Positions 1 through 64,000 of a DNA stretch of 64,000 nt are shown one piece after another. The position numbers and the translations under genes are program-made. The notes under the pieces were generated by a model that was not told where the DNA came from, did no database searches, and saw only the letters and a list, made by a program, of their open reading frames with translations. Numbering within the stretch: position 1 is the first letter of the stretch; the number at the start of each line of letters is the position of its first letter. This DNA comes from Hyphochytrium catenoides (Eukaryota > Protista > Hyphochytriomycota): the NCBI GenBank assembly GCA_900088475.1, contig FLMG01001956.1:1-64000 (forward strand), given 5' to 3'.

Positions 1-958
1 CAAAAATAGCTCAAAATAGCCCAATGTATGGTCGTTTGAAAGACCATGAAATGTCGTTGTTCATCAATGACCACATATTTGGAAGTCATTGAAAGCAATT
101 TCTGTGATCCACTGCTCCCGTGGCGGTGAGGGACTCTTATGAATCGTCTCCGTCCCGCATGGAACAGGCTATCGCAGGAAGCGGCTGAGGGCCATCAAGC
201 CTTCAAGAAGACCCTGTAGTAGCTCCTATTTCCTAGTAGACGGACCTCACCTTACCTTATCTGTGTCTTTGAATCTTCACATTGATGTCTTCAAATCTTC
301 AATAATCAGCATAGTTCTACAACTTCCACCCACAATAAGGCCTTCATACAAAACTTCAACTTCCGACATCTATGCAACTAGAAGAGTTTCTGGCGGGGCT
401 GGTCGTTACCGGCCATCTGTGCTAGGCATTCAGAAGATAACTATTCTTTGATTACTGGCCATAGTGTGGTTCCTGTCAAAGGTGCCTCTGCTCTCTTCTT
501 CCAAACTCCATCAAAACAAAGCGCCAGAGCGCCAGACCATCTTCCCTTCGACAGCTCAACCTCTCCAGCACATACCTTCTCTTTTGGAGCTGCCTGCTGT
601 CGCCCTGTGAAAAGGGAAGGCGGATTGCACTTGGGAGCTCCGCGTGGTCAGTAGAAGCAGCTTGCCACGAGTCCACCTAAAAGCCCATAACTCCAGGTCT
701 GGACACCTTGCCATTCCCTTGTCCTGGGCAGAGGTGATTAGACTGCCGTAACCCTATCACTGGTTATTTCAACCAACTAACCTTGTCGATCGTGGCAAGT
801 GAAAATTAGTGTTGAGTGGACACAGATCAAACGTTTCAATCCTTGGACGCTCCCCGGAGCTTATTGTACAACCATCTTGGTGTTCTCTGCAGCTGTCGCA
901 ATTCTAATGCGAAGTTAGTTCTTCTTATTTGCCATCGGGCGTAACATATAACCCAAGG

Positions 959-2303
959 ATGGATAGATGTGAGTCACCTTGGTGACGAGTATCACGCCCG
1001 GTATTGAGCAGCAATAACTTACCTTATGTTGTAGCTGTTCGAAAAAGGAAGCGCGCTGAAAACCCCGCAGAGGACTCCAGGTCTTCTCCAACTCCAGGGG
1101 ACATGAAGGATGGGGAGTTCGAAAAGGAACGGAAGGAAGAGAAGGCTGTAACGAGTCCTACAAAGAACCCCAGTGAGAACACAAAGTATGACAAAGAAAT
1201 AGCAGATTTACAGAGACTCGCCAACGATGTACAAGAAGGTATGGCTCCATTCGACCGTCAAGACAGTTCACCTGACATTCTAGTGACCGCTAGGCTCACA
1301 TGCGGAAGTCCTCAAAGATCTGGAAACTCATGAGAAGATCAAAGAGAAGATGCTTACAGCTGCTCAAGCGTGGAAGGAACTCCAAACTGAAAATGTGAAG
1401 GCTCTTTACCAGTTCGAGCTCCAGGCAGCCGATCACATTTACCGCGTATGTTAGCTACTTGGAAGCGCTTATCAACACAGCCTGACACTTATATTTAGGC
1501 TACCAAAGACTTCCTGAAGACCGATATGACAAACAAAGCTTTGTCTCGCATAGAAGAGCTTCAAGCCCAGCTGCAATGCCCAAAGGGTACGTTCGAACTG
1601 ATGTAGGCTTGTTTTGCATAATTGGATTTCTTACCTCATTGGACATAACCTGTTGAAGTCGACACAGTCATCAAGAACATCCAAGAATGTTCTCGGAAGA
1701 AGGACGGCGAGGTGGACCGCAGTCTGGAGAAGCAGTTGAAGACTATGTACAATGAAATTATGAGGCGTCGACAGGAGGTGTTGCAGCCGCGGCTAGTGAA
1801 AAATGTTCTGAACTTGGACGAGGTCACCAAGGACCTACTAGAAATACATCGAAGTTGGGTTAAGGCGACAAATAGTTTGGAAGGTACGGGCTCCCTCCCG
1901 ATGAAAAAGAATTTTGCAGCAAGAAGCTATAGGGCCAAGGTTTGCTGATGAGCTCACGTTTCCCCGTGTAGGGATAGCACGACAGAAAATTTATATATCC
2001 AAATCTACCCTATACGTTGATAAGGTGCAGTACGTTCCGGGTGATGAAGTTCTGGTCTCCTCGAAGCTCTCCGGGGAAGATTTTCTCGGAGAAATAACGT
2101 CTATAAAAGATACTGAGGTATGACCAGCATTTTCTTCAGCGTACCTCACCTTGGCTGACTACCGATCCGTCAATTTTCCAACACAGCTCAGTCTTACTCT
2201 CTTGGATGGAAGCCGGAGTAGAGTTACTCTACAGTATCTTCAGACCGGTCGGTGTACCATCTCACATTACTCTGACAGCACGAGCTCCTCCGATAGCGAA
2301 TAA
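959..2303 (+). CDS. Sds3/BRMS1-like Sin3-HDAC complex subunit (multi-exon)
   Basis: ATG 959 (MDRS|VRKRKRAE). Spliced reading gives a coiled coil (YDKEIADLQRLANDVQEG|SHAEVLKDLETHEKIKEKMLTAAQAWKELQTENVKALYQFELQAA), a 'DEVTKDLLEI' segment and a C-terminal IYISKSTLYVDKVQYVPGDEVLV...GEITSIKDTE|LSLTLLDGSRSRVTLQYLQTGRCTIS resembling the Sds3 capped-Tudor domain. Phase-compatible GT-AG introns; TAA 2301-2303. Confidence 0.75.
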
Positions 2304-3659
2304 GTCCTTTGCGTTGCTCTTCACTGTACATTGTGGGACATAAGAATCCAGATCAATCCCAGCGAGTATTGTCCATGTCATATCTTGCCACGAGGTTGCA
2401 CTGCTGACGTTTTAGCTCTACCGAGTTGTGGGTTATTCGCAGGCTTGCCTCCGTATCCCAAACGCTCTCCATCGCCATCTGGCCTGTTCTACATCCAGCA
2501 CTGATACCCAACGGCGTGCAGGGGTGGCAGGACCCCACAGTGGCATCAGCAGTTGACTTCGAATTACGATGACCGCCGCCACGTAAAACACCAGACACTG
2601 GGCAATGTCCACAACATCGCGGCAGGCGTTAATACTTGAAAAGCGCTTTTATTCTTTGCTGCCATTTTCATGATGTCCTCTCTCTAGCCGAAGAACCCCA
2701 AGTAGAGGTCCTAGCCTTGACATCATTATCTTACCGTGCAAGAGCAAAATCCAAACTCGATACTAAGGGGATCTCGCGGCTGTCCAGCTTCCATAGTTTC
2801 CGTAGCTGATGTTTCTTACGCTAATCAAGGAATCTGAAGAGGTCGGGCCAGTGATGTCACGCCGTGTGACTTGTTTCCATACCTCAACGACTTGGAGTGC
2901 TGTGACGCTCCTGGCTTCGCTGGCGCTGATATCGTGCCGCCTCTTTTTCAATAAGTTTCTCTTTCCTAAGGCGTTCGTTCCTCTTGGCCCTCTCGCTTGC
3001 TCGTCCAATCTTATGTTTATGGGAGAAGAAGTGCAGCTCCACTCTCATTTATGCTCATACAGAGCTTCTGCCTTCTTTCCCAGCATCGTCGTCGCGTTCT
3101 TCGTTAGCGTACTCGTCACAGACCAAATAACCGACTATTAGCGGGAGGCTCTGAAGCCTTCCATACTCTCTTCGAGGTATATCTCCTTGTCTTCTAGCGA
3201 GACTCCGACTAGACAGCCCAACTCTTTGGGTGCTGAGATTGCAGGTGATGCTGGTCCTGGCTCTTTCAAAGAACTCTTAGAAAAGTGAACATAGAGCTGA
3301 ACTACGTTATTGTGTTACTTTGCAGGAGAAGGCTTCGTACTGTCTGCGGAGAACTAGAGGAGAAGAGGATCGGCGCTAGCAGTCACGCTCTTCTCTTCTC
3401 CTCGCCTAAGAGATTGCAAAAGGGGCATCCCACTATCAGGACCGCGGCATAGCTTCAACTCTGGGTGATCTTCATCCGGACCCAGCAGCTCTTCCGGAGA
3501 ATCCTGTATAAAGGAGGGAGGGCTGGTCGCTTTTTCTACCTCCTGTTGGCGGGTGGAGGTGGAAGGGGAGGAAGAATCATCCACTTGGAGCACCACGGCA
3601 GCTGCGACTAGATAAGGTTGACAACAGGCAAACGAGGAGGCAGACCGGTAGCGAAAGCA

Positions 3660-4075
3660 GGCGGCGGCAGCAGCAGCAGGAGGAGCAGCAAGAGGAGCAG
3701 CAGCAGGAGCAGCAGAAGCAGAAGCAGCACGGAGCAGCAGGAGCAGCAGCGACAAATGCAGGAGGAGGAGCAGCAGCGGCAGCAGGAGGAGCAGCGGCGG
3801 CAGCAGCAGCAGCAGGAGGAGCAGCAGCAGTAGCAGGAGCAGCAGAAGCAGCAGGAGCAGCAGCAGCAGCAGCGACAAATGCAAGAGGAGGAGCAGGAGC
3901 AGCAGAAGCAGCAGGAGCAGCAGCAGCAGCAGCGACAAATGCAGGAGGAGGAGCAGCAGCGACAGCAGCAGCAGGAGCAGCAGGAGCAGCAGCGGCAGCA
4001 GCAGCAGGAGCAGCAGGAGCAGCAGGAGCAGCAGCGGCAGGAAGAGGAGCGGCCCCAGGAGCAGAAGCAAGTACA
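3660..4075. repeat. CAG/GAG compound triplet tract with a 60-bp higher-order unit
   Basis: 3841-3900 and 3901-3960 are nearly identical; the marker CGACAAATGCA recurs three times (~3750, ~3873, ~3933). Confidence 0.95.
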
Positions 4076-5809
4076 CTAAGTAGTACCTATAGTACTTGGA
4101 GGACAATACCTACTTACAATCCGTTCGTAAGTTCTGCTGGCCAGCCCCAGCAGGCACATAGCTGTTGACAATTCAAAATTTCATACTACTACGCCCCATA
4201 GCCTCGTCTTCATAAAGAGGCACCTCAACGTACTATTTTCGCTTGTTGTGCCAAGTTTGACAAATGAAGCCAACTTCTACATCTACGCCCACCCACCCCC
4301 TACCTAGACTACATTGGGCATTATCTATGAGGATGAATGGTAATTCTCGAGACCATTCTAGCGGAAATCACCCCGACTGTGCGTTCATACCGAAGAAAAG
4401 CCCCAGCTTTGGGGTGTTCTTAGGCAGCTTCTAGACGATTTGAGGCCCCATCGACTCCGGGCCAAAGCTACCCCGTGCCGTTCCATCACACAGCAGCTGC
4501 ATCATGAAATGCAACTCAAGTCTTCCACCCATCCTTCAGAAGGCGTTTGTGAAGGTATGTATTCTGATGATTGGGCTCCAATCCTGTATCAAAGTTCGTG
4601 GGAAGTACCAACGAAAGCCCACTTTCCCACGGTTCCTGCCCAGAATAGTTCAACCCAAGAACCGCAGGAATGTAAACTATGGCTTTCTAGAGCCCTTCCC
4701 CAGACTCCCTTTTGTGCCCACCGCTCATCCCACCCGCGTTCTCAGCTTCCAAAGTCCCTAGGATCTAAGGATACAAAGTCCCTGCCCATCCGCCCCAAAT
4801 CGAGCTCAGCTTCATTTTGTACTCTTGACCGCCGCCGCTCACTTCCTCCCTCTCTCCTCTCCCTCCCTTCTCTTCCTTGTCTTCCTTTCGCCGCCAATTC
4901 ATCTCTGTCTTTGCCTGTCTTCTGTCTCTGTCTCTCCCACACTAGTGGAGCGACTTTCCCCTCTCTCCGCGCCTTACTTGGCAGCTCTTTGAAGCAGCTC
5001 GCTTACCGGGGCTCGTCCACAGCTCGACCACCACAGAACGAGAGAAAATTGAAATACTCAGAGAGCTCCATCATCGGCTTTGAGGGCCCCTATTGAAGAT
5101 AAGAAGACCAAAGCATTTGGAGAAAGTTTGGCTTGAGTAGGGAGGAGAAGGGCCTCGTTGTTTGGGAAGAAGTTGTGGGCGTGTGTCACTTCAAATAGCG
5201 TTGGCGCAGTCGAGTTGTGCCCCTGTTTCCCTTAGAACCTACCGGGTAATCAGGTTGCTTGTTGGTAGGCCCACTGTAGCATCACTTGGTGGTTCTGAGG
5301 TGCTAAGCGTTGGCAGTCGTCCTACAAGGTAACCTATAGTGGGTATGGTGGAGTATCCTTGACGTGTGCTCTAATCATTGCATTTCTTTCCTTTCTCTAC
5401 CGATTCCAGGGAGGTCACACGACACGTATAGGTTCTTTTGGTCCTTTGTGTCACTGTGTCACTTGGTAGTCCTTGGGCGGGTTCCGGATCAACATACGGG
5501 CTATATAAACTTGCATCTTGGGAATGGTTTCCGGCGAGCTCTGCTATGGCATTCACTGATTCTTGTCAGGAAAGGGCTCACGTGAATCACTCTTGCTCGC
5601 CTTGGCAGGTGTGGCCTTTCGCAGGGAAAGAGAAGCCAGTAGTTATTGGCATGACTTGTAGCCTGCTTTCTTCCTTCTAGCCTCACAAGCTGCTTCAGCG
5701 CTTAGCTAGCAGTGAGGCAGGCGAGAGCGTAAATTACCTTGTAGCCAAATAGGGCAAGGCCATCCATCGCCCCAATAGTTACGAAGCAGTAAAATAGGTT
5801 GTGAGAACA

Positions 5810-8566
5810 ATGGACGACTGGAAGGATATGGACCTTCTGGGCAATGACTTCAACCTGGACGGGTTAGGTAATGACCCTGTTCTGAACAGTTTGAACTTTA
5901 GCTTCAACGCGCCAGCAGGAGGTCAGGCACCATTGCCAGTCGGGACGCCGACATCCCTAGAGCGATCAATTGGCGTCATAGGGCTCCCAGAAATGGATGA
6001 GAACGAGAAGGACTTGATAGCACCAGAGAACAAGCCTGGCCAGCAGCCTGATCTACATCAGCTAAGTAACCCGATCGCACAGAACGACCCACAACGCCAA
6101 CAAGAGAACAATAGCTCGGGACAGTCATCCACGCAGGACAGTGACAACCAGCAACAGCAGCGAAACTCTCAGGAGCGCAAACAGAATGAACAATCTGTAG
6201 GAAGTGGTGTGTTCACGGGCCAGGGAGGCTCCCAGCAACAAAGCCCTGCTCAGGAAAGCCAAGACAAGAAAGGCGACGTGAGTCAGGAGATTGAGGCTTT
6301 AGGGAATGCCAGTAACTCCAATGCAGCTTCCTTTGGGCTTAGCTCTTCTGTGGATATTTTTGCAAGTGGCGGATCCAATCCCCAGAGCAGCTCGAGCACG
6401 ACAAACTCATCATTTTCCTCGTCCGCACGGCCGCATCTTCAGCAGCAGTCATCTTCAACTTCAGCCCCAATGACCTCTTCTGGTGGTATAGATGACCCCA
6501 ACTCCCTTGGTGGTTTATACAACAACATTTTCGGGGTATCACCATCGCCGACCAACTTTTTGCAGAGTCCAATGGGGGTTATGCCTGGAAATCCAGGTCT
6601 TTCCTTCTCTCCAACGGCGGCTACAGCGCCAGGGACAGGAGCTTCTGGAACCAACGACATATTCGGCAACCAGGTCAATCAATCTCCAATTCCTCCGCCC
6701 CCTGACATCTTTGGAGGCAATGCATCGTCACTAGGTCTGCAGCCTAACATGATGCTGGCCGGACTGCCGCAACAGCTTGTTAATATGCCACAGTTCGGCC
6801 TCACTAATCCACAGGTACCCTTTACTCAGTGCCCTGACCTACGTGGCATCTGCTAAATCTGCCGCCACCGTATTCTTTTGTGACTCTATTCCCTCCTCTC
6901 TTTGCCTCTTCACGGTATTGCTGCTCGCTCGTACAGTTCCCGTTTTGTCGTCGCCTGATTACCTTCCTCCTGTTTGCTGCAGCAGGCAGCCCTTCTTTAC
7001 AACCAAGTTGCTGCGGGAATGAGAGCTCCTGTAAGTAGTGCTGGCCAGTTCTCGGCCCAAGCAGGTGGCGTCGCGGTGCCCAGTAACATGACGGCTGCGC
7101 AATACCAAGCTTTTATTCAGCAACAGCGTGCCAGACAGGCTGCCCAAGTCCAAGCTAGACAAGGCCTCGCCAATCAACAGGCCATGGCAAAGCAGCTTCT
7201 TGCACAAGCCGCAGCCGCAGGGATAGGGCAGAACCCAGCTCTATTACGGGCCCACGCAGCGATGCAGTCTAAGGCAATGCAAGGCGGTCTAGGAATCAAC
7301 CCGCAGGGTGTCGCTCATGGGCTCACGCCTTCAGTCACTTGGCAAAGCGAGAATGACATAGTTTATAGAAGACAGATGATTGCAAAAATCGTCGCATTAC
7401 TTCAGAAGAGGAAGCCGGATGCTCCCCCCGACTGGGTTAAAAAACTACCTGACATAGCTAAACGTCTGGAAGACTCCTTGTATCGTACAGCGTCGTCTCT
7501 TGAAGAATATGTGGACTCTTCTACCTTGAAAAAGAGGCTTCAGGACCTTGCTATCAGAATGGGAGCTAGGGCGGCAGCTGCGAAACCGATGCCAGGAGCC
7601 GGCGGTGTGGGTCTTGGACCAAATCCTCTTGGGGTAGGGAACCCTGTCTCGGCAGCAGACTTAGCTTCACATCAGCAGTTGGCAGCAGCCGCAGGACTTT
7701 CACCTTCAATGAATCTTTTAGCTCAACAGCGATCTATGGGTCTCCCGGTTAGTGCAGGACAGCTTCAGGCTGCTGCGGCAGCGGGTCTGGGTGGTCCAAA
7801 CCCGCTGGCGGGCCTAACTCCTTTGCAGCAACAGCAACTGCAGCTCTACGCACAGCAAGGCTTGCTTCTTAACCAGGCTGGGGTACCACTTAATATGCAA
7901 CAGTTTCAACAGCAACAGGTCGCGCTTCATGCTAGAGCGCAAGCTCGAGCAGCTCAGGCTAGGGCACAACAGGTCCAGGCTCAGCAGCAGCAGGCGCAGG
8001 TGGCTGCTGCCCAAGCACAAGCAGCTCAAGCTCAGGCGCAAGCCCAGGCACAAGCGGTAGCGAGAGCTCAAGCTGCTGCCCGAGCTGGCCAGCAAGCTGG
8101 AATGGCTCCTGTTGGTTCGAACAGGTTACCAGCAGGGCAACAGCAACCATTAACAAGCCAACAGCAGGGACTGGGGACCAACTCCAATTCCATATCGACG
8201 TCACAGAATGGCATGGCTGCCACCAAAAGTACTCCGCCCACATCGACCACGACTTCCACCTCTCAGGCTGGCAAAGTAGCCTCGAAGGGGCAGAGAGGTG
8301 CCTCTCCGAACACAGGGGTTTCTAGTGCTGGCAAGACACCCCGACCTGGAAGTTCAGCGTCAAAGCCTACACCAAACTCCATCATGCTGGCAAACGCAGC
8401 CAAACGTACTGCCAGCAAGGCCAAAAGCCCTCGGAATGCTGCTAAGTCAGCTCCTTCAATACCTTCAACCAATGCCGGGGCTAGACCAGGAAAGAAAGCG
8501 AGGACAGATGGAGGAGGCTCGGTTGTTGGACAGAAGTCCTCGGCAGCTTCTGCTGCTGCGCAGTAG
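5810..8566 (+). CDS. KIX-domain (Med15/CBP-type KIX_2) Q/A-rich putative transcriptional coactivator
   Basis: Exon 5810-6814, intron from GT at 6815, exon 6983 (or 6986, NAGNAG) to 8566. Contains WQSENDIVYRRQMIAKIVALLQKRKPDAPPDWVKKLPDIAKRLEDSLYRTASSLEEYVDSSTLKKRLQDLA flanked by Q/A/G low-complexity sequence, and PGKKART as a possible NLS. Confidence 0.8.
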
Positions 8567-9590
8567 GTGGGAGGAGTAAGTCCAGAAGAGGATATATCTC
8601 GGTTATAATCCCCGCCTCCCTTCTTACCATCACCGTTAGAATTTTGTCTGGTAGTCGAATATCTATTCTTATGTACTGTCTGGATTGGATACAAGCTAGG
8701 GCGCCTGACAACCCTTCCAAGCACATCCTCTTCTCTCAGCTGTGTCGCGTCCCATCTTTTAGAGTAAAACCCGCCAGCTCTTGGAATCTAGTACGTGGAA
8801 GCCGTACCGGAGGATCCACTGCTCGTGCTGGAGCCGTGTGGGTAGACCAATAGAAGTGAAGGAGATGGGGCGGATAGATTGGCGAGCAGAGAATGGGCTT
8901 AATAGAGGGAGGAGATGGAGAGCAAACGAGGAGAAGAGGGCGTCGAGCCTTGACAATCAGGTTAGACTCACCCTCACCCTGTTTATAACGCAAAGCTCTG
9001 TTCTATTAGCAGGGTTAGGTCCCAAATAGCAAATTGTTAAGTGCAGTAAATGAAGCTTCACATCTGGACCTTTATCCAGAGGCGTCCTCCTAGGGATCGA
9101 CCTCACTAATGTTACTCATCTGGCCTTCCCCTACATTCCGCACGACGGCTGACTACGCAGTCCGCTCTGGCGTGTGCCAGCTAAACTGTGTCTCTTCTTG
9201 CTCATCGGGTATTTAAACCTTCTCCCTGACTTGCCACGTTAGAGTTGTTATTCATTAAGGAAGGTCATCCGAAAGCTTGTGCCCCAGCCACCATCTAGTG
9301 TTTAAACAGACCGATAGACGGACTAAGCTTGAAAATCTACCTATTGCTACCTCATCATGCGGTTAGGGAGACCGCCAAGGAGTAAGCGGGGTACTGGCCT
9401 CAAGCGGTGTCCGGCAGCGGTTGATTTCTACTGTTTCTCTGCATGTCCCGTCGCAGGCTGAGGAAGACAGAAGACCGACGAGGGCCCTAATTTGCGTTAC
9501 TGTTACTCTCAGCGCAGCCTCCTTCAATGTCATCTATTGCTCAATCTCGTCCGAGCTTGAGGATTCTGGGAACAGGTTGGCGATCGTACA

Positions 9591-12500
9591 TCAATACTCC
9601 TTGTCATCGTTGTTCGCTCTTTCTAACGAGCTTATTCTTCTATAGTTGACCCAGAGCTCCGGATTTAGCGGGTCTAATCTTCTCGCTGCCTCAAAGTCTT
9701 CGGCAGCCTTTTCCGCCTCTTTCAGCGCGGTAAAAGCCAGGGCCCTCCTGAAGTGGGCTAATGCATTGTAAGGATTGAGCCGGAGGACTTGAGTCAGATC
9801 AGACGTAGCCTGTGGACGAAGTTAGAGAGGCTGTCAGCTCTATGGGTTCAAATCAAGTGCTGAACATGCTACTGCAGCTACTCGTAAGGCGGGCGTCTTA
9901 TTTTTTCCTAGACCGCAAGGCTTCCTCGTCCTTCTTGGCACCGTATCCCTCCTACCCACACAATCAAAATTACCTCTCGCTCTTGTCAGCCAATCTCCCT
10001 TTATTGCTAGCACCTCTATGACCCTTGAACTATAATTTTCATTCTATACGTTCAGCCCGTTACCCCTCGTGCAGTGACTGCCTTGGTACATGGTCAGGTC
10101 CCTGACCCTCATCACAGCAAGTCGGAGGCCCAAGGAAACCCTCATAACCAAGCAACGTTCGACTTTAGGTCAAGAAGGAGGTCTTACCGCTTCCATCATT
10201 CCTGCCTGTTGATAGCTCTTTGCCCTTTCCATCAAGTACGTGACCTCTCTAGTCGAATTGACTAAAGGAGCGGGGAGCTGAACCACGCTGCATTTCCTCT
10301 TTTCGTCTTTATCTCTTTTGTTGAGCTCTCTGACTGCCTCTCTCTCCCGCTCCTCCTGCTTATGGCGAGCAGCCTCGAACACGTTGAGAGCCCTACTTAG
10401 TGCAGTAATGGCTGCATTGTAATGCCCACACGCAGAATAGGCCAGCCCCAACTGGTAGTACCTAGGGGAATGAGGTTCATTAGAACCGTTCTTCGGTTGT
10501 AATAGGGATGAGGAAAAAACAAGACCAGCCTAAGTCTTACACGAGAGCAGGGGAGGTTGCAAGGAGAAAATTGTTTGAGTAACAGGCAATGGCAGTTAGA
10601 AGTCATTGGCATGAAGACATAAAGGTGAAGAAGCGCCCTCTAAGGAACGGAGATCTGAGAAGTAAGCTTTTAAAGCGAGGACCGATGCCGACGTACAAGT
10701 CCTCCAAAATGTCTGTAGGTGGCGGTGTGTCTAGTGCTTGTTTGAGATACCGTAGACTCTCTTCAAACTTGCGCTCCCGAATGCGCACCACGCCACCATA
10801 GTAGAGGACCCTGAGACAACAAGCCGGGTACAAGGGGGTGGGAAAGGAAAATGAAGAACCTCTTGTGAGCAGGCGAAGTGAACATCCTTCATATCTCGCC
10901 ATCTATGTGCTTTTCCTTTTCATCGTACCTGGCATTCTTTGGATCAAGCTCCATAGCCTTGTCTAGATCCTTCTCCGCCTTTGTTAGCTCCTCTCGCTCT
11001 AGGTAGCTCACCCCTCGGTTGAAATAGAATATACAGTTCCAAGGCCAGAGTCTAAGAGCTGCCTAGAAGCTCGGGAGCCATCAGCACGGGTTATAAGTCA
11101 AGTGTGGGCTTTGGAACCTTCCCCCCAAGTCTCTTGGGCAAGGTGTCTGTGACGTGCTGGTCTCTCACCGTCATATCTGCTATAGCCTCTTCTACTCGTC
11201 CCAATTTGCGCAACGCCTTGGCCCTTAGGTCGAAGGCACTGGGAGGGTCACTTTCTAAGTTTAACGGAATCGCTAAGAGACTGATTGCTTCCAAATATCT
11301 AACCGATGACATCAACGACCCACGCAAGGTAATAAGGAAGAAGGGTGAGTACTATGACGGCCACTGGGTCATTCAGAGAGTTGCGGAATGTACCGAAGCT
11401 TACGCCAATAGCAGAGGACTAGGAAGGGAAGTAGCTAGATGTCGATAAGACGGGACATGGTGATTGGATACCAAAATAGAGGGGGAAGCGGTACAGGGAA
11501 GTAAGGTTTGCTTTTAATGTAGAGACACTAACGAACCTTTCAGTCTCCACACAGCAGACTGCTAGATAATAGAAGTGGTCGCCCTCCTGGCTCTCCAGCT
11601 CCGTAGCGTGCCTGAGGTCCTATAAGCATAGAGTGAAGAGAGTTAGGAGTGAGTGAGAGTGGTCCTGATCAGTCAGAATAGGTACTATAGGTACTGCTGC
11701 AAGACCGACGAGCACAGAGCATAAAACTTAGTCCAATCTCGATATCGAGTGGCCTCAGCTCCGACCTCTTCTGCTTGTTCGAAGAGTTTCAACGCCATAT
11801 AGGCCCTTCCTCGCCATTGGTATACTACTGCATCCTTCCCACCTGAAGCCTTCCGAGGTCAAACATGAAGAAGAGTTAACTTCATTCAGATAATTCAAGG
11901 TAAGGAACCAAACGTCGTGAAAGACAGGGATACGGAGAGCGATGAGGAGGGACAAAGGTTTTAAAGAAGCAGCCCAGGTTGTGAGAGGGACCGAAACCAC
12001 GGTACTATCGAGTCAGTGCCGTTCAATGAACGGTTCTCCCACCATGGAGGTCCGGTGGTCATCATCAGTGCACGTATATAGAAAGGCGAAATACGATGGA
12101 GAATAGCAGACGGCGCACCTGAATGACAAGGGAGAGATGGTGGATAGATAGCTCGAACAGTCCCTTTAGAAGGGCGAGTTTCCCTAGATGCTTTCGTGGT
12201 GCAATCTACAAACGTGCAAGGCAAGAGTAGGAAGCAGAAAAGTGGCCGATGCATATTGGGTTGAGACAGTAGCGACGCTTGAGTCCTTGTTTGAGCCGCC
12301 AAAGTAAGGAGCGGGTTTCCATAAATCACTAGGAGCACCGATGAGAGGAGCCTGACTAACATATGCTAATACCCGCTACTCCAGCATATGTTGGTGTACG
12401 GGTACCAAGAAAAGTCGTCAATCTCTCTCTCTCTCCTTGTCCCTCCAGTCTCACCATCTTCGAGTCGAGTGCAAGAGCTTTTTCCATCTCCTTCATAGCT

Positions 12501-15500
12501 AGCGAGAAGTCCCCAAAGTCCTCGTACGCTCTTGCTACGCCAGTTATGAACCTGTTCCGAACCGGGAAAGGCCGTGACACCAAAGAAGATCAGCTAAAGC
12601 GAGAGGAGGCTAATGAAGGTGGCGAGAGCAGCCAGAATAGGAGCGAAAGACGGCACATAAGCGAGGAAAACAAAAGCCAGCACGGACTTAGGATTCTTGG
12701 GTTCCAGTTCTATCGCTCGTTTGAGGTCTCTGAGCCCGCCCCCAAAGAGCTGCTCAAAGGTTAGCGAAGTCCTCAGAACCTAAAAGTCACAGCACTGTGT
12801 AAGAAGGCAACAGTCTCACTCTGCACTCGTGTCAAGCACGTGGGATAGTGATGACGACGAGAGTTGAAAACCTGTCATACAAGGACTTGGAGCCTCAGCA
12901 AGAGATGTTGAAGCTTTATGGCCAAGCACCTAGCATTCGGCACGACCGAGAGCAAGAAATAGGGATAATCGAGAGAAGAAAGAACGAACTATACCTGATC
13001 AAGAACCATTTCGTCATCCAAGTCCGCTGGTGGCTTGTAGGTGCGTTCTCTAGGCTCCAGAAGGCGCGAGTTCTGGGGACGTGAGAGGTGCTTAGGGGTA
13101 TAGGGTATAGAGAGTTCGTAAAAGCCACAGAGGCGGTAGGAGCGGTAGTTTAAATAGAAGTGAAAGAGACATCAGTTGCGCTCACCCTCATTTCTTTTCT
13201 GTTGCCTTCTCCGCCATCATCTTGTCCACCTGCGCTTTCTCCTCTTCCAGTAGTTCTCTCTTGTAAGCAGATGGCTACTCTAGCTCTCCCTCTATTATGA
13301 TAGTACTCAGCACAGGAGCGATCCAACTTCACGGCGTCATTGAAGTCAATGAACGCTGCCTTCAAGTGCTCTCCACCCTACGAGTGCAAGTAAGGTTTAA
13401 TGCTCAGTGGACTTCGAGTGCTCATAGTAACAATCACCAACTAACTTAGGACGGGAGTAATAACGTCAATGGAAAGAAGGGATTGTGGAGGTGGACATCG
13501 CCCTCATAGAAGTGAGAGCCACACAGCATGAGACAACGAAAGGGCTACTAACCTTGAGATAAAGTGACAGTCCTCTTTGATTATAATACGTTGGTTGAGT
13601 GGCGTCCAGTTTCAAAGCCACGCTGAACCAGGAGACAGATTCCGAGTAATCGCCGAGCTGAGATTGAGGGAGAAGGCAGAGCAATGATGAAACAAGTGGA
13701 GGGAAGGATGGGAATGTGCATTAAGGAGAAGTAGAAAAGGGGAAGAGGCAGAAAGAAGGGGGGAAACGACAGAGAGATGAAGAGACGATAACGAAAGAGG
13801 ACCGAGACCAGCGGGAAGAGAATCTCCAGAGCGACGCCCCCATAAGCCCAGGAAGAGGAGAGCAGGTGATACTGAGAGAGACAGACCGATGAAGGCGAAA
13901 TAGAAAGAAAGGACCAGAGAACTAAGGAATAATATACTAGAAGAGGAAGAGAGATCGAGGAAGCGACGATAGGAAGGACCAAGGAGGCCCCCGCTCATGC
14001 TCATATCATATTCAATCTCAGAAAGACGTTATATATGTCGAAGCCAGAGCAAGCAGTGGTCCTTCTTCCTTTTGAGCCCTTCTTTGTATGTACCTCAAAG
14101 AAGCATTCTCCCAAAATGCTGGCCGCTGACGCATTTGCTTGATCAAATTCCAGCGCCTTGCGCAAGTCGGCGATCGCTTCCCCTGAACAGAGTAACGAGC
14201 GGTAAGGTGATGAGGGAGCCAAGAGGTGGCCGATGGTACTCTGGAGAAGGAAGATGGAGACAAAGATCAATCAAACGAGAACCACGCACAGCAAAAGATG
14301 GGATCTGTGCACCCTAGAAATAAAGCATCATCAAAAGAGATCAACAAATGGAGGAGATTAAAAACCTAACATAGGGAACAAGATGCGTTTCTGCTTAGAC
14401 TGCGAATGCGAAAGTTGCAATGACAAGGCTATGCCAGAGTACAAGACGCAGATTGAGAGATAGAGAGACAGAGAGAGAGAGCGCTCCAGAGTAGTGAGGG
14501 TGCATGACATACGATATCTCTTTAGCTTCATCAGACATCGCGCTCGTCCGAAGTAAAGCTTGAACATCATCTACACAAGATACGACATCAGAGAGGGGGT
14601 CCTCCTAATAAGTGGACTTCTTTTGGGATATCCTTACCCTCTGTCCACCCGTGCAGGACACAATAGCGGCTTCAAAGTCAGGCAAAGCTTCGATGTACTT
14701 CTCCATGTCCACAAAAGTCGACGCCCTCGCAAAATAATGGGTGTACTACCCATTGATAGCGAATATAGATCGGAAGAAGGCATTGGAGGGAGCAGTCCAT
14801 TGGCAGAGTTTAGAGGATGAGATAAAAACGAAAGGAGGTAGAGAGGGAGTATCGAACGGCATCTGACTTAGGATAAAGAAGACACTGCAAGAGAGATCAA
14901 TTGCATTAGAGGGATGGCTAAAGGAGGGCAAAGAGAGTTCTCTAATGGTTCGAGGGGAGACACATCCAAGGGATATGGGGAGTGCACGGCATTGGCTGAT
15001 GGGAGCTCATGAGATGGAGCCACTCTCGGCAGGCAGCAGACTGGTTTCCGTACGTTGTTTGGCTCAAGCTCTACTATCTTGTTGAGGTCCGTGGTCGCCT
15101 CCTGGAGCCGATTCATCTAGACCCAAGGAGAAAAAGGAAGAGCGAGGCCAGGGCAAGTAATTAGATAGGCAATAGTGAAAAATAAGTACTAAAGCGAGGA
15201 AATAACGCAGCCTTCTAGCTAGGAAGAGCACACTTCCAGAAGCAGACACTGAGTAATGGGCAAAGAGAAGAAGTGGATGTAACCTTGCGCAGAGTCTGCG
15301 ATCTGAGGGAATAATACTGAGCGTTCTGTGGGTCTAGGTCTATCGCCGCCCCGAAGTCATATAGAGCACGCTGGAGGTCATTGAGAGACTTATAACAAGA
15401 TCCTCTGCGGGGCGTGAGGAGGAGAGAGTACTTAGCAGGCGCCGTGCAAGGAGTGAGTAAATGTACCGGAGGAGGAAGTGGAAAGGAAAGGGTTGAAAGA

Positions 15501-16655
15501 CACCAAGGACTATGTTCTGTTGAATGAAGAAGCTCTGGGCATGCCACAAGTAGTAAGGAGATGATGCAAACTAGCAGACGGCGAATGCGTTAACGAAATT
15601 GGTGCCCAAGTTATAAGGAGAGCTAAGCGGCAAGAGATAGTAAAAAGCAAATATGAGAAAAAGACAGGCCCAACGCTCTTCCTTGGCTTGTGCCAGGCAG
15701 TGGAGTCATTGCCGGTCGGTGCGAGACTCAAGGAATTGTGTCGTACAACAAGGAGAGACTCTGAAATGTGACTGAAGGGTAGCGAGAGCGAGCTACTAGT
15801 AGACAGACGACCGAAGACGAGTGTGAGAAGGTCTAGAAGAGAAGGCGGTACCTGGCAAAGTAGAACCTGGAGTTACTAGGGTTTAGTGTGATGCAAGTGC
15901 TGAAGCAGTTCGCAGCTGCCTCGTACTCCTTCTCAGTAGCAGCCGCTTGGTAGAGCTTCATCCCCTGGGAAGACCAGAGAAACGATAGAGGAAGACAACA
16001 GAAGAGGGGCAAGAGACAGGATATGAGTGATGAAACGGAAAGAGAAAAACGGCACAGAGTCTGAGATCTGAGGGAGACAGAATAAAGAAGTGAGCCGTCC
16101 TCCAGTGAATGCAGCTGTATGACACTAAAGAGATAGCGTGGAGGGAGGAGAGATGACCGAGTAGGAGAGAGAAGAGAGCTAGAAGTGTTTTCTACTGGTC
16201 ATCAAGGACTCTATAGGGGACGACACATGAGTAAGGACGGAGAGCAGTCATGGCGGCCGGGGCATCACTGCCAAACGCAAAGGCTTCCCTGTAGAGCGCG
16301 GTCGAAGATGATGATACCCGGAAGAGAAAGAACAGAAGGAGTAGCAGCTCAACAAAAGAGAACGTGGCCACGAAAGAGAGACAGAAGAAGAGAAAAGAGG
16401 TGAACATGAACAACGAACAAGAAGGGGAGAAAAGAGCGTGAGGGCTTGAGAATAGGAAGAGAAGACGCTTGTTAAAGAAGAAAGAAGAGGGAAAAGCTGG
16501 TGGGTCTGACAACTCATGGTCCTTATCTGTACCTCATGGAAGACTGTGGAGGCTGTCTGATTCCTTTTCTGCTGGTCGCGCGCCGCAGCCTTCTCCCCTT
16601 CCCTTTGGGCCAGGAGCTGCTTGACCACCTTCACGTTTGGACCTTGACCAGGCAT
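9591..16655 (-). CDS. Large tetratricopeptide-repeat protein, many short exons
   Basis: Successive phase-compatible exons give TPR units, e.g. YEAAANCFSTCITLNPSNSRFYFAR|GSCYKSLNDLQRALYDFGAAIDLDPQNAQYYSLRSQTLRK|MNRLQEATTDLNKIVELEPNN, AFIDFNDAVKLDRSCAEYYHNRGRAR, and last exon ATSDLTQVLRLNPYNALAHFRRALAFTALKEAEKAAEDFEAARRLDPLNPELWVNYRR ending TGA 9593-9591. The 5' end (ATG 16655) is less certain. Confidence 0.85.
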
Positions 16656-17139
16656 TGTTGTCCACACAGGTACTTACTCAGCGAGGAAAGAGAAGAGGTA
16701 GATGACTCAGTCGTCGCGAGTGCGGGAAGAGATTTACAAAAGAGTGGAACAGGAGAGGGAGAGAAGGGAGAGCAGCCGACGGAGGATAATAAAGCAGGGA
16801 AAGCAGAAGATTGAAAGTGCCGTGCTTCAGCGCGCTCTGGCTCCCAGGAGGTTCACATCACTGTCCACTCTCCTCTTTGTCCAGAGCAGCCTCACATTCT
16901 CCTCTCATCGGAAGAACTAGAAGAGACTAATAGGGCCGGTCTCGGCCTAGTCGCCACGCCGTAGGGCCTCGAAGAAGAAGAGGGGGAGCTTCTACCTGAG
17001 CAGCTAAGGAAGGCAGCAATCGGTATACATCGAAGAGGAAGAGAACCGAGGAGAGGGAGAAGGGAGCTGCCGAATAGACCGGCGCATCTTCATCATGCAT
17101 CACCGTACATACGTGCCAACATTATTGCAGCAGCTCTCA

Positions 17140-17660
17140 TCATCGCTCCTTTCTCTTCTTCTCTCACTCCCTTTCTACGATCTCTCTGACTTCTCTCTCT
17201 CCCCCTCTCTCTCTCCCTCCCTCCCTCCCCTCGCTCCCTCTCTCTCTCTCTCTGCTCCGCCGTGCCCTCTCTCGCTAAGCTCGATCCTTTGGCTGGTGGT
17301 GTTGTCTGTTCCATTGCAAAGAATCTGCACTACTCGTACGAGTACTGAAGAAACAAAGGATTCCCCTTCCAACCTGCTCGTTAGCGGCTAATGAAACTCC
17401 CACAATCCCCCTGTTGCCCCTTCTGTGGCCCTCTACAGGCTTCCTCCAGCCATAAATAACAGAGAAGGAAGCAGACAGAGAGAGAGAGAGACAGAGAGAG
17501 AGAGTGAGACATAGAGGGAAGAGGGAGACGAGGAGAGACACAGGGAGAGAGAGAGTGTGTGTGAGAGAGTGTGAGAGAGGAAGAGAGGCAGGGAGGAGAG
17601 AGAGAGATGGAGAGCAGGGAAACGCAGGCAAGGGAATGATGAAAGGAAGGAGGAAGATAA
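17140..17660. repeat. Facing CT-rich (17140-17280) and GA-rich (17460-17660) simple-sequence tracts
   Basis: Degenerate (CT)n and (GA)n runs visible directly, upstream of the TPR gene. Confidence 0.85.
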
Positions 17661-18689
17661 GGGCTTGCAGCCAACCACCACCAGCTAAAGATCTATCCCC
17701 CATTCTTTGGTCCCTCTATCTTCTTCGACGATGGCATTGAGGGCACAACGTTAGAGATAGTAGAAAGGCCCGTGGCTAAGCATGACAGACTTTGTCTTAT
17801 TACCAGGCCGTGCGTACCGCCGAACGGCCACATTGGAAAGGGCAAAGAGATTTGCGGACGAGGGACTGTGATGTCCCGTGCTTTTCTCCCTTTTCTCGTT
17901 GCGGGCGGAACAAGCCTTTGTGAATGAATGAACGGTGAGCATGATGGACAGCAACAATGAGTTAATAAGATGATCTGTAGAGAGGCAGGCTGTCAAAATT
18001 AGTTAGCGGACCCAAAAGCTAGGAGAAAGTACTGAGAGCTGACAGGTGGTTCCACAATCAGCTTCATACGCAACGATGCAGCTCTTGATGCTGCTGGGGC
18101 GGCAGCCTCCCACTTTCTTCTCTCCTTTCATCAGTCTGCGCACCGAGAACGAGATAGGATGCTACTAGGACACGTAATGTCTGGATGAGGAGTAGATGGA
18201 AGCAAGGTCAGGCAAAGGAGAAGCGGCGGCGGAAAGGATATTATTAGGAGAGTTTCAACTAGAAGGATAGAGGGCCAGGAAGAAGAGGAGACCACTACTA
18301 GCAATGCATATAACTGCTTGTTGCTCCATCTTCAGCCTCGTTCACATCTTCCGTTTTGGCCGCTAGCGGGCCGCGCGCTGTTTGAGGTGGAGATAATGAT
18401 CCTAACTCTTCGTCTTCTTCTTCTACCGGCTTGTCTTACCAGCAGCAGTGAGATATCAGTTAGTACTATTATAGACCACTTTCGTCTTTTCTTGTTGTCC
18501 TTTTCTGCTTTGCTTTGCAGCACCACTGACAGTCGAAGAAGAAAGTTCGTCTTTTCTTCCTTCCGTCCTTTGTCTCTCCTTTCTTTTCCCCTCTCATTTA
18601 TATCTGTCGTCCCCGGCTTCTATCAGACCGATCCACACGCTTTACCCATCATTATTCCTCAACAACCAAAAGAAGCAGCACAGTACATC

Positions 18690-19105
18690 AGCACCACCAT
18701 CGTCTCTTCCTCCTCCTTCTCCCGCCCATCCTTCTTCCTCTCCATGGCTACATGCCTTGCTTTCCTCGTCCTATTCTCTCATCTCTCCTTCTACTACCTA
18801 CGCAGCTCCTCTCTCCTGCTGCTCGCTGCTCCTCAAATTATCTTTGTTCCCAGCCGCATCCTCCTCCTCCTGCTGCTATCAGCTGCTGCTACACTCTACT
18901 ATGAGACCGCCTGTCATCCTCCTCCCTCCTCCTCCTCCTTCCTTTTTACCTCCTCTTGCTTGTCCTCCTCTCTTCTCTCGCTGCTCTGGCTCCTCATCAT
19001 GATCTTCGCGACTCTCTTCTCATTCTTCTTCTTCTTCCTGCGTCGTCTCCTCCTCCTCCTCCTCCTCCTGCTGGTGCCGCTGCTGCTGCTGCTGCTGCTT
19101 CTGTT
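18690..19105. repeat. Low-complexity CCT/CTT/CTG triplet tract
   Basis: Runs of (TCC)n, (TTC)n and (CTG)n. The 264-aa L/S/F-rich ORF over it is a by-product of the repeats. Confidence 0.85.
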
Positions 19106-19423
19106 GCTATAACCTACCCATTAGTAGACCAAAGGCCTTCGAGACTTAAACAGGAAGGACGTATCTAGTTAAGCCATGGCCTTTTCCCTTCTCGTATAAA
19201 GATTACAGCTTTGTCGTACATATTACTACAGCCGAATAATATTGCGACTATAATGGGGCGGCCGAGAATGACAACAGGGCGGTTTGTAATAACCTTTCGC
19301 TGCGGGAAGGAGATTGAAGTATTACTAATGCCGTGTCCGTATGGTTTTGATATGCAGTTGGACTGAATTACTACTGTGGCGGGGAGGGAAACAAACATCA
19401 ACTTGATACAAAACACGGCGCCA

Positions 19424-19426
<3 letters not shown>

Positions 19427-19466
<40 letters not shown>
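19427..19466. repeat. (TC)20 microsatellite
   Basis: Perfect dinucleotide run. Confidence 0.95.
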
Positions 19467-19470
<4 letters not shown>

Positions 19471-20019
19471 GCTCACTCTTCACCCCTCCCGGTCACTCTT
19501 TCTCTCTCTCGGTACCTGAATCAACCGTTCTACGGTGAGCCCTGCTGAGCTCCACCCTTGGACGCTGTGCCGTGCTCAGGTTTGCGCGCTGTCGAAGGAG
19601 GGAACGTGACGGCTCGGGAGATAGAAGAAACAGATCACAGGGATACAAACTCGGTCATCTCCTTCACCCACGAGTTAATGAGCTCTTACTTGGTTGAGAC
19701 GCGAGGACTCAAGGCGCAGAAGGACGGAAGAAGGTCTTTGAGCGCGAGCGAGCGCGCGCGCGCGCGAGGAGAGAGAGAGACGAACAGAGAGACAGAGAGA
19801 GGAGCTGATGTAAAATTCTGAGGGACGCCACTGACATAGAGTCGTCGTATAATGGCGGCTGGCGGTTGCTGACGGCCTGCTGGGTCGTAGAGTTCTCTGC
19901 CCACCTAGGAATAGTTCTTTATCTCTCGTACCTTGGCCCCGGCTTTCCGTACCTCTTCCCCCTCCAACATCATCTTCCAGTTCCTTGCTGGTGCATTGGT
20001 GCATTGGCCGCCTCACAAA

Positions 20020-22838
20020 ATGGGGATATCCTGTAGCTGCTGCTTAAAGTCCATGCCGCCTCCCGACGATGATGCGGTGATCTCGAAGAAGGAACTGCTG
20101 ACCCCACTCATAGAGCAGACAAAAGGTGAGCCCTCCTCGCAGCACGGCGGTTACTCCTGTCCTCCCTCTGGCTCCCAAGACCACAGCAGGATCCTTGAGA
20201 TAGCGCCTCCTCAACGTCCTGTGGTGATCAAGGAGCTGCCAATGTAAGTTAGTTCTTCAGGAGTGAGAATGGTAAGAAGTTCGTTGGAAGAGAAGAGAGA
20301 GACATCAGAGGTAGCAAGGAGATTGACGCGAGTGCTGAAAGTTTAACTATCTCACCCTAGTTCAATTATAAACAGAGCTGAGGAGAGAGGGCAACAAGTG
20401 CCGTCACTTCTCCCTGAGCGAGACTCTCCTTCCTCTTCTGAGGGCTACCGGACAGAACCTTCGGGGGACGAAAGAGAGAGACTAAGAACGGTAAGGACAG
20501 GGACGCCATCCAGAGGGGAAATTGCAGATACTGATGCTGTCGCCTCCGTCCGCCCGTAAGGCTCAAGATCTTCAGCCCAGCAAGAGCGTCAAGAGTGTGA
20601 CAGAGGGACCTGAACGAGGTGGCGCGGACAGGGATGGTCTTGACTTAGTGAGAGGAACCTCTCCGTCGCAAACTACCTTTGCCATCCCAGGCACGAGCGT
20701 GTTGGTATGAAGATTGCTTTCTGCGCTTACCATTAATGGTCGCACTATCTATCTCTTCCACTCTATCTTGCTTGTCTGTCTACCATTTCTATCGTTCTTT
20801 CTGTCGTATGTCTCTCTGTCTCTCTTCCTCCCTGTTTCTATCCCAGCGCAAGACTGGTTTCCTGCCTTACTGGGAACCCCATCAGGCCCCACTAGGCTCG
20901 ATCGATGCTATCCAGCCCACGACGGTCGCGCAACATGACCGTACTACAAGCGCTACGCAGTTTCCCTTTAGCGCCGATCAGCTACCTTCTTCAGGTCACT
21001 TTATTAACCTTTCGTCCCAATAATCCTGTTTGCTCCGTTTGTCCTGTTCCTGCTTATCTTGCACGGTCACTCTCTTTCAACGTCCTGCATAATAGCCCGG
21101 TTTCTGAGTCGTTGCGCTAACAGGCCAGGCCACCACAGAGACCAACGTCACCTATGTTCATGACATTGCGGCGATGGAGATACCGACTTTGGAGACAGAT
21201 GTGCGTTCTTTTCTCTCTCTTGTTTGGTTCTTAGCTGCAATGGACACTCTTTTATGATGGGTACAATGCAGCTCGAACTCTTCTTACCTTTGCCTTTCAT
21301 TGGACTCTTTCCACTTCACGGTGTCCGTCTCCTATCTCAGGGTGTGGAAGACTTTCAGAAGCTCTTTTGCCTGCTTGGGAATCTTTCAGCGCCCTTTTGC
21401 CTAGGACCTTCTGCCTCTTCGTCGATTATGTTATGCATTTCTTCTTTATTAGATGCTTTCTTTCTTCTGACGACCTTTTCCCTCCCGCTGTGGATGTTAC
21501 TTAGGCGCCTTACGGCTCCATCTTGGCTGGCTATGGGGATACAATCGATCCTTCTGACCAGGATGACAGGAGAGGCGGAACAGATGACTTTGATTTCGAA
21601 GACCATCAGGTCTCAGAGCTCAGTGAGAACGATACACCAAGGGAGGAAGACTATGAAGCCTACGAAGATGTAGAGAGGCCTGAGTCGGAGGAGGAGGCCT
21701 ACCTGGAAGATAATGATACCGAGGACGAGCAGGAAGAACAATACGGGGAGGATGAGAGGAGTGACAGAGAAATGGGAGCGAAAGAGTCTCGCGAACATTC
21801 TGAGGAGAGTGACGACCAGGAAAGCGGCAGAGATAATCTAGAGAATTTAGACTCTGAGGATGATGAGGACGATCAAGGAAGCCGTCCAGGAGGATATCGT
21901 GAGGAGGAAAGCGGTGAAGAGGAAAGCGAGATGAAACGGTTGGGTTCGGTGCGCCGTATGGCTCCCAGGTACGCTTCTAGGCCATCTTCCTCTGGGGCAA
22001 ACTTCTTTCAATCGCATCATATTCCTTACCGGAGCAAGAGTTAACTCGATGCTACTGACAGAACCGCCGGGTCTAGCTCCAGCCCCAGCTCTGCAGCCAT
22101 AGAAGTTTATCGAAGTGAGTTCGGTGGCTAATGGACAATGATATGAAACCTTCGATCGTTTTGTATCGTTCTCTTTCTAGCTTGGTACATCTTATATTGT
22201 GTCTTTTAGGCAACTTGAAGGGAGGTATTCTCTCCATCCACTTTGATTCCTCTACGTTTTCCATAGCCCGTCTTAGTATCCTCATTGAAACCGTCTCTCT
22301 CTCGCTCTCTGTTGCTTCTCAATTCTTGTTGGTCTTGGCAGGTCGGTCTGATAACTCGGTAGGGAGCTCGCAGGATATAGGCCAGGAAGAAGATATTAGC
22401 AGTGCCGACCAAGCAACTGACAGCCATGATGACGAAGAGGATGAACAACAAGAGGAATTAGACGGGGAAGAGAATGCAGAGAATTCTAGTGACGAGGACG
22501 AAATCCCTTTGGGAGCGTATTATGGACGACCCGACAGAGACAATTCGCCAAGTCTACCGGCCTTCGAGCTTGAGATCGATAGCACTCCAGGCATGGTGGA
22601 CAACCTATCAGGACCTGCAGTGGTGGATGTGGCAAGCAGAGAAGGCCGCCAACTACCCTCTCCCCACGAGGGTAGGGGAGGTCTTCATAGAGCTGTAGGG
22701 AGTCCAAGGCGGCGCTATGGACGACAAGCATACCGCCACAGGCAGCAGAGAGCAGTAAGCAACAGACTCAGAGCACAATCAGGAGGTGATGCTGAGCAGA
22801 CAACAGGCGAAGAGGAGCCTGAGCCTGTCTCATTCTAA
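20020..22838 (+). CDS. Uncharacterised acidic, largely disordered protein with N-terminal MGISCSCC (multi-exon)
   Basis: ATG 20020 in AAAATGG context. Phase-compatible exons near 20020-20243, 20373-20490, 20847-20994, 21124-21200, 21505-21968, 22062-22114 and 22342-22838, with long D/E-rich open frames. One internal exon near 20560-20690 is uncertain. No recognisable domain. Confidence 0.65.
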
Positions 22839-23381
22839 TAACTTCCCCTCTCCTGAGCACTGGCTCACAACATCGCCATAAAACTATCTACCAACCTCAG
22901 CAATGGTTCTCCTGAATCTTGCATTCGACTGGCCCTTCTCTTCTTCTCTGCAACACTTACCCAACCCAAGGCGAGCGCTGAGTCTCTCTCAATGACTCCG
23001 TCCTACCAAGGGCGCTAGGTAGGACCTTAGTCCTTCCTTATACCATCACCATGAGGCACCAAATGGGATGGGAGATTGTAAGAGACAGAGGAGAAAGATG
23101 GCTTTGCTTTCTCCCCACTTAGATTTTGAAGCCGTTAAACGTGATCAATATAGGTCTTCATCTAGAGTCTGGTAACTACACTTCTGCCGTTGAGGCTACG
23201 GGTAGCTAGTACACTCTGCAAAGATTCCTGCACTTTCTGCGGTTCCTCCCCTCTTTATCCTCTCTTGCTTTCTCTTGGCTCAAGCTGAGCCTAATGATCT
23301 AACCTGTCTTCTCGTTTTCCCCCGCGTGAAGCACTGTGTCGTTTGTTTTTCTCCGCTACGCACGGAAGAAGTAGGAGCTCT

Positions 23382-24175
23382 CTAACGCTTGAGGGTTCTA
23401 TACTTCTCTGAGTCAACGTTGTATCCTGCCTCCCTGAGTTGCTGGATGGTAGCGCCATTTCTTATTGCGTCCGCGATTTGCCGCTCATGTTCCTCTTGCA
23501 TTACAGCGGCTCTATCCCTCTGTGACAGGGAAGGGTAAACAGAGGCTAGTTACTGATGGGCTCATGATACTACGAGACACCTCTAACAGTCATTGTCGTG
23601 CCTGGAAGGTATGTCTCTGATGCCCGTCTTGTTCAACATAACCATAAATGCCGTATTTTTGTGCTTTTACTGATGAGGATCTACCTCCTTCCCTTCAAAT
23701 GACAGCTTCAGGTCCATTCCCTTCTAGAGCCATTTCAGGCTCTACATAGTCCTCTGCTTCGTCGGCCCCATTCTCGCTACCTCACTACCTCTCCCGCAGA
23801 GATTGGCACCACTTACCTCCAATAAATAGGGGATGCCGACAATGGCAAAAATTGTTGCAGTTACCCAAAGTGTCTTGCCACCAAACCGGATGAGCTGTGC
23901 ACGCGGATCATGTTAGGACGAGAATACTGAGCGTCCGACGACGTTGATGTCCCTTACCCCTTTTGTCGTGTTGATCATCCAGCGGTAGCGTCTCTTCCAT
24001 TCTGCGCTTAATAAAGGACCCATTGGTAAGCCAAATAGCTGTGGATAGGCCGTAAAACAGGGTAAGCTCATGGCAATGTAGGTCACCTAAACGAACTGCA
24101 TCCTACCCATCCACGAGGCTTCTTATCTTTTTCATCGTCATCTTGTAGGCGTTGAAGCGCTCTTCCTACAGGCAT
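23382..24175 (-). CDS. TOM22: Mitochondrial import receptor TOM22 (short, Tom9-like form)
   Basis: Four exons, missed by the ORF track: MPVGRALQRLQDDDEKDKKPRGW|LFGLPMGPLLSAEWKRRYRWMINTTKG|LIRFGGKTLWVTATIFAIVGIPYLLE|RDRAAVMQEEHERQIADAIRNGATIQQLREAGYNVDSEKYRTLKR*. The GKxxW..T.......P...E transmembrane signature is typical of Tom22. Confidence 0.8.
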
Positions 24176-24922
24176 CTTCCCTTCCTCCTTTCGTTACCCT
24201 TTCTTTCTTATAATAGACGTACACCGTGTTATGGGCAGATGCGTAGAGCAGAACTGATCTCACAAAGCTGTTGATGGGGATCACGTTCAAGGATGGGCGA
24301 GCGAAGCTTCAGCTTTGATCTTCACCAAGACTCAGAAGTTTTCTGAAGCTCATTACAAAGCTTCCGCGTTTTCGCTGGACGAGACAAGCGGCAGAGAATG
24401 ATCCGTGCTCCTGGGGGAGGTTCAAGCACTCAAAGAGTAATTTCCCATTTTCGAAGTGATAAAATAGCGAAATCTCCGTTGTACGGCAGGAAGACCTTAC
24501 AAACAGCATCTACGTGAACGTACGCACACCGGGAAGAGAAACGCTGCTGTGCTGTCAGAAAAGTCTTCAGACTTCATTCTGAAGCCCGCGCGCCTGGCTC
24601 TGTAAGAAGAGACACAAAGAGAGTCCAAAGATGTGGAAAAGGTGTGACCATGGCAGCTGAAGATTTGACAGTGCGTCGTAGCTCTCAAAGCGTGGGACTT
24701 GCCGTTTGCGAAAGGTGTAGACGGCTTGCGCAGTGCTGCTGAGGGCTGAGGGTCGCTGGACGAGTTACACTTAGGCTGTCGTGCCTAATTGTTGGTACAG
24801 CAAGCTCTGATCACGTTTTAACCTCTTTCCCCAACGAAAGCATGAGCTCTCCTGGTCGAGGGCTAACGTCATACGTGTGAATGCAAAGCAATAGGACGGA
24901 AGACTGAAGCTCGTTCACGTCA

Positions 24923-27087
24923 ATGGGGAACACAGCTACCTCTTCTAGGATCTTGGAGGCTGGGACTAGTCGAGCCGAAGAGATAGACACTTCTGGGCGT
25001 GATGGCCGAACCAGAGTCCTCTCGATGACAATGGCAGGTAGAGAGGGCGGAAGCTTGCGATTGAGTTCCACATACACACAAAGTTGATATGCTCGCTATG
25101 TCGGTGTCGAGACTTCTTGTCCAGTCAGATAAATCACCCCTTCCTTCCTCTGGTCCCGTGGTGCAGACCTTCAAAACCAGCCATACATTATTCCTGGCAA
25201 CCGTGCCTACACCCCACAACAAATGCAAACTCTGTATCAGACAGGACACAGACCTGACATGGCCTTTTTGCCTTTCCAGAGTCGAATGGTAATCTCGGAT
25301 AGAGTTGAGGTCCTTGGAATGTACTAGCACTCCAGCTTAGTTTTCCTTTCCAAAGTCGCTCCGATCTTCTATGTCTCTTTGCTTGTCTTATTTATCTCTT
25401 TCTGTTTTATCTCCTCTCGCGTAGCTCCAGCACTTCTTTTTCTTCTCCCTTGGTGCTCCGTCCTTCAACCGTAAAACAATTCGCTTGTTCAGGCCTTATC
25501 TAAGGTCTAACTCAACGTTGAACCTCTAGGCCAGACAGCCTCCTGCCATGCAGCCCACTTTGACTATAAAGAATGAAGTCAACGTTTCTAAGAAGTCCGT
25601 TCAATTACATCCTGCAGAGAGTGTGGATGATAAAATAGGAGACAAGTAGGGCCATTACTCTCTTTTGGACTCCCCTGGCGGAGTTTTGGGCCTCACGTGC
25701 TCTTTCTTCATCACTTTTCTTTAGCCTATCCCTTTCATCAACCGCTTCGCCGACCGAGACTGACGCAAAAATGGCATTTGTGTCACACTAGATATTATCT
25801 CTCATTCGCCTTCGATACCAATAAACCCTGCCGTGTATCGTTATACTTTCAGGCAGAGGAGACAGTAAAGGACGGTCAGCTTCGGTAGGTGAAAGATTAT
25901 AAGCTCCTTATCTTATCTTTGTGCCTATGCATCGTCCGTTTTGCTTTCTAAAACCCCATGCGTGGGTCTATCCCCCTTCATCCACCCCTAGAAGACGCTT
26001 TTCACATCATTGACCAGCCCTCACGTAAACGCCTTCCTAAGTCCTTTCCAGTTTCTCTTCTGCAGTCTCTACCCCGGTGTTCTGGTACTTCACAGAGGGA
26101 ATGCAACAGACTTTTGACCAGCGACAGTGCCCGGAACTTCCTGCCCTAGACTTCACAGGACTTCAAGAAAATGAATTACTATATGACCTAGACTCCAAGC
26201 GCATACCCGTCGTTATCTATGTGGAAGCTCTTGCAGGTATTAAGACAAGAAAAAGTGTTGGGAGCTTCCACAGAGAGGGTTGACGCATTAGCGTGACGGG
26301 ATGTGAGGGCCCAAAGCGACTGTCAAGAGCACTCAACAAACAAGGGATGCGGTCTCAAATAGCAGCGCTGGGCTGCAAAAAGGAGACTAAGACTTAACAT
26401 CGAGCAGACGAAGCAGACCGAAAAGTCTTAGGATCTCAAGCCACATACCTCAACCTACTGCGAAGTCCTGGTGGACGACTTGTGGCCCAGGTAGCAAAGC
26501 AGAAAATTGCAGTAAGTGAACATGCTCTTCCCCTTACCTCTCGCCACTTCTCTCTCGCAGTGACGGACGTCCCGTTCCTGCAGAACTCTTTTTGTCCTGC
26601 CTCAAATAACCGCTTTTCTCAACAGGTGGATGGCCACTCTTATGAGCTGCAGGAGATCTACGGTCTAGATGCCAACGAGAAGGTTGACATGACCAACCCA
26701 GCGGGAAGTGACTGCGTGATTTGCTTTTCAGAAAAAAGGGATACAACGGTGCTCCCATGTCGGTAGGATATACATTCTCTTCCATCGTACAAGGTGTTCT
26801 TATGAAGCTGTGAACCTCACCACGTTTATCCCAGTCATATGTGCCTCTGTAGCTATTGCGCTCAACAGCTGCGAACGATCCGCACTGACGTCTTTCGCTG
26901 TCCCATCTGCCGGTGTTTGGTTGAGTCACTGCTGCAAATTCAGCCAGCAGAAGGGAAAAGTGGCCAGCAGACGGACTCAGATCCAGGGTGGCCAAGCACG
27001 GATTCTAAGGGTAATGAGAAAGGACGTTACCCGGTCCCAATGAATGCCAGCCCTCCTAGGCCTTCTGAGACCACCATGAGTCTTTGA
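24923..27087 (+). CDS. MGRN1/RNF157/LOG2-family RING E3 ubiquitin ligase
   Basis: MGNTATSS (myristoylation-type start), TIKNEVNVSKKSVQL, YYLSFAFDTNKPCRVSLYFQAEE, VAKQKIA|VDGHSYELQEIYGL and a C3HC4 RING DCVICFSEKRDTTVLPCR|HMCLCSYCAQQLR...CPICR. Confidence 0.9.
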
Positions 27088-27378
27088 ACAGCAGTGCTTT
27101 TGCCTGTGAACTAGTCCCTCCAAGTACCATTTGTCTTCTGTTTCCACCACCATGTTTTTTCTCTGTTATGTGCACCATGGCGAACTAGGCACATTTGTCT
27201 CTCCCTCCGTCCCATTCTTAATGACGCGTTGGCTTGCTATGCCATACTTTTGTTAGTACGTACATGGCGCGTCTCCACGTACGAAGTACTGAAATAACAC
27301 TAAATCAACAGGAAAAAGATTAGTAGGGACATCCAGCATGTATTATATTAGTCCAAGAAGTATAGCCTAGTATCACGC

Positions 27379-28807
27379 CTAGTATTGCGCCTTCTTTGCA
27401 GCCTCAAGAGCGAGAGCCTTCTCACGCTTCTCAAGACGTCTCTGAGTCTTCAGACCCATGACACCGCCGCCCCACTTGCGGTCAATGGAGTCATTGTACT
27501 GAGCCTTGAAGTTAGAAGCCAGAGTCTCAAGCTTGCTCTTGTCCTCCTTGGTAACGGCGGTGAGAGCAACAGCGGTGGCATTCTTCTTGTGGACCAGAGT
27601 ACCAAGGCGAGCCTTGCCCTTAACGATGCAGTATGGGACGCCCATCTTTCTGCACAGAGCAGGGAGCCAGACAACAAGCTCCACAGGGTCGACATCGTGG
27701 GCAATAACAACCAGCTTTGCCTTCTTGTTCTCAACAAGGTAGGTGATGTGGTTGAGGCCGTACTTCAGCACTGGAGGAGGAGCCGTGGAGGCATCCTTCT
27801 TCTGGGTCTTGTCGACGGCGGCGTTCTTGAGACGGTCCTTCTTCTCTGCCTTCGTCTCAGGCTTGTACTTGACCAGAAGCTTGAACAGGTCAGTCGCCTG
27901 GTTCTTGTCCAGAGCCTTGGAGAACTGGTTCAGCGCAGGAGGAACCTTAAGGCGCTGCTTCAAGATCTTGCGCTGGCGCTGGAGGCGGATGTACCTTGGC
28001 CATCTCACGAAGCGGGAGAGGTCGGTCTTGTGCTGTAAGCGCAAAAGGAGGAAAGCGAAGAAGACGGAGCATGAGCCACTCTGCCAAAGACGTTACTAAA
28101 GAGAAGTTAGTTGCAGGAGCTGCTGCCTCTCACTTCCGGAATGTTTCACATGTGTTGCATCGCCTGATGGCGATCACCCTCGTCACGTCCAACCAAAGAT
28201 GTCTCGCGCTTGGCTGAGACACAGTGGAACCACTGATTTGTATCATTGCGGGGTGGGAGACCGCTAGACGCACAACATGACACTGACTCTGTGTCCATCT
28301 GCCCGAGACTGCCGAATGGGAAGCTCTAGGGGTACAGAAGGGGTCGCACTCTGCCCAGGTTCAAGCTGAGTGGACCAAGAGGCTCAGGTCAAGCGGGTGG
28401 CATGGAAACGCTCACAAGTTTGTGTCATTGCGGAGTGAGGCAGCCGCTAGATGGAGAAGACGATGATTCGTCGCGACAATACTCGTCCCATAAAGGTCAG
28501 AATAGTGTATACGCGATACGTATGCAAACGTCTCCCATCCTGCTATTCTATCATTGCGGGCAGGATGTTCCACCCCGCTAGTAAGGAAGCTCATCGTACC
28601 CTAATGTCACCACCAACACGGAAGTTGCGTGGGGTGGAGGCGAAGAGAGGGCTTGGCTTCACAGCCTTCTTCTTGGGGGCCGCGGCGGGCGCCTTCTTCA
28701 CAACCTTCTTGGACGGCTACGAGAAAAGAACAGCAAGGACAGAGAAGGGTTATTACTTCCTCTCACTTTACAGACCAAAAGACAGCCTATAATCTCCTTA
28801 TTACCAT
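27379..28807 (-). CDS. RPL7A: 60S ribosomal protein eL8 (L7a), 257 aa
   Basis: Exons 28807-28805 (ATG only), 28716-28600 (PSKKVV...[10 protein letters not shown]) and 28032-27379 ([24 protein letters not shown]...[38 protein letters not shown]...KWGGGVMG). Confidence 0.98.
28093..28111 (-). promoter_or_regulatory. Putative alternative (unproductive) branch point and 3' splice site in RPL7A intron 2
   Basis: Sense ACUAAC-uucucuuu-AG|UAA. The AG is at 28097-28096, 63 nt upstream of the productive AG, and the UAA is in frame for this phase-0 intron. Confidence 0.55.
28241..28267 (-). promoter_or_regulatory. Intronic kink-turn-like RNA motif, copy C
   Basis: Sense RNA CUA-GCGG-ucucccacc-CCGC-AAU-GAUA(CAA). 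Confidence 0.6.
28423..28450 (-). promoter_or_regulatory. Intronic kink-turn-like RNA motif, copy B
   Basis: Sense RNA CUA-GCGG-cugccucacu-CCGC-AAU-GACA(CAA). Confidence 0.6.
28549..28581 (-). promoter_or_regulatory. Intronic kink-turn-like RNA motif, copy A
   Basis: Sense RNA CUA-GCGGG-guggaacauccug-CCCGC-AAU-GAUA(GAA), beginning 18 nt after the 5' splice site. Confidence 0.6.
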
Positions 28808-29553
28808 GGTGTCTGGCGTGATCTTCCAGTGCTGGATCTGGCAAGAACTTCAATTGTCCTTGTCCTTGAGCCTCAGCGGAGCGGTGCTTTCCAGCGCCCA
28901 GCGAGACAGCAGCAAAGCCATCAGTGGCGCGGTGGCGGCGGCCACTGAAGATGCCGCTGAGCCACCATCCATTCCTCATGCCACACCTCGTATGGAGGCT
29001 CTACAAATACGCAGTAATATTTAGGTGCAACTCTGACAATCACCCAAAGTTGTGGAAGACCACTACAGAGCCATTCTCGATCTGAAGGCTTGTATTCCCT
29101 GTAGGAGATAGCTATATACCGGATAACTGTTAGGCCTGTAAAACCCTTCTCAACATGGGTGGATGAAGATTTCTGGAAGATTTTTTATTGAAAAGTAGTT
29201 CCTCGAGATGGTTTTGCCGATTCTCTTTTTTGAAGGTTCTTCCCGCCGATACCATCGTCAGTAGCGCTAACATAGTATACTGGTGATCAAGAGGTCAATA
29301 GAAGGGTAAAGATCTGAAGCTGATGAGCGTTAGGGCCTCATGAAGAGTTAGCGCATATAATGGGATTGCGAGGGGCTATTGTGACGTATTTTGATGGTGC
29401 TCTAATAGTGCGTACAGTTAGGTGGGAGAGATGACCAGAACTTGCCGGATTCATAACGGAGACACTTGAACTAAACGAAGCGGGACTAGTCTCCATGATG
29501 CTTTAATTTAGCAGCAAAATAGCGTTAGCAGCATAGTGCGTACTTGTAAGGAA

Positions 29554-32500
29554 CTAGAATCGGTAGACGATGGTTGGCACTTTGCATGGTTCTTCGTTGT
29601 CATCGATGCAGCTAACTTGCAGCTGTACCAGCCTTGCATCGTCAGGCAGAACGACATCGATGACAGCCGCATAGCGCTCTCTGATCCAGTCAACTAGTCT
29701 CTCATCTAACTTGGAGTCATAAAGCTTCTGTAACTCTGGTTTCCATGGCTCTCTGTCGTATAGCATGTTACCGCTGACGGCTGCATAGCGCGAGTCTTCG
29801 GACGAGAGTTCAGCCGCCTTGTGAAATAGAAGCGAGACGCTAAGACCTGTCTTCGCCTTAAATCTATCCAAGAACTCCCTAAGGGTCACGTCTCCTTCGA
29901 TTAAAGTCTACGATGCAAGCTAGAGTCAGCAACCAACCTTGTTCACTAACGAGGAACTGAGTTAACAAGAAGAGAGACACGGAGAAAGGGTTGATGACCA
30001 AGGTGCCTCACTTCCTCTGCCTATATCTGTGCCTCGGCCCTCTCACCAGGCTTGGAATAGCGACAAATGTAGCAAGATGAGGCTGACCATAGGACCGAAG
30101 CTTTAAAGCGTAAGGCACCTTACCTTGTCCCACTTGGTGAACTTGGGTGGAATGCACCGCACCTCCGTCATTTCTATAGGATCATACTCGTCCTTAGCCT
30201 GCTCTGGTGGAGCTGGCTCTTGCATAAGGTAGAGGTTTAGTCCCAAGTTGTTTGACGAATCTTTATAAGCCTCTAGCTTCTTTTTCTGCAAGAGCTTCAG
30301 CAGCTGAAAGTGTCACGGCCAGGGGAGAAGAGGAGCCCATTATTAATATGTAGAGGCAGGAGTAAAGTTAGGAGAGAAAACCCTAACCTACGTTCTCAGG
30401 CCACAAGTGTAAACTGCGACAGGTGAACAGGAGTTGAAGGAAGGCAAGAAAGAACGAAAGACAGAGAAAGGGGGAACAAATCCCTATCGTGCTGGCAATA
30501 CTTCCGAGTGCTCACCTCCATCATCACCAGGCCGCACACTGAGGCGGTGGTGGTCGCAATGGCAGGGATGATCTTCCCTGCAATGAGCTTCACCCTGTGT
30601 CGAGGAACTTCTCTAATGCGGTAGTTCCATGCGCGCAGATTAGCTGCAGCAGTGATAAAGTCGATGTGGAAATTCAGGTCCTGATCCTTCTCAAAATCTG
30701 CTGCCTCAAAAGATAGGCCTACCGCCACAGGAGAGGGCAGAAGGGTCACGATGGAGCAGTAAGCGACAAGTTGCTGGAAAAAAGTAGCCAATGACAAAGT
30801 GACTGGCACATAGGTTTATCAAGAAAGACTCTATCAGAAAGTACCTGTGATAATCATGGAAGCAGGAGTCAAGAAGGCATAAGCAACGGACAAAGTGAGG
30901 TCCTACCATTGAGATTCAGTTGCTCTAGTTCCTTAACTAGATCCTTTAGCGCTTCGTTCTCGTCCACGCCGTCTCCTTTCTCGCCATCTCCTTCTTCTTC
31001 CTCTTCTTCGTCCACCTTGATTTTTTCACTTGACGGGATGAACGCCGGGGTATCCAGTTTTCCCAGGATAGAGGAGACGAACTCATGGCTCCTCCACGGG
31101 GAAGAGGGGGACACGAGTTCTACCTCGGGAGACGGTTGAAGGCCATAGGAGACAGCAAGGAGATTGGCAGTGGCAATAATAAGGTCCAAGTGCTCCTGCT
31201 GAGACAGATCGAATTCTGCTGCCTAGAGAACAGCACAGGAGTCTTGGTCAATGTGATGACCCTCATAAACATCCTCCAGCGCTCTACTATCGCATGCCCA
31301 TTCCTTTCCTATGGACGTAGCCTCTGGCCTTTTGTCCGGGGCGTAAGCTATTCGTCTTGAGTAGGTCCATGCTCTCCTCCAAGCACTCCCTTTTTGACAT
31401 ACCTGAGGAAACCTCTTTGCGCCTGTCCAAAACTTTTCTCCCTTAGAGTTGACATGGTTCTCAGGGAAGTTATGTATGAGCTGGAGGATTCGATCTCTGA
31501 AGAGTGAGTGGAACAAGACAAATGCCTCTTCAACACATCGCTCAAACGTGACGCCTCGGGCCAGACTTAGCGCCTTTTTAATTTGTTTCAAGCGATTAAG
31601 CTCTTGTGAGACTTGGGCTGCTCCTAGCGAGGGGTTTGGATTTTCGAATGTCTTCTGACGAACCTGTCAAGACGCGAGCGAACGTGCTGAGTCCATACGG
31701 CTACAAACTGAAATATCAGCATCACCAATGGAAAGACAAAGGGGAGAAAAGAAAGAAGAACACCTGAGGGGATAGAGAGTAAACGTTCATTACTCTAGGG
31801 AGCTAGTTACGGAGGAAGAAAGCATGGCTGCTAAGACAGACATGAATAGACAGACATGAATGGAAGGGCTCGAGGTTTTAGGACACGTAAGGCTTAAAGG
31901 CTATCAGCCGCGTAAGGCTTGGAGGCTATCAGCCGCGGAAGGAAATTTAGGTTCGTAGAGGCTAGAGGCAATTGTCACCTCTGTAAGGAATTCCTCAGGG
32001 TTCTCCACAAACTTCTTCGCGTCTCCAGGAGGAGCAACGAAGAGGTCTTCAAACTGGGCACGCGCCCATTCAATACAATGTTCGACTGCAAAGTGGCAGG
32101 CAATTGAAAGCAAGGGTCGTTGAGAAGGTGGTCCTTTTGCTAGCATAAAAATTGTACGGTGTCGCATGCCCCCATTTCTGATGTTTGCCTACTCAATCCT
32201 TCTTCAATAGATTCATGGTAAGGAGGTCTTACTTAAGCTGGGGAAGTTCCTCAAAGTGCACATGGGAATATTGTCGTCGGCTGCATCCTTGGGCCCGTCT
32301 GCATAGCTTTGGGTCATGTGGGGAATGATTACCTATACGTGACAAACTTAGTCCTCTACATAAGATGCTTTCTATACAGAAGTAAAAGCTAGCAGGACCG
32401 TTAGAGCGCTACCTGCGCCAAAGTACTACTGGGGTTTACGCGGTGCGAAAGGTTTGGGCCAAACTGCAAAAATGAATTACTACCTGCACGTTGCATTTAG

Positions 32501-35500
32501 TCCCGAGGGTTCCTGACTCCAGAAGTGGCTTTTCATAGAACACACAGCGACTGTCGACATAAAGGCGAGCCTTGACATTATCCAGCGCATTCGTGATGAA
32601 GTCCTGAGACATCCAGAAGGCTGCTCATGATACAGGGAAGAAAGGATCAGTATGGTTGGTAGCTCTCGCACCAGAAGAAATGCGATAGTACGAACAATTG
32701 CAAAAACGTCAATCATCGGGCGTAGTGCTTAATAAGGATAGTTGTACGAACAATCAGCATTTTGCAGGGGATAAGGGTACCCTCCCCACACCAAACATCG
32801 CAAACGCCACATAAGTATAAGAGCTTCTTTTTACCATCGTCGAAGATATTCTCTGTCTGTGGGCCCACGAAGTACTCCAAGGATTTCACTTTGATGTCCG
32901 AATTCATGCCCCTAACCGCTTCAGTCGCTGCCACACTCTTGGGCTGGCCCACATTGTGTTCCCTAAACAGGAACTGACGGTTCAAGTTGCTGACCTCAAT
33001 GCGGTCATTGTCAGTGCAGGTTATCAAGCCTTCAGATCCGCATGCGACCCCCAACATAGCAAAGTTCTGTGTCAGGATTGGAAGTTGATGTTGAGAAAAT
33101 GTCAGTAAGTGTGTACCGGTTAAATCGGTTCATACACGGAGAAAGAGCACTCCCGGCGAGGCTTACCTTCAAAAACTCGCATCCCAGAGCACCACAGCCA
33201 ACGAGGAAAGTTCTAGAGCTCTGCAGCTTCTCGACAAATCTTTCACCGTAAACGCTAATGAGGTGGTCATAACGGCTTCCCAGAGGCGTGGTCTCCTCAA
33301 CATTGTCAGGCGCGTCTGGCAGCACCTCAAGCCAATCCAGATGCAGCCATTGATAAAGAGGAGTATACTTCCCGGTAAACTTCACAATCTCCTACATTTA
33401 TAGCCAACCCATTAGCGCTAGAGAAGCTCAAAAGCTGAGCTATATGTCCTTCGTTCTTGTTCCTCATCCTAATGCTCGTGCTCTTGGTGTCGACACATCG
33501 AAGTATTTAATATCTATGTCATAACAACCCCCCTACCTTCACCAATGTACATCTCAGCTTCCTTGGTTCTAGACCCACGCGTTTGAAGGTGAATCTACTA
33601 ACCTGTGCAACGACCCCTCCAAAGAAGGCAGCAAGGGGCTGGAACTCTACCACCGCGAAAGCGGCGACCTGTTTTACAGTGTCTACATCGAGTTCCTCAA
33701 CCTTGAACGCATCTTCTCCCCCAGGAAGTGCTTTGGCGTAATTGATTACCTGAGTAGAAGGAGGGACAAGTTCACCGAAATGTAAATCAAAAAGTTTCAC
33801 ACGCAGGCGATAGAGCAGAACGCATGGCAAGCCTATCAGGCGGGGATACGTTATGGACCAAAGATTCCGACCGAGGTCGATAGCAGGAAGACATCACCAT
33901 ACAGCGAGACCAAGCCACTTAAACTCAGGCATGCTATTAACTGCAGCGTAGGGGCATACCTCCTGGACCTCTTCCTCGTGCCTAAGGTTAGGTAATCTGC
34001 CATATCTGGCTTGGAACTCCCAGAGCCCCTGAAGTGCCATATGAAGCTGTTCCGCCCGTCCAAACTTTGCGCCATCTGAAAAAATAAGACCATACTCTCC
34101 GGGAGGAATGGGCTGGCGGATGCACTCTTGCAGTGAGCGGAAGCTCTTCTCCACAGGTCGCTTTACTTGCGTAATCACCCCACCACCAACTATCCAGAGC
34201 AGCAAAGCAGCTGTGAGCAACACGTTGGCAACAACTAAAAACAACTCGTACCGTACGGAGAGTACCGCGAGGTGTCCCCGATCTTGAAAGAGAAAGGGTC
34301 AAAGACGTCCACTTCCTCTATTTTTCCTCCTTTCGACCTGCGCACTTTCTTTGTGTTGAAGCGGATCCTGAAAGGCCCACACTGGTTGATACTCTGGCCC
34401 TCATCATCGACCATGCCTTGAACATCACTATAGAGGACACGAGTTAGGCATATCGTTAAATGAATGACGCCCTGCTGTTGAGGAACCACTACAGCTTATG
34501 AGGGTCCCATCTGGCCATGAAAGATCCCCCTCATCGCTTAACCCTCACACCGCTATTTGACCTCAGGAGCAATCCCATTATATGTCTCACCTGATCTCCA
34601 CCCAACCGTCATGATCACTATCAGGCAGCTCATGCATCTTGCCATCTTCGTCTGCACCTATCAGCGTTACCACTCCTTCCTACACGCACTAAGTCAACCA
34701 ACATGCAGCCATCGAGCGATAAGTCTACGCACCTTATCATTACTAATGGAAGAAACAATTCTTGTGATAGGGTTCTCCCCAGTGGCGTCCTTGATGACAA
34801 AATGGGGGCCGAAGTCGGTGAAGACATAACCAAAGACGCCTGCAGCCAAAGAAGCAGATGGTGCAGCATACCCGGAGGCGTCAGGGTGGCCAGTACTTCC
34901 AAGAAGAGACGCCATATACCAAGCGCAGTGCCATAGTTAAGCTTACCCATGATGTCACTTGCAATGAAGCCAATGGCAGGATCCTGTTCTCTACAGAATT
35001 TGTCCCATCTAGTAAGGTCCTCACGCCTTCCATGCGTCCAAAGGACCACATTGTGCTGACGCACTAACTCTTCTGTTATGTCTCCCTTGTGCAAAGTCAC
35101 GCGCACAAGTTTGTTTAGCTCTTGCAGCTTCTGGTGGACGCACGTTGCGCGTGGCTTTCCCACGGAAGACTGATCCAGGAAAAAATTGGCTCCAAGGTCC
35201 TCGATAGCTACCTCCTCATCTATCGGATAAGGAGAAAATTGTCAGCTTCATTACTGCCTCACGCTTCTCACCAACATAAGTCATAGTCAGAGCAGTCCGC
35301 GACCGTCAAGGTTCTAGCAGCGGCGTGAAGCAGAGGTTGGGACACACCATCGTGTAAGGTAACCAAGCCCGGTCCAGCAAGAATGAGATTCTTCGCTGCT
35401 TCCACCCCCAGTCCCTTCAATCCTACAATAAGCACTCGGAGCCGTACAAGCTGCGTATGTATGGTTATTGGATTGACATACGGACAATCATCCCATAAAA

Positions 35501-35640
35501 ACCGAGATTACATCTACCTTTGCCATAGTCTCCATGCCGAAAGCGCCGATCTGGCGAGAGTACTTATCCATGAACGCAGCATCATGAGACAGGGATGTCC
35601 TCGGCGACATTGCCCCTGAAGGTCCATGAGGCGACTCCAT
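29554..35640 (-). CDS. UBA1: Ubiquitin-activating enzyme E1 (multi-exon)
   Basis: [62 protein letters not shown]...[14 protein letters not shown], catalytic [49 protein letters not shown]...[14 protein letters not shown] and a C-terminal UFD. Confidence 0.95.
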
Positions 35641-36798
35641 TTGTCCTCCCGTCCCCCGAAGGCTGATGGCGGCTATTGTACACCCAGTAAAGAAGTGCAA
35701 GGTGAGGGTCAGTTCCTTTTAAGTTTGGCAGTCAGAAGGAGAAAAGAGCAACTGCTGAGCACTTCTTCTCTCTTCTAACTCTTGAGACTGAGGATCGCAA
35801 GGGTCAAGCTGCTGCGTGATGCGTTGCTCTTGAGGCAGATTAGCAGAGCTTTGCACATTGCCATGTACTCTCTACACTGTCCATCATGCAGAAACATCAA
35901 GAGTTGTGGCATCTTTGGTGGGCGGATAAGGATCAGCTAGAAGGTAGAGGAAGACCGTACGTATTCACGGTTACATTATTAAGTCAGATGGCTTATTATT
36001 GGGTAGTTTTCCCCCCCAACTAATCCACAAAGTGTGTTTTCCTATGTGTGTGTACCTGTGCAGAATACTGTGTACAAGGATGCATTATTGAGAGAGTAAC
36101 GGAGACCGGAGGTGATCCTCATAGGATGATATCTTTGACACAATAATAGCGCACTCAACGGATTGTCAATCGCTCTGCCAGATCTCCTACAGCTGTACGA
36201 GTTATATTCTAGCAAAAGAAATAAATACACCTTTGTCTATCTCTTTATTGATCAGGGCACTTGCCCTTGAGACAGCAGGAAGGATGTGATGGCAAAGACC
36301 TTTATTGATTATTCTTAGAGTACACAAAAGCTGGCATTCGACCCAGGACAAGAGAGTGTGGACCAAAGACAAGCAACATCAGGTATAATACCTCATACAA
36401 CCGCCGGTATAGGCTCATCACAGTCACATAGTGTCCCATTCTCTGATGTGTCTGCTCCTGCCAATGACAACAAATAGAGTCAAACTGCCGAAATACCCAT
36501 TCATACCTTCACATATGGTTGTAAGCACTTCAGCCTCAGCCAATGTCCGGGACTAAAGAGTAAAGTGCGAAGCAAGATAAAAAGAAGAGATAGCCCAAGT
36601 GGGTGGAGGAGCGGATATCAGTACATAGCCATATGCTAAGCTGCGCTACGGAAAATCCACCTAATAAATAGAGCTGCTGATGGTGGGACGCTGGTGTGTC
36701 GGGAGAATTGAGTCTCCTGTTGGCAGAGGGTTGTCGCATCATCAGTCAAACAGCCATGGAAATTGCACCAACCATAGACTGACACTTGGAACGGAACA

Positions 36799-37757
36799 CT
36801 ATTCCCTTCGCTGACGCTTAGCTCCCTTCGCTGCTGGATAGTCTTGAGTGTCATCTACAGCCGGGAGAGAAGAATTTGCAGCACTTGGGACGTAGTCAAC
36901 GGCAGGGCTCTCAGAATGCGAGCTTGAAATACCGTGAGCCTCCTGTGACGTGATCTGCGCTGCTTCTTGGTTTTTGTTTCTGGTTGCTTCTGCGTAGCGA
37001 GCTTCTAACTCGTCATAGTACTTGTTCCAAGCCTCCATTGCTTCTACTTTTGAGCTGCTCACGCGAAGAAACACGTGGACATGGAATAAGTCGATTGATC
37101 GTTCACCTCCATTGTCATCGTAGTTCCATTCAGTCACTCGAAATGGTGCTTCGGTCTCGATCCAGTCACATACATAGTCCTCAATATCGTCCATGCGCAT
37201 ATCCTTCGTACTCCATAACGTAAAATGGAGGATGTCATCCGGAGTCTCATATGGGAACATATTTGGTTCCATTGCAGTGTCCGAGAACTTTAATGTGGTC
37301 TGCAGATTGAACATAGGTCAGCAACGGAATTTTTATCAGAAGCGGATGCCAGGACTCTTACCTGAAGAATGTGACCTTCCCTGGAAGGAAAGTGAGTATC
37401 TATGTAGTCCAAATGGTCCCACTTTCTCTCTTTACATTCTTCAGAACGTGTCCAGTAGTCAAGACGCAGTGTCCGTCGCTTCAAGACAGCTCTGGAGTCA
37501 ATGGTCTCGTTGGTGTAGCAGTCATAGAACTGGTCGTCGGGTTCTGCAACCTGTTCAGCATCAGAATAGCTATCACATCTTGGTCTTTTACGAGAATCTT
37601 TTCCTTCATGATCAAAGTCGTGCGACACTTGGGTGGGCGACTGCACCTGGGCGTGGCAATCGGCAGCCATCTTAGACACCGCCAAGACGTCGTCGGGCCC
37701 TTGTTGCGATCCCATAGAATTAGGAATCTCTACGACTGGAAGGGTCTCTGGGAGCAT
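36799..37757 (-). CDS. DUF3605/Gig1-like protein (two exons)
   Basis: Intron ~37361-37301. Motifs EPNMFPYETPDDILHFTLWS and DDNGGERSIDLFHVHVFL fit the family pattern N.FPY...GI.H...WS / N....S+...H.HV. Start placed at the first ATG (37757); the frame is open to 37913. Confidence 0.7.
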
Positions 37758-38763
37758 CTCTAGTTGACCCCTAAATAGATCGAGGTAAACACTCCGGTGA
37801 CTACGCACGGAGCAGTCAGCTTTATAATAGATTGGCAGCACCACTTCGCACAAAGCGTGGGTGATGAAGTCTGATAGCTGAAAGAAAGATTCTTCGTACA
37901 GTGCCGTGACCAAGTGAGAAGCTTTTTAGCTTGTGTTACTCTGTCAACGGCGAAAAAACACTGGGGCTGTGTCTGTCTATCTACTAAGGGTAATTCCCCG
38001 GTACGAACTCAATCTCTGAATAAGCTGCAAATTAAAGTATGGAACCTTCGGGAATCGCGATTAGCCGATGGCTGAGATTGGTACACACCGCGCAACAGTT
38101 CCGCGGCAAAGGACGAGTGTTACAAATGTCCACCAGAAACCTACCTTCATTCAGGTTTTGAAGATTGCCTCGTATCTCCGGGCATATTGGGGATAGTATA
38201 GTATTAAATTAGGAACAAAGTGTCAACTTTTTAACCACAATGTTCTTTCCTGTTCTGTGTGAAAGGGCCGGGCTGGGTGGGCGGAAGATGGTGAGAGGAT
38301 GAGAGGGTAGGCAAGAAATTATGAAATATACGCTTTCCGAACTGGTTAATACGACAGGATGTTACGATTTGATCCAACAGGCGCGCCTGGGGTGCTGGCG
38401 GCGCTGGTGAAGCTCCTGATGACCCTGCGACGACTGATAATGCGATGCCTCTCGTCGTCGGGTCTCCCTCCGGCTGCCTTCTCTTGGCGTTAAAGACTCT
38501 CTCCACGCTATTGAGTGCAAGGGCAAGGAGGTTTCTAGGCATGACGGAGCTTGAGACAGATTCTCTAAACTTGAGATGCATAGCAGACTAGAAGCGGAGT
38601 CTGCTGCGCTAATGATAAAGAACCTCTAAAAGCTTGGGACTCGTTAGTATTTTTGAATTTTCTCCTCTGAGGAGTCTCTAGCCACTGCGTCGACCCCGCT
38701 GCGGGAGTTAGAGTTGACTCAAAAGCAATCTATCAAACAGAGCAAGACTCTCCCTATCCAGTC

Positions 38764-40494
38764 ATGGAAGCAAGGGGAAGCTATAAGCAGAGGAAAGGGG
38801 AAAGCGCCGAGCAGAAGAAATTTACAGTGTACGTCAGGGACAATAAGTTTAGCCCTTCAAGGGCGACGATAGTTCCTGGTACCCATGTTTCTTGGGTCCA
38901 CGCGGGGAAGCAGAATGAGGTGTATAGCGTTGCGGACCTCTCTGGAGATTTTCAAAGCCCCGAACTGAAGGCTGGCGACACGTTCACAAGGAAGTTTGAG
39001 TTAGAGGGCCATTATGAATACGGTTGTCTGGCCTGTCCCTTTATGCTTGGAACGCTGAGCGTCTCCAAGAACTCTCAAGCTGGCGTTCGGGACTCTGGTG
39101 AGCTCCATCGAGCCCAAATAGCTGTACCGGCGGCCCCTCCGTCGAGGAAGCGCCCTGCACAAGCGTCAAACGGTGGCAGCAGCCTTTCAGCACGTAACGG
39201 AGCGCTGATTAAAATTGGAAACTACCAATACAGACCTTCAGTGCTCAGTATCCCAGTGGGAACCACGGTCACGTGGAAAGCTTCTGCTGACCTGGACCCA
39301 TTGATGCTTCGACTGGAAGAAAGTAGTGGACTGTTTGAAGCCTACGACCAGCCTTCGTTCACCTACAGCTTCGAGAAGCCAGGAATTTTCCATTATGCTA
39401 ACTCTATCTATCCGTTCATGAAGGGAGAGGTCCATGTGGAGAACCCAAGAAAAGCAGACACCAAAAGCCATACCGACAAAAAGCCCATACAGGCGAAAGA
39501 AGACAGCGAACGCGTCAACGGCAAAGCCACAAGAGCACCTAAGGGTCTTTCCTCCGTTCATACTCTAGATGATGATCTTGTCGGCGGAGAGGAAGAGGGA
39601 GACAACTCAGAACCTTTGTTCAAGCTCAGCGAGGCCACCGTTGCAACACTTATTGACGCCGAGGTGGAAGAGGAAAACTTTTGGCGGGTCACAAGACTGC
39701 AAGTGCGATCAAAGGGAAAGAGCGCCGCCCAGTATACTGCTACCAACGGTGTTTGTTCTGCCATAGAAGCTGACAAACAAAGTCAATTGCAAACTGCAGA
39801 AGTCCCTACAAGCGTTGGGACGCAGATGGACAAGGCCAAAGAGAGACCGATGCCAGGTAAAGACAAGCCACATTCAAGGATGGAGATACCGCAGCAGAGA
39901 CAAAGAGGCGAGACTCTCCTCTGGTCCCACCAAAATCAGGGAGAAACTGAGCGCAAAGTATCCCACCGTACGCCAGTACGGAGTGAATTACCTAGAGCGC
40001 CTTCCTGGAAAGAGGCCACCCAGCAAGCCGAAGAGCCAGAAAGTGGCTTTGACCCAGAGAGAGCAACTCGGTTCTTGTCAGACAGTACGTTACAGCTGGT
40101 TCTTGCCTACAGTCGGCGACGCGACATGAGGAACTAACCCTTTCTTCCTATTTATTACGATCCAGGGTGGGAGCTGGTTAAAGCTAATAAGGAGACGTGC
40201 GTGCATCTGGTCCGTGCTGTCCCAAAGCTATCAAACTTCTCTCTCAGAGAGTTCTTGGCGAAGTTTGGTCCTGCGTCAGGGCGCGACGAACGAGAACAAG
40301 ACGATGGACTCCTCTTCGTAGACGACAGGAGCCACGGCCATACCGGTCATCAAGGGCGGACCACTGAACGGTGGTCCGTGAAGTCTTCAGTCAACGGAAG
40401 GAATAAAAGTAAGGGCCAGCGAAGTTTCAAAGGCCCGAGATCCGGGCATCCTCCTGCTCGGAGTGAGAGGCCCCGTTATGCCCTAGCGGGTTAA
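38764..40494 (+). CDS. Protein with two plastocyanin-like cupredoxin-fold domains and a disordered tail
   Basis: Domain 1 VYVRDNKFSPSRATIVPGTHVSWV...FQSPELKAGDTFTRKFELEGHYEYGCLACPFMLGTLSV; domain 2 IKIGNYQYRPSVLSIPVGTTVTWK...FTYSFEKPGIFHYANSIYPFMKGEVHV. Intron 40085-40165 (CTAAC branch) joins in frame to the 40201-40494 ORF. Confidence 0.8.
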
Positions 40495-40827
40495 ACTCTG
40501 CTGCGTCTGTGTATTTATATCTGAGAGGCTCTGGATACCATGGTCCTCTATTCTGTTTGCTTTTCTCACTTGGCATAGAGCAACGTCATACTGAGAGCTG
40601 ACTTCTCGGGTTTATGATGTGTAAGCCGCTTGTATTGTTTAATAATCGTGCACACTGTGTGAAAATTTGTCTGTGAAGAATCACTCTATTATTCACCTCT
40701 CAAGCTTCAGCCAAACGGAGACGAAAGGCATAGGTTGCAAGTAAAAAATTTTAGAGCCAGAAACAAGCGCTATGATAGAGCTATGACGTGGTCCTTGGAG
40801 TAAAGACAAGGTTGCCCGCCTTCTTTC

Positions 40828-43800
40828 TTACGATAGTTGTGGCACCTTCCAGATGAAAATGGCACCTTCTGAACCCACAGAGACTACCTTCTCACAATCG
40901 GGCGAGACCTTGACGGACTTGACCCACCCAGAGTGCCCAACACCAGACGCCAACTCGAGACCGTCATCATAGTGCCAGATTTTCACCTTGCGATCCCTGC
41001 CTCCCTCGACAAAGAATGTTCCAGAGGAATCTATGTCAAGAGCCAGCATTTCCTAAGTGACGGGCAAGGCGTTAGTAGCCATACAACATAATACACTTAT
41101 CCTCCTCTAGGCCCCTGCGCGTCAACCACTTGGCTTCCTCATCTGATGTATATCTCACTGGATGTTTGTTGACATGGACTCCCCATATCCAGGCTCATAA
41201 CCCAGCTTCCTCTTTGGCCCATGCTTTGCGAGAACATCTTAACTCTCCCTACTGTAGCTGCTCAGCACCACTTCCGCTTTCCTACCTCGTCACTCGCATC
41301 TTCGAGGACTCTGATAGCCTGGCCATCATAGCAGTCCCAGTAAGTGATTTTCCTGTCGCTGCCATTCGTTATTAATTGGCTCTCATCCGGATGGTAAAGG
41401 ATGCGGTTGAAGATGGTGGAGGCATGCATAGCCTTAAGTCCTGTGCAGTTCTGGAGATCCCAAAGGATGCAGGACCCATCCGCTGACGCAGAGACACACT
41501 GCGTGTTATCCTTGTTCACGGTAATGCAGTTTATTTGGCCTGATGATGGTACCCGGACATCAACGGAGAGAGAGAACGTAAGTATTATGGTCAAAGAAGA
41601 AAAGAGAGCAAGAAGTTACGCTGCAGTCGCCCAGATGCTCTTAAGAAGAGTCGAGTGCGGATGCAGAGCGACAGGTGTAAACAAACTGTAACTACCTCTG
41701 TGCTCCTTCATCGAAGCCTCCATCTTCTGAATGTTCGCTCGGATGCCCCAAATCCTGACTCTTCCATCTTTTCCACCACTGATGAGACGCCATGGCTCCG
41801 TGTCATTTCCATGAGTCACAGCCAGAGCCGTGGTGCTCTCGGTATGGGCGTCTTGGATAACGAAACGTAACCTAGGTGAAACCAAAGGAAAAAGTGGCGA
41901 AAGGGGTGGCAGTTTAGTACAGAGGGAGGCATAGAGTCAAAACCCGGTGTTTGCAACTGCACCGTCGCCTCCATATCAAATCCTATTCATCCCAGCCCTC
42001 TCCTTGTGGCTCTGCCTTTATTGATCTCTCGTTCTCTCTCTCTCTTACTCTTCTTCTTTTGCGTCTCCACTGTCTGTTTCTCTCTCTTTCTCTCTTTCTC
42101 GAACTCTTGAAAAAAGGCGCGGATCTTACTTTCCACTCTCTGGGAGGAATGCACGGATCTTCCCATCGTTCCATCCGCTAACTATTGTGCCACCATTGTC
42201 TGTGATGCCGACACAGTTGCACTCCAGATTGGGTACCTGTGCGCCAAAGAGGGATCGAGTGAAGGATATTGATGAGTTCGAAGAGAGAAATGCTAAGGGA
42301 ACAAGAGCAGAGAAACAGTTACGTGCAGTTGAAGCTAGGCATATCGTTCTTTAATGATCCGTCTTTAGAAGACTGCTTCAGCGGCCCATTACCTGAATTC
42401 TAAGAAGCTCCTGCTTAGTGTCAGCGTTCCATACTCTAATGTCATTTGCAGAAGATGTAAGGAAGAGCTGAGAGCAGTCTTTTGGGAAGATAATGTCATT
42501 GATCGGCGCATAATGACAGGTGCGCTTCAGCTCTGCCATCAGCTTCTTCATTGAGGTCTTATCGTGTGTCAAAAGGTAAGTGTTGCTCTGATCGGTGCCG
42601 GCCATAAAAGTGTCTCCAGAAGAGTCAACCTATCAGGCAATATAATTAGAAGACACAGATAAGTTGGACAGCTTGGATAAGATCCCGACGAGGTTTTGGG
42701 GAGGGAGATATAGGGCCGGAACAAGCACTTTATCCAAAAGGAGCATCTCATACTGCCTCAGGCTTACTTGTGAGATGGAACTGACGCCTCCCACTAGCTG
42801 CTCCGTCGCAATAGCCTTGAGATTAGAGTTCAAGACTGCCACAGTACCATCTCCGGCGCCGACCAAGATAAAACGGTGCTCCTTCTCCTCTTTTCCTGTT
42901 CCGTATTTCTGTGTGAGGAGTAGAAGGGGAAACTTTCACATTAGTTCTCGTTTGGAAGAGTAAATGAACTATGGAGCAGAGGCCATGCATACAGCGCAAG
43001 GCTAATGCAGAGCTAGATAAGCAATCTCTTACTTACCTTCACATAAGTTGTAAGGCACTGGATTCCTTGGCTGAATCGCTCCTTGCTGGACTGATTGAAC
43101 CTTGGCTTTTGATTGCCTATGCAGGGTCCCACCTGACGAAAGAGATCGCACTCTAGCTTGACCTCTAACAGGTCTCCGGTCCTGGGACGCAGTATTAGCA
43201 TGAATGCTCACTGGGATTCCAGCTTACTGGCCCTTCCGGTGTATCGGGTGCACGCACTCTTTGACCATTCCCCTATATTGCTCCCTATTTTACCTGGTGC
43301 CGCAGTAGGCCGTACTATCGTCGTCACTAATGACGACAGAAGTTATGATCCGCTTCAATTGACCCATCTTGGCTTCCAAAGAATGGAGCTTCCGGTTCTT
43401 AGAGTCCAGGCGCCAAACCTGTAAAATGGAAAGATGAGCAACTGACAAAGTGAACAAGATCCATGGCACCGACCTATGTACAAGCCAAGCACGAGGACAA
43501 AGAACAAAAAGACGCCCATAAGTGAGCGAAGTTGATGATACCTGAAAGGAGTAGTTACCCGCGGTAACCAGTAGCTCATTTTGCTTGTTGAACGCCCTGA
43601 CAATCAATGTGGAGTCGGGACCAGATGGAGTTCCACAGAGGGCTTCTCCGGTGCTTGTCTGCCATACAGCAAGGTTGTTGTCATCCTGTCCTCCCACCGT
43701 GAAGAGGTAGTCGCCGTTCTTGCTGAATGCCAGGTCCTGCACCCTTCCGATATGAAGCTGTAATCTGTGCAGAAGGAAGTTGCCTGCATTGTTATTGCCC

Positions 43801-44293
43801 AAGCTCTCGAGGGCCGCCCCAAAGTCCTGGCGTTAGCAGTTAAGTGTAAATCTACCAGGCAATCTTTGCTAAGAAGGATCATATGCAAAAGCTATACCCA
43901 GATAATTGCTGCGGCCTTTTGTCCCGGAATGCCTTGTTGACCTGAAGCCAGGCGCTTTCCGTCCCTTGAAAGGGTTAGGCAAGTGATCTCGTCCGTGTGG
44001 CCCTTCAGGAAGGTTTGGACATTCTTCTTGGTGTCTCGAAGTACAACGGTTGATCCCAAAGCATACACCGTATACCGGCCGCTTTGAAGCGAAATAAGGC
44101 CATTCAAGACCTTACCTAAAAGTTGAAAACGAAGGGGAAGTGATCATCGGAGATAGAATAAGCTTTGATTAAGGCTTCCGTCTTCCCGTGACATCCCTGT
44201 AATATCCCCTCCATTTGTGTCTGCTATATAAACTAACATCAGCCTACCTCCAAAGCCAATGACTGACTCTAGCGCAAGCTCCTTATTAGGCAT
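40828..44293 (-). CDS. CFAP52: Cilia- and flagella-associated protein 52 (WDR16), WD40 microtubule inner protein
   Basis: MPNKELALESVIGFGG|KVLNGL...VYALGSTVV...FLKGHTDEITCLTLSRDGKRLASGQ, TVGGQDDNNLAVW, KQELLRIQ|VPNLECN, SMKEHR, GSDRKITYWD, KVKIWHYDDG...GVGHSG...VSVGSEGAIFIWK. Confidence 0.93.
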
Positions 44294-44926
44294 CTTGCGT
44301 CCTGGCTTATATCTCAGGTTTCAGAAGCCTATGAAAGGATTGCGGTCTAACGTTTCCACTTAGTAGCTTTGTCACTGTCGCCTGAGCGATATACGTCAAT
44401 GGTAAGCTCTTCAATCTCCACAACCGATAGCAGTCCAGACCCCGAAATGAGCTCTAGTCTTCCAAGAACTTCATACTCCTATTATGCTTGACTTTGTCTA
44501 TTTCTTCTCTCATTCCCCGCGCTCTCTCTCTCACTCCCTCTCTCTCACTTACTCTCTCTCTCTCTTTCTCTGGCTTCTTGTCTCCGTCCGCGGATGAAGT
44601 CTGTCTCTATCCTTCGTATGCCGCTAAGCTGGGTCTGTATCCCTTGCTCTATCCAGCGCTGACTGTGCCCAAGAGTGTCACCAGCGGCATCACATCAAAT
44701 CATGTGTGCTTTATCCTCTGCTCTATAAATGAAAATAACCGTTTGGTCCCTTGAGCCTATCCAAATTGGTATGTAACCTTATTTGTGACCTACCAGAAAG
44801 GCGATTACAGAAATCTGTGGTCGTTTCAGAAATCAATCAGTCGATTCAGCTTGTGGTAACCGATGTGTGGCAGTCGCTAATGATTTTGTGTTGAAATGGC
44901 ATCTGACATCTTCCGTCCTCCTCTTG

Positions 44927-44985
44927 NNNNNNNNNNNNNNNNNNNNNNNNNNNNNNNNNNNNNNNNNNNNNNNNNNNNNNNNNNN
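44927..44985. other. Assembly gap (59 N)
   Basis: Run of N. Confidence 1.
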
Positions 44986-45184
44986 AATAGGAGAATCTCT
45001 ACGCAAAAGCGGGGTGGGGTTTATTGGGGTGGAACATACTTCATTGTTGTGATGAATACTTAGTCTTTTTGTGGCTACCTAGCTTGTGGCTTCCTAGTCT
45101 CTGTTGTGGATTGAGGGACTGCTCTTGTCACATGATATGTACGTCTACATTAATTTGCAACAGGGATGGATCCCAAATCCAGCT

Positions 45185-46297
45185 TTACAATTTCGATTCC
45201 GGGCCCATAGCCACAGGATAGGTCAAAGCACCGCCATCGACATTCATGATCAGCCCTGTTATCCAGGCACTAGCCGGCGAGGATAAAAAGAGTGCTGCAC
45301 CAGCCATGTCTGAAGGTGCGCCCATGCGACCGAGGGGAATTCCAGCTGCCATAGATGAGTGTAAACGTTAACCCATGAGAGGCCGCGAAACAGGTAGTAG
45401 TATACAGATTCTTACATTCGATGGCCTCTTTACCAACATAGGTAAGGAGCTGATTCGACATGGAACTTGGTACATAACCGGGCGCAATTGCGTTAACAGT
45501 GATGCTCTTAGAATCGCCTCGCCTAGCCAAGTCGTAGGCAAGCTTAAGAGTCAACTGGTGAATGGCAGACTTGCTTGCGTCGTAGGAGTAGGTGGGAAAG
45601 ACCTGAGGGCGGAAACCTTGGGCCAAGGATGAGCTTGGTGCCCTTAGCCAATGGGTCGTAAGAGGTACCTACCTACGATGGACCCAATCATTATTACCCT
45701 CGCTGGATCGCCAGCGTTCGCCCCAGCATCCAAAGCAGGCAGAAGATTCCGGGTGAGAAAGAATGGTGCCTTCACATTAAGCGCCATCACCTTGTCGAAG
45801 CCTTTCTCAGAAAACTTCTCCAGCGGTTCACCCCAAGAAGTTCCCGAGTTGTTGACAAGAATGTGTAGTTTGCTCTCCTTCTTCATGAACTCCTCTGCCA
45901 GGCGCTTGCAGCCCGCCTCTGTGGCCAGATCTTCTGCGATCTTCAAGTAACTCATGTCAAAAGCATCGCTATGCCAAGACGCTAGCGTCTGTCTACGGTC
46001 GATAGAGAACAACATGTCTTACCGCATAGCATTTTCCTGGGCCAATGTTCGTCAGCTCTCTCGCCGTGGCTTCACAGGCATCCCTTGATCTTGAACAAAT
46101 GTATACCTTTACACCATTCTCGACAAAGCCCTGACAGGAGTTCACAAAGCGATGTCAATAGCTAAGCAAAGCAGCTTGTCACCGTAACCATCTTCTATTA
46201 CCTGAGCAATCATCTTCCCGATCCCACGGCCGCCACCAGTGACTAGAGCCGTCTTACCCGTTAGGTTGAAGAGCTTCGACACGGAAAGGGACTTCAT
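45185..46297 (-). CDS. Classical short-chain dehydrogenase/reductase (RhlG-like) with PTS1
   Basis: Five exons: ALVTGGGRGIG, ILVNNSG, IMIGSIVG, catalytic YDASK, VNAIAPG, IPLGRMG...WITGLIMNVDGG, ending ...GPESKL* (TAA 45187-45185). Confidence 0.92.
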
Positions 46298-47481
46298 TGT
46301 AGGGTAAATTCTGATGTTTTCTTGTGTGTACTCCTACTACAGCCACCGTTAGGGCAACGCCAGTTTCTCAGTTAAGACCCTTGCTGGTGCTTTAGACTCC
46401 GGCGATGAGATGAGATCGTGGCTGTGAAAGTGCAAATGAGTCCTCAACTCATGGTTCTACAGCTGCTTTCTTCAGGTTGTTCCGATCTACACCGCCTTCA
46501 CTCCTTCGCAACAGATCTCTTCATGTAACATGGCAGTAAAGCTCAACTTGGGTAACCAAAAAAAGAAGCTCTACCCACATGGGTCCTTTCGCCTTTTGTT
46601 CCTTCGAGTATTTGGTCAACCCAGATCTGCTGGAAGCTCCAGAATCTGCCAGAAGCGATGGGACGATGGGTGAATGGGTACCCAAGAAAATCACGCCAGA
46701 GTCACGATCTTCGAACTTGACGTGAGACGTGCAGAACTGGATGTAACGACGGTTACCGGCTCCTCTCACCAAAGGTCAACACTCAAAGGTGATGGTGGAG
46801 GACCACCAACCTGATTATGGATGTACCCACAAATGACCCCACAGCATGAGAGGACCGCCGCCAGAAGATGGTATGGCTCTCCATGGTACAGCGAGCTCAG
46901 TGCCATTGAATTTGTGTCTACTGACAATGAACAGGGGTCGGTCTAAGTGAATAGGGGGCAGGAGTAGAGGAGAGGGTTTCCACCATCATCCATGGATTGC
47001 TGCGTGAATGGAGAATGGCAACAAACCAACAGTGATGCTGGGTATCTTCAGCAGACAACACTAGACACCACCTTTCTCCTCTCGTGGCTTACTTTAAGAT
47101 TGAACTGGCTCACTTACAAACTAGTGCGGCAGGTACTAACCTTCCATTATATCAACAAGAAGAGTATCGCCCTGTCAATGATGACCTTCTGCTCTGTGGT
47201 GAACAAGCTTTGAAACTCTTAATGCTTTATGACGTTGGTCGCGATGGACGTGAATATAATCGTACTCGTAGTAGTGCCATAGCTTGTCACGAGAAAATGG
47301 TAAATAAAAAAAAGAAAGGCTCTTATCAATTAATTTCGTAAATAAATGGTTGTAAGGTGTGTGGAAACTCACGCACACAGGAGAGACATCGTAATGCTTC
47401 ATGACGAATGTCACGCTGTGATAACGAACCAAGCACAAGCGCCATCGCTTTGGTGGATATGACCTCTCCGGCGATTGGAGT

Positions 47482-48141
47482 TTACTTTTTCAGACCACAG
47501 AGAGTCATACACTGCTCCTTGCCCAACGCAGGGTTCTGTGGCAGACCGTCATGAAGCTTCTGTACCTCGCTTGGAGCGATATTGAAGCTCGCTGCAATCG
47601 CTTCTTGAGGTAGATCAAACAAGTGAGTTGGGATCGTGACCGTTCCAGGGTCTTCACTGTTGAGGGCAGCAATGAAGGTGAGCTTCTCGCAGCCAAGATT
47701 TTGTTGATAGTGGATGAGACCCTGAGGAAAGAAGGTCGCCTCACCAGCCTTCAAGTCATTAACCACGACTCTCTCACTTCCGTTTTCTTCCGCAAAAGCA
47801 GTGCGGAGACCGTCCCCAGCAATGACAAAGAGAATTTCTGAAGCACGTGGATGCACATGCGGGATATTTATGCCACAAGGTTCCAGGGTCACGAGGGCAA
47901 AAGATGCGCCAATACCTTGCAAGGAAGGAAGCTGTTTCACGTTCATTTGTCTGGCTTCCCCACCGTCGTTTTTGGTGGGATTGGCGCCAAGAAGATCGAA
48001 CTTGAAGTCTCCATTATTTACAAAGGCAGTACGAGCGTCTAAAGCTGTTGATGCGCCCATGGCTGTAGCTGTACCAGCCAGCAAGAAGGTGGCGTTGAAG
48101 AGTAATGTAGAGAGCTTCGCAATGGATAAAAGACTGACCAT
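47482..48141 (-). CDS. Secreted germin/spherulin-1-like cupin
   Basis: Intronless, 219 aa, hydrophobic N-terminus, germin boxes GINIPHVHPRASE and FPQGLIHYQQN (H,H,E,H metal ligands). Confidence 0.9.
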   Translation of the reverse strand: MVSLLSIAKLSTLLFNATFLLAGTATAMGASTALDARTAFVNNGDFKFDLLGANPTKNDGGEARQMNVKQLPSLQGIGASFALVTLEPCGINIPHVHPRASEILFVIAGDGLRTAFAEENGSERVVVNDLKAGEATFFPQGLIHYQQNLGCEKLTFIAALNSEDPGTVTIPTHLFDLPQEAIAASFNIAPSEVQKLHDGLPQNPALGKEQCMTLCGLKK

Positions 48142-49407
48142 GGTTCCGTAGGGTTTAGGGGTTGGGAAGGGTGACTTGTAGCTTTGAGTGCTGTGGTGTT
48201 GATTGTTGTTGGTGCTTCAGGGAAAGTTGATGAATGAAGATGGTGTCAGCAATTGACTCTTGGCTGCTCAGAGCGATGTGCCCTTCCATCGCGAACGAGA
48301 AATATACACTTCAAACTTAAGTTGAGACACCGCCTCCTGCAGGCTTATTAACGGCTACGCTTGGCTTGGAGGAGGCGCTTGATTCGATAACGAGGCGCTA
48401 CAGATCCTCTGGCCCTGCTTCCCAGATTGTGGGCTCGCAGCTTTTCCGCTGTCTTGTCAAGAGAAGCGGGAGCTCTTCCGCAGTTTCATTGGCCGAAAGG
48501 TTATCTTAGGAGTCCACTAGTCAAATTCTCTTCTCTTATTGGGTAATATAGGCAGCTTTCAAGGACTTTCCACCAATCAGTGTCGAGTTCTGTAATAGAA
48601 GGGCTCCTGATATCGTCGCCAAGGATTGCTTAGGGTTATTACGCCTCTCTCTTTTTTCAGCAAATCCTAGTACATTACCGTCGCTGCGTACTTCCTATGG
48701 TTGAGTGAACGAAACAACCCTAATCTCTTCGCATTTTCTCTATCAATGGCTGTTATGACTTTGGACGTGCGTGCTTGGGGGCAGGAAGGGAGTGAGGTCG
48801 TCTGGATGTAAAGAGGGCAAAGCAAGAAAGCTGAGCTGGAGCAGCGAATGAGCAAGGTAGTTCCTCAGAGTGCTCCTGGCCCTGCACTGTCACCAGTCAT
48901 CCAGTCATCAACTAGCTCATCACCTTGCTAAAGATCTGCCCATTGGTAGTTGAGGGGTCTGTTTGGGGTACAGGTATATGCACAACGAGGATAGTCCTCT
49001 GGATTTAGCGAGGAGATACGGCTTGTGAAGATCTTCAATAGGTCTTATTTTACTCTACGCGACTGTAGGATGTCTCACATGTCATCGATTTAGTGCCGCA
49101 GAGGATAGTGAGTACGAAGATTGGAAAGGCACAAAAGGCTTTCCTTGGAGTAGATTGTACACAAACATTCTCTTTCTTACAAGGGTTAGCAACCTAACGC
49201 CTACCTCCTCTGCCCACAATCTAAGAGTAACTGGTTCCCTATTTTCCTATACTAGTACGGGAAGGACAAGTACCATGGCCAACCACACCATAGCAGTGCA
49301 GTCCATTATGAATAGTGATAGTGCTAGACTAATCGTGAGCACACAATCTTATGCAAGTGAGTGCCTTTCGACATATGTGTGTGGGTTGACTTGGACATGA
49401 GTTTCCC

Positions 49408-51432
49408 TCATAGATGTCCTCTGATGATGTCCTCCAGCTTCTTCGCATCAGCTGCAAAGCCACGGATGCCATGAGCCAGCTTCTCCGTTGCCATGGGATC
49501 TTGGTTTAGCATCCACCGGAACGTCTTCTGATCCAAATGAAGCTTTGGGCCCTTGTACTGCTTAGATGCAGCGATCGGCTCCAGCTTCCTCTTCATGGGG
49601 GATACAGTACCCTCAAGGGTCTCCAGTAGGTTTGGAGAGATGGTCAGCCTGTCGCATCCAGCCAGCTCGAGAATCTTCCCCGTATTCCGGAAGCTCGCAC
49701 CCATCACGATGGTCTTGTACCCATACTTCTTATAATACTGGTAGATCTCTGTCACAGACTTCACTCCAGGATCTTCCTGTGCAGGATAGTCCTTACCTGT
49801 CTTCGCCTTATAGTAGTCAAGGATGCGGCCAACAAATGGAGAGATGAGAGTCGCTTTGGCCTCAGCGCAGGCCACAGCCTGCGCAAAGTTGAAAAGTAAC
49901 GTCATGTTGCAAGAGATGCCCTCCTTCTGAAGAACTTCACAAGCACGAATCCCTTCCCACGTTGAAGCGATTTTGATGAGAACGCGTCTCTTGTCAATGC
50001 CCACATCCTTGTAGAGTTTGATAATTCTTCTAGCTCGCTCCAACGTGCCCTGGGTGTCATAACTCAACCTGGCATCCACCTCTGTCGAAACATACCCTGG
50101 AACAATCTTGAGAATCTCTGCTCCAAAGTTCACGGCCAGCTTATCCATTATATTAGAGACCAGCTCATCGTCGCTGCTTGGGTTGAGGCTCTTTCCATAT
50201 TGAATAGCGTTTTCAACCAGATGCTGATATTGGGGCATCTGAGCTGCCTTGAAGAGAAGAGAAGGGTTGGTGGTCGCATCCACCGGCTTGAACTTCTTGA
50301 TAGCCTCGATATCACCCGTGTCAGCTACAACTGTCGTGATTCGTCGCAACTGAGCTAGTTGAGAGCCAGACGTGTCAATCTTCTCTTCAGACTGCAATTT
50401 CCCGATCAGGATTTCTTCCAGCTTCACAATGTCTGCTGCAAAGCCTTGAATGCCGCTGGCTAGTTTTTCGGTCGCCATTGGATCGTCATTCACCATCAAT
50501 CGGAACTTATTCTCGTCTAGCTGTATCTTTGGGCCCTTATACTGGCTAGAAGCAGTTGAAGAGTCCAGTTTACGCTCCACAGACCCCGGAGTGTTGGTGA
50601 GTGACTCCAATAGATTGGGTGAGATCGTCAGCCGGTCACAGCCAGCCAGCTCGAGAATCTCCCCCGTATTACGGAAGCTAGCACCCATCACGATGGTCTT
50701 GTAGCCGTACTTCTTATAGTATTGGTAGATCTCTTTGACAGACTTCACACCAGGATCCTCATGTGCAGGATAGTCCTTTCCGGTGGTGGCCTTGTAATAA
50801 TCGAGAATGCGGCCAACAAATGGAGAGATCAGCGTGGCCTTGGCCTCAGCGCACGCCACAGCTTGTGCAAAGTTGAAGAGCAACGTCATGTTGCATGAAA
50901 TGCCCTCTTTCTGGAGAATCTCACATGCCCGGATTCCCTCCCAAGTAGAGGCAATCTTGATCAAAATGCGATTCTTTGGCACTCCTACCTTCTCGTAGAG
51001 TGCAATAATTCTCCTAGCACGGTGAACAGTCTCTTGGGTATCAAACGAAAGTCGGGCATCCACTTCGGTAGAGACATATCCAGGCACGATCTTGAGAATC
51101 TCCGCACCAAAATTAACGGAAAGCTTGTCAATGATGTGACCTAGTCTTTCCTCGTTGGATACATCTTTCAGAGCCTTTCCATACTTCACAGCATCGTCCA
51201 CGAGGCGCTGATACTGTGGCATCTGTGCTGCCTTGAACAGCAAAGAAGGGTTCGTGGTAGCATCTTGAGGCTTAAACTTTGAAATTGCATCAATATCTCC
51301 AGTATCAGCAACAATAACGGTCATCTTTGAAAGGGCTTCATATTGGTTGGAGGCAGCCTTCTTGGGTGAAGAAGCCTTAGCAGAAGGCGATGCGGGCCTC
51401 CGGGTTGGCGAAGCTGGCTTTGTCTCTGGCAT
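49408..51432 (-). CDS. TAL: Tandem double transaldolase (two complete TalB-type domains), 674 aa
   Basis: Both halves carry [35 protein letters not shown] (Schiff-base Lys), [17 protein letters not shown] and VMGASFRN. Single uninterrupted ORF. Confidence 0.95.
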
Positions 51433-53539
51433 CGTTCCTAGTATAGTCGTTAAGGCTGTGGTCTATACGTGGACAATGAAGATCTGAGCCTTGATGAACC
51501 GGGGAAGACAGCTGGCAGCGGGCCGTCACGACAGGCGAAGATCTTACCAAAAGGGCCGCTAGGTCAGTGTGGACCCTCTGTTCTTCCTTCTTGAACACCC
51601 TCACTGTCGGGATTATCAAGCCTGAGACCAAAGAAATGATATGCGCCCAGATTAGGAACAGAAAGTGCATTTCCTCTGAATAGCGTAATGCCTATACTGA
51701 ATATCGTCACAGCGGTTCACAGAAACTCTCTGTATAGGGTTCTCCTAGTAAAGAGGCTTTTACGATAGGAGTAGAAAGAACAGCTTATGAAATTTCTTGC
51801 CTCCTCACCACTCTCGCTGCGTTGTCTTCTTCTGTCGTCTGTCTGCAACTGCTTGGTTTGTTGGCTCTTCTCTTCTTTCCCCTCTCACCTGACTGACTGA
51901 CTGACAACCTTGTCCTTTCCTTTCTTCTCTCTCTCTCTCTTCTCTTGATTGCTCTTCTCCTTCCTGGCTATTATTATATATATCTTCTCACTTCCTCTCA
52001 CGTCTTTTCATATTATATAATGATGAAAAAGAGTTTCCCGCCGCCCCATGTCCCCATGTCTCTGTGTGTCTCTCTCCTCCCGGCTCGCGCGCTCTGTCTG
52101 TCTCTCACTCTCCATGCTCTCTGCTGCTCTTCGACATGATGATGATCTTCTTCTGCTAAAATGATGGTGTTTGCTACCTGAGCCGCTTCGTCGTTGTTGA
52201 CTAGTAGGCATCATCATCATCATCCCTCAATTACAAGGTCATTTGTTGAGCAGCGCTTCTTCTTCCTTATCTTGCGCAGCGGTTTGCCGTCCCTGCTCCT
52301 TGTAAGGTAGCTCTGTACCCCAAAAGGCGACAGATGAACGAGGAGAAAGATCAAACTTCTGGGTCGGTTTATCATTATGACTGTGCGCCTCTAGCGTGGT
52401 GTCGCCACAGAGTAATAATACGAACAACATCATATTTATTTTTTACTCTGATAAAACCCTCTTCTTTCGCTAACCCTAATACTGGTGTATGAGACACGTA
52501 GTAGTAACGTTTCAGCTTGTGGCTCTCTATGCCTCTTTTAGGAGGAGGCGTCCTAGCTTGGGGCGGAAAGTAAGAACAAGGAATGAAAAGGAGCTCAAAG
52601 GAAAAAAGTCAAGGAAGACGCTTCATCATGATGATGATGGACGAGGATAGCAGCCACGACGGACCACTCCTTTCGCACTTTAGCTCTATAATAACTTGGC
52701 AGAAGAAGGTTTACATTGAAATAGGTGATGGGCTGCTAGCTGCCCTAGGACCTCGGATGACCGTGGTATTCTGCACTACAGTACCGGAATGCCGCACTAT
52801 ACCTAGTAAAGGATCTATATATGCCAAATTGCGGGGTGCACTACTAATAAGGTTGGCGCGGAGGACACGCTCTGCCGCCGCATGCTGCGCTTGTCCTGCT
52901 GTGACCAACAAGGTGAAGAAGGACTATCATAATCATCAATGAGCAAGAGAGGCTTGGAAGCTACAAGCCTCATGACCTACAATGCTCAGGTGCAGCCACC
53001 ACAGTAGTACGCTATTGTTGTTAACAAATAAGGGTAGTAAAAGAAGGAGAGCAAGTATATAGAGTAGGCAGAAACAAAGGCGAAGGAGAAACGAAGAACC
53101 GGAGAGAAGCATGTTTAACAGCATTATTAGAAGTAGAAGAAGAAGAAAGTCACGTTGTCGCTATGATAAACCATTTCTAACAACAGGGGAACGCTTCAAT
53201 TCTGCTTATCTTAGTGCTGGCCTCATGGATCATTACCTGAAGCCATTACAAACACCGTCGTAAATCCATCACCGGTCCTATAGACCAGACCAACGCCGTC
53301 CACTGCGAATGATCCACACACCACGCACTCCAGTCAATAACTACAAGTGCGACAGGATTCCACAGGTAGTGTGCCGTGATATCTCCTCGTGCTTGCCGTG
53401 CTGATGCCAGTGGCGCTTGATACTGCTGCTGTTGCTTCTATATGTTATATATATAACCTCCCTTGATAGCGCCTCGGGCTGAGTATTGCTCCTCCTGCAA
53501 CTACTGACAGTGACGCTTGCTACTGCTGACGCCTACTGC

Positions 53540-53990
53540 TGCCGATGATGCCTCCTAGGCTGCTCCTGCTGCCGATATGCCTCCTAATGATGCTGCTACT
53601 GCAGTTGATGCCTCCTCCTCCTGCTGCTCCTGCTGCTGCCGATGATGCCTCCTAATGCTGCTGCTGCTGCTACTGCTGTCGATGCCTCCTCCTGCTGCTC
53701 CTCCTGCTGCCGATGATGCCTCCTAATGCTGCTGCTGCTGCTACTGCTGTCGATGCCTCCTCCTGCTGCTCCTCCTGCTGCCGATGATGCCCCCTAATGC
53801 TGCTGCTGCTGCTACTGCTGTCGATGCCTCCTAATGCTGCTGCTGCTGCTACTGCTGTCGACCCCTCCTCCCCCCGCTGCTCCTGCTACTGCCGATGATG
53901 CCTCCTCCTGCTGCTCCTCCTGCTGCCGATGATGCCTCCTAATGCTGCTGCTGCTGCTACAGAGGATCCCTCCTGCTGCTGCTGCTGCTG
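53540..53990. repeat. Minisatellite with 71-bp period built from CTG/CCT/GAT triplets
   Basis: GATGATGCC unit starts at 53641, 53712 and 53783 (period 71), with degenerate copies on both sides. Confidence 0.92.
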
Positions 53991-55220
53991 CCTTCGTCTC
54001 AAAACAATAGAGTTAGTGCTGGATGGTAGCATCATCGAGCAGGCCATTCCGGGAGGGTGGGGAGAGCTTCCGCTAAGAGTAATCTCAGAAAGAGGTGTTT
54101 CACCTGAACGCAATTAATCCGCCCACCCACCCCCCAGATGACGACATCCGTTACATTCTCGTCTTCCGTCTTGCCTTCGTCTCCTGAGGTCTGTCCGCAC
54201 AGCACTTCTCACCGTCCATCTCACCCATGCAAAGCCATGATAAGCTGCTTCTCTCCTTATGTTGAGCTCCTCCAGATACTAAGCCTTGTGTCTTGCCCCT
54301 GCTGCCTGCTGTTGACGGGGCAGGAGGAGGAGGAGCGAGGGGTGACCGTTCTGTCGGTGTACCCTGTAACGACTGTTCTTGCAGATAGCGAACATTAAAG
54401 GTTAATAATTGCTTCTGCTGTTGCTGGCGCACCCTCCATGGTGAATGGTGTTTGTTCTTCTGTCAACATGAAACACCTCGTTTATTTGTCGACATGTGAC
54501 GACATCCTTGTCTAGAGTAAGGGTGCCAACCCCACCTATTGTAACGTCCCTGCTAAATTAGAAGAAGAAAAAAAAAAGAGGAAAACTGCTGCTTATTCCC
54601 CCACCAGGTACCCTCTTGTTTGTCAGTCAGGACCGTCCAAGGCGGCCAGTTAGAGCGTCGTCAGATACAGGAGCGTCTAGGAGTTAAGGTTCACTAGCTC
54701 TGTAGCAAGCAATAGCCATGCAACGATTGAGTAAACCTATATGCGGTGACTGCGGGTGTCACATGCACTGTGTTTGACTCAAGGAGTAGAGCAGTGAAAG
54801 AAAGGTAAGAAAGGCTTCTGTAAAGTAGAAAGCGTTTGTCCCTTTGGACTATCCACCCACTCAGCAGAGAACAAGCCACCTCGTGTTGCTGGTATGTAAA
54901 AAGCGCTATCGTGATAGTTCCTGCCTCTTAAGGGAGTCTGATCGCCATTTGGTGTTGATTCTTTGTTCTGGTGTTCCTTAGAACAGGAATGTCTGTTGTC
55001 TGCATACCCCAAGAACGGAGGTAACCATGTGGCGCCAATAAAGGCACTTGGCTGCTGTTTGCAGCATCTCTCAAAGGTCACACTTTGCCATTTGCTATCA
55101 TTCCCGCAAGCGGCATTCCTTCCACCTACGGTGACGTCCTAGCTCTTCTTCTACTGGCTTGCTTGTTTGCAGAGGCAACACCAAGAATTGCGATTAGATT
55201 ACTCTAATTCAGGAGGGGAG

Positions 55221-58200
55221 ATGACGGTAACCTCAGCACTACGTCGTACTGGGGTTCTCCTATCGAAGAATTGGTTGCTGAAGCGCAGGCATCCTTATGG
55301 CCTTGCTTTTGAGCTCGTGATCCCTTTACTGTTCGTGGCGTTATTCTCATATCTCAAGGTCAGCATTCTCTGCCCACCATGCGCTCCACATGCACTAACC
55401 ATTATGAATCTTACGCGATGCCACTGGCTTTCACCTCAACATTATTCCTTCTTGTCCTCAGGACCAAGCTGACATCATCAAAGTACCGGAGGGCTGGTCA
55501 TCTGAGTGGTCTAGCTGCCTTTTTTCCGGGGGCGCAAGTTCGGCTGATTGTAGTGAAGGCACTCGCTTCCCACTATTCAATGGATGTAAGCCCTCCCTAT
55601 CATGCCCCTGTCTTTCTTCTTCACGTAGTTCCTGCCGTTTTCAATAGATAATCATCCTTCTTATTATCATCGACCTCTCTTCTGCAATTGCAGATAGCGG
55701 AGGTGCAGGTTATCATGGAACAGAGATGTCTGTCAGAGATCTCTTGGTCCAGCTTACTCGTCTTCCCGGCCAAGATGAGGATACGGGAAGTAAATTGTAC
55801 TCTCCAGATTGTTCAGATTACTTTCATAAAGGACAGGTATTCTGAAACCGATCGCACTTTTATTTGTTGGATAGACGACGGGGAGAAAGACGACAGCACT
55901 TCCTTCGCTGCTACTTCTCGCATCGTTGTTCAAGGCCTAAAATGTTCGTTTGCTGCTTTTTCCTAGGTTAACCCCCCACCAGCAGGATGTGATGTCATTC
56001 CCTCCGTGCTTGCGGTCGTGGTCGCTGACGAAGCAATCTTTGAACTCTTCGCAAAGACCGTCAGTGCTTGGTATGCCCCAATTGACGTCAACCAGCCTTC
56101 TCATCAAGAGAGAATATTCCCCGGTATTGCTCCGTTCCTAAAATGGTATGCGTCCTCAAAGGAGCTCGATGACTACATTTCGGGCTCACTTCTTGGTACG
56201 GCGCCCAAGTATCCCAAGATCTTTGCTGCTATCCAGTTCAACAGCCATCCCCCCATGGGCCGGAATGGGAAGTGGGACTATAGCGTCAGGCTCAAGGCCC
56301 GCACTTGGGAAGGGTCATACGACTTCTTCGGTACAATCTATGGGACCTTGAAGCCTGCCATGGACTTCGTCGCGAAAGGGATAGTAACGGAACCAATGCA
56401 GGCATACCTCTACGGGGGTCACGTCACTCTCCAGACTTTGGTGGATAAGTTTATCCTTTGCAACCCAGACCCTTCCTCTTTCGTAGGCAGCCAGCTGCCT
56501 AGGTGTTTGAACAGTGAAGCAGTAAGTGCTCCCCCACAAAACACCTCAGTAGACTTCTTCTCAAGCACAGTCTGCGTCGTCCTTCTTCCTCACCCCTTCC
56601 TGTGGTCGTTGTTGTTAGACTAACTGGCGGATTCTCGCTAACGTTTAGCTTGCCTTTTTGTCGCTCTTAGACTGTTAAGAAGCCTTCGAGTGTGGAGTTA
56701 CTGGTCAAGGAACTGGAAGAGGATCGCTCTTTTCTGAGTTCGTTACCTATGGTAACCAACGTTACCTCTTTCCTTAGCAGCCTTGACCCTGATGCAGTAG
56801 AAGCGTTAGCCGCACCTTCAAGACAGCTCCCGCTCAGCACCTCCTTCTTCGCTTACCCCGTCGCTGCATATAAGAAGGCCTCTTTCTACTCCATGGCTGC
56901 GAATGTCCTTCCCCTCAACTTTATTATGGCTTACCTGTACACAGTCTCAAAGATTCTCATTGCCTTTGTGAGAGATAAAGAGCTCAAGTTCCGCGAGCTG
57001 ACAAAGATCATGGGCGTCAGCGACTCTATCATCATCAGCAGCTGGTACCTCACCTACGGCATCTTTTTCTTCATTTCAAGCATCCTTATGGCCATTGCAA
57101 TGGATATGAACCTCTTCCCTGGCGCTGGTGTTGGTAACCTATTTGTTCTTTTCTTCCTGTTCGGCTTGGACGTCATAGCCTTCTGTTATTTTCTTAGCAC
57201 CTTCTTCGCTAAGGGAAAGACCGCGGCGGTTGTGGGAGTCGTTTTCTTCTTTCTCTCCTATATGGTATATTATACGGCGAACGCGGATAGTAGCAGCTCT
57301 TCAGCAAAACTGGCAAGCTGTCTTCTTCCGTCTGTTGCCTTAGCGCAGGGTATTAGCATTCTCTCCGCCTTTGCCACGAATGAAACCAGCGTGGTATCAC
57401 GAGAAGTAGTGGGAAATCTCTCTCTGGGAGGAGTCTTTGGCATGATGGTGCTAGATTTTGTCCTCTACACTATCTTCGGAGCTTATCTGGAGCAAGTTCT
57501 GCCAAAGGAGTGGGGGGTCCAGCAGCCCTGGTACTTCTGCTTCTCCCCTACGTACTGGTTCCCGAAGACCAAAAAGAAAGAAAGTGGCCTCACGAAGCCC
57601 AAGGTGATAGGAGGCGGGTCGGAGATTTCTCCTGTGGAGGCTTCTCCGATTACCTCCGATACTGTAGAGAAGCCTTCGGCGGATCTGAGGCTTCAGGAGA
57701 AGGATGGACGGTGTCTCAGAATAGAAGGACTTCAGAAGGTCTTTCAAACTCCTGTAGGACTTAAAACAGCCGTTCAGGATTTGGATCTTAGCCTTTATGA
57801 AGGACAAATCACCTGCCTTCTGGGACATAATGGAGCTGGTAAGCCTTGCGTCCGAGGGATCTTCAGCCACCGTACCTTCTCACCATCGCCAACTGTTGAT
57901 TAGTCCTACGATTGTTTCTTTCGTATCTTCTCACGGCTCTTCAATGTGCGGTCTCTTGTCTCTTATCACGTCAACGTCTCGCTGCGAAGAAGGATATCCA
58001 GGACTTCTCTCTGTCTCTATTCATCGTACAATTCTCTTCTATTGCTCCTTGGTCCTTTATTTCTTTTTGTTCACTTTTCTTCCTCATGCAGTTTGTCAAC
58101 CTTCCTTGTTTGGCTTCTCCTTAACCCGCGTCCCTCATGCTCGTCCTTCAATCTTAGGAAAAACAACGACTATCTCCATCCTGAGTGGCATGTTAGAGCC

Positions 58201-61200
58201 CACTAAGGGCAACGCATTTTACCGGGGGTTGAGCCTTACCGAGGACCTGGAAGAGATTAGAAAGTCTATGGGAGTGTGCCCACAGCACGACGTTCTCTAT
58301 GAAGATTTGACGGTGAAAGAGCATCTGCACCTCTTCGGAGCCATTAAAGGTCTGTCTGGCAAGGCCTTGGAGGAGGAGACTATGAAGAAGGTGAGAAGCT
58401 TCCCCTGCTTTTATTAGAGCTCTCAATTTTTGTGCCGTTTCTGTTCTCCCTTGGCTCAGGAGAGTACCTCGTCTTTTCATCGTCGACTATCTTTGTGATG
58501 GATCTTGTCCTCTCTCTAGTTCTTGTTGTGCTCCTCCTCTTCTTAGCCGTTCCGCTTCGCTTTTACCTTGGTCGTCTCTGTATGCTCTAGCTGGGTGTTG
58601 TTAACGCATCCTGCCGTATCGCCGTAGATCCGCGAGGTTGGCCTTACTGAGAAGGTCAACGTCAACTCCTCACAACTGTCTGGCGGAATGAAGCGAAAGC
58701 TCTCGTTAGCTATTGCTCTGATTGGGGACAGCAAGCTGGTCTTCCTTGACGAGCCAACCAGGTATCACAATGTCTCTCGTTCTGCCTTTCTCTTCTCTAT
58801 CTCGCGTTCACTTCAGTTCTAGTATTGCTTGTCCCTTTCCCTTAGCCAAGACATTTGTCTCCAGGCCCTCCTCTCCTGGGGTTGGGAATAATTTTCCCTT
58901 GGTTGCTAAATCGCTCCTCTCTTGACCATTGTCACTCTTCAAGTGGTATGGATCCTTACTCGAGAAGAAGCACATGGCAAGTCATCCAGAACAACAGGGA
59001 AGGGAGAATTATCATTCTAACCACGCATTTCATGGTAACTTCATCGTCACTACCCTCATCGAGGAATATTCTCTCTTCAACCTCTGTCTGTCTTATGTGG
59101 CAACGATGTTGTTCATTCCTCTTTCTCGTTCTTGCCTCTTTCTCGTGTCTTCGCACTCTATCTCTAACTTCATATACTCTCTCTCTAGGACGAAGCTGAT
59201 CTACTAGGAGATCGCATTGCCATCATGGCTGGGGGAGGACTGCGATGCTGTGGCTCTTCAATGTTCCTGAAGAACCGCTATGGCGTCGGGTACAACCTCA
59301 CTTTGGTGAAGAGTTCTTCAGCTAACACGAAAGGAATCCAAGAGACTATTGCCAAGTATGTTCCTTCAAGCAAAGTTCTCAGTAACGTTGGGGCGGAGAT
59401 TGCTTTCCAGCTCCCTCTCGAGGCCAACACAGCCTTTCCTAAGCTACTGCGCGAACTTGATGCAGAGCCAGGGGTGCTATCCTATGGTATCAGTGTGGTA
59501 AGAACACCTGATCTAAGATCTTACTCTTCGGACCGGCTTAAGTTCCGCATTTCAATTCGCGGACACCCTCTACACTCGTTCTCCGCCTAGCTCACTCTTC
59601 AAACTTACCAAGTTCGCTATTTACCTTCCTGCTGCTATCTGTTATTATCAAGCACACGCATGGAGAGGACGTCCCTCGTTCCATCATCTTCACTTGCTTC
59701 TTCTGCTCGCTTATCGCAGTCTTTTGGGGATCAATCATTCCTTGTCCACCACCTCTCCTGTGGGACGAAAGTGTTTCCTGGAGCTTTCTACAAGTCCTTC
59801 CTTAACCTCTGCGCTGCTCGCATCGTTCTTAGACCACTATGGAGGAGGTCTTCCTGAAGGTGGCAGAAGCTGACCATCTGCCTCAAGCAAGCAAGACTAA
59901 CAAGGAGAAGGAAGAAAAAACTGCCAGTGGTCGGCCCATCAACAATCTCCCTAGGTCAACCTTCAAGATAGGAGATAGGAAGGAAGGGGGCTATTTCCTC
60001 CGCCACCTGGGCGCCTTGTTCATGAAGCGACTCCGGTATGCCAAGAGGGATAAGCAGAGCTTGTGGTGCAGCACAATGATGCCCATCCTCATGCTTCTTA
60101 TCGGCTTCATCATTCTCAAGACTTCGAGCATGGGCAAACCCAACCCTGCCTTGGCTCTTAGCCCCAATATGTTTGGTGCCAAGAGCACTCCTGCTCCAAT
60201 TTATTGCTCCCCGGCCTCTTCATCGTCTGCTGATGCAGACAGGAGCATGTGCTCCTCTCTCGTTACGCGGCTTCAAGGAGTTAGGCCCCTCGAGCTGCCT
60301 CTTTCTCCGGCAACATCCAGTGTTGACAATGTAGAGAAAGCGGTAGTCTTCGGCGTCCCTTACGACCTTTCAAAGCTAAGCCCGAAGGAAGAAGTTACTC
60401 TGCTTTTTGCCAATACCTCATTTCATGAGATGAGGTATAAGCAGAAAGTCCCTTCCTATGGAAGCTTCGTACTCTTCCCTAACAGCTCTGACGGATCAAC
60501 CTCCGCTGTTATCGGGGTCAATACTTCGGCCTTTCATGGTGCAGGTGTCTTGCAGACTACCTTACATAGCAGTATGTACCGCGCTATAACGGGACAGGAC
60601 GAGGTCGATATCCTGACGACTTCACATCCACTTCCCCTGACAAAGCAGAGCAATGCCGTTTTCACCGCTATCTCTGCCTTCACGGCAGTGCTCTTCATTA
60701 TCATCGCGGTGTCTTTCATCCCTGCGAACATTATCACCTTCGTGGTAAAAGAGAAGGAGGCCACAGGCAATGCGAAGCACTTACAGCTCGTGAGTGGGGC
60801 TTCCCTCGCAGCTTACTGGTTGGCAAACTTTCTCTGGGAGTTCTTGGTTTATCTTGGGACCTTTGCCTCCGCACTGATTCTCCTGCAGCTATTTGACGTT
60901 GGAGTCTTCACAGGGAGCAACTGTGAAGGAGACGAGGTCAGACTCCTTGCTTATTACTACGAGACCGCATGTTCCTCCTTCTCGCTTGGTCGCACCTCCC
61001 TTCCTACTATCTGCCACCACTGTGCTCTCATCTACCATCAGCAGGAACTCACCGTAACCCCATGCCTGTCGTTAGTGGGGTTTTCACCCTCCCTCTCGCT
61101 CTCCTTCTCCTTCGTACAAGCTTGCCTATCCTCTCGCCTCTGTCTTCTATGTTTTCGGTCTCGTCCTCCTTGTATTCTAGTGAAAAGGAGCTTCCTAGTT

Positions 61201-63684
61201 GACTCAAGCTTCTCTTCCCTTTTTGTCCCGCAGTGTCCTCCCGACAGCCAACCCTTTGGCGCGACCGCCCTTTTGTTCTTCCTCTTTGGTCTGGCCGTGG
61301 TTCCAGCCACATTTCTCTTCTCCTTCTGCTTTAAAGTTCACAGCGTGGCACAGAGCATGGCTCTCTTTGTCGCCTTCATCGCAGGCACAGGCGGCGTCAT
61401 GGCAACCTCCATAATGGACAACATCCCTAGCACCATGGAAGCCAGCAAAGCTCTGAAGTATGTGCTGCGCCTTCTCCCTCCTTATGCTCTAGGGGAAGGG
61501 CTCCTGAACATGGTCACGACAGAATTATGGGGCGCTGCCACCAATGAGGAAGGGGAGACGAAGAAGAGCGTGTTCCATTGGGACATAACGGGAGGAGCCC
61601 TAGTTTATATGGCTTTTACTCCTTTCCTCTACATAGCCCTCACGATTGCTATGGATTACCTTTTGTGCTCTGAAGTCGCTCGGGCTTGGTTCCCCTTCTC
61701 TCGTCGCGGAGCTGCCACCACAGATGCTACTGCCTCTACGATGGAGGAAGACTCAGACGTAGCCGCAGAGAGGCAAAGGGTGACTCAGGGCGCCGCTTTC
61801 AACGATATTGTCCGCCTGGAAGGGGTGCGCAAGGTTTATAACGGAGGGAAGGTCGCTGTCAAGAATCTCTCCTTTGGTCTTCCCGCGGGCGCCTGCTTTG
61901 GCTTCTTAGGGATCAATGGAGCTGGCAAGGTAGTGTGCTCAACGTCGCCTGCGTAATGACTTCTTCGCTGGGGCTGACAGCAACATAATCTCCGCCACCC
62001 TTCTTTCTGTCCTTTTCCTTTCTGCCATCCACTCTTTGTAATCGGTTACTCCACTGTTCTCCTTCTTTCTGGGGCCCCTCTCTCGTTAAGATTGTCGTTG
62101 CTTCTCATGGTCGTCGCTATCTACCATCTCTCTATAGAGTTTTGGTCCGTCGTCCTGGTCTCTCTGACCACCACTCTCTTCTTCCCCGGTATATGTAGTC
62201 CACTACCATGAAGCTTTTGACAGGAGATGAGATGATCACAAGCGGACAAGCCTTCATCGGTGGCCGAAGCGTGACTTCCGACCAAATGGGAGTTAGGAGG
62301 CTCATAGGCTACTGCCCCCAATTTGATGCATTGCTGGATCTTCTGACAGTCAGAGAACATCTGGAGCTCTTTGCAGCAATCAAGGGAGTACCACCTGAGG
62401 AAGTAGAGCTGGTCGTGAGGGAGACGTTAGTGGACATGGACTTGACTAATTTTGAGCACAAGCTCACTCACACGCTCAGTGGAGGGAATAAGCGCAAGCT
62501 TTCTGTGGGAATTGCTATGATCGGGTCTCCACCTGTTCTCTTCTTGGACGAACCGTCCACGGGTATGGACCCTGTGGCGCGAAGGTTTATGTGGAGCGTC
62601 ATCGCGAGAGTGTCAACGGAGACGAAGGAAAGCACCGTGGTGCTGACCACTCACTCTATGGAAGAGTAAGTGGCCCCTTGATGTTAGATATGAGTATGCT
62701 GCCAGCCCGGTGCCCTAACTCCTTTCTTTCTTTACACCTCTCTGCGGCTCTTTCCTTTCGTCCCTGTCCTCCCTTCATCCTCATCCTCGGCGGGCTTCTT
62801 TTTTTCCCCACCTTCTCCCGCTGTCGCCTTTCTTTCTCTTTAAAAAATAGATGCGAGGCATTATGCAGCACCGTTGGCATTATGGTAGGAGGCAGACTTC
62901 GCTGCTTGGGCTCGATTCAGCACCTTAAAGACAAGTTTGGGAACGCTCTGATGCTGGAACTTAAGGCATCTGACCCACCTCAGGGCGAGGTTGAAGCCCT
63001 CATGAACCAACTTCAGAAGGAACTTCTGTCCGCGTCGGAAGTCTTTGAGCTCTGTACCACTCTAGGGAAGCCTTCGCGCATCTCGCTTCTTCAGGGAGGA
63101 GCCTCCCAACTTCAAGGTCAGCTAAGCAGAGAGGGCAAAGTACCCGTGACTCTGTTTTGTACGTGGTGGATCAATCAAAATAACTTTGAGCTCTTGGCTG
63201 ACCGCCTTGAGAGGATACTGCCTGGCATCCAGCTCTTGGAGCGCCACGATCTTAAGTCTCGATGGCGAATTGAGAAGGGAGGCAAGAAGCTTGCTTACAT
63301 CTTTGAAGCTATCGAGGTAAGGAAGGTGCTTTTTATAGATAAGCTAGAAGGGCTAGGAAAGCTGATATTCCTTGTCATGGCCCCCTATGTTACTTCTTCA
63401 TGCTCTTCTCTTCATCGCCTCGAATTTGGCTGTGCACTCTGGACTCGCCGCTTGTTCTATTGGTCTTCATCGTTCTTGCCTCTCCCTCTTCTGTCTGCCA
63501 CCACCACTTCTTCTGGCCACTTACAATACTCTATCCGTAGGACCTTAAGAAGGATATCGCGATCCCTGAGTATTGTGTCAGCCAAGTCTCGTTAGAGCAA
63601 GTGTTCAATCAGTTTGCAGCTCAGCAAGATGAAGAGAAGGCGCTGGCACCGGGTATGATACTCGGTGCGGAGGCCAGCAGGTAG
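55221..63684 (+). CDS. Full-size ABC transporter, subfamily A (multi-exon)
   Basis: N-terminal [13 protein letters not shown]...ELVIPL, TMD1 ([17 protein letters not shown]), NBD1 (LLGHNGAG|[27 protein letters not shown]|GMDP), TMD2 (VKEKE...KHLQLVSG), NBD2 (FLGINGAGK|[20 protein letters not shown]) and C-terminal [16 protein letters not shown]; TAG 63682-63684. Confidence 0.95.
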
Positions 63685-64000
63685 CAGCCCCACGAAGCTC
63701 ATAGAAATAAGGTTACTGTCGATAGTACTACCACCTTACCCGTACACATATTATAATGATAAGGTCTTTCATTGTTTATTATGTTCTTATTGCACGCCAT
63801 CATCTCTTCTTCCACATCCGAGACCTTGGTTAAGGAGTGGAAGGAGGAAAGAAAGCTAAACTATTTGGAAAAAGCCGTCGACAAAGCTGCTCTTTCCTTC
63901 ATCTGCGCTGGCCTTTCGAAAGGAAGCCAAACGACAATGTCTATACCTTGAGAAGTAAGCTATGCCCTTTGACATTCGGCACATCATGACCGGTGGACTG

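Follow-up and report, generated by a model that had tools for sequence, protein, structure and literature searches.

Why should a single intron of a ribosomal protein gene carry the same short RNA motif three times? The gene lies on the minus strand of the window (the whole 64-kb stretch of DNA that was analyzed) and encodes eL8 (RPL7A), as indicated by Pfam domain PF01248 and by best named matches to '60S ribosomal protein L7a'. The protein is no more than about 71% identical to named proteins, and in the eL8 tree it groups only with one sequence from no named species. Exon 2 (28600..28716, minus strand) comprises codons 2-40, ends in ...GGDIR, and has RNA joints on both sides; exon 3 (27379..28032, minus strand) comprises 217 codons plus the stop codon and includes the L7Ae domain. 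The spliced joints 28032/28600 and 28716/28805 are both present in public RNA contigs. The host of the three motif units is intron 2 (28033..28599, minus strand), a phase-0 intron of 567 nt with the ends GUACGA...ACAG and a composition of 54% pyrimidine and 53% G+C.

The three copies are exact and are confined to this intron within the window. Each reads CUAGCGG-N(9-15)-CCGCAAUGA on the sense (minus) strand. A search with the pattern CTAGCGG-N(5-25)-CCGCAATGA gave three window matches, all on the minus strand (28581-28551, 28450-25, and 28267-43), with a chance expectation of 0 and matches to the pattern in 0 of 100 dinucleotide-preserving shuffles. A covariance model of the motif, run on both strands of the 64-kb window, found no site beyond these three. 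The initial annotation had described three sense-strand copies in this intron and none elsewhere in the window, and both statements are borne out.

Distant eukaryotes have the motif in the orthologous intron of their eL8 genes, and such conservation was a test that had been set beforehand. The consensus, UA-[GCGR]-loop-[YCGC]-NAU-GA-YANAA, occurs in the same phase-0 eL8 intron, after GGD(I/V/L)(R/Q) codons, at no fewer than nine independent loci from several clades, and motif-bearing loci are spread over several separate clades of the eL8 tree. There is one copy each in Phytophthora ramorum (L016), Saprolegnia diclina (L017), and three oomycete-like contigs, and there are three copies in the brown alga Discosporangium (L020). 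Three other protists have one, one, and three copies. By locus, the motif is in this phase-0 intron at L008 (three copies; eL8 protein only 63% identical), L014, L015, L016, L017, L018/L019, L020, L023, and L144. The motif was absent from three eL8 genes that have short AT-rich introns at the same position (L013, L021, and L022). Conservation is gene-specific, as judged from the 64-kb window, the fetched loci, and one exact-pattern scan of metagenome contigs, which returned 12 loci: L008 was the sole eL8 gene, and the other 11 look like chance matches. That the motif is kept in the orthologous intron of distant eukaryotes is a strong argument for a function tied to the eL8 gene. We also considered the 'ancient Rpl7a intron' of Russell et al. 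It appears to be a different intron from the host of the motif, because it is reported missing from the stramenopiles surveyed (PMC1201135).

Each unit is predicted to be an H-type pseudoknot with a kink-turn-like core, because the loop of its first hairpin pairs with a segment downstream. The 4-bp stem of that hairpin (S1) is paired in 64 of 64 cells of an alignment of 16 copies, with compensatory changes. At the apical position of the stem, 12 copies have a GC pair, two have AU, one has CG, and one has GU, with three compensatory double changes, and only one of 500 shuffles had covariation as high as that observed. The loops and spacers had been described as unrelated. This is true of their sequences, but the loops are constrained, each being complementary to sequence a short way downstream of its own motif. 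The pairing between loop and downstream segment (S2), which would make each unit an H-type pseudoknot, is new in this analysis. In every copy, the partner of the hairpin loop is a segment 2-10 nt past YANAA, with a mean of -7.3 kcal/mol for cognate versus -5.3 kcal/mol for non-cognate partners (14 copies; 6 of 20,000 permutations). An earlier permutation test gave 0 of 5000 permutations that matched the cognate pairing. The evidence for S2 comes from these permutation tests; a second covariance model that included S2 left the variable loops out of register and gave no column-wise pair counts. S2 is 3-8 bp long (3 bp only in L014 and L020a) and is formed by at least nine different helix sequences among the copies. 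Segments are in the order S1a-S2a-S1b-S2b, with S1 identified by covariation and S2 by permutation. The pseudoknot loops (L1, 1-7 nt; L2, 0-4 nt; L3, 12-20 nt) are sterically plausible, and simultaneous or alternating helices are both conceivable. The whole unit measures 35-46 nt. UA, NAU, GA, and A at +4, +6, and +7 vary little or not at all among the copies. We found no published description of this element in the literature.

The three units of the window follow this plan on the minus strand. W1 (28536..28581) begins 19 nt past the 5' splice site. Its core consists of UA (28580-79), S1 formed by GCGG (28578-75) with CCGC (28559-56), the bulge AAU (28555-53), GA (28552-51), and UAGAA (28550-46), and its S2 pairs CAUCCUGC (28567-60) with GCAGGAUG (28543-36) over 8 bp. 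W2 (28411..28450) has UA at 28449-48, S1 at 28447-44 with 28433-30, AAU at 28429-27, GA at 28426-25, and CACAA at 28424-20; its S2 pairs CUCAC (28439-35) with GUGAG (28415-11), and its 3' half (AAUGACACAAACUUGUG) is identical to that of an oomycete copy. In W3 (28230..28267), UA is at 28266-65, S1 at 28264-61 with 28251-48, AAU at 28247-45, GA at 28244-43, and UACAA at 28242-38, and S2 pairs CCAC (28256-53) with GUGG (28233-30).

Comparison with a close relative points to constraint on the units. RNA run X25 (library type recorded as '?', and that of run X9 only as 'RNA?') comes from a relative whose intron sequence is about 91% identical. Over 28524-28599, which spans W1, and over 28369-28456, which spans W2, this relative has no listed substitution, and adjacent intron sequence is 9-25% diverged; the listing covers the intron except for 28054-28253, where the 3' half of W3 lies. 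A 42-nt block directly 3' of W2 (28369..28410, minus strand) is likewise unchanged in the relative. This block includes CCACCCGC, which is complementary to GCGGGGUGG of W1.

Intron 2 is selectively retained in the relative. The X25 contigs include the joint 28032/28600, which marks removal of intron 2, and the contig with the spliced joint had a depth of 31.8. A unitig across all of intron 2 had a depth of 5.8, and the depth over intron 1 was 0. These values, which are assembler depths and not read counts, correspond to retention of roughly 15% for intron 2 and to no coverage of intron 1. As read from the sequence, the 5' splice site GUACGA is followed by an in-frame UGA at 28593-91 (together 28591..28599, minus strand). 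This UGA is the third intronic codon, so that a retained intron 2 closes the reading frame after two extra codons and unspliced eL8 RNA would be unproductive.

The invariant positions of the unit are those of a kink-turn core, as had been proposed: a Watson-Crick C stem with an A on its 5' side, then a bulge of 3 nt whose last nucleotide is U, and GA. All 16 copies in the alignment have AAU, CAU, or GAU as the bulge, with A at L2 and U at L3 invariant, and S1 provides a Watson-Crick C helix that abuts the bulge. A G.A pair at 1b.1n is present at the sequence level only: the G after the bulge is invariant, and A is directly 5' of S1 in 15 of 16 copies (the exception, L008b, has U there, with UAU in place of NUA before the stem). 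The standard A.G pair at 2b.2n is absent; 2b is always A and 2n is U in 15 of the 16 copies. U at 2n is common in Kt-23, where it is a documented non-standard state (PMC5061560), and the earlier view of the second pair as a Kt-23-like A-U pair is in line with this. The helix beyond pair 2 (NC helix), which had been called weak, found no support: pairing of the upstream flank with the sequence past GA was no better for cognate than for non-cognate copies (4509 of 20,000 permutations). With a U and not a G at 2n and no detectable NC helix, a true kink-turn geometry is only a proposal. We infer that the core is a non-standard kink-turn core, with G.A at 1b.1n, A.U at 2b.2n, and a putative kinked geometry.

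The resemblance of the unit to the rRNA binding site of eL8 is limited. L7Ae/eL8 binds Kt-15 of the large subunit (LSU) rRNA through a bulged U (PMC3553981), and the intron motifs had been suggested to mimic this site. We took eukaryotic LSU rDNA from eukaryotic contamination in prokaryote assemblies; a search for eukaryotic rDNA in viral contigs found none. The LSU hairpin, which we assigned to helix 15 from the literature and by homology reasoning and not with a tool, is flanked 5' by GAA and 3' mostly by AUU-GU. In 28 of 61 distinct eukaryotic LSU sequences, the hairpin has a 5' A and a 3-nt bulge that ends in U and is followed by G. Both Kt-15 (PMC3553981, PMC5061560) and the intron unit thus have a hairpin-closed helix with a 5' A, a 3' bulge of 3 nt ending in U, and then G. 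However, the rRNA site, which has been called a complex k-turn, has the sequence GAA-[hairpin]-AUU-GU-AGUC and the intron motif the sequence NUA-[GCGG..CCGC]-NAU-GA-YANAA, with no extended sequence similarity. The covariance model of the motif had no sense-strand rRNA match in that rDNA. The only matches that it found run antisense to the LSU rRNA and are therefore meaningless, and we discarded them. The notion of mimicry has partial support, from the topology and about three nucleotides, and none from the GU that follows the bulge in place of GA or from the model.

We believe that the units are probably an element in the eL8 pre-mRNA at which excess eL8 binds and restrains splicing, a candidate autoregulatory function proposed from sequence comparison. 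The element is in the transcript of eL8 itself and is conserved with the gene. In the proposed unit, a G+C S1 of 4-5 bp, preceded by UA and followed by the NAU bulge and GA, would make up the non-standard kink-turn core, and the bulged U would be the feature recognized by L7Ae-family proteins. The A-rich tail (YANAA plus 2-10 nt) would lead back to S2 with the S1 loop, which would replace the NC helix. Free eL8, as an L7Ae-family kink-turn binder present above ribosome demand, would bind the units in its own pre-mRNA, perhaps with cooperation among the three copies. Binding would stabilize the fold, and intron 2 would then be removed more slowly or not at all. Nuclear decay or NMD would then make the unspliced RNA unproductive, giving negative feedback on eL8 synthesis. 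Retention of intron 2 in the relative and the in-frame UGA bear on this only indirectly. The position of the units bears on how splicing might be held back. In the window, L008, and L023, the 5' splice site and the first copy are 10-20 nt apart; in the oomycetes and the brown alga the element is 165-240 nt away, so a simple steric block of the 5' splice site cannot be general. Overall, the earlier interpretation is partly supported.

Autoregulation of this kind has precedents in related proteins. Yeast L30 and archaeal L7Ae are both regulated through a kink-turn in their own transcript (PMC6298567; L30 is mentioned in PMC2846911). In yeast RPL30, as proposed here, a ribosomal protein of the L7Ae/L30e fold (eL30) and a kink-turn-type internal loop in its own transcript control splicing: L30 binds the pre-mRNA kink-turn and blocks splicing. 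In three species here, the first unit is no more than 20 nt from the 5' splice site, a further likeness. The element described here differs in that it belongs to eL8, is wholly intronic, has one to three copies and U at 2n, uses a pseudoknot in place of an NC helix, and is conserved among several lineages of protists instead of within yeasts; binding by eL8 is putative. The archaeal protein is the ortholog of eL8, and its autoregulation is through a kink-turn stem-loop in the l7ae 5'-UTR (PMC5539422, PMC6298567). That element, too, is a small stem-loop in which GA follows an NAU (GAU) bulge, and its terminal loop sits on the C helix in half of the archaeal cases, as in the intron units; the archaeal l7ae RNA is predicted to require protein for folding. 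It differs in having tandem G:A/A:G pairs and an NC helix, and in controlling translation from the 5'-UTR by occlusion of the Shine-Dalgarno sequence, whereas the intron unit has A.U as its second pair, a pseudoknot in place of the NC helix, and splicing as the proposed controlled step. In C. elegans, rpl-7A belongs to a set of ribosomal protein genes for which knockdown of the gene raises its own productive splice isoform, and unproductive isoforms are degraded by NMD (PMC4937301). As is proposed here, the level of an eL8-family protein there feeds back on productive versus unproductive splicing of an unusually conserved intron, but neither a cis-element nor direct binding has been defined in nematodes.

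The pseudoknot could instead be a sensor or structure unrelated to L7Ae-type proteins: a small-molecule riboswitch of the compact H-type pseudoknot type, a site for another trans-acting factor, or a fold that by itself adjusts splicing kinetics. Similar compact H-type pseudoknots are found in preQ1-I and other mini-riboswitches, and tandem copies occur among riboswitches. The units resemble these in architecture, their third loop being A-rich and running beside a short G+C stem, and in their tandem arrangement, and the conserved A at +4, +6, and +7 exceeds what a kink-turn needs. We nevertheless regard this explanation as unlikely: there is no ligand logic that ties a metabolite to eL8 alone, the invariant UA...NAU-GA is exactly the core of a kink-turn, and the host gene encodes a kink-turn-binding protein, with archaeal L7Ae and yeast L30 as precedents (PMC6298567; PMC2846911).

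Conservation in one intron of one gene across distant lineages fits product-specific feedback by eL8 better than the action of a general factor. It is improbable that the ligand is a different L7Ae-family protein, with Snu13/15.5K as the most plausible one, which once bound would hinder excision or interfere with use of the intron by the tri-snRNP. The bulged-strand sequence typical of Snu13 sites, for example in U4 snRNA, is a stem followed by AAU and GA, and the core of the unit matches it. For mammals, a 2026 preprint (10.64898/2026.08.03.742641) reports that 15.5K binds intronic K-loop RNAs in the thousands and that these RNAs suppress excision of the introns that host them, a system that shares with our proposal an intronic kink-turn or K-loop, a bound L7Ae-family protein, and suppressed excision. 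The mammalian RNAs are stable small RNAs from thousands of genes and have terminal C/D motifs. The units lack such motifs, have no D box (CUGA is not conserved), and apparently occur in one gene only.

It is very unlikely that the units belong to snoRNAs (box C/D or H/ACA) encoded in the intron or to other stable small RNAs, even though AUGAYA resembles a degenerate C box and CUGA is present 40-55 nt downstream of two window units. Vertebrate RPL7A hosts snoRNAs. There is no snoRNA signature: Rfam gave no match in the whole window at gathering thresholds and nothing relevant at E<=10 in 27000-30000, a stretch that takes in the gene. The core is AUGAYAN, and no CUGA is conserved across species in the alignment; a search for C/D and H/ACA boxes and terminal stems, by eye and in the alignment, found no conserved D box and no ACA or H box at a fixed position. 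The conserved unit is only 35-46 nt, and the three units of L008 are tightly packed at a spacing of about 40 nt, which leaves guide sequences no room. We rejected the units as snoRNAs, or as junctions between tandem snoRNAs, because there is no conserved D box or ACA and because the L008 units are too tightly packed. Duplication could yield three copies in one intron, but a neutral local repeat without function is scarcely credible and is already contradicted by the comparative sequence data: the motif is kept in orthologous introns of lineages with eL8 only about 63-71% identical, both helices remain complementary between wholly different loops and spacers, and W1 and W2 have no listed substitutions in a relative whose adjacent intron sequence is 9-25% diverged.

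In bacteria, it is textbook knowledge that ribosomal proteins regulate their own synthesis through mimics of their rRNA sites; in eukaryotes, to our knowledge, such cis-elements are known for only a few ribosomal proteins, mostly in yeast. The compact element of about 40 nt described here, with two supported helices and a few invariant nucleotides in distant protists, is a directly testable candidate for eL8 feedback and a link to the archaeal switch of the orthologous protein. Phytophthora and Saprolegnia are tractable in the laboratory, so ordinary binding and splicing assays can test the hypothesis. The element may also represent a new way to build a kink-turn-like protein platform, in which a pseudoknot takes the place of the NC helix. 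Pairs of L7Ae and kink-turns are widely used in synthetic biology, where a natural eukaryotic eL8 switch would be of interest as well. It is quite possible, if short of probable, that oomycetes, brown algae, and other protists share an ancient, gene-specific eL8 riboregulator, in which one to three tandem copies of a kink-turn core joined to an H-type pseudoknot (a fold with no description to date) sense free eL8 and gate splicing of the host intron. If so, this riboregulator would be for eukaryotes, at the level of splicing, what the 5'-UTR switch of L7Ae is for archaea, and self-recognition of a kink-turn by L7Ae/eL8 would have been kept or reinvented across the archaeal-eukaryotic divide.

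Intron 2 of the eL8 (RPL7A) gene contains three copies of a motif found nowhere else in the window. The gene (27379-28807, minus strand) has its start ATG at 28807-28805, followed by intron 1 (28804-28717), exon 2 (28716-28600), a phase-0 intron 2 of 567 nt (28599-28033), and exon 3 (28032-27379). Its product matches Pfam PF01248, its top named matches are '60S ribosomal protein L7a', and both splice joints are present in public RNA contigs. The pattern CTAGCGG-N(5-25)-CCGCAATGA matched three times, always on the sense strand of intron 2 (units W1, 28581-28536; W2, 28450-28411; and W3, 28267-28230), and in 0 of 100 shuffles. A covariance model of the motif, run on both strands of the 64-kb window, found no copy beyond these three. 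Both results agree with the initial annotation, which had reported three copies here and none elsewhere. The only two introns lie in the first 40 codons, and the L7Ae core is one unbroken exon. For Acanthamoeba, an 82-nt Rpl7a intron was reported and placed amid residues whose conservation extends to archaeal L7Ae (PMC1201135).

The motif was conserved in the same intron of distant eL8 genes. An exact-pattern search of metagenome contigs gave 12 loci, one of them an eL8 gene (L008) with just 63% protein identity to that of the window. The L008 intron is 224 nt long, lies at the same codon position, and holds three units spaced by about 40 nt, of which one has a covarying stem (GCGAU/AUCGC). 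Further loci were those of eL8 proteins whose truncated gene models pointed to an intron at this position. Comparison of orthologous introns, as the initial annotation had suggested, revealed one copy each in the same phase-0 intron of Phytophthora ramorum (L016), Saprolegnia diclina (L017), and loci L014, L015, L018/L019, L023, and L144, and three copies in that of the brown alga Discosporangium mesarthrocarpum (L020). In all carriers the intron follows GGD(I/V/L)(R/Q), and the motif consensus is UA-[GCGR]-loop-[YCGC]-NAU-GA-YANAA. The motif was absent from three eL8 genes (L013, L021, L022) in which the intron at this site is short and AT-rich. On the eL8 tree the carriers were split over several separate clades: oomycetes with L018, a brown-alga group, L014 with L023, the long-branch L008, and the window with one relative.

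Other features of the oomycete and oomycete-like loci were also seen. Their eL8 introns have another conserved block in common, CCAAGGGUAAA (CCAAGGUA for Saprolegnia), about 45-60 nt past the motif (L015:2375-2395, L016:2340-2362, L144:133-150, L017:2345-2360). Upstream of the complete unit in L144, a truncated look-alike (7-22; UUAGCG then directly AUGACAC, lacking the hairpin loop and 3' stem strand) is possibly a decayed second copy. A RING-finger gene adjoins eL8 downstream in three oomycete-like loci (L015:4316-5416, L018:3267-3995, L144:1274-2164), indicating local synteny.

Each unit is predicted to form two helices. The first (S1, the GCGG/CCGC-type stem) was paired in 64 of 64 cells across 16 copies, with an apical pair that was GC in 12 copies, AU in two, and CG and GU in one each. 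Covariation this high occurred in only 1 of 500 column shuffles, and pairing dropped to 23-54% in slid controls. The S1 loops are unrelated in sequence, yet every one of them complements a segment lying 2-10 nt past its own YANAA. These second helices (S2) are CAUCCUGC/GCAGGAUG in W1, CUCAC/GUGAG in W2, and CCAC/GUGG in W3; UGCCA/UGGCG, CACUC/GAGUG, and UGCU/AGCA in L008; ACCG/CGGU in L023; and CACCG/CGGUG in a brown-alga copy (L020b). When downstream segments were swapped among 14 copies, the cognate set (mean energy -7.3 versus -5.3 kcal/mol when permuted) was equalled in 6 of 20,000 trials; with a smaller set of 11 copies, this was 0 of 5000. The 3' half of the motif is common to W2 and an oomycete copy, and their S2 helices differ in a compensatory change, C-G to U-A. 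Judged from the sequences, the strand order (S1a-S2a-S1b-S2b) and loop lengths (L1, 1-7 nt; L2, 0-4 nt; an A-rich L3, 12-20 nt) are those of an H-type pseudoknot. Control pairing of the loop with upstream sequence had no cognate preference in the permutation test. The helix that had been proposed beyond the second pair after the bulge was not borne out: the upstream flank and the sequence after GA likewise had no cognate preference (4509 of 20,000 permutations). Separately, CCACCCGC, after W2 (28369-28410, minus strand), could pair with GCGGGGUGG of W1 (S1a plus loop), which suggests a long-range alternative pairing.

The invariant nucleotides are the core set of a k-turn: A at 1n, a Watson-Crick C helix, and a 3-nt bulge ending in U, followed by G and A. 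The U at 2n is non-standard and is shared with Kt-23, in which U is the commonest state at 2n and folding is retained (PMC5061560). L7Ae/eL8 recognizes Kt-15 in helix 15 of the rRNA via the bulged U (PMC3553981), and Kt-15 is a complex k-turn expected to require protein for folding (PMC3884654, PMC5061560). In archaea, L7Ae acts as a repressor of its own translation, using 5'-UTR stem-loops in which G:A and A:G pairs come after a GAU bulge. The brown-alga copies also read GAU-GA.

Mimicry of the rRNA site, as the initial annotation had proposed, appears partial at best. Eukaryotic LSU sequences were taken from contigs that contaminate prokaryote assemblies, and in them we compared the hairpin following the conserved GGCGAGUGAA...YUGAA stretch, assigned to helix 15/Kt-15 from the literature and homology reasoning and not by a tool. 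It stands alone in the Rfam LSU alignment of a yeast-like sequence, and a simple parse, A-[hairpin of at least 4 bp]-NNN-GU(A/G)G, fits 28 of 61 distinct LSU sequences, with mostly GAA on the 5' side and a bulge that is mostly AUU. Like the intron motif, this site has a hairpin-closed topology, an A on the 5' side, and a bulge with U last and G next. It has GU in place of GA after the bulge, all remaining sequence differs, and the motif model had no sense-strand match in eukaryotic rRNA sequences. A weak match (15 bits) fell on GCGAAUUCUGCUUCGCAAUGAUAG (L025:6783-6806, minus; L108:7558-7581, plus), presumably the reverse complement of a conserved LSU segment, going by the yeast 25S sequence and the LSU orientation in L025; if so, the match would be antisense to rRNA and a coincidence. 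With a 28-nt eukaryote-specific LSU probe, at least 120 contigs (L024-L143) filed under bacterial species genomes and MAGs were matched, and eukaryotic rDNA contamination is common in these assemblies.

We considered whether the units might be intron-encoded snoRNAs. This is very unlikely, because the copies have no D box, ACA box, or terminal stem in common and the spacing in L008 is too tight for guides. Rfam gave no match at gathering thresholds in the entire window, or at E<=10 in 27000-30000, which spans the eL8 gene. In a close relative about 91% identical in the intron (public RNA runs X25 and X9), there were 15 substitutions and 4 indels in 28298-28368 and 5 substitutions and 1 indel in 28457-28523, with no listed changes in 28369-28456 (W2 and the next 42 nt) or 28524-28599 (W1); sequence beside the 42-nt stretch (28369-28410) diverged by 9-25%. 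A neutral repeat is excluded by the cross-species conservation and by the lack of listed changes in W1 and W2. Our confidence is high that the element works as a structured RNA and is specific to this intron, and moderate that eL8 is its ligand.

We propose that surplus free eL8 would bind the units and stabilize the k-turn/pseudoknot fold, and that the stabilized fold would slow or prevent excision of intron 2. If retained, intron 2 places an in-frame UGA as the third intronic codon, making the RNA unproductive. X25 gives indirect support: a unitig covers the whole of intron 2 and ends about 29 nt into each flanking exon, the bubble pattern expected against a spliced path. Assembler depths from this library of unrecorded type (5.8 for the intron-2 unitig, 31.8 for the spliced-joint contig, 0 for intron 1) suggest selective retention of intron 2, about 15%, in the relative. 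In C. elegans, knockdown of rpl-7A increases its own productive splice isoform, and the alternative intron is unusually conserved, with the cis-element not defined there (PMC4937301). The first unit starts 10-20 nt past the 5' splice site in the window, L008, and L023, like the element near the 5' splice site of yeast RPL30. The unit sits mid-intron in the brown alga and in oomycetes, so lineages may vary in how splicing is affected, or the effect may be something other than steric hindrance at the 5' splice site. Intron 2 of the window also has a CUAAC that fits the branch-point consensus, with UUCUCUUUAG and a UAA in frame with exon 2 coming next (28094-28111, minus strand), about 65-75 nt before the used 3' splice site.

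Control of an L7Ae-family ribosomal protein via a k-turn in its own transcript is already known for yeast L30 and archaeal L7Ae. Neither Rfam 15 nor the full-text literature searched contained a description of the eL8 intronic element. What appears to be new is this element itself, together with its pseudoknotted fold, its occurrence in tandem, and its broad spread among protists.

Follow-up and report, generated by a model that had tools for sequence, protein, structure and literature searches.

A candidate unproductive 3' splice site and a conserved, probably pseudoknotted element in an eL8 (RPL7A) intron of Hyphochytrium catenoides

The minus strand of the window (the whole 64,000-nucleotide stretch of Hyphochytrium catenoides DNA that was analysed, FLMG01001956.1:1-64000) codes for the ribosomal protein eL8 (RPL7A). 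Upstream of the productive acceptor of its second intron lies a real candidate for an unproductive 3' splice site, the use and regulation of which are putative. Sturdier than this decoy site is a second result, the occurrence of a conserved pseudoknotted element in the eL8 introns of Hyphochytrium and oomycetes; since intron 2 carries a conserved structured RNA, a regulated eL8 intron is plausible. A previous interpretation of the same DNA (hereafter the sequence-only reading) had proposed that an unproductive splicing switch resides in this intron. The anatomy, the quality of the site and the stop on which this proposal was built were retained by our analysis, but conservation of the arrangement, an alternative transcript and a link between the element and the site were not found.

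Gene model and 3' region of eL8 intron 2

Both productive junctions of the gene (ATG|CCG and AGG|CAC) were borne out by a public spliced cDNA, the 906-nt Logan contig L002 (run SRR24052878), which matched the three exon pieces of the window at 94-100% identity (Table 1). Exon 3 was searched as is, this natural cDNA standing in for the joined sequence. The gene is single-copy in the H. catenoides genome and its closest named relatives were those of oomycetes, with 66-71% identity. A mean intron length of 208 nt and a heterozygosity of ~2.75% have been published for H. catenoides (PMC5795050), and owing to this heterozygosity the cDNA, which is 97% identical, may be the other allele. Intron 1 displays a branch-like UAAUAAC 33 nt from its AG, within a 37-nt AG-free zone. 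Retention of intron 2 would lead to a stop after two codons (GUA CGA UGA).

Table 1. Features of the eL8 gene, the 3' region of its second intron and the conserved element (positions in the window unless another locus is named)
Feature	Position	Strand	Details	Support
Exon 1, coding part	28804-28806	minus	ATG alone	cDNA L002 joins ATG straight to exon 2
Intron 1	28717-28803	minus	87 nt by coordinates	cDNA L002 junction
Exon 2	28600-28716	minus	39 codons (PSKK...GGDIR)	cDNA L002
Intron 2	28033-28599	minus	567 nt, phase 0, GUACGA...CAG	cDNA L002
Exon 3, coding part	27377-28032	minus	217 codons and TAG (27379-27377), L7Ae domain	
Element, copy 1	28551-28580	minus	UAGCGG-loop-CCGCAAUGA; loop pairs with tail to ~28526	
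Element, copy 2	28425-28449	minus	pseudoknot tail to ~28400	
Element, copy 3	28243-28266	minus	pseudoknot tail to ~28218	
Branch-like ACUAAC (heptamer AACUAAC)	28106-28111	minus	5/6 pairing with own U2, branch A 28107	
Pyrimidine run and proximal AG	28096-28105	minus	8-nt run uucucuuu (28105-28098), AG 28097-28096	
In-frame UAA	28093-28095	minus	would be first codon past proximal AG	
Second branch-like heptamer UAGUAAC	28092-28098	minus	5/6 pairing with own U2, branch A 28093	
CAGAG with two further AGs	28079-28083	minus	CAG 28083-28081, AG 28080-28079	
GGCUCAU	28071-28077	minus	sole branch candidate within AG-free zone, 3/6 pairing with own U2, A 28072	
AG-free zone	28035-28078	minus	44 nt, 80% pyrimidine, upstream of productive AG	
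Productive 3' splice site AG	28033-28034	minus		cDNA L002
Element locus, window	28218-28580	minus		
Element locus, L006	1812-1866			
Element locus, L152	1269-1323			
Element locus, L150	1324-1378			
Element locus, L007	1781-1836			
Element locus, L151	1262-1318			
Element locus, L008	1743-1793			

In the 3' region of intron 2, all letters that the sequence-only reading had given for the acceptors were found in place on the minus strand. The branch A of the upstream heptamer AACUAAC (A28107) is 11 nt from the proximal AG and 74 nt from the productive one. A second heptamer, UAGUAAC, which was missing from that reading, lies 14 nt downstream of the first, spans the proximal AG together with the UAA, and has its branch A (A28093) 60 nt from the productive AG; the direct succession of AG and UAA may have arisen as a by-product of this branch-site-like motif. 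AGs occur at +11, +26 and +28 after A28107 and at +12 and +14 after A28093, and both heptamers stand upstream of the AG-free zone. Inside this zone, the A of GGCUCAU is 39 nt from the productive AG, and the motif is similar to the eL8 branch of Saprolegnia.

Translation from 28098 gave TAG TAA, followed by an open frame into exon 3. As previously claimed, the intron is phase 0 and use of the proximal AG would end the protein at 40 aa; the claim that the CAG would instead add 16 in-frame codons was reproduced by translation, and use of the AG at 28080-28079 would shift the frame. With its branch, pyrimidine run of 8 nt, UAG at +11 and premature stop, the proximal site is a complete, compact acceptor of a kind used elsewhere in the genome, as in NHP2 intron 1. 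Searches for the stop-containing isoform returned the productive form only, as cDNA L002 and as the one protein cluster obtained at an identity of at least 90%, of which the productive 257-aa form is the single member; this is a weak negative, as unstable isoforms seldom assemble. An exact-sequence lookup of the 40-aa product, taken from cDNA L002, gave no record, which is likewise a weak negative as short ORFs are seldom called. Recursive splicing via a 5' site regenerated at AGG|UAACGU was rejected by inspection, being out of frame.

Branch points and choice of the 3' splice site

The U2 snRNA of the genome carries the canonical GUAGUA and served as the reference against which each A within the final 90 nt of ten hand-checked introns was scored. 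These introns belong to eL8 (two), SNU13 (one), NHP2 (three), eS6 (two), eL30 (one) and uL1/RPL10a (one), so that the comparator set is small, with nine introns besides eL8 intron 2. The upstream site had been credited with the better branch point, and scoring agreed (5/6 versus 3/6). In the six comparator introns with a strong branch (4-5/6), this branch was found 12-33 nt from the AG and within the AG-free zone, the sole exception being NHP2 intron 3, where an AG located 6 nt past ACUAAC is skipped. The short distance between branch and proximal AG, which had been raised as a caveat, is indeed near the lower limit, and it is plausible since, in NHP2 intron 1 (54 nt), the AG in use follows CUGAC at a distance of 12 nt.

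The weak branch and long pyrimidine tract attributed to the productive site were both recovered, but they do not make it abnormal. The eL30 (RPL30) and RPL10a introns likewise combine weak branches of the CUCAA/CUCAU type with AG-free pyrimidine tracts of 60-67 nt, and the eL8 productive acceptor is of the same type. The layout of eL8 intron 2 as a whole is without match among the curated introns or the orthologous introns. The statement that other introns use CTRAC shortly before the AG proved to be overstated: strict CTRAY in this position concerns a minority, 19% of rough ab initio introns versus 6% of random AGs. Three ab initio intron finders run on 212 kb were too noisy or drifted onto CT microsatellites, and their sets were used for this one rough figure only. 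No intron was found in the domain of RPL3.

Chance occurrence of the branch motifs was estimated after these motifs had been seen. ACTAAC shows no enrichment over the window, with 25 matches versus 22.4 expected, and its frequency, of about one per 5 kb per strand, corresponds to a ~1.6% chance of falling within 80 nt upstream of a given acceptor. The distribution of distances between CTAAC and the next AG in the window gave no signal. For a pair of 5/6 heptamers separated by 14 nt and both followed by an AG at 11-12 nt, chance is roughly <1%, a post hoc figure. The presence of UAGUAAC beside AACUAAC makes pure chance less likely, and, as their tandem occurrence is unlikely by chance, the two branch-like motifs probably bind U2.

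Under the AG-exclusion-zone rule, an AG-free zone normally has the branch at its 5' edge and splicing takes the first AG within reach downstream; human introns bypass AGs situated a very short distance past the branch (Gooding et al. 2006, PMC1431707). Intron 2 of eL8 breaks this rule for its two best branch sites. One explanation, which we regard as rather unlikely, is that AACUAAC and UAGUAAC are the true, distant branches of the productive AG and that there is no poison site. The near AGs would then be skipped as too close (+11; +12 and +14) or as devoid of a pyrimidine tract, the spliceosome would take the AG located behind the long pyrimidine tract, and AG|UAA would merely be part of UAGUAAC, which itself holds both the proximal AG and the UAA. 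This explanation is favoured by homology with the branch of Phytophthora and Pythium, whose eL8 introns have (U/A)ACUAAC, 31-37 nt upstream of the productive AG, as the only plausible branch. Additionally, all AGs intervening after A28093 are at ≤15 nt, in the bypass range of Gooding et al. (PMC1431707), NHP2 intron 3 skips an AG 6 nt past its ACUAAC, and the sole mRNA recovered is the productive form. However, A28107 is followed at an ideal distance by a CAG (+26) and an AG (+28) that are unmasked by structure, an AG at +12 is used in H. catenoides (NHP2 intron 1), and every comparator intron and every relative has its branch at the AG-free zone or inside it. The rule that defines the distant-branch class, namely that no usable AG lies between branch and acceptor, holds neither from A28107 nor from A28093.

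Structural masking of the proximal AGs was not predicted, local folds being no better than shuffles (z +0.3 and +0.4); the fold of the whole intron gave a z of -1.2. In yeast, 3' splice-site choice can be assisted by structure (PMC3239191), and eL8 intron 2 differs in that no masking structure is predicted. The reading in which upstream acceptors compete with the productive one, whether regulated or not, is favoured by the canonical rules (PMC1431707), by the local 12-nt precedent and by the unmasked CAG at +26, and we hold it to be quite possible, if short of probable.

Two minor observations were made on the comparator genes. NHP2 intron 3 (L157 ~1363-1429, contig C3717) is a miniature of the eL8 layout, with AACUAAC, an AG at +6 that would shift the frame into a stop and is evidently bypassed, and a used CAG at 17 nt. 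RPL10a (L162 1-100, contig C1045) has a (CT)n microsatellite just upstream of its start, and its first intron, of 282 nt, ends with a 60-nt AG-free CT-rich tract.

The conserved element and orthologous introns

The codon position of intron 2 (GGDI[QR]|[PH]K) is common to six oomycetes (Phytophthora infestans, P. kernoviae, Pythium oligandrum, Saprolegnia diclina, Aphanomyces euteiches and Albugo candida) and to the ochrophyte Chrysoparadoxa. The orthologous introns of oomycetes are 192-374 nt long. An element of the form UAGCGG-loop-CCGCAAUGAYAYAAA...YGUGG was found in three copies in Hyphochytrium and in one copy in each of the six oomycetes. Its hairpin loop can pair with the tail in 9/9 copies, through covarying loop/tail pairs such as CCACA/UGUGG, CCACG/CGUGG, CUCAC/GUGAG and AUCCUGC/GCAGGAU; because this pairing extends to all nine copies and covaries, the element is probably a conserved pseudoknot. 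An Rfam scan of the eL8 locus and of seven orthologous loci returned nothing relevant and no family for the element. A pattern scan of metagenomes for the element yielded 120 loci, none of which encodes eL8, and one chance match with the extended motif; the pattern used was too loose.

The 3' ends of the oomycete introns differ from that of Hyphochytrium: the motif preceding the AG is (U/A)ACUAA(C/U) in Phytophthora and Pythium, at 31-37 nt, the branch region GUGCUCAUGC in Saprolegnia, at 15 nt, and UCUUAC in Aphanomyces, at 17-18 nt. No AG lies between branch and acceptor in any of the six orthologous introns, the AG-free zone being clean. The CTAAC...AG-stop arrangement, whose conservation in relatives had been put forward as a check by the sequence-only reading, is absent from all six. 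This absence argues that the poison acceptor is not a conserved output of the conserved element. The conserved part of the intron is the element and not the putative poison acceptor, and the role of the element in oomycetes, whatever its nature, is fulfilled there without such an acceptor. The candidate unproductive site is thus specific to the Hyphochytrium lineage.

In Hyphochytrium (28118-28126, minus strand), P. infestans and Saprolegnia (positions 325-333 of the L006 intron and 255-261 of the L007 intron), the branch site was also seen to be preceded, at 0-12 nt, by a GCAGCAG(C) stretch. This stretch is absent in P. kernoviae, Pythium, Aphanomyces and Albugo, and is perhaps a coincidence of CAG repeats.

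The element was compared with the kink-turn model, made of a stem, a 3-nt bulge and tandem sheared G-A and A-G pairs. The bulged strand CCGC-AAU-GA fits this model, whereas the partner strand UA-GCGG gives A-U where the kink-turn has A-G. Instead of the pseudofungal element, the eL8 intron of Chrysoparadoxa australica (L153 1514-1576) hosts a box C/D-like unit of ~56 nt, in which a terminal stem, GGGGUGCC/GGCCCC, flanks AUGAUGU ... CUGA (fold of -20.1 kcal/mol, z -1.3). A kink-turn-forming RNA in the eL8 intron may be older than Pseudofungi, or this may merely be a hosted snoRNA.

Vertebrate RPL7A hosts snoRNAs. The element could similarly be a hosted small RNA, box C/D-like and Snu13-bound, rather than an eL8 sensor, in which case the intron would be long for that reason and its 3' region would be unrelated to feedback. 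Besides the vertebrate host gene, the C/D-like mini RNA in the same intron of Chrysoparadoxa, with its terminal stem and AUGAUGU ... CUGA, and the C-box-like AAUGAYA adjoining the stem of the element point in this direction. We nevertheless consider a hosted RNA very unlikely, as no Rfam family matched, the C-like box has no D box (CUGA) to pair with, its partner strand being UA-GCGG, and three copies per intron are unusual for a guide RNA.

No RNA structure tying the element to the decoy site was found beyond chance. The stretch of 35 nt that precedes ACUAAC is able to pair with copy 2 of the element (-29 kcal/mol, z -1.7), a value matched by 7% of shuffles; this pairing was rejected as evidence, since elsewhere it was significant only in P. 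infestans and was absent in P. kernoviae. The lack of significant pairing between site and element is consistent with the decoy being an unregulated cryptic site or an evolutionary relic, used rarely or never and without any role in dosage, as are the lack of conservation of the arrangement in relatives and the frequency of ACTAAC, no commoner than chance in the window. An ancestral ACUAAC would have been stranded by expansion of the pyrimidine tract and replaced by a new branch, any products of the site being cleared as noise. Such an origin seems unlikely to us: two 5/6 heptamers 14 nt apart with AGs 11-12 nt on are expected by chance at roughly <1% (post hoc), and, in a ribosomal-protein gene of high expression, a strong decoy should be costly if used unregulated.

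Competition between acceptors and its relation to known systems

If the acceptors compete, the two tandem U2-matching branch sites, with their AGs 11-12 nt on, would form self-contained compact acceptors in competition with the productive acceptor (AG 28034-28033). U2 bound to AACUAAC would make the first AG (28097-28096) the expected acceptor, the message would read UAA at once, and a 40-aa peptide would be produced from a transcript with a 3'UTR of ~770 nt. From the presence of the conserved pseudoknotted elements in the same intron, we infer that eL8 could tune the use of the decoy through them. That the upstream site is both used and tuned by eL8 in this manner is doubtful, regulated use being what the sequence-only reading had proposed, and the rest of the confidence given to competing acceptors goes to competing use without regulation. 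In a more explicit version, eL8 would sense its own level via the three kink-turn-like copies and this sensor would shift U2 from the weak branch to the decoy branch. Improbable as this version is, it would, if true, represent the first circuit of splicing feedback to be reported for eL8 outside animals, with a sensor that is ancient and conserved (all oomycetes sampled) and an output that is lineage-specific.

A gene with the UPF1 zinc-binding domain is present in the genome. The stop of the predicted isoform would fall after the last exon junction. As intron 2 is the last intron, decay of the 40-aa isoform could not follow the exon-junction rule and would need a long-3'UTR mode; with or without decay, this isoform is unproductive. 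Among the hallmarks of AS-NMD, a competent stop-introducing site and UPF1 were thus found, and observed isoforms and a conserved alternative region were not.

Unproductive splicing and NMD of C. elegans ribosomal-protein genes were reportedly described by Mitrovich and Anderson in 2000. In C. elegans, rpl-7A, rpl-1/L10a, rpl-3 and rpl-12 undergo unproductive splicing with NMD, with an alternative intron of unusual conservation and with each protein setting its own isoform ratio (Takei et al. 2016, PMC4937301). The case of Hyphochytrium resembles that of rpl-7A in that the gene is orthologous and a stop-containing isoform, here predicted, arises by alternative splice-site choice. However, isoforms were seen experimentally in C. 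elegans, whereas only the productive one was found here. The position of the stop after the last junction excludes exon-junction NMD in Hyphochytrium, unlike in C. elegans, and relatives have conserved the upstream element but not the poison site. If true, the proposed circuit would be one more ribosomal-protein feedback by unproductive splicing, as in C. elegans rpl-7A and rpl-1 (PMC4937301).

The feedback logic of the proposed eL8 case would be akin to that of yeast RPL30, RPL22 and archaeal L7Ae. Yeast RPL30 autoregulates its splicing via a kink-turn in its own pre-mRNA. An intronic switch has been described for RPL22 (PMC13630204). By analogy with RPL30 and RPL22, a protein of the L7Ae/L30e-fold class would act on a structured motif in its own transcript and make splicing less productive, binding by eL8 being putative; unlike the eL8 proposal, these yeast systems involve blocked splicing or intron retention and no decoy acceptor. 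In archaea, a k-turn in the 5' leader of the L7Ae mRNA mediates feedback by L7Ae itself (PMC5539422, PMC6298567). A direct homologue, eL8, would here sense its own mRNA by a k-turn-like hairpin, but the archaeal control is translational, in a prokaryote, and does not involve splicing. Likewise, 15.5K-bound intronic kink-loop RNAs suppress the excision of their host intron (bioRxiv 10.64898/2026.08.03.742641). They share with the proposed eL8 case a K-turn-type RNA that lies inside an intron and acts on its splicing, but these RNAs are mammalian, Snu13-bound, processed small RNAs and work without a poison acceptor.

Use of the upstream site under the control of eL8 would represent a compact case of ribosomal-protein dosage control by branch-point competition, an example from the little-studied Pseudofungi in which a concrete output is assigned to a deeply conserved intronic RNA. 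Even if the site is unused, the intron of a highly expressed gene carries two near-perfect branch sites ahead of its AG-free zone and is a useful test case for the rules of 3' splice-site choice outside yeast and animals.

At the other end of the intron, GUAC was observed as the start of introns in three L7Ae-family genes, namely eL8 intron 2 (GUACGA; window 28594-28599, minus strand), SNU13 (GUACGA; L156 ~1666) and NHP2 (GUACGC and GUACAG; L157 ~1187 and 1363), the introns of eS6, eL30 and RPL10a starting with GUAAG. The eL8 donor continues into CGAUGAG, and a similar (C/U)GAUGA(G/A) occurs just upstream of the element in Albugo and Aphanomyces.
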